The notes: a model not told the origin generated them from the sequence alone. A stretch of DNA of 20,000 nt from an uncultured virus (IMG/VR IMGVR_UViG_3300025108_000034) (IMGVR_UViG_3300025108_000034), one strand, 5' to 3'; positions 1-20,000 are shown, numbered from the stretch's first letter. A program made the numbers and translations.

Positions 1-1
1 T

Positions 2-181
2 TACGCTGTCGAACCTATCATGTATTATGACCAAGCAACTAAGGACGAACTTATGAGCAACAACTATGAAAGCCACAACACCAAAGCAGAACGCCTTAAT
101 GGTCGACTAGCTATGCTGGGATTTATCGCAGCCATTGGAGCTTATGCCCTCACTGGCCAAATTATTCCAGGAGTTTTCTAA
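2..181 (+). CDS. hli: High-light-inducible protein (Hli/HLIP), 5'-truncated by the window edge
   Basis: Frame 2 reads ...EPIMYYDQ...KAERLNGRLAMLGFIAAIGAYALTGQIIPGVF*. This contains the ExxNGRxAMxG chlorophyll-binding helix and the TGQIIPG C-terminus typical of cyanophage/multicopy hli. Not in the ORF track. Confidence 0.96.
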   Translation, partial: YAVEPIMYYDQATKDELMSNNYESHNTKAERLNGRLAMLGFIAAIGAYALTGQIIPGVF

Positions 182-253
182 GGTGCGTAGCCAATAACTC
201 TGAATTCCCTACAAGAACTTTGGAGTTATTAACTACCGATTTACTCATCAGAC

Positions 254-282
254 GCCTCCTGATTGCTTCCCAGTCAGGAGGT
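254..282 (+). other. 12-bp stem-loop between hli and terS (possible terminator or mRNA-stabilising hairpin)
   Basis: GCCTCCTGATTG-cttcc-CAGTCAGGAGGT, with no U-tract after it. A second hairpin (AATAACTC/GAGTTATT, 193-230) lies just upstream. Confidence 0.5.
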
Positions 283-319
283 ATAAACAAGTTAAGTTAC
301 ATTAGGTTTCTCATGGCTC

Positions 320-327
320 GGCATACT
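320..327 (+). promoter_or_regulatory. Putative phage-sigma promoter motif GGCATACT upstream of terS
   Basis: Matches the recurring GGHADMCT motif; 21 nt before ATG 349. Confidence 0.5.
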
Positions 328-348
328 ACAGCGACGAGATGTCAGGCT

Positions 349-963
349 ATGACTCAAGAGTGGCGTGAAGCCAAAGCAAAAGTCAATCCTGGTCCCATCT
401 GGAATTATCAGAGGGGTTACAGGGTCCGCGAAGCCGGAAGGCACGAGGACGAAAAAGCGTATCGAGCTTTTCAGTTTTACTTGAATTCTGGCAGTAGTAG
501 AGCGCTGTCTCACACTGCTGAGGCGTGTGGCAATAGTGCTACGACTGTGGCTAAATGGTACGACACCTATGGCTGGGCTAAGCGTTGCGCGGCCTACGAC
601 AAACAGCAAATGGCGATTACTTTTAAGGAGGCAAATGCTGTCGAACGTAAACGTCATCGTCGAAATATTCAAGAGTTTCGGCAGGCCAACGAAGATCAAG
701 CTCGAATGATGATGGATGTCAGCTCTGACTTGATGGACGTCGTTCAGAAGCGAATAGAGAAGGCAAGAGAAGAGGATGAGAATATTCCCATGGGCTTGCT
801 CTCTGGTCTTATGAGAGCGGCGGCAAACCTCTCTGACGCTGGTAGGCAGTCTTGGGCCACGTCTCTCGGCGTATCCGAATTAATGCAGGTGGTAGATCAG
901 GAGCTAGAAGAAGCGGCTCAGATAGAAGACGTTGATGTTTACGAAATTCCCATCGACGAATAA
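349..963 (+). CDS. Terminase small subunit (putative)
   Basis: Lies directly upstream of TerL. It has an HTH-like segment (AFQFYLNSGSSRALSHTAEACG...KWYDTYGWAKRCAAYD), a coiled-coil middle and an acidic tail. Start at ATG 349 (or 313) is preferred over TTG 220. Confidence 0.7.
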   Translation: MTQEWREAKAKVNPGPIWNYQRGYRVREAGRHEDEKAYRAFQFYLNSGSSRALSHTAEACGNSATTVAKWYDTYGWAKRCAAYDKQQMAITFKEANAVERKRHRRNIQEFRQANEDQARMMMDVSSDLMDVVQKRIEKAREEDENIPMGLLSGLMRAAANLSDAGRQSWATSLGVSELMQVVDQELEEAAQIEDVDVYEIPIDE

Positions 964-966
964 TTT

Positions 967-2487
967 ATGGCAGTCAAGAAAGGTAACGACTACCTCGAAA
1001 GAGCGTCCTTAGGTCAAGGCCTCGTAAAAGAGATCAAACACAAGAAAGCTGAGAAAGGACCGGGAAAAAATGTCGTCTTGTGGAAATTTATTCGCAAAGT
1101 ATTTCCTCAGTATAAATTTTACAAATTTCATGCTAAAGTCATCGAACAACTGCAGAGAGTCATTGACGGAGAATGCAATCGACTTATACTTCAGGTCCCG
1201 CCGAGACATGGAAAGAGCCTCCTTGCATCGCAATTACTTCCTGCTGCTTATCTTCTTGCTCATCCCGACCGTCATGTGGGTATCAGCTCTTACTCCGCAG
1301 AGCTTGCCGAAGGGTTCTCCCGTAAGGCAAGGGGCTATTTCAAGGAAGGCGGTGGTCTGCTAAGCGAGGAAAGCAAAGCTGTCAATGCTTGGGGAACAGA
1401 AGGAGGAGGCGGTTTGTGGGCGGCAGGTGTTGGCGGTGCCGTAACTGGCCGATCTGGACATCTTCTCATCGTTGACGATCCTGTAAAAAACAGAGAAGAT
1501 GCTGAGTCTTCTAGGATAATGGAAAAACTTAATGACTGGTACACTTCAACGCTCTACACAAGACTGGAGCCTCACGTTGGCGCGATCGTCATTATTCAGA
1601 CGAGATGGTCCGAGAATGACATGATTGGCCAATTATTGGACAATGAAAAGAATGTTTCCGAGAAAGGCCGAGAAGGATGGACGATCGTTGATCTTCCAGC
1701 ATTATATGAAGACAAAGATGATCGACCAAAGCTGCCTGAACACTGTCCTGTCATAGAAGATTGGCGATCGGAGATAGGAGAAGCCTTGTGTCCCCAGCGA
1801 TATGATACAGACGCATTAGAGAGAATCAGAGAAGCTATTGGATCAAGAGATTTCGCTTCTCTGTATCAGCAAAGGCCAGCCCCAGAAGGCGGAAACCTGT
1901 TCGCTCCTGAATGGTGGCAATATTACAGCTGGGATAGTAATCTGCCCGATTTTCAAAGAGTGATGCTTTCAGTTGACTGTACTTTTACGAACGCTAAAAA
2001 CAGTGACTATGTCGTAGGCACAGTCGTTGGGCAAGCTGGAAATTCTTTTTATGTTCTGGACTTAGTAAGGGAGAAGCTTGACGTAGTGGGAACGATGGCA
2101 ATGATTGCCAGGATGTACAAAAGGCATGCTCTGTCTGGTTGTGTTATTGAGCTCGCTGCGTCGGGTTATGCTGTTTATCAAATGATGCAAAAACGAATAC
2201 CAGGCCTGATTGGCTTTAAGCCTGAGAAAAGCAAAGAGGCAAGGGCTTCTGGAATCGTGCCTTTAGTGGAAGCAGGTAATGTTTATTTACCTGTCAGCGC
2301 AACTTGGCTGGATGCTTTTTTAAATGAGTTTGCTTTGTTTCCAGCATCTAAGAACGACGACATGGTCGATAGCTTGACGATGGCTTTGAATTATTGTGCT
2401 CAGCGATCAGCCCCTCAGGCAACTTCGGTGACCTGGGGTAGAGGAGATCGCGTATTACCAAACGCTTCAAAATATAACGCATGGTAA
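967..2487 (+). CDS. terL: Terminase large subunit (Terminase_6-like ATPase plus C-terminal RNase H-like nuclease)
   Basis: Walker A VPPRHGKS, Walker B LLIVDDP, coupling motif IQTRW, SLYQQRP, and nuclease acidic motifs SVDCTF and NDDMVDS. Confidence 0.96.
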   Translation: MAVKKGNDYLERASLGQGLVKEIKHKKAEKGPGKNVVLWKFIRKVFPQYKFYKFHAKVIEQLQRVIDGECNRLILQVPPRHGKSLLASQLLPAAYLLAHPDRHVGISSYSAELAEGFSRKARGYFKEGGGLLSEESKAVNAWGTEGGGGLWAAGVGGAVTGRSGHLLIVDDPVKNREDAESSRIMEKLNDWYTSTLYTRLEPHVGAIVIIQTRWSENDMIGQLLDNEKNVSEKGREGWTIVDLPALYEDKDDRPKLPEHCPVIEDWRSEIGEALCPQRYDTDALERIREAIGSRDFASLYQQRPAPEGGNLFAPEWWQYYSWDSNLPDFQRVMLSVDCTFTNAKNSDYVVGTVVGQAGNSFYVLDLVREKLDVVGTMAMIARMYKRHALSGCVIELAASGYAVYQMMQKRIPGLIGFKPEKSKEARASGIVPLVEAGNVYLPVSATWLDAFLNEFALFPASKNDDMVDSLTMALNYCAQRSAPQATSVTWGRGDRVLPNASKYNAW

Positions 2488-2490
2488 ACT
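2483..2490 (+). promoter_or_regulatory. Putative phage-sigma promoter motif GGTAAACT upstream of the sigma gene
   Basis: GGHADMCT match 19 nt before ATG 2510. Confidence 0.5.
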
Positions 2491-2509
2491 GAAGATAAAG
2501 AAGGTTTAC

Positions 2510-3241
2510 ATGGCACGTCGCCCTGCTAAGTTTACAATGAATAACGAGCAGCGTAAGCTTGCTGCAGACAATCTAAACCTAGCAAGGAGAGAAGCTTGGA
2601 GACTTCAAAGAACTACTGAGATCGATTATCACACCTTGGAATCAGTAGCATTCGAGGGGTTATGCAAAGCGGCTTATCGTTATGACGCCTCAAGGCCTCA
2701 TCCTATTACGGGAAAGAGCATGAAGTTCTCCAGTCTGGCGACACCAACAATTCGCGGGGAGTTACTTCATTGGATAAGAGATAGGACTTACGCACTTAGA
2801 CTGTCGCATAAAATGAGAGAGCGATGGGTCAAGGGGCGAAAGCTCCTTTACAGAGGAGCAAGTGATATCGAGGTGGCTGAAGAGCTTGGGATCGATCGTC
2901 AGGAGTGGCAAGAAATCCGCAAGGTTTGTTCTGGTCCTCCCCTTGAGCTAAAGGAGCAGGCGAAGCCCTCAGAGCCTTTGACGGCTAGTGAAATCGATTT
3001 CGGTGCCATGTATCTAGAGTTAGCGTCGTCAGCCATGGAAGAGCTAGAGGATCAATCTGAGGTCCTTGATCGATTGGAGATATATCTAAGCGGAACAGGA
3101 TCTCGTCTCCCTACAGAAGCTATCGACAGGTTGCTTTCCATCGCAGGCTGCAGAGAGACTGATTGGTCCGAAGCAGGGATCGAACTGATTGATGGCTGTC
3201 AGAAACTGGCCAACAACCGCTATCAGCCAAATCTTTTCTGA
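2510..3241 (+). CDS. Phage RNA polymerase sigma factor (sigma70 family, group 3/SigF-like, regions 2-3)
   Basis: Region 2: NLNLARREA...LESVAFEGLCKAAYRYD...KFSSLATPTIRGELLHWIRD. Region 3-like segment: ASDIEVAEELGID. No recognisable region 4.2 HTH. Confidence 0.88.
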   Translation: MARRPAKFTMNNEQRKLAADNLNLARREAWRLQRTTEIDYHTLESVAFEGLCKAAYRYDASRPHPITGKSMKFSSLATPTIRGELLHWIRDRTYALRLSHKMRERWVKGRKLLYRGASDIEVAEELGIDRQEWQEIRKVCSGPPLELKEQAKPSEPLTASEIDFGAMYLELASSAMEELEDQSEVLDRLEIYLSGTGSRLPTEAIDRLLSIAGCRETDWSEAGIELIDGCQKLANNRYQPNLF

Positions 3242-3273
3242 TACACTGGCTAGAGCCTTGCGGGCAATGGTCT

Positions 3274-4866
3274 ATGGCAATTACTCAAAAGACGCTTCAG
3301 GCTATAAAAGCAGCGCCATTGTCTACCGTTGTGGAAGCGACAGGAGGCTTGCTGAAGAAGGTAGGGCATGAATTCGTGACTCAATGCCTCTGGCATGAAG
3401 ATACCAACCCCTCGTTGACGATTAGTGATCAAAAGGGGTTTTGTTTCTGTCATGTTTGCAGGGGGGGCGGAGATGTTCTTGACTATGTACAGAAAAGGAA
3501 AGGGCTAAATCTGAGGGACGCCGCTGAGCTAGTCGCTAGCGTTCATGGCATAGCTTTTGAAACGGATGACGAAGATTCGGAGCATGCAAGAGCAAGACGT
3601 GCCGCTTTTGCTCAGAATCTTGCGAAGATTGGCAGCATCCAAGAAACGTTTAGAAGTAACTGGACGGATCCTAGGGCGAGTAGAGTCCATGAGATATGGC
3701 TCGCGAGAGGATTGACTAAAGAGGCTTCTAAAGAGTTTGAAATAGGATACGCGCCTAATGGAGAATTTGCCGGAAGGATTACTATCCCGATCTATGATTA
3801 CAAAAACCGACTTGTTGGATGGACTGGTCGAGCCACGAAAGAGGGCCAAAGCGCGAAATACAAGAACAGTGCAGATAGTGACATCTTTCACAAAAAGCTT
3901 CTTGTATTTAACGAACCACGGGGACTGGAAGCAGCTAGAGAAGCGGGATGTCTTATTTTTGTTGAGGGACATCTAGATGTTCTTAGTATGTGGCAGGCTG
4001 GAATTCGCAACGTGGTTGCCATGCAAGGCACTGGAGCTCCTGACGTTTCGGTTCTAAAAAGGTTGTCTCGTAGTGTAAAGAATTTTGTGTTATGTTTTGA
4101 TGGAGACGCCGGAGGTAGAAAAGCGGCTGAGCAGTTCCTTTCTGTAGGTGGCCCTATGGCTATGTCTGGTGAGATAAATATCAACATATCAACTTTGCCA
4201 GAAAAGAAAGATCCCGACGATATACTTAAAGAAGGTGGAGACTTGTACAGCTTAATAGCTAGCGCTCCGTCATGGCTTGATTGGGTCATAGATACTTGGG
4301 CCGTAGATCTGGACAAAGAGAATACGTCTATGGTTACAGAAGTAGAAAAGAGATTAAGGCAATTGATAAATGGATTACATTCCAAAGCGCTTCGAACTCA
4401 TTACATAGACAAAGCCTCACGGATTTTATCTATTAACGAAAAAGAAGCAGAAAAGATCAGCAAAGAATGGGGCAGTGCAGAGTATCGTCAACAAGTAAAG
4501 GCTTGGGAGCCAAGAGCTCCACATGAGATTCGATTAGCAGCAGAGCGTCGACTGTTGAGGATCTTCATTCACTGCGAAGACCAACGGGTAAGACTAGCTC
4601 CACTAGTTGAGCAAATAACAAACCCAGCTTTGCGGTGGCTCTGGGAGCGTCTTAAAGAGCTGGACAATTGTTCTTCGATAGATCTTACTCCTCATAGTGC
4701 AATGGCTGTTGTCGCTGTAGCCGAGCCGCACTACATGCAGCAACTACGGGCTTTGATTAGGCCGAATGTTTTTGTCGATACTAGTGAAGGAGTGATAGAG
4801 CATCTTAATGATATACTGGAAAGGGAAGCTCTGATCAAAGAAAGGAATGAGTCTGACACCGATTAG
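3274..4866 (+). CDS. dnaG: DnaG-type DNA primase
   Basis: CHC2 zinc finger (CLWHEDTNPS...CHVC), GRITIPI...GWTGR, KYKNS, and Toprim motifs VEGHLDV, CFDGDAGG and KDPDD. Confidence 0.96.
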   Translation: MAITQKTLQAIKAAPLSTVVEATGGLLKKVGHEFVTQCLWHEDTNPSLTISDQKGFCFCHVCRGGGDVLDYVQKRKGLNLRDAAELVASVHGIAFETDDEDSEHARARRAAFAQNLAKIGSIQETFRSNWTDPRASRVHEIWLARGLTKEASKEFEIGYAPNGEFAGRITIPIYDYKNRLVGWTGRATKEGQSAKYKNSADSDIFHKKLLVFNEPRGLEAAREAGCLIFVEGHLDVLSMWQAGIRNVVAMQGTGAPDVSVLKRLSRSVKNFVLCFDGDAGGRKAAEQFLSVGGPMAMSGEININISTLPEKKDPDDILKEGGDLYSLIASAPSWLDWVIDTWAVDLDKENTSMVTEVEKRLRQLINGLHSKALRTHYIDKASRILSINEKEAEKISKEWGSAEYRQQVKAWEPRAPHEIRLAAERRLLRIFIHCEDQRVRLAPLVEQITNPALRWLWERLKELDNCSSIDLTPHSAMAVVAVAEPHYMQQLRALIRPNVFVDTSEGVIEHLNDILEREALIKERNESDTD

Positions 4867-6115
4867 TCACCTAAGAGAAGAAATCCTTGACCTTTACGAA
4901 GTCCATGGGTCCTATCTCGGAGCAGCAACTGCTCTTTACGAGAAATATCCATATTTGGCAAAGCCCAACCAATTAAGGTCTTATATAAAAACAGAGATTC
5001 AAGCTATCGAGCCTGATGTCGAGATGCTTACGGAGACAGTCCGATTAGCAAAAAAGAATCAAGAACTACAAGACTTGAGTCGCATTCAAAACAAATCATT
5101 CAGAGATTATGCTCGAATCGAAAACTCGGTCCATGCTTACAGTGAGTCAATCCTTGCCGAGCTTCAGCTCCATGGTTCTAGGCTTAGTGATCTCCCTCGG
5201 CGTAATGGGCCTCTTGACCCTTCCTCTGCTGTTATCGTCGTCCATCTCTCAGACAACCACTGGAACGAATTAGTTAATCTACCTAGTAATCAGTTTGACT
5301 TCGAGATTGGATCTAAACGATTGCAATTATTTGCTCAAAAGATAAAGCTTCAGGGCAAAGCGTATGGAGCACAGCGGATCGTGGTGTTTTTTGGGGGAGA
5401 TCTCATGAATAGCGATCGTCGGCTAGACGAACTACTTGCTATGAGCACAAACCGTGCTCGTGCAACGCTGTTAGCTGTACACCTTTACAAACAGTTTTTA
5501 ATGGACTTACGAGCAGATTTTTTCGTCGACTGTTTTGGAGTTACAGGCAATGAGTCACGAGCAAAAGAAGATCTAGGATGGGTCGATATTGTCGCTACCG
5601 ATAGTTATGATTTCACGATTTACAGTATGCTTCAAGCTGTTTTTGATGCAACAAAGGATAGGGGAATGAGATTTCACGATTTTCAAGCTAACGAAGTTGT
5701 TTTTCAAATTCACAATCAAACGTTCTTAGGTCTTCACGGGCATCAAATCTCTGCAACAGATCAGAAGAAAGTTCAAGCCATGATTGGGAAATATGCAGCC
5801 AAGGGCATTAATGTTACTCACATTCTCTGCGGTCACATCCATAGCACTATCGTTTCGGACTACGTTTCTCGAAACGCCAGTCTCGTGGGTTCTAACGCCT
5901 ATTCTGAGGAGGCACTGGGATTTGTCTCGAAAGCCGCGCAAAATTGTCATGTTGTCACGCCTCAGGGGCTTGACGGAATCAAATGTGACCTGCAAAAAGT
6001 CGAGAATATTGAGGGTTATGAAATTATTGACAAGCTTGTTGAGTACAATGCTAAGTCAGCCGGAAAAACGGGAGAAGCTGTTCTCAACGCTAGACCTGTG
6101 GTTCGAGTGATTTAA
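4847..6115 (+). CDS. Calcineurin-like metallophosphoesterase with N-terminal helical/coiled-coil extension
   Basis: Motifs HLSDNH, GGDLMN, GNES (GNH variant), LHGH and GHIH occur in canonical order. Overlaps the primase 3' end by 20 nt. Confidence 0.8.
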   Translation: MSLTPISHLREEILDLYEVHGSYLGAATALYEKYPYLAKPNQLRSYIKTEIQAIEPDVEMLTETVRLAKKNQELQDLSRIQNKSFRDYARIENSVHAYSESILAELQLHGSRLSDLPRRNGPLDPSSAVIVVHLSDNHWNELVNLPSNQFDFEIGSKRLQLFAQKIKLQGKAYGAQRIVVFFGGDLMNSDRRLDELLAMSTNRARATLLAVHLYKQFLMDLRADFFVDCFGVTGNESRAKEDLGWVDIVATDSYDFTIYSMLQAVFDATKDRGMRFHDFQANEVVFQIHNQTFLGLHGHQISATDQKKVQAMIGKYAAKGINVTHILCGHIHSTIVSDYVSRNASLVGSNAYSEEALGFVSKAAQNCHVVTPQGLDGIKCDLQKVENIEGYEIIDKLVEYNAKSAGKTGEAVLNARPVVRVI

Positions 6116-6162
6116 GAGATGCCAAGGTACTGTGCTTAATCCTGCGAAATTGCTAACGAACT

Positions 6163-6360
6163 ATGAAAAACGTCACCATCTATACTCTTTCGAACTGTAA
6201 GTGGTGTCTTAAGGCTAAGAGGCTTCTTGAACTCCTCAAGGTATCCTACACAGAAGTCAATGAAAAATTTGACGGTTACCCTACCGTTCCTTATATTGTC
6301 GTAGACGGTAAGCCCATAGGTGGCTTTACCGAATTCGCGGCTTATTGTCGTAAGCTTTAA
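6163..6360 (+). CDS. Glutaredoxin
   Basis: CKWC active site, TVPYI cis-Pro motif and IGGFTE. Confidence 0.92.
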   Translation: MKNVTIYTLSNCKWCLKAKRLLELLKVSYTEVNEKFDGYPTVPYIVVDGKPIGGFTEFAAYCRKL

Positions 6361-6366
6361 ATTACT

Positions 6367-7002
6367 ATGAATTTCCGATCTATCTTGACCCCTGCCCTTT
6401 TCGCTTCTTTAGCTTTTGGGGGGCTGGGGTCTTTTCCTGTTCAGGCAGCAAGTTCCAAAAACTTTTGCCTAAATCCTCACCACAGAACTGTCCGCGACCG
6501 TCTAAAGCCTTTGGCAGACCTAATCGCAAGAGGAGAAGGAAACTACAACTCTGTGAATCGTGGGTATGCTGGCGACACCCCTGGAGGTATTCAGTCTTTA
6601 ACTGGGATGACCTTCGAGAACTACACAGTTGGTCAGATAGTATCGTATCAGCACAGTTGGCTTCATGCTGTTGGTCGCTATCAGTTGATTCCTTCTACAT
6701 TTCGTTTTGCTGTAGCCAATTCAGACGTCAGCCCTCTGGACATGTTCACTCCCGAGGTTCAGGACAAGCTGATGGTGGCCTTGGTCCTGAACAAGAGACC
6801 TGCTGTTGGTGATTACCTTAAGGACCGACACGACTCACTGGGACTAGCCATGGATGAAATGGCTAGAGAGTGGGCTTCTATTGAATACAGAAGCGGGAGA
6901 GGCTACTATGATCACACTGGAGGAAATCGCGCTCACATTTCCAGGTCTCACCTTGCAAAAGTATTACGCAAAATTAAAACTGATTGGTACTTCATTACTT
7001 AG
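6367..7002 (+). CDS. Lysozyme-like endolysin (lambda R/GH104-like) with N-terminal signal peptide
   Basis: LADLIARGEGNYN (candidate catalytic Glu), AVGRYQLIPSTF, FTPEVQD and EWASI. The N-terminus MNFRSILTPALFASLAFGGLGSFPVQA has a hydrophobic core and a V-x-A cleavage-like site. Confidence 0.8.
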   Translation: MNFRSILTPALFASLAFGGLGSFPVQAASSKNFCLNPHHRTVRDRLKPLADLIARGEGNYNSVNRGYAGDTPGGIQSLTGMTFENYTVGQIVSYQHSWLHAVGRYQLIPSTFRFAVANSDVSPLDMFTPEVQDKLMVALVLNKRPAVGDYLKDRHDSLGLAMDEMAREWASIEYRSGRGYYDHTGGNRAHISRSHLAKVLRKIKTDWYFIT

Positions 7003-7035
7003 TTTTGAACTAAATCATTATCAAAAGGATACTCC

Positions 7036-7197
7036 ATGATTTCTAACTACACAGTCATCTACGAGGATGGAGCTGGACACAGAAGAGAGTTCTACCTTAA
7101 AGCTAAATCAATAGCTCATGCTACTGTTTCGGCTAGAGAATTACTACCTGATTGTGTCACCATTGTCCGCGCTTATCACAATCCGTCTTGGGATTAA
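7036..7197 (+). CDS. Small hypothetical protein (53 aa)
   Basis: AAGGA RBS at 7025-7029; MISNYTVIYEDGAGHRREFYLKAKSIAHATVSARELLPDCVTIVRAYHNPSWD*. Below the ORF-track cutoff. Confidence 0.75.
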   Translation: MISNYTVIYEDGAGHRREFYLKAKSIAHATVSARELLPDCVTIVRAYHNPSWD

Positions 7198-7200
7198 TCC

Positions 7201-7440
7201 ATGCAAATAACTTATTCTTTTTTAGTCGTTTTAGTTTGTTGCTTTTACCTGTGGCCACAAGAAACAAGTAATAGTATTGCAGCTGTCTCCCTAAAACTTC
7301 AGATTTATTACATAAATTACAGAACGAAATGGATGGCGTGGAAAATGTACTGTCAGTTAAAGAAACTATGCAAAGAGTCTGGGTTCCCAGATCCCGGCCC
7401 GTTTACATTTGTAAACATATGGGAAAGAGATGTACGGTAA
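7201..7440 (+). CDS. Hypothetical membrane-anchored protein
   Basis: Tightly packed after the previous ORF; hydrophobic N-terminus. Confidence 0.65.
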   Translation: MQITYSFLVVLVCCFYLWPQETSNSIAAVSLKLQIYYINYRTKWMAWKMYCQLKKLCKESGFPDPGPFTFVNIWERDVR

Positions 7441-7479
7441 CCTGATATACTTGCAAAGTCTCCAGTTAGACTGCTTACG

Positions 7480-7614
7480 ATGGCCTTTTTCGTCAAAACA
7501 AACTCTCAAAAGCCTGGACCCAAGAAACGCACTTCTATTGGAAACGGCTTACGCAAACTTGGTAGCTACAAAAAGAAAAGCCAAAAGCCTTCAAGGGGCC
7601 AAGGCAGAAAATGA
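7480..7614 (+). CDS. Small highly basic peptide ending in RGQG (44 aa)
   Basis: MAFFVKTNSQKPGPKKRTSIGNGLRKLGSYKKKSQKPSRGQGRK* has 14 K/R and no D/E. It is preceded by GGTAACCT (7436-7443) and resembles the 'KKTS...YRGQG' peptides I recall from aquatic phages. Confidence 0.7.
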   Translation: MAFFVKTNSQKPGPKKRTSIGNGLRKLGSYKKKSQKPSRGQGRK

Positions 7615-7654
7615 TTCAGCCCTTGCTTTGCACAGACCAAACTCTTTATGCCTT

Positions 7655-7801
7655 ATGACTTGCGAACCACCCTGCAAGAAATGCCAATGCGTCAAAGTCT
7701 GCGATCACTTAGAGCTCGACGACGACTTCTACTTTGAGTATGACTACAGTGCCTTAGCATCTGAAACACTTAGGTTCTTCAAAAAACAAGGTTACGACTA
7801 A
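7655..7801 (+). CDS. Small Cys-rich/acidic hypothetical protein (48 aa)
   Basis: 3' part of track ORF 7430..7801: MTCEPPCKKCQCVKVCDHLELDDDFYFEYDY... Its stop overlaps the next start (TAATG). Confidence 0.5.
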   Translation: MTCEPPCKKCQCVKVCDHLELDDDFYFEYDYSALASETLRFFKKQGYD

Positions 7802-8010
7802 TGTTTAATCTTTTCCGTAAACAGAACTATTTTCATTACGAAGTAATTTATCGTTACGGCAGTCGTCCATTTTTCTCTCGCGCAGTAATTAAGGCTTCAA
7901 GTCGTCACAAAGCTCATCGAAGCTTTGACACTGATCCTAATTTCGAGGGGTGTACTCGCGTCTGTGACGCCATCATCCTTGACAGTCGGCGTTTAGCAGA
8001 GAGAGGCTAA
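7801..8010 (+). CDS. Small hypothetical protein
   Basis: Coupled start (TAATG). Shares the YxVxY...VIKASS pattern with ORFs at 7036, 16014 and 17779. Confidence 0.6.
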   Translation: MFNLFRKQNYFHYEVIYRYGSRPFFSRAVIKASSRHKAHRSFDTDPNFEGCTRVCDAIILDSRRLAERG

Positions 8011-8055
8011 GTCGCTTGTGTATTATCGCGTGCGAATTTTGACCAACCCTCTCTT

Positions 8056-8416
8056 GCCTGCAGGTAGTGACAAAACGGCATCGATGGTGCATAATGAAGA
8101 GGCAGAGGCAGACAACCCCCATGACCGGCTTCAACTACACAACCCGCCAGGATGTCCTTGACACCGTCACTGTTCACACCCTGATTGACGTCGAGGGCTC
8201 CATCAAGAGCTTCAAGCGCAGCTGCCGCCCCGCTGGCCGTGGCCGCCCCACTCGCCGTGGCACTCGTCTCATCAACTTTGACGGCCTGACCATCGAGGTC
8301 AAGATAGGCGAATCCTGCCTGGGTGCTGGCGGCTTCGGAATGACCACCACCCTCCTCCTGAACGGGAAGCGCACCACGATCCAGAAGATCGCCAAGGCCC
8401 ACCTCGCCTGCAGGTA
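8056..8416 (+). repeat. Direct repeat pair GCCTGCAGGTA (8056-8066 and 8406-8416) flanking a promoter+gene unit
   Basis: 11-bp exact match (13/14 including the upstream CTy), 350 bp apart. Confidence 0.6.
8067..8095 (+). promoter_or_regulatory. Host sigma70-type (early) promoter
   Basis: GTGACA-N17-CATAAT upstream of ATG 8121. Confidence 0.6.
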
Positions 8417-8417
8417 A
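8121..8417 (+). CDS. Basic hypothetical protein, GC-rich early-type gene
   Basis: Strong C/G third-position bias. ATG 8121 lies downstream of the promoter, so it is preferred over track start 8067. Confidence 0.7.
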   Translation: MTGFNYTTRQDVLDTVTVHTLIDVEGSIKSFKRSCRPAGRGRPTRRGTRLINFDGLTIEVKIGESCLGAGGFGMTTTLLLNGKRTTIQKIAKAHLACR

Positions 8418-8424
8418 TTTCCTC

Positions 8425-8438
8425 GGCCCTTCGGGGCC
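8425..8438 (+). terminator. C(UUCG)G tetraloop hairpin after a stop codon (weak terminator or processing site)
   Basis: GGCCC-TTCG-GGGCC followed by a pyrimidine run. Confidence 0.5.
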
Positions 8439-8468
8439 CTTCTCCTGTCCTGATTAGAACCCTGACCA

Positions 8469-8924
8469 ATGAGATCCTCCCATCCCACCGGGCTCCACTT
8501 CCATCGCCGCAACCCAGACCCCCGCAGGGGGAGCCATGGCGACTGCGTGGTCCGCGCCATCACCCTGGCCACTGGCGACCCCTACGACTACGTGTTCCAG
8601 CAGCTCCACCGGCTGATGGAGGGCTTCAACCGCTCAGGCACGCCAAACGGCGGAGTCCCGAACAGCATCTCGAGGCATTGGATGCGCCGCCAGGGCTGGG
8701 AGTGGTATCCCCTTCCGGCGGGAACCATCTTCAAGGCTGCGAACATGCCGGAGCTGTGCATCGCCTCCCAAGCGACTCATCTTGTGCTGGTCGCTAACGG
8801 TTCCATCTGGGACACCTGGGACAGCCGGGGCAAGCGCCAGAAAAAACTCGAGGGTTACCTTGCGCCCCTTGGTGCCGGAGCGACGATCGCCGAGTGGATT
8901 AAAACAGAATGTTGCATCGCTTGA
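8469..8924 (+). CDS. Conserved phage protein, possible papain-like Cys-His-Asp enzyme
   Basis: GDCVVRAITLATG ... THLVLVANG ... IWDTWDS motifs. Confidence 0.7.
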   Translation: MRSSHPTGLHFHRRNPDPRRGSHGDCVVRAITLATGDPYDYVFQQLHRLMEGFNRSGTPNGGVPNSISRHWMRRQGWEWYPLPAGTIFKAANMPELCIASQATHLVLVANGSIWDTWDSRGKRQKKLEGYLAPLGAGATIAEWIKTECCIA

Positions 8925-8949
8925 CAGCCTCGGGTAGCTGATTTAGAAC
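8921..8949 (+). promoter_or_regulatory. Host sigma70-type (early) promoter
   Basis: TTGACA-N17-TAGAAC upstream of ATG 8995. Confidence 0.6.
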
Positions 8950-8994
8950 AGGGACATCAGCAACCCAGACAGACGACCACCCGCACCCAACACC

Positions 8995-9231
8995 ATGACT
9001 ACCACCACCTACAGCCCTCAGGCGATCAACCTCGCAAACTTTGAAATAGGAGTTCAGTTTCACCTTCCTACAGATGACCTTCATTGGATCCCTAACGGAT
9101 TCGAGACAGTCACTTTAGTAGTCGACAGGCAAGACCTGGAAGACGACAAGTACGACACCTTGAGCTGTGCCGCCGAAGCGTGGTGCGACTCAAAAGGATA
9201 CTCCTTCTTTCAATTGATCGAAGAGCCATAG
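8995..9231 (+). CDS. Acidic hypothetical protein
   Basis: ORF lies between a promoter and a terminator. Confidence 0.7.
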   Translation: MTTTTYSPQAINLANFEIGVQFHLPTDDLHWIPNGFETVTLVVDRQDLEDDKYDTLSCAAEAWCDSKGYSFFQLIEEP

Positions 9232-9258
9232 CCAACGAACGAATAACAACCTGCTGAG

Positions 9259-9285
9259 AAGCCCTCAACCCATCGGGGGCTTTTT
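9259..9285 (+). terminator. Rho-independent terminator
   Basis: AAGCCCTC-loop-GGGGGC followed by TTTTT. Confidence 0.75.
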
Positions 9286-9300
9286 AGTGTATGATCTCCT

Positions 9301-9308
9301 GGTAGACT
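9301..9308 (+). promoter_or_regulatory. Putative phage-sigma promoter motif GGTAGACT upstream of nrdJ
   Basis: GGHADMCT match immediately after a terminator and 25 nt before ATG 9334, where a new promoter is required. Confidence 0.55.
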
Positions 9309-9333
9309 ACCTTCACGCAAAAAAAAACATCAC

Positions 9334-11634
9334 ATGTCAGAATTCCGGTCAGAAGCTCCATCAGCAGAAACAGTCTTCTATCGCACTTATAGTCGCAGGA
9401 AAGCAGACGGCACTAGGGAAAACTTCCAAGAGGCTATGACCCGCACGGTCAAAGACCTCGCTCGAATTGGCAACTTCACCGAGCAAGAGACCGCGCACGT
9501 TACAGAGCAAGCTTTGTCTCAGCACGCTTTTCCTTCTGGTCGTGCTTTCTGGGTGGCCGGTACTGACTGGAGTAAAAAGGCTGAAAATTTTAGCGGTTAC
9601 TATAACTGTACCTCCACTCATATTGAAGACCTTGAGGCTTTTGGCTTGCTCGTCGACTTGGCCATGCAAGGGTCTGGGACTGGAGCTGTTTTAGAGGAAA
9701 ACGTTGTTTCAAAATTGCCTCCAATTCTTCGAACATTGCATTTAGAAAGTGTTTCAGAGATAGGAACCGGACTTGGACTAGAAGAAACCAAGATTATTTG
9801 GGATAACAAGAACGTTCATATTCGCGTAGGAGATTCCCGAAAAGGTTGGAAGGATGCGTATATGGCTCTTCTTTCTCAGGCGACTAGAAACTTAGCCGAC
9901 AAAGATTGTTACGTTTATATAGACCTAGGACAAGTCAGGCCTAGTGGCAGGAGACTAAAAGGGTTCGGAGGAACCGCCAATCCGATTAAGCTCCCTAGTT
10001 TATTCGGTAAGGTCATCGATGTCTTGAATGGAGCCACTGGCCGTCAACTGACGACCATTGAAGCCTGCCTTCTAATTGATGAGGCAGCTACTTGTATTGT
10101 GGCTGGCAACATTCGTCGTTCTGCTGGCATGCGTCAGTTTTCGGAAGGTGATTCGGAAGCAGCTACTGCAAAGCTAGGACTTTACTCTCAGGACGAATCA
10201 GGTAATTGGCGGGTGGATCCGAAGAAAGAAGCTCTTCGCATGGCTAACCACACCAGATGCTATCATCGCAAACCCTCTTACGAGGAGGTCGAGGCTGCGG
10301 TTCGCATGCAATTCGAGTCTGGAGAAGGCGCTATTCAGTACGTTCCTGAGGCTATCGCTAGAGCTAATGCTGATCTCCTGAATACAAACACTCGCAAGAA
10401 CACTTTCCTGAGGGCTTATGCGCTTGAGGGAGGTCGTCGCAGCTATGCTGAGAACGTGCTCAGGACCTACTCCGCTATCGACGGTCTTAAGTTGACTGAT
10501 CGCGAGTTTTCACATCGGATGGATCGCTATGGTCTTAATCCCTGTGGAGAGATTATCGGTCGCGATTTCCACTGCAATTTGGCTGAAGTTCACCTCAACA
10601 CTATCGATCCTAACGACCATGAAGCACAAGACGCCGCTTTTTATGCCGCTGGACTTCAGGTCGCTGCGTTATTACAGCATGAGTTCGTCCATGAAAGGTA
10701 TCGGTACAGTCGGGAGATCGATCCAATCGTTGGTGTTTCTTTCACTGGCTTTTTTGATTTCATGGTGCATTCTTGCGGCTACGACTGGCTGAAGTGGATG
10801 ATGGAAGGCCGCGAAGGCAAGAGAGCAACGGACATGTATGAGTCTACTGAGCGTCGCTTCCTAAAACGCTGGCGCAAGGCAGCACATAAGGGAGTTTGCG
10901 ATTATTGTGAGAAGCACGATATCCGACTGCCTAACCGAATCACCACTGTCCAGCCTGCAGGAACCAAGAGCTTGCTTACAGGTGCTAGTAGTGGCTGGCA
11001 TCCTCCCAAGGCTCAAAGGTTTATTCGTCGCATCACTTTGGGTGTTAAAGACCCGCTTGTTCCGGCTTTGATCGAAAAAGGATTTAGTATTATTCCAGCA
11101 CAATCGGCCCGAGACGAAGAAGGAAATCTCCTTGACGATATTGCCGATCCTCGTGTGCAAGAGGTATTGGTAGAAATACCTACCGAAGTAAGCTGGGCGA
11201 ATGTCCCAGGGTGTGACTCATTCGATTTGGCTCAATTGCCAGTAAAGGCTCAATACGGTCTCTATATGCAAGTACAGCGTCACTACACGGATCACAACAC
11301 TTCTGCCACTATCGAGCTAAGGGAGAACGAAATTGAGTCCTTAGCTAAGCTCATTCATGACGACGTCAAAAACGACAATGGCTACATATCTGCCGCTCTT
11401 TTAGCAAGGTTCGACGTTGATGGAGGGACGTTCCCTCGGCTCCCCTTCGAACCAATCGATAAAGAGACTTATCAACGACTCGTCGCCATTCAACAAGCAA
11501 CAGAGTCTGAAGAGCCTTTCCTTGATATACTGAATAAGTATGACTCAGAGGAATGGTCAATCGAATCAGTAGCTGGTTGCACGAACGCAAGCTGTATAGC
11601 CAAAGCAGAAGCGGATGAACGGCAAGGCAAATGA
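9334..11634 (+). CDS. nrdJ: Class II adenosylcobalamin-dependent ribonucleotide reductase (monomeric, cyanobacterial type)
   Basis: FYRTYSRR, PSGR, YYNC, GNIRRSA, GLNPCGEI (thiyl radical Cys), CNLAEVHL, TTVQPAGTKSLL and C-terminal cysteines GCTNASC. Confidence 0.96.
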   Translation: MSEFRSEAPSAETVFYRTYSRRKADGTRENFQEAMTRTVKDLARIGNFTEQETAHVTEQALSQHAFPSGRAFWVAGTDWSKKAENFSGYYNCTSTHIEDLEAFGLLVDLAMQGSGTGAVLEENVVSKLPPILRTLHLESVSEIGTGLGLEETKIIWDNKNVHIRVGDSRKGWKDAYMALLSQATRNLADKDCYVYIDLGQVRPSGRRLKGFGGTANPIKLPSLFGKVIDVLNGATGRQLTTIEACLLIDEAATCIVAGNIRRSAGMRQFSEGDSEAATAKLGLYSQDESGNWRVDPKKEALRMANHTRCYHRKPSYEEVEAAVRMQFESGEGAIQYVPEAIARANADLLNTNTRKNTFLRAYALEGGRRSYAENVLRTYSAIDGLKLTDREFSHRMDRYGLNPCGEIIGRDFHCNLAEVHLNTIDPNDHEAQDAAFYAAGLQVAALLQHEFVHERYRYSREIDPIVGVSFTGFFDFMVHSCGYDWLKWMMEGREGKRATDMYESTERRFLKRWRKAAHKGVCDYCEKHDIRLPNRITTVQPAGTKSLLTGASSGWHPPKAQRFIRRITLGVKDPLVPALIEKGFSIIPAQSARDEEGNLLDDIADPRVQEVLVEIPTEVSWANVPGCDSFDLAQLPVKAQYGLYMQVQRHYTDHNTSATIELRENEIESLAKLIHDDVKNDNGYISAALLARFDVDGGTFPRLPFEPIDKETYQRLVAIQQATESEEPFLDILNKYDSEEWSIESVAGCTNASCIAKAEADERQGK

Positions 11635-11834
11635 GTTGGAACAACGCTCATGTCAACAAGGTCACGTATCCAGATCATCCCGATCTGGAGCAGGCTTTGG
11701 GTAATTTCAGGAACCAATACATTTGGTATCAACAGCAGATCAAGTATCGCAAAACGAGAGGGGTCGATTCGGCTCCAGTCGAAAGCGCTTGGTCTTCTTT
11801 TCTTAAGCTTCGCAAAAAGTACTTCTCCGTTTAA
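11631..11834 (+). CDS. Hypothetical protein
   Basis: ATGA overlap with the nrdJ stop; fills the gap to dcd. Confidence 0.7.
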   Translation: MSWNNAHVNKVTYPDHPDLEQALGNFRNQYIWYQQQIKYRKTRGVDSAPVESAWSSFLKLRKKYFSV

Positions 11835-11843
11835 GGTAAAACC

Positions 11844-12344
11844 GTGGCAACCATTGTTGACTATCAGATCAGAAGACTTTGTCGCACACATGGCATCGTT
11901 GAACCTTTTGATCCAGAAATGGTAAATCCAGCTTCAATAGATGTAGTCCTTGGCCCTATTGTCAAGGTTGAAAACGACAGCGGAGAGTTTACTCCATTCA
12001 ACATCGAAAAAGAAACTTTCTACATGCCCCCTGGATCATTTGTTCTCGCAAGTACTGCTGAATGGATAAGAGTTCCTAATCACATGGAATGTATCTTTCA
12101 TCTCAAGTCATCTCGTGCCAGAGAAGGTTATGAGCACGCTTTCGCTGGCTACTGTGACGCAGGGTTCCAAGGAAATGTCACACTCGAACTCAGCAATTTG
12201 CGACGTTTTAAAGAGCTCCCATTGAGAGCGGGGATGAGAATGGGACAGCTTCGGTTTATGAAGCTAGATAGTACTCCCTTACGCCCTTATTCTCTCACTG
12301 GCCGTTACCAGAACGACGAGGGAGTGCAGGAGAGTAAGGGTTAA
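11844..12344 (+). CDS. dcd: dCTP deaminase (trimeric dUTPase/DCD family)
   Basis: VNPASIDV, LASTAEW, KSSRAREG, AGYCDAGFQGNVTLEL, GMRMGQL and YQN. AAGG RBS before GTG. Confidence 0.93.
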   Translation: MATIVDYQIRRLCRTHGIVEPFDPEMVNPASIDVVLGPIVKVENDSGEFTPFNIEKETFYMPPGSFVLASTAEWIRVPNHMECIFHLKSSRAREGYEHAFAGYCDAGFQGNVTLELSNLRRFKELPLRAGMRMGQLRFMKLDSTPLRPYSLTGRYQNDEGVQESKG

Positions 12345-12352
12345 GGAATCCT
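12345..12352 (+). promoter_or_regulatory. Putative phage-sigma promoter motif GGAATCCT upstream of the portal leader
   Basis: GGHADMCT match 10 nt before the leader hairpin. Confidence 0.5.
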
Positions 12353-12362
12353 AGTAAGGCTA

Positions 12363-12412
12363 GGTAGCGAGACGCGCCTGGGTTAAACATCACTTATGGC
12401 GCGACGCCTACC
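12363..12412 (+). promoter_or_regulatory. Structured 5' leader (long interrupted hairpin) of the portal gene
   Basis: Nested stems GGTAG/CTACC, CGCGCC/GGCGCG and TGGGT/ACTTA. Confidence 0.55.
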
Positions 12413-12427
12413 ATCGCAGCGATTGCT

Positions 12428-13915
12428 ATGTCTCACGGAATCCAACATCCCATCAATGATCCATCACTGGTCAGTTATCATCGTCCAGAACTTGTCAAGC
12501 TGCTTCCTCAACTAGAACAGGCCCATGACTGCTGGACACTTCTCAATGCGGATGGACTCGGAAAATCAAAAGAAAAATACTTGCAACGAGAGCCAGCAGA
12601 ACCCAATGCCGCTTATTTGGCTCGCTTGGATCGATCTACCTACACTCCGATCTATCGTGATTCTATCCGTTCTTATGCTGGTTTGCTGAGTCGCTTCCAA
12701 ATCATCGACGCTCCCCCTAGTATGGAGGCGAATGACGACAACGTTGACCTGCAAGGCTCCAGCATGCAGAGCTTTCTCACTATGGTTGACGAGGCCGTAC
12801 TTCGTGACGGAGGCAGCTTTGTCATGGTGGACATTATGCCAGAAGGCGAGGCTGAAAACTTCTTTGATCAGATGAGCGATGGCCGTCATCCTTATCTCGT
12901 AAGCATTAAACGTGCTGATGTAATTAATTGGAGTATTAGTTATGAGCGAGGATCCGAATCGGTAAATCATGCAACCATTCGACAATTGAGATCCATCCCA
13001 GACCCCGAGGGTCGCTTTGGCTCAAGGATCGAACCTGTTTACTATGTCCTGACGCCTGGAAAAGTAGAGACTTACAAGCTTGTCAAGACTGACGTCAATC
13101 GCTGGGCCAATCAAAAGATAGACGAAGTGTCTACGAGTCTGCCTATTGTCCCTGTCGTTTGGTACGGAGCCACAACTAATAGATTTGCTCAAGGGGATCT
13201 GCCCATGGATGGCTTAGCTGATCTCAGCATTCAACACTTTCAGATGCGCTCCGATCTGGCCGAGTTGCTTCATAAGTGCGCTATGCCTGTTCCTGTAAGG
13301 AAAGGTGCTCCTATAGGCCCTGACGGCAGGCCTGCGCCACTGGTTCTTGGGCCGAACACTGCCGTTGACTTGAACACCGAAGGTGGTGACTTTAGCTTCG
13401 CCGAACCTACAGGCAAATCGCTTGAGCGTCACCAGTCAGAGATTAGACATGTAGAAGAGCTTATGGATCGCAGTTCCTTGAACTTTCTCTATGGGGCTAA
13501 TGTCAAGACAGCCACTGAAGCGTCCCTGAGGGCCTCTCAGGTCACTTCTAGCGTTGCTGCTCTGGTACGGAACAAAAGTGCCATCTTCGGCGTCATCATG
13601 AGGCTCTGGGCGTGGTATGCGGGGGAACGTTCAGCCATTACGAACGAGTCAGGACTTGCTATTAACGACTCTCTGATTAGCAAGCCCCTGGAAGCCTCTG
13701 AAATGGCACAACTTGTAAATCTTTATTCGAATCAATTGCTTTGCAGAAAGACAGTTCTTGACGAATTGCAGCGTGGTGGAGTCCTTGATCCCGACCTAGT
13801 TATTGACGAAGAGATTCAGCGTATCGAAAATGATCAGGAAGACGTGGCCAATCGTGTGGTTAAAACCGAACCACAGGAGCCTGAACCTCTTTCTCCAGAT
13901 GGTATACTGGCATAG
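12428..13915 (+). CDS. Portal protein (DUF4055-type)
   Basis: 495 aa with KYLQREPAEP..AYLARL, NVDLQG, DGGSFVMVD, HPYLVSIKRADVINW, LADLSIQHFQMRSD, FSFAEP, KTATEA and a C-terminal 'TVLDELQRGGVL...IDEEIQRI'. This is the motif series of DUF4055 portals. Confidence 0.88.
   Translation: MSHGIQHPINDPSLVSYHRPELVKLLPQLEQAHDCWTLLNADGLGKSKEKYLQREPAEPNAAYLARLDRSTYTPIYRDSIRSYAGLLSRFQIIDAPPSMEANDDNVDLQGSSMQSFLTMVDEAVLRDGGSFVMVDIMPEGEAENFFDQMSDGRHPYLVSIKRADVINWSISYERGSESVNHATIRQLRSIPDPEGRFGSRIEPVYYVLTPGKVETYKLVKTDVNRWANQKIDEVSTSLPIVPVVWYGATTNRFAQGDLPMDGLADLSIQHFQMRSDLAELLHKCAMPVPVRKGAPIGPDGRPAPLVLGPNTAVDLNTEGGDFSFAEPTGKSLERHQSEIRHVEELMDRSSLNFLYGANVKTATEASLRASQVTSSVAALVRNKSAIFGVIMRLWAWYAGERSAITNESGLAINDSLISKPLEASEMAQLVNLYSNQLLCRKTVLDELQRGGVLDPDLVIDEEIQRIENDQEDVANRVVKTEPQEPEPLSPDGILA
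13901..13908 (+). promoter_or_regulatory. Putative phage-sigma promoter motif GGTATACT
   Basis: GGHADMCT match 25 nt before ATG 13934. Confidence 0.45.
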
Positions 13916-13933
13916 GCTAGTAAAGACTCGAAG

Positions 13934-14182
13934 ATGAAAGGACCTGAAACACCAGAAGTTGTAGCTCGTTTTTCTTTCAAAAAAGATCGAGCTCACGAAT
14001 TTAATGAAGATGGTCGCCAAGTAGTAGAAATGGATAATCTCACTATTGAGGAAGTCATAAAATTCAGCAAAGAGTTCTGTGATTCCCTTGATAACATATG
14101 CATCTTGATTGATGGCAGCGAGGTTGTTTACATGACAGACTATTTATATGAAAGTTCTCAGGAAGGCCTTGAAGGAGTTTAG
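13934..14182 (+). CDS. Acidic hypothetical protein
   Basis: ORF in the packed + strand series after the portal. Confidence 0.7.
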   Translation: MKGPETPEVVARFSFKKDRAHEFNEDGRQVVEMDNLTIEEVIKFSKEFCDSLDNICILIDGSEVVYMTDYLYESSQEGLEGV

Positions 14183-14212
14183 CTGCTACAATCCTGCTGA
14201 CTCATCCTTGCT

Positions 14213-14557
14213 ATGCTTAAAATCAGTAAAAAAGTGCGCTCTCATGGGGGTAGCTTCGTTTACGAAATAATGGCCCCTGTCTGTGTACTTTATGACAGAG
14301 AGGAGCTTCCATGGCCTTCCTGTTCCTTGAGATGGAAAGGGAAACAGCCTTCTTGGAACAGACAAGGTCGGCGATTTGTCCCTGATCTTGCGGCTTCAAG
14401 GTGTCCAGCTTACGCTGTTAAAGCGACTGACTTATGGGGATGTTGCTGGGAGCAAATCCTGATTATGTACGATCAAAGGCTAAGCCGTCAGGAAAAAGAT
14501 TTTTGGTACTGGCGGTACAAACCAAACCAACAACCACCCAATTATGTTGAATTATAA
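14213..14557 (+). CDS. Conserved cyanobacterial-type hypothetical protein (Trp/Cys-rich)
   Basis: DREELPWPSC..W.GKQPSWNR.GRRFVPDLAA.RCPAY resembles a family I recall from cyanobacterial genomes. Extended -10 TGCTACAAT at 14184-14192. Confidence 0.7.
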   Translation: MLKISKKVRSHGGSFVYEIMAPVCVLYDREELPWPSCSLRWKGKQPSWNRQGRRFVPDLAASRCPAYAVKATDLWGCCWEQILIMYDQRLSRQEKDFWYWRYKPNQQPPNYVEL

Positions 14558-14664
14558 CAAGCCTCTTAGAGGGATTGACTGGTCTGCTATCTTTAAGAAG
14601 AGGCCAAGCCTCAATCCTCCAGGCTACAATCAACTACTAGAACAAATCCGACAGGAAAAGTCCA

Positions 14665-14847
14665 ATGGAAAAGATGTTTAACGCTTGCAGGCTTTTGGCT
14701 GATTACATTCAGCAGCTTGAATTGGATGAAGATCTTTACAAAGAGCTAGAATTTCTTCGCAATGAATTCGTGGTCATGCTAAGAGAAGAAGGTAATCAGC
14801 AGGAACTTTTCTCTGATTTCAATCAATCAAATGATTTTACGGCTTGA
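14665..14847 (+). CDS. Small helical hypothetical protein
   Basis: AGGA RBS upstream of the ATG. Confidence 0.65.
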   Translation: MEKMFNACRLLADYIQQLELDEDLYKELEFLRNEFVVMLREEGNQQELFSDFNQSNDFTA

Positions 14848-14907
14848 CGAAAACTTTTTTTTTACAACCAAGATACACGTTCCAATCGCGCCCTCACTCA
14901 ATTCGCT

Positions 14908-15321
14908 GTGGATAAGCTTATTGAGTTCAATAACAATCCAAAGCCCGAGCCTTTTACCGAGACCCAAGGCAATACTACTGTTTCGGTACACATTGACAGG
15001 TTCAATGACGAAGTGACTTTTCAAGTCTTTTTATTCGGTCTTTCAATGTTTGAAGTTTCAGAGCAATGTTTAATTGTACGAAATGGTGGATTCTTTGACT
15101 CAAAAGGTCGTCCGTCTAGAACGACTCGTGAGCGACTAAATGGGCTGCTCGACGCTGCGGGCACTCTTGGGCTTATCCCAGAGGGTGTCCGTGCCTTCTT
15201 GGCTAACAACGGTCAAAAAGACACATGCCTGGTAGGCAAGGCCAGCAATGTTGGCGTCTTAGATGCTCAGTCATCCGATCGAGTGATTGCTCGAAACAAA
15301 GATCAGCTTTTGATTTTTTAG
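14908..15321 (+). CDS. Hypothetical phage protein (NGG...TTRERLN motif)
   Basis: The motif resembles a recurrent uncharacterised phage family. Start codon uncertain. Confidence 0.7.
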   Translation: MDKLIEFNNNPKPEPFTETQGNTTVSVHIDRFNDEVTFQVFLFGLSMFEVSEQCLIVRNGGFFDSKGRPSRTTRERLNGLLDAAGTLGLIPEGVRAFLANNGQKDTCLVGKASNVGVLDAQSSDRVIARNKDQLLIF

Positions 15322-15327
15322 TAATCA

Positions 15328-15335
15328 GGTATCCT
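15328..15335 (+). promoter_or_regulatory. Putative phage-sigma promoter motif GGTATCCT immediately upstream of the riboswitch-like RNA
   Basis: GGHADMCT match ending 9 nt before P1, consistent with a -10 element. Confidence 0.55.
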
Positions 15336-15344
15336 GAAGGTAAG

Positions 15345-15406
15345 CGTTGAGCTGTAGTGCATACTATTGCTGCAGACCGATCTGGAGGGAGCAACGGACC
15401 TTTAGA
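15345..15406 (+). ncRNA. Glutamine-II (Downstream-peptide)-like riboswitch
   Basis: P1 CGTTG(15345-49)/CAACG(15392-96); P2 CTGTAGTG(15352-59)/TGCTGCAG(15368-75); pseudoknot TCTGGAGG(15381-88)/CCTTTAGA(15399-406). It sits in the 5' UTR of a YRG-motif peptide gene. Confidence 0.75.
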
Positions 15407-15424
15407 CACTGTGGAGTAATCCCG

Positions 15425-15598
15425 ATGAACACTTTAAATTTGATTCGTAACGGTCTCAAAAAGAAAATTCGCTTAAACCAAGCTCAGTTTTATTTGAGCA
15501 AGGCCTATCGCGGAATCGACTACACGTCAGCCCATCAAGCTCCAACTTTAGACAATCCGGCTGGCTACAAATACAGGGGGATTGATTATAAAAAGTAG
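15425..15598 (+). CDS. YRG-motif (DUF4278-like) small protein, 57 aa
   Basis: GGAG RBS at 15413-15416; MNTLNLIRNGLKKKIRLNQAQFYLSKAYRGIDYTSAHQAPTLDNPAGYKYRGIDYKK* contains two YRGIDY motifs. Confidence 0.85.
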   Translation: MNTLNLIRNGLKKKIRLNQAQFYLSKAYRGIDYTSAHQAPTLDNPAGYKYRGIDYKK

Positions 15599-15664
15599 GA
15601 ACCCTGTCCGGTATTGCTAACAAGTGATCCGAAGCACCCAATCAAGAGGCAAACTGAATAGAGA

Positions 15665-15751
15665 ATGATTCGTCTTATGATTCTTTGTTCTGTCGTTTAC
15701 CTCTTGATCTGTCTCGCAATCGTCCAAACCTATTGGCTTTTTTATGTCTGA
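15665..15751 (+). CDS. Putative 28-aa single-pass membrane peptide
   Basis: MIRLMILCSVVYLLICLAIVQTYWLFYV*; preceded by GGCAAACT (15648-15655) and overlaps the next start. Confidence 0.45.
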   Translation: MIRLMILCSVVYLLICLAIVQTYWLFYV

Positions 15752-16010
15752 ATCAACCATGAACAACTGCTCTATTACTGTCGAGGCCTACCGAAATGGT
15801 CGGGTGACTAGGGGCTTATTTGCTTTGGAAGATCACTGGTCTCTCGATGAAGGTTTCATTGTCAACCCTAGAAAAAACAGTTATGATACCGTTGTGTGTA
15901 CATTAAAGAATCTAGACTTCGGTTTGTACGATGCTCAAGGAATTGATTACATTGCTAGTCTTCTCAATTGCCTCTCTAGCGATATTATTTCCGCCTACTT
16001 AGAGGAATGA
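15744..16010 (+). CDS. Hypothetical protein
   Basis: ORF in the packed series. Confidence 0.65.
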   Translation: MSESTMNNCSITVEAYRNGRVTRGLFALEDHWSLDEGFIVNPRKNSYDTVVCTLKNLDFGLYDAQGIDYIASLLNCLSSDIISAYLEE

Positions 16011-16013
16011 TCA

Positions 16014-16178
16014 ATGAATAGTATTTATAACGTTACTTACCTTACGAAGCAAGGAAAACGTGACTCTATGCACATTATAGCTAATGATGCTAATGACGCT
16101 AAAGACAAAGTCTCAAAACTTCCTGAACGTTATGCTCCGGTAAAAGTTGTACTGACTTATGGTATTGATCATGAATGA
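16014..16178 (+). CDS. Small hypothetical protein (54 aa)
   Basis: GAGG RBS; MNSIYNVTYLTKQGKRDSMHIIANDANDAKDKVSKLPERYAPVKVVLTYGIDHE*. Confidence 0.7.
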   Translation: MNSIYNVTYLTKQGKRDSMHIIANDANDAKDKVSKLPERYAPVKVVLTYGIDHE

Positions 16179-16353
16179 AGGCATCAATGAAAGCTGGACG
16201 ACTTATTTAGGTCGTTCTCTTAATGAGATGCAGTCAAGCCAGGCTCCCGAAGGCCATGTTTTAAGGGTCGAAGGAGCTCTTATTGAAGCCATTCAAAATG
16301 TGCGGCACATCCGCCGATGCTACAACAAGTCCAATAAAAAAGAAAATCAATGA
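16171..16353 (+). CDS. Small hypothetical protein
   Basis: ATGAATGA overlap with the upstream stop (track start is 16159). Confidence 0.6.
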   Translation: MNEGINESWTTYLGRSLNEMQSSQAPEGHVLRVEGALIEAIQNVRHIRRCYNKSNKKENQ

Positions 16354-16511
16354 ACTTCACTCTTGACATCGAAGATTTCACCATCTTATTGAATGCTCTT
16401 CATTACTACAAGCGAATAGAAAAATGTGGGAACTTTCAAGCTTACGACGAAAAGCGAATAAACGATCTTCGTGACAAGATGTCACAACAGCTTACAAATC
16501 AAAACCTATGA
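16350..16511 (+). CDS. Small hypothetical protein (53 aa)
   Basis: ATGA overlaps on both sides; MNFTLDIEDFTILLNALHYYKRIEKCGNFQAYDEKRINDLRDKMSQQLTNQNL*. Confidence 0.75.
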   Translation: MNFTLDIEDFTILLNALHYYKRIEKCGNFQAYDEKRINDLRDKMSQQLTNQNL

Positions 16512-16702
16512 CATCCCAAGAAAGCGATTATTCACGTTTTGAAGTGTCCTTAGACTCCATAGGCTTGAGAATACTTCTCGATGCTGTAACTTACAGGCTT
16601 GAACGTTGGCCAGGAGGAGATCCTCAAGAGCAAGAGAACCTGCACAGGATGAGGACCGTCTTGCAAGCCATTGTCTTAGAGGCGCACTTTGACTCTTCTT
16701 AG
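16508..16702 (+). CDS. Conserved phage hypothetical protein (WPGGDPxEQ motif)
   Basis: ATGA coupling. The LERWPGGDPQEQ motif is one I recall from cyanophages. Confidence 0.8.
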   Translation: MTSQESDYSRFEVSLDSIGLRILLDAVTYRLERWPGGDPQEQENLHRMRTVLQAIVLEAHFDSS

Positions 16703-16712
16703 CCGATAGCAC

Positions 16713-16741
16713 TTGACAATTCGCTTCAAAGCCTTTACTGT
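16713..16741 (+). promoter_or_regulatory. Host sigma70-type promoter
   Basis: TTGACA-N17-TACTGT, overlapped by the inverted repeat TGTTGGG-cata-CCCAACA (16739-16756). Confidence 0.6.
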
Positions 16742-16767
16742 TGGGCATACCCAACAAAGGTCTCACA

Positions 16768-17043
16768 GTGAACAACCACGAGCTCGTCAGTCAAATCTTG
16801 AATACAGCTGGTTCTCAATTCGTTTCCGTCGTTTTCGAAAAAATTAACGGCGAAAAACGTCAATTAACGTTTAATCCAAAGCACATTGGAGAAATCAAAG
16901 GTACAGGTTCAAAATGCCAAGACCCTAACATCTTTCGTATTATGGACATTAATTTAAAGCAGTGGCGTAGTTTTGACGCTCGCCGTGTTATCTCCATTAA
17001 GGTCTCAGGTCAACTGACAGAGCTTAATAAAGAAGCTGCGTAA
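16768..17043 (+). CDS. WYL-like/SH3 beta-barrel (DUF2693-like) protein
   Basis: VSVVFEKINGEKRQL...MDINLKQWRSF motif; AAGG RBS before GTG 16768. Confidence 0.75.
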   Translation: MNNHELVSQILNTAGSQFVSVVFEKINGEKRQLTFNPKHIGEIKGTGSKCQDPNIFRIMDINLKQWRSFDARRVISIKVSGQLTELNKEAA

Positions 17044-17076
17044 GCTGTCCTTTAGCTTTTTACACGGATTTCTACT

Positions 17077-17178
17077 ATGAGTCTTATTGCCTTACTGGTT
17101 GGCTCGATTGGAGTCGGCCTATTGTTTACAGTCATACCCTTAAGTCTTCATTTTTTGTCCGAGAAAGAAAAAGAATGA
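17077..17178 (+). CDS. Putative 33-aa membrane peptide
   Basis: MSLIALLVGSIGVGLLFTVIPLSLHFLSEKEKE*; ATGA coupling to the next ORF. Confidence 0.55.
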   Translation: MSLIALLVGSIGVGLLFTVIPLSLHFLSEKEKE

Positions 17179-17312
17179 ATAGAATATCCTTGTTTACACT
17201 GATTCTTTTTCTTGTAGTGTTTGACGTTTTATTCCTTACGGGTAAAGTTACTCCAGAGAAAGAGCGACCGCCTTCTTGCTGGAAAGCTTCTCCAGAATTG
17301 GTAACATTCTAA
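17175..17312 (+). CDS. Putative 45-aa membrane peptide
   Basis: MNRISLFTLILFLVVFDVLFLTGKVTPEKERPPSCWKASPELVTF*. Confidence 0.55.
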   Translation: MNRISLFTLILFLVVFDVLFLTGKVTPEKERPPSCWKASPELVTF

Positions 17313-17331
17313 CAAACAAACCTTGTCAAAA

Positions 17332-17772
17332 ATGAAAGACCATGCCAACTCAACAGCCTTGCAATGGTTCCGTCGCAGCTTAGGGGATTGGAAGAGTGAT
17401 CGACGTTATCTTTTTGCTCCCTCTTTGAAACCTGCAAACATGGTAACTAATTTCACTGTTAGTGAGGGGTCTAACGGCAATCAGTTCGTCATTCAATGGG
17501 AAGGACAGACTTCTGGCACTATGGAAACAGAACTCAACGGACTCGTGCTCAGCAGGTCGAGGGACTACTTTGGAGAAGAAAACCATTCCAGCACAGTAGA
17601 AGTCGTTGATAACGATTGCATCGTGCTCCGCACCGCTTATGATGGCATGAAGATTCGGGAAGAGATTAGGCTCCTTGTAGAAGACACAGTGCGCCTCAGG
17701 CAGACTATCGGCATTGACGAAAAGACTGGAAATGTTCGATTATGTGGTCAGTACTTCGAGCAAAGGGTTTAA
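17332..17772 (+). CDS. Phycobiliprotein lyase, S/U-type (CpcS/CpeS family, CpcV-like)
   Basis: N-terminal WFRRSLGDWKSDRRY, central LSRSRDYF, and C-terminal LRTAYDGMKIREEIRL...RLRQT...GQYFEQR match the CpcS/CpeS beta-barrel pattern. Start is ATG 17332 or TTG 17323. Confidence 0.85.
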   Translation: MKDHANSTALQWFRRSLGDWKSDRRYLFAPSLKPANMVTNFTVSEGSNGNQFVIQWEGQTSGTMETELNGLVLSRSRDYFGEENHSSTVEVVDNDCIVLRTAYDGMKIREEIRLLVEDTVRLRQTIGIDEKTGNVRLCGQYFEQRV

Positions 17773-17778
17773 TAAGCC

Positions 17779-17961
17779 ATGAGTTTATTAAAGGATTCAA
17801 CCTTTTCCGTTCATTACCGAGGAGACAACAATCAGGAACTTGTTTACAAGGTTTCAGCTCGATCTAAAACTCATGCCATGATTCTTGCTATGGAAGATCT
17901 CGAAAGCTTACGGTTCAATCCACATAACATTGACATTGTAATCAGAGAGGATTTAGTCTAA
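17779..17961 (+). CDS. Small hypothetical protein
   Basis: Packed ORF with FSVHY...VSARSKTHA pattern. Confidence 0.7.
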   Translation: MSLLKDSTFSVHYRGDNNQELVYKVSARSKTHAMILAMEDLESLRFNPHNIDIVIREDLV

Positions 17962-18239
17962 TGAAACAAAGTGTAGTAACTGTTTTTGAAAACACCACGG
18001 AGCAGGAAATCCTTGAGCTGAACAAAGATCTGCCTACAGATTTACATTTGATTGAATATGAAGAAAACAATCAATTCTTTCTGGATGCTGTAAGAGCATA
18101 CAAGAAATCTGATGTTTTTGACATCTATTATGATCGCCTCAACGAAAAGGCGAAAAACAATGAGATCACAAGTTTTTCTATCCTTTCAATAAGAAACGGA
18201 TATGGATCCATATTACCTAGGACCTGGGAGGTATCATGA
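17961..18239 (+). CDS. Conserved cyanophage-type hypothetical protein
   Basis: TAATG coupling; LPTD...DAVRAYKKSDVFDIYYD...GYGSILPRTW. Confidence 0.8.
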   Translation: MKQSVVTVFENTTEQEILELNKDLPTDLHLIEYEENNQFFLDAVRAYKKSDVFDIYYDRLNEKAKNNEITSFSILSIRNGYGSILPRTWEVS

Positions 18240-18448
18240 CAGACTCTTCTGATGATTTACAATTGACACACTTTAGTTCGATTGATCTTGGGCTGACAAC
18301 TCCTAAGATCACTTATGTCGAAACAGATGATTTTTCTGGTTTTCAGTGGGACCATGAAGATCCTGAACTAATTGCTGCGGGTATCAACGAGATAACTGCA
18401 GAAGAATGGGCTGAAATTGTTGATCGTTATCTTTTTGAATATGGGTAA
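18236..18448 (+). CDS. Acidic hypothetical protein
   Basis: GGAGG RBS and ATGA coupling. Confidence 0.75.
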   Translation: MTDSSDDLQLTHFSSIDLGLTTPKITYVETDDFSGFQWDHEDPELIAAGINEITAEEWAEIVDRYLFEYG

Positions 18449-18638
18449 GTATGATTTCGGTGGCCTCGAAAAGCATCCTGCTAACATTTTGAGGCTAATC
18501 AGTGAGCTAGAAGGAGCTTATCAGCTTTGTAAGTACATGGGCTTCAAAGAAGACATGGAGATTCTTGACGGTATGAAAAAGCCGTATTATAAGCTTTATT
18601 TTAAACTCAACAAAAAACAATCACAGAAACTAAAATGA
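18441..18638 (+). CDS. Conserved cyanophage-type hypothetical protein
   Basis: MGKYDFGGLEKHPANILRLISELEGAYQLCKYMGFKEDMEILD.MKKPYYKLYF; ATG 18441 is preferred over track start 18417. Confidence 0.8.
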   Translation: MGKYDFGGLEKHPANILRLISELEGAYQLCKYMGFKEDMEILDGMKKPYYKLYFKLNKKQSQKLK

Positions 18639-18871
18639 TTTTTGATATTAATTCAGATGGAGGGGTTATGGCTATTGGTAACTGCTCTATCTATTGGGGG
18701 AACTCTGAAGACCCATTCTTTGGAACTGAGAGGTTGGAAGGTTTCTTCTCTATTAACTTAGGGAATGTTTCTTTGGAACTGGGATGTATCGATCAAGACC
18801 GCCCAGGCATCTATATTACAAAATATAAAGATGGAGACATTGAGTCCTCAACGCCTGTGCTAAAGTTCTGA
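18635..18871 (+). CDS. Hypothetical protein
   Basis: ATGA coupling. Confidence 0.7.
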   Translation: MIFDINSDGGVMAIGNCSIYWGNSEDPFFGTERLEGFFSINLGNVSLELGCIDQDRPGIYITKYKDGDIESSTPVLKF

Positions 18872-18903
18872 CATCAACCAAACGGACATTGCTCCCAGGA
18901 CTC

Positions 18904-19215
18904 ATGACCACCAAAGCTCACAAGATCACTGCCACTGCCGAAAACGGCGAGATCTTCACCCGAAAAACAGCACGCACCTACAGCCACGCCGTCTATCTGG
19001 AGTTCACTTACAGCGATGGCACCGTCAAAAATGGAAAGCCCAGCTGGGCTGGCCGTCCCGATCTCGCAGGCAAGAGCCTTAAGGACACTGCCAAGGTCGC
19101 CGCAAAATACCAAGGCACCAAAGTTCACCGCTGGAATCAGGAAGTAGGCAAGTTTATCTTCACCGGCATCTTCTACGACAAGGTTCGTGCCATTTGCGTC
19201 CCCGTTAACGCCTGA
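18904..19215 (+). CDS. Hypothetical phage protein (TRKTARTYSHAV...SWAGRPDLA), GC-richer early-type gene
   Basis: AGGA before ATG 18904; C-rich third positions; extended -10-like TGTGCTAAAGT at 18856-18866. Confidence 0.75.
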   Translation: MTTKAHKITATAENGEIFTRKTARTYSHAVYLEFTYSDGTVKNGKPSWAGRPDLAGKSLKDTAKVAAKYQGTKVHRWNQEVGKFIFTGIFYDKVRAICVPVNA

Positions 19216-19220
19216 TCGCC

Positions 19221-19236
19221 AGGGGCTTCGGCCCCT
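19221..19236 (+). terminator. C(UUCG)G tetraloop hairpin after a stop codon
   Basis: AGGGGC-TTCG-GCCCCT with a short T tail. Confidence 0.55.
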
Positions 19237-19264
19237 TGCCAAATCCTGGCCAATGGCCTACCAT
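19236..19264 (+). promoter_or_regulatory. Host sigma70-type promoter
   Basis: TTGCCA-N17-TACCAT, followed by a GCCC-GAGA-GGGC GNRA hairpin (19273-19284) at the expected transcript 5' end. Confidence 0.6.
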
Positions 19265-19299
19265 TAACGCAAGCCCGAGAGGGCACCGCAAACAAGACA

Positions 19300-19455
19300 A
19301 TGAACATTCTTCAAAACCCCTCTATTGCTGAGTTGAATCAAGACTTGGCTGATTTTCGTGAAATCTTCTGGCAACCTGTTTCCTCTGAACAAAAAGGCTG
19401 GGCGTTACAGATGATTAAGTCTATCGAGCACGAGCTTGATCAACTTCAGGCCTGA
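19300..19455 (+). CDS. Small hypothetical protein (51 aa)
   Basis: MNILQNPSIAELNQDLADFREIFWQPVSSEQKGWALQMIKSIEHELDQLQA*, downstream of a promoter. Confidence 0.7.
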   Translation: MNILQNPSIAELNQDLADFREIFWQPVSSEQKGWALQMIKSIEHELDQLQA

Positions 19456-19487
19456 GCTACAGTCTGAATATACAAAAGGAAAGCCTC

Positions 19488-19697
19488 ATGACCACAGCTG
19501 AACTTTTTTGCGCCGACGATCACGCTACTCAATTCTGTATCGAAATGAATATGACTAAACAGCAAGCTATCGGGGTCCGTATGTTAATCCTGCAAAACAA
19601 AGGAGCCAATCACAAGCAAGCCTTTGACAAGGTCTTAGGTGAAGGTGCCTTTGATGCCATGGCCGACCAGCTCTTTGACGAGTTCAACGCGGTCTGA
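19488..19697 (+). CDS. Small hypothetical protein
   Basis: AAGGA RBS; AFDKVLGEGAF motif. Confidence 0.75.
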   Translation: MTTAELFCADDHATQFCIEMNMTKQQAIGVRMLILQNKGANHKQAFDKVLGEGAFDAMADQLFDEFNAV

Positions 19698-19711
19698 GCT
19701 TATTGAAGATG

Positions 19712-19762
19712 GTCTGCGATCTGGTATGACAGGGGTATAGAACGCCATGCCAGATCGACGAC
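19712..19762. repeat. Inverted repeat/hairpin
   Basis: CGATCTGGTATG(19717-28)/CATGCCAGATCG(19746-57), extended by GTC/GAC. Confidence 0.65.
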
Positions 19763-19791
19763 GCAAAGGCCTTTTTGAATTCTGTAATTTG

Positions 19792-19831
19792 AAAACTTTT
19801 TTTCTAAAACTTTTTTTTGTAAAACTTTTTT
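19792..19831. repeat. Three AT-rich AAAAC(T)6-8 direct repeats
   Basis: Copies start at 19792, 19806 and 19821. Confidence 0.8.
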
Positions 19832-19853
19832 CTTTGCCATCAGCGGTGAATCA

Positions 19854-19946
19854 TCTTCAATTTGAAGACCTTATAGTAAAAAAATCATCTTCAATTTGAA
19901 GACCAAACATCTTCATGGTGAAGAACATCGATCTTCAATTTGAAGA
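19854..19946. repeat. Four palindromic TCTTCA-N3-TGAAGA repeats (iteron/operator array, candidate replication origin)
   Basis: Copies at 19854-19868, 19888-19902, 19910-19924 and 19932-19946; start-to-start spacing 34, 22, 22. Confidence 0.85.
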
Positions 19947-20000
19947 ACTATACTTATATATAAAGATTCTAATACAACTACAAATATATGGGTAGTAGAA

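Follow-up and report, generated by a model that had tools for sequence, protein, structure and literature searches.

What occupies the 103 nt between the stop codon of an ORF at 15321 and the ATG of a small peptide gene at 15425 in DNA of an uncultured virus, and can it sense glutamine? The stretch analysed here, 20,000 nt long and hereafter called the window, is a portion of a 40.9-kb viral record, and the intergenic space is wholly occupied by a leader element. A first-pass annotation had proposed that this is a phage glutamine-II-type leader, possibly a variant, placed before a YRG peptide gene. The genes of the window encode small and large terminase subunits, a portal protein, a primase, an exonuclease, a B12-type ribonucleotide reductase, a dCTP deaminase, a sigma factor and a CpeS-like protein, and the terminase, portal, primase, B12 ribonucleotide reductase, sigma factor and CpeS-like genes in this content identify the source as a cyanophage. 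The CpeS-like ORF (phycobilin lyase family) is found at 17323-17772 and the phage sigma factor at 2510-3241, and both belong to the auxiliary and regulatory genes that are typical of cyanophages. Positions 14900-16100 gave no match to isolated phages by blastn. The parts of the leader and its gene are listed below, with aptamer nucleotides numbered as in PMC6698751 and with R1 denoting a covariance model described further on.

15328 to 15335, + strand: putative -10-like box GGTATCCT, with the hexamer TATCCT at 15330-35, proposed from the TAnnnT of the relatives
15345 to 15350, + strand: C1, G2, U3, U4 and G5 (5' strand of the pseudoknot, PK) followed by A6, from the alignment of leaders
15351 to 15370, + strand: hairpin P1, 15351-58 with 15363-70, from the alignment to model R1
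15371 to 15380, + strand: linking strand U17, G18 and C19 (15371-73) and linker AGACCGA (15374-80)
15381 to 15388, + strand: P2 5' strand UCUGGAGG, 8/8 pairs with 15399-15406
15389 to 15398, + strand: P2 loop, G33 to A42, from the aligned columns
15392 to 15396, + strand: PK 3' strand, C36 to G40; and 15397, + strand: G41, the partner of C19
15399 to 15406, + strand: P2 3' strand CCUUUAGA, from the R1 alignment and its pairing with the 5' strand
15407 to 15416, + strand: expression platform CACUGU and Shine-Dalgarno GGAG, from predicted folds
15425 to 15598, + strand: 57-aa peptide gene with two YRGIDY motifs (phrog_545), stop codon at 15596-98

Standard models do not recognise the element. 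Rfam at gathering score (33 bits for RF01704, Glutamine-II) gave no match in the window, and the comparison with the Downstream-peptide and glnA models that had been proposed as a check came out negative even at E≤10, since the Rfam Glutamine-II and Glutamine models find nothing in 15250-15500 (251 nt) at that value. An identical sequence at a second locus (L476) had no Rfam match at E≤1. Over the phage's own record RF01704 yields a single match of 6 bits, away from the locus, and the other 20.9 kb of the record contain nothing detectable by Rfam at gathering score or by R1. RF01739 (glnA, type 1) was likewise without a match at E≤10, and only two hairpins and a pseudoknot are seen in the leader.

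The evidence for homology comes from the relatives of the peptide. A tblastn search with the peptide gave matches in 30 isolated-cyanophage records, and RF01704 scores directly upstream of the orthologous peptide gene are 66.0 bits in S-CBS2 and 30.8 bits in PSS2. Upstream of the closest peptide relatives in IMG/VR (L008 and L009) the scores are 38.9 and 42.3 bits, and ten of ten further IMG/VR relatives scanned with RF01704 score 40.3-54.7 bits; these IMG/VR relatives are a script-filtered sample, taken among the matches listed from loose DNA pattern scans, most of which were due to chance. For two chromosomal loci of Prochlorococcus whose peptide is related, the scores are 57.8 and 58.5 bits. 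The RF01704 threshold is thus passed by 13 of the 14 phage relatives scanned, and the copy in the window is the outlier.

The covariance model R1 was built from 11 leaders, with the window excluded and the P1 and P2 pairs supplied; 10 of these leaders are at or above the RF01704 threshold, PSS2 being the one below it. With filters off, R1 aligns along its full length to 15342-15406, with 31.4 bits (E 9.5e-7), and the runner-up in the 20 kb, both strands searched, reaches 4.7 bits. Since a model that has never seen the window separates this match so clearly from the next best, the features of the leader are beyond chance. The score is about half of that obtained with the relatives (58.7-73.2 bits, including four outside the model set), and the aptamer of the window is 40-58% identical to that of any relative. 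We conclude with high confidence that the leader at 15345-15406 is a homologue of Glutamine-II, and the central proposal of the first-pass annotation is borne out by the RF01704 matches of the orthologues, by the R1 match and by the covariation of P1, P2 and pseudoknot described below.

The fold of this class is known from the crystal structure of the Prochlorococcus sp. RS01 aptamer (PMC6698751), in which P1, pseudoknot and P2 follow one another. The pseudoknot consists of C1:G40, G2:C39 (to which G18 adds a third strand), U3:A38, U4:A37 (with G35) and C5:G36, and the long-range pair C19:G41 closes it; glutamine is contacted by C1 N4, G18 O2', C39 N4 and G40 O6, and all pseudoknot pairs except U4:A37 and C5:G36 are conserved to more than 97% (PMC6698751). 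At the aligned columns of the window C1, G2, G18, C39, G40 and the C19:G41 pair are retained, and by analogy with the crystal structure these nucleotides may form the glutamine contacts and the triple here as well. The pseudoknot of the window joins CGUUG (15345-49) to CAACG (15392-96) at 5/5 positions. The same letters had been noticed earlier as CGTTGA and GCAACG at 15345-50 and 15391-96, where they do occur, but the helix they form is the pseudoknot and not, as then supposed, the closing part of P1. Nor do these ends indicate a type I-like RNA: 14 of 15 relatives have the flip to G5:C36, which also turns up among the listed host matches, and CGUUG/CAACG is, as far as the alignment goes, the common compensatory G5:C36 subtype of hosts and phages.

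The two helices were also given other labels at first. TCTGGAGG (15381-88) and CCTTTAGA (15399-15406) are complementary at 8/8 positions, two of them G.U, and the pairing that had been called an 8-bp pseudoknot therefore stands, although the helix is the plain P2, whose loop makes the actual pseudoknot. What had been taken for an 8-bp P2 is a shifted register of hairpin P1, for which homology indicates 15351-58 with 15363-70. This P1 has 8 positions, one of them a U.U mismatch, and is capped by a GCAU loop (15359-62); it is longer and more A/U-rich than that of the relatives. The shifted register, 15352-59 with 15368-75 including three G.U pairs, consumes G18-G21 and thereby buries the conserved G18 and C19; it is favoured over the homologous P1 by 1.2 kcal/mol (-8.0 vs -6.8), and it is the minimum free energy (MFE) structure of the isolated aptamer, while the MFE structure of the whole leader has the homologous register. 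The divergent 'ACCGA' junction reported earlier is an artefact of the shifted hairpin register, as the junction in the homologous register reads UGCAGACCGA against the Rfam consensus CGCAGUUCGA. Downstream of the aptamer the earlier description was accurate throughout: 6 nt (15407-12) separate the end of the stem from GGAG (15413-16), and the 57-aa ORF that follows contains its two motifs as AYRGIDY and KYRGIDY.

The proposal that homologous leaders be examined for covariation proved productive, as P1, P2 and pseudoknot are all supported. The set comprised 16 distinct leaders in a model-fitted alignment with 20 pairs (P1, 6:17, five of the pseudoknot, C19:G41 and P2). Standard pairs fill 95.6% of the cells vs 71.5% in shuffles, 15 of the 20 pairs are altered on both sides among the leaders, and the covariation score is 0.663 vs 0.194 in shuffles, none of 500 shuffles being as high; in a control with partners slid by 1-3 columns, 35-45% were paired. 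The alignment of P2 and its loop is independent of the model fit because the set holds no indels there. Two-sided changes occur at all 14 flanking-helix pairs, six in P1 together with 6:17 and eight in P2. The pseudoknot pairs are 100% standard, with columns 4-7 invariant in the 16 leaders and column 8:52 being G:C in 15 rows and C:G in one. G18, C19, A20 and the final GA of the linker are invariant in all relatives; the U17 of the window, found in 8 of 15 relatives as well, is able to pair with A6, a position (6:17) that covaries as A:U, G:C, G.U and A.C.

How such a leader may act is suggested by its close counterparts. A GFP fusion to the MED4 type 2 leader behaved as a translational ON switch (PMC6212724, as summarised in PMC6698751), and it has been proposed that glutamine stabilises the pseudoknot against a competing structure that occludes the ribosome site (PMC6698751). 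A candidate for the competing structure is seen here. Pairing of G18-C19-A20-G21 with the conserved CUGU before the Shine-Dalgarno appears both in the MFE structure of the whole leader and in the RNAalifold structure of 14 leaders, and positions 15370-15375 (the last P1 base, U17 and G18-G21) can pair with 15409-15414 at 6/6 positions in the window and at 3-6 of 6 in the relatives, with only 3 or 4 in five of the 14 leaders. Since its pairs are near-invariant, this OFF helix is of a kind that covariation cannot support. Without glutamine, G18-G21 and their 5' neighbours would pair with CUGUGG (15409-14), and the first two G of the Shine-Dalgarno GGAG would be covered; once bound, glutamine would hold G18 and C19 in the groove of the pseudoknot and leave the ribosome site free, with the result that the peptide would be made when host glutamine is high. 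A different pairing, in which the 5' CGUUG would bind the start-codon region, was set aside: it occurs in the MFE structure of the window but is absent from the 14-leader RNAalifold structure, and inspection of the relatives by eye showed no equivalent.

The reading we prefer is therefore a diverged Glutamine-II orthologue with its own -10-like promoter, most likely gating translation of the YRG/DUF4278-like peptide as an ON switch, and we assign it a probability of roughly 60%. That the leader still senses glutamine is probable to the same degree.

The feature that most clearly sets this copy apart is found at the junction between pseudoknot and P2. In the crystal structure a cis-Watson-Crick A33:G42 pair occupies this junction, is reported as 99.5% conserved and is important for the transition from pseudoknot to P2 (PMC6698751). 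The window has G33 (15389) and A42 (15398) where the corresponding columns 49 and 58 are A and G in 15/15 relatives; next to this pair, C32:G43 has likewise been turned round to G:C. The earlier suspicion of a variant was thus justified, but the deviation on which it rested was wrong and the real one, G33:A42 for A33:G42, had been overlooked. IMG/VR patterns requiring the swap gave 4 + 14 matches, none of which R1 recognised, and the first four appeared unrelated by eye. In 401 host-family genomes the canonical form had matches in 209, against 1 for a reversed-pattern control; the swapped form had one match there, in a sequence that has no hairpin and is not recognised by R1, against 2 for its control. 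A metagenome scan for the window's own form gave 22 loci, among which L476 alone is the element, in identical sequence. Contigs X3 and X4, from two further runs on other samples, carry the same letters with no differences (the leader is not covered in contigs X6 and X7), and because it is identical in L476, X3 and X4 the swap is not an assembly error. By these comparisons the swap is shared by none of the 15 phage relatives, and the supplementary alignment of PMC6698751 or the locus tables of PMC6212724 may list rare A33/G42 exceptions.

One may ask whether such an aptamer is merely a relic, of Glutamine-II descent and with its helices kept, that has lost the glutamine response and leaves the peptide constitutive or under transcriptional control alone. 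The copy is by far the most divergent (31.4 vs 58.7-73.2 bits with R1) and matchless in Rfam, a near-invariant pair has been altered, and P1 is weak, with its U.U mismatch and a slightly more stable competing register. Neutral decay should break pairs, yet at 40-58% identity 19 of the 20 modelled pairs are standard, the sole exception being the U.U at columns 12:28 in P1, so that 13 of the 14 flanking-helix pairs (P1 with 6:17, and P2) are intact. In P2, between 2 and 7 of the 8 pairs have both bases changed with respect to any one relative. Of 17 columns that are invariant in the relatives the window keeps 15, every ligand-contact base among them, and columns 33 and 42 are the only two lost. 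Even there, the change from A:G to G:A took two substitutions and left a pair of purines in place, and it is accompanied by the flip of the adjacent C32:G43 to G:C. Loss of the response is for these reasons unlikely, and a diverged switch that still responds to glutamine accounts better for the retained pairs and contacts.

A second alternative grants that the RNA works and assigns a purpose to its peculiarities: the G33:A42/G32:C43 junction and the slippery, A/U-rich P1 would, as a phage-specific adaptation, give the RNA a switching threshold or ligand response other than that of host riboswitches. The uniqueness of the swap among 15 phage relatives speaks for this, as do the lack of a credible swapped riboswitch in the IMG/VR pattern matches and the single match, at control level, in the 401 host-family genomes, where the canonical form is found in 209; the alternative P1 register, moreover, sequesters G18 and C19. 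The nucleotides of the binding pocket are unchanged, which makes a new ligand unlikely. All copies seen are identical and belong to a single lineage, which gives no sign that the swap has been selected, and a difference in energy of about 1 kcal/mol is no larger than the error of the folding model. We regard this adaptive reading as quite unlikely. The more general proposition, in which a functional Glutamine-II RNA with swapped G33:A42 and G32:C43 and a slipping P1 has its glutamine threshold retuned for phage use and the orientation of the junction pair is non-essential, is possible but doubtful. The window nevertheless offers a natural setting in which to test the junction pair A33:G42 of the glutamine-II fold: should the swapped form prove to bind glutamine still, the orientation of A33:G42 would be dispensable.

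The absence of any RNA element, with the similarity due to chance or to coding in a TTG-started 83-aa frame (15347-15598), is highly improbable, for although the frame is open from 15347 and the fold energy of the leader is ordinary (z -0.58; z -1.23), R1 matches with an E of about 1e-6 along the entire model, the substitutions follow a compensatory pattern, and the homologous peptides all begin at the equivalent of the ATG, where a GGAG-type site is followed by an M-x-x-L N-terminus. The diverged Glutamine-II switch remains the reading on which the comparisons below are based.

Glutamine riboswitches of this kind are not new to phages. The Downstream-peptide motif was described before short ORFs by Weinberg et al. 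2010 (PMC2864571), glutamine riboswitches are present in T4-like cyanophages (PMC9964418), and a glnA-type glutamine riboswitch adjoins the tmRNA gene of methylophage Melnitz (PMC9004378); with T4-like cyanophages and a methylophage in print, the phage-borne glutamine riboswitch is already known as a kind. Like the copy in the window, they are aptamers carried by phages and thought to couple phage gene expression to the nitrogen state of the host; they were found by standard models, which the copy in the window escapes.

Compared with type 2 (RF01704) of marine picocyanobacteria, the element has the same P1-PK-P2 order, keeps C1, G2, U3, U4, G18, C19, G35 and A37-G41, and likewise comes immediately before a short YRG/DUF4278-type ORF, the Shine-Dalgarno following closely on P2. 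It differs in failing Rfam, in G5:C36 for C5:G36 and U17 for C17 (both common), in G33:A42 for A33:G42 (unique here) with C32:G43 turned to G:C, in its long, A/U-rich and mismatched P1, and in being carried by a phage.

The closest counterparts are the cyanosiphovirus leaders (S-CBS2 gp099, PSS2 ACT65600 and those from IMG/VR), which precede genes of the same peptide family at 30-57% identity and share the order of -10-like box, aptamer, CACUGU-type spacer, Shine-Dalgarno and ATG and, except for S-CBS2, the G5:C36 subtype. In contrast to the window they score 38.9-66 bits with RF01704 (PSS2 30.8) and 58.7-73.2 bits with R1, and all have A33:G42.

Type 1 (glnA, RF01739; Synechocystis gifB/IF17) has the same ligand pocket with a CGUUC/GAACG helix (PMC6698751), and before gifB/IF17 it also controls a DUF4278-containing protein (PMC6212724). 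It is built as a three-way junction that contains an E-loop but lacks a pseudoknot, whereas the window has neither the third helix nor a match to RF01739.

What appears from the alignments to be new here is a lineage-specific Glutamine-II variant that is invisible to Rfam and has a swapped junction pair. Its host phage adds one more, siphovirus-like, lineage to the cyanophages with a cassette of glutamine riboswitch and YRG peptide. Since diverged copies are missed by the standard models and recovered by a subfamily model, counts of phage riboswitches based on Rfam are lower bounds.

The promoter-like motif of the first-pass annotation, GGTATCCT at 15328-35, is in place and has its counterparts in the relatives, in which a TAnnnT hexamer (TAGAAT, TAAACT, TACAAT, TATCCT or TATAGT) lies 7-10 nt upstream of C1, but a sigma-70 consensus scan of the window called no promoter there. 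The scan misses the box because there is no -35. The position of the hexamer makes it a putative promoter, from which transcription would start a few nt before C1. In S-CBS2 (L001 511-524) a perfect GTA-N8-TAC, an NtcA-type box, overlies the -10-like hexamer just before the riboswitch; the window has GTA-N8-GTA only (15329-15342), and other relatives retain the first half-site within the -10-like box. The conserved GGTA box was considered as an NtcA site and dropped, as this fits S-CBS2 alone with its perfect GTA-N8-TAC.

The peptide matches phrog_545 over its full length (E 1.1e-15) and scores 24.5 bits against PF14105 (DUF4278), whose cut-off is 25.3. Among 14 homologues, 12 match DUF4278 below the cut-off and none above it, and PF14105 is precomputed for four of seven database relatives. 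The 14 homologues have in common the N-terminal M-x-x-L, an invariant L17, Q21 and Y28-R29-G30, and a second, nearly invariant Y-R-G. No match was found between the peptide and the sequences of solved chains in the PDB. Short host proteins of this sort are described as IF17-like (PMC6212724); the same source gives IF17 a C-terminal region for glutamine synthetase binding, a part that the short proteins are without. By analogy one may guess that the phage peptide has a role like that of the IF17-like host peptides, in nitrogen assimilation, which can be put forward as a hypothesis only, since short IF17-like proteins do not have the C-terminus that binds glutamine synthetase. A relative with 37% identity is encoded on a contig labelled as a Verrucomicrobiales MAG (L489), with no R1 match upstream of it; this is possibly a mis-binned phage contig.

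The surroundings of the peptide gene vary among the relatives. In L257 (447-520) and L309 (446-519) the opposite strand carries a tRNA gene (66 bits), located some 90 nt upstream of where the riboswitch begins. In the myovirus-type relatives (L010-L087, e.g. L050 at about 345-400; L003 303-356; L006 341-388) a conserved GGGACGCAAACGACUGAAGGAACGG core precedes the peptide gene; it overlaps the end of the upstream small ORF, and there is no adjacent 5' CGUUC. Sub-threshold Glutamine/Glutamine-II matches (21-28 bits) are present in these relatives about 250 nt farther upstream, before that small ORF, and the whole looks like a tandem or rearranged arrangement.

Several further structures were observed near the locus in the window. 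Within the ORF at 16159-16353, positions 16207-16244 give the next-ranking, weak matches to both RF01704 (6 bits) and R1 (4.1 bits); CGUUC, a short hairpin and UGCAG are present there, GGAACGG is absent, and the match is probably due to chance. An A/U-rich hairpin followed by U6 at 15298-15321 overlaps the stop codon of the upstream ORF and may be a weak terminator that insulates the riboswitch unit; the scan made no call for it. In the 145-nt spacer 3' of the peptide gene a long imperfect hairpin spans 15639-15708, a region with a fold z of -3.15 for which none of 200 shuffles was equally stable, and a small CCAA/UUGG hairpin with a U6 run lies at about 15722-15742, immediately 5' of the next ATG. 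Judged from the predicted folds, the hairpins in this spacer could be a terminator or a stabiliser.
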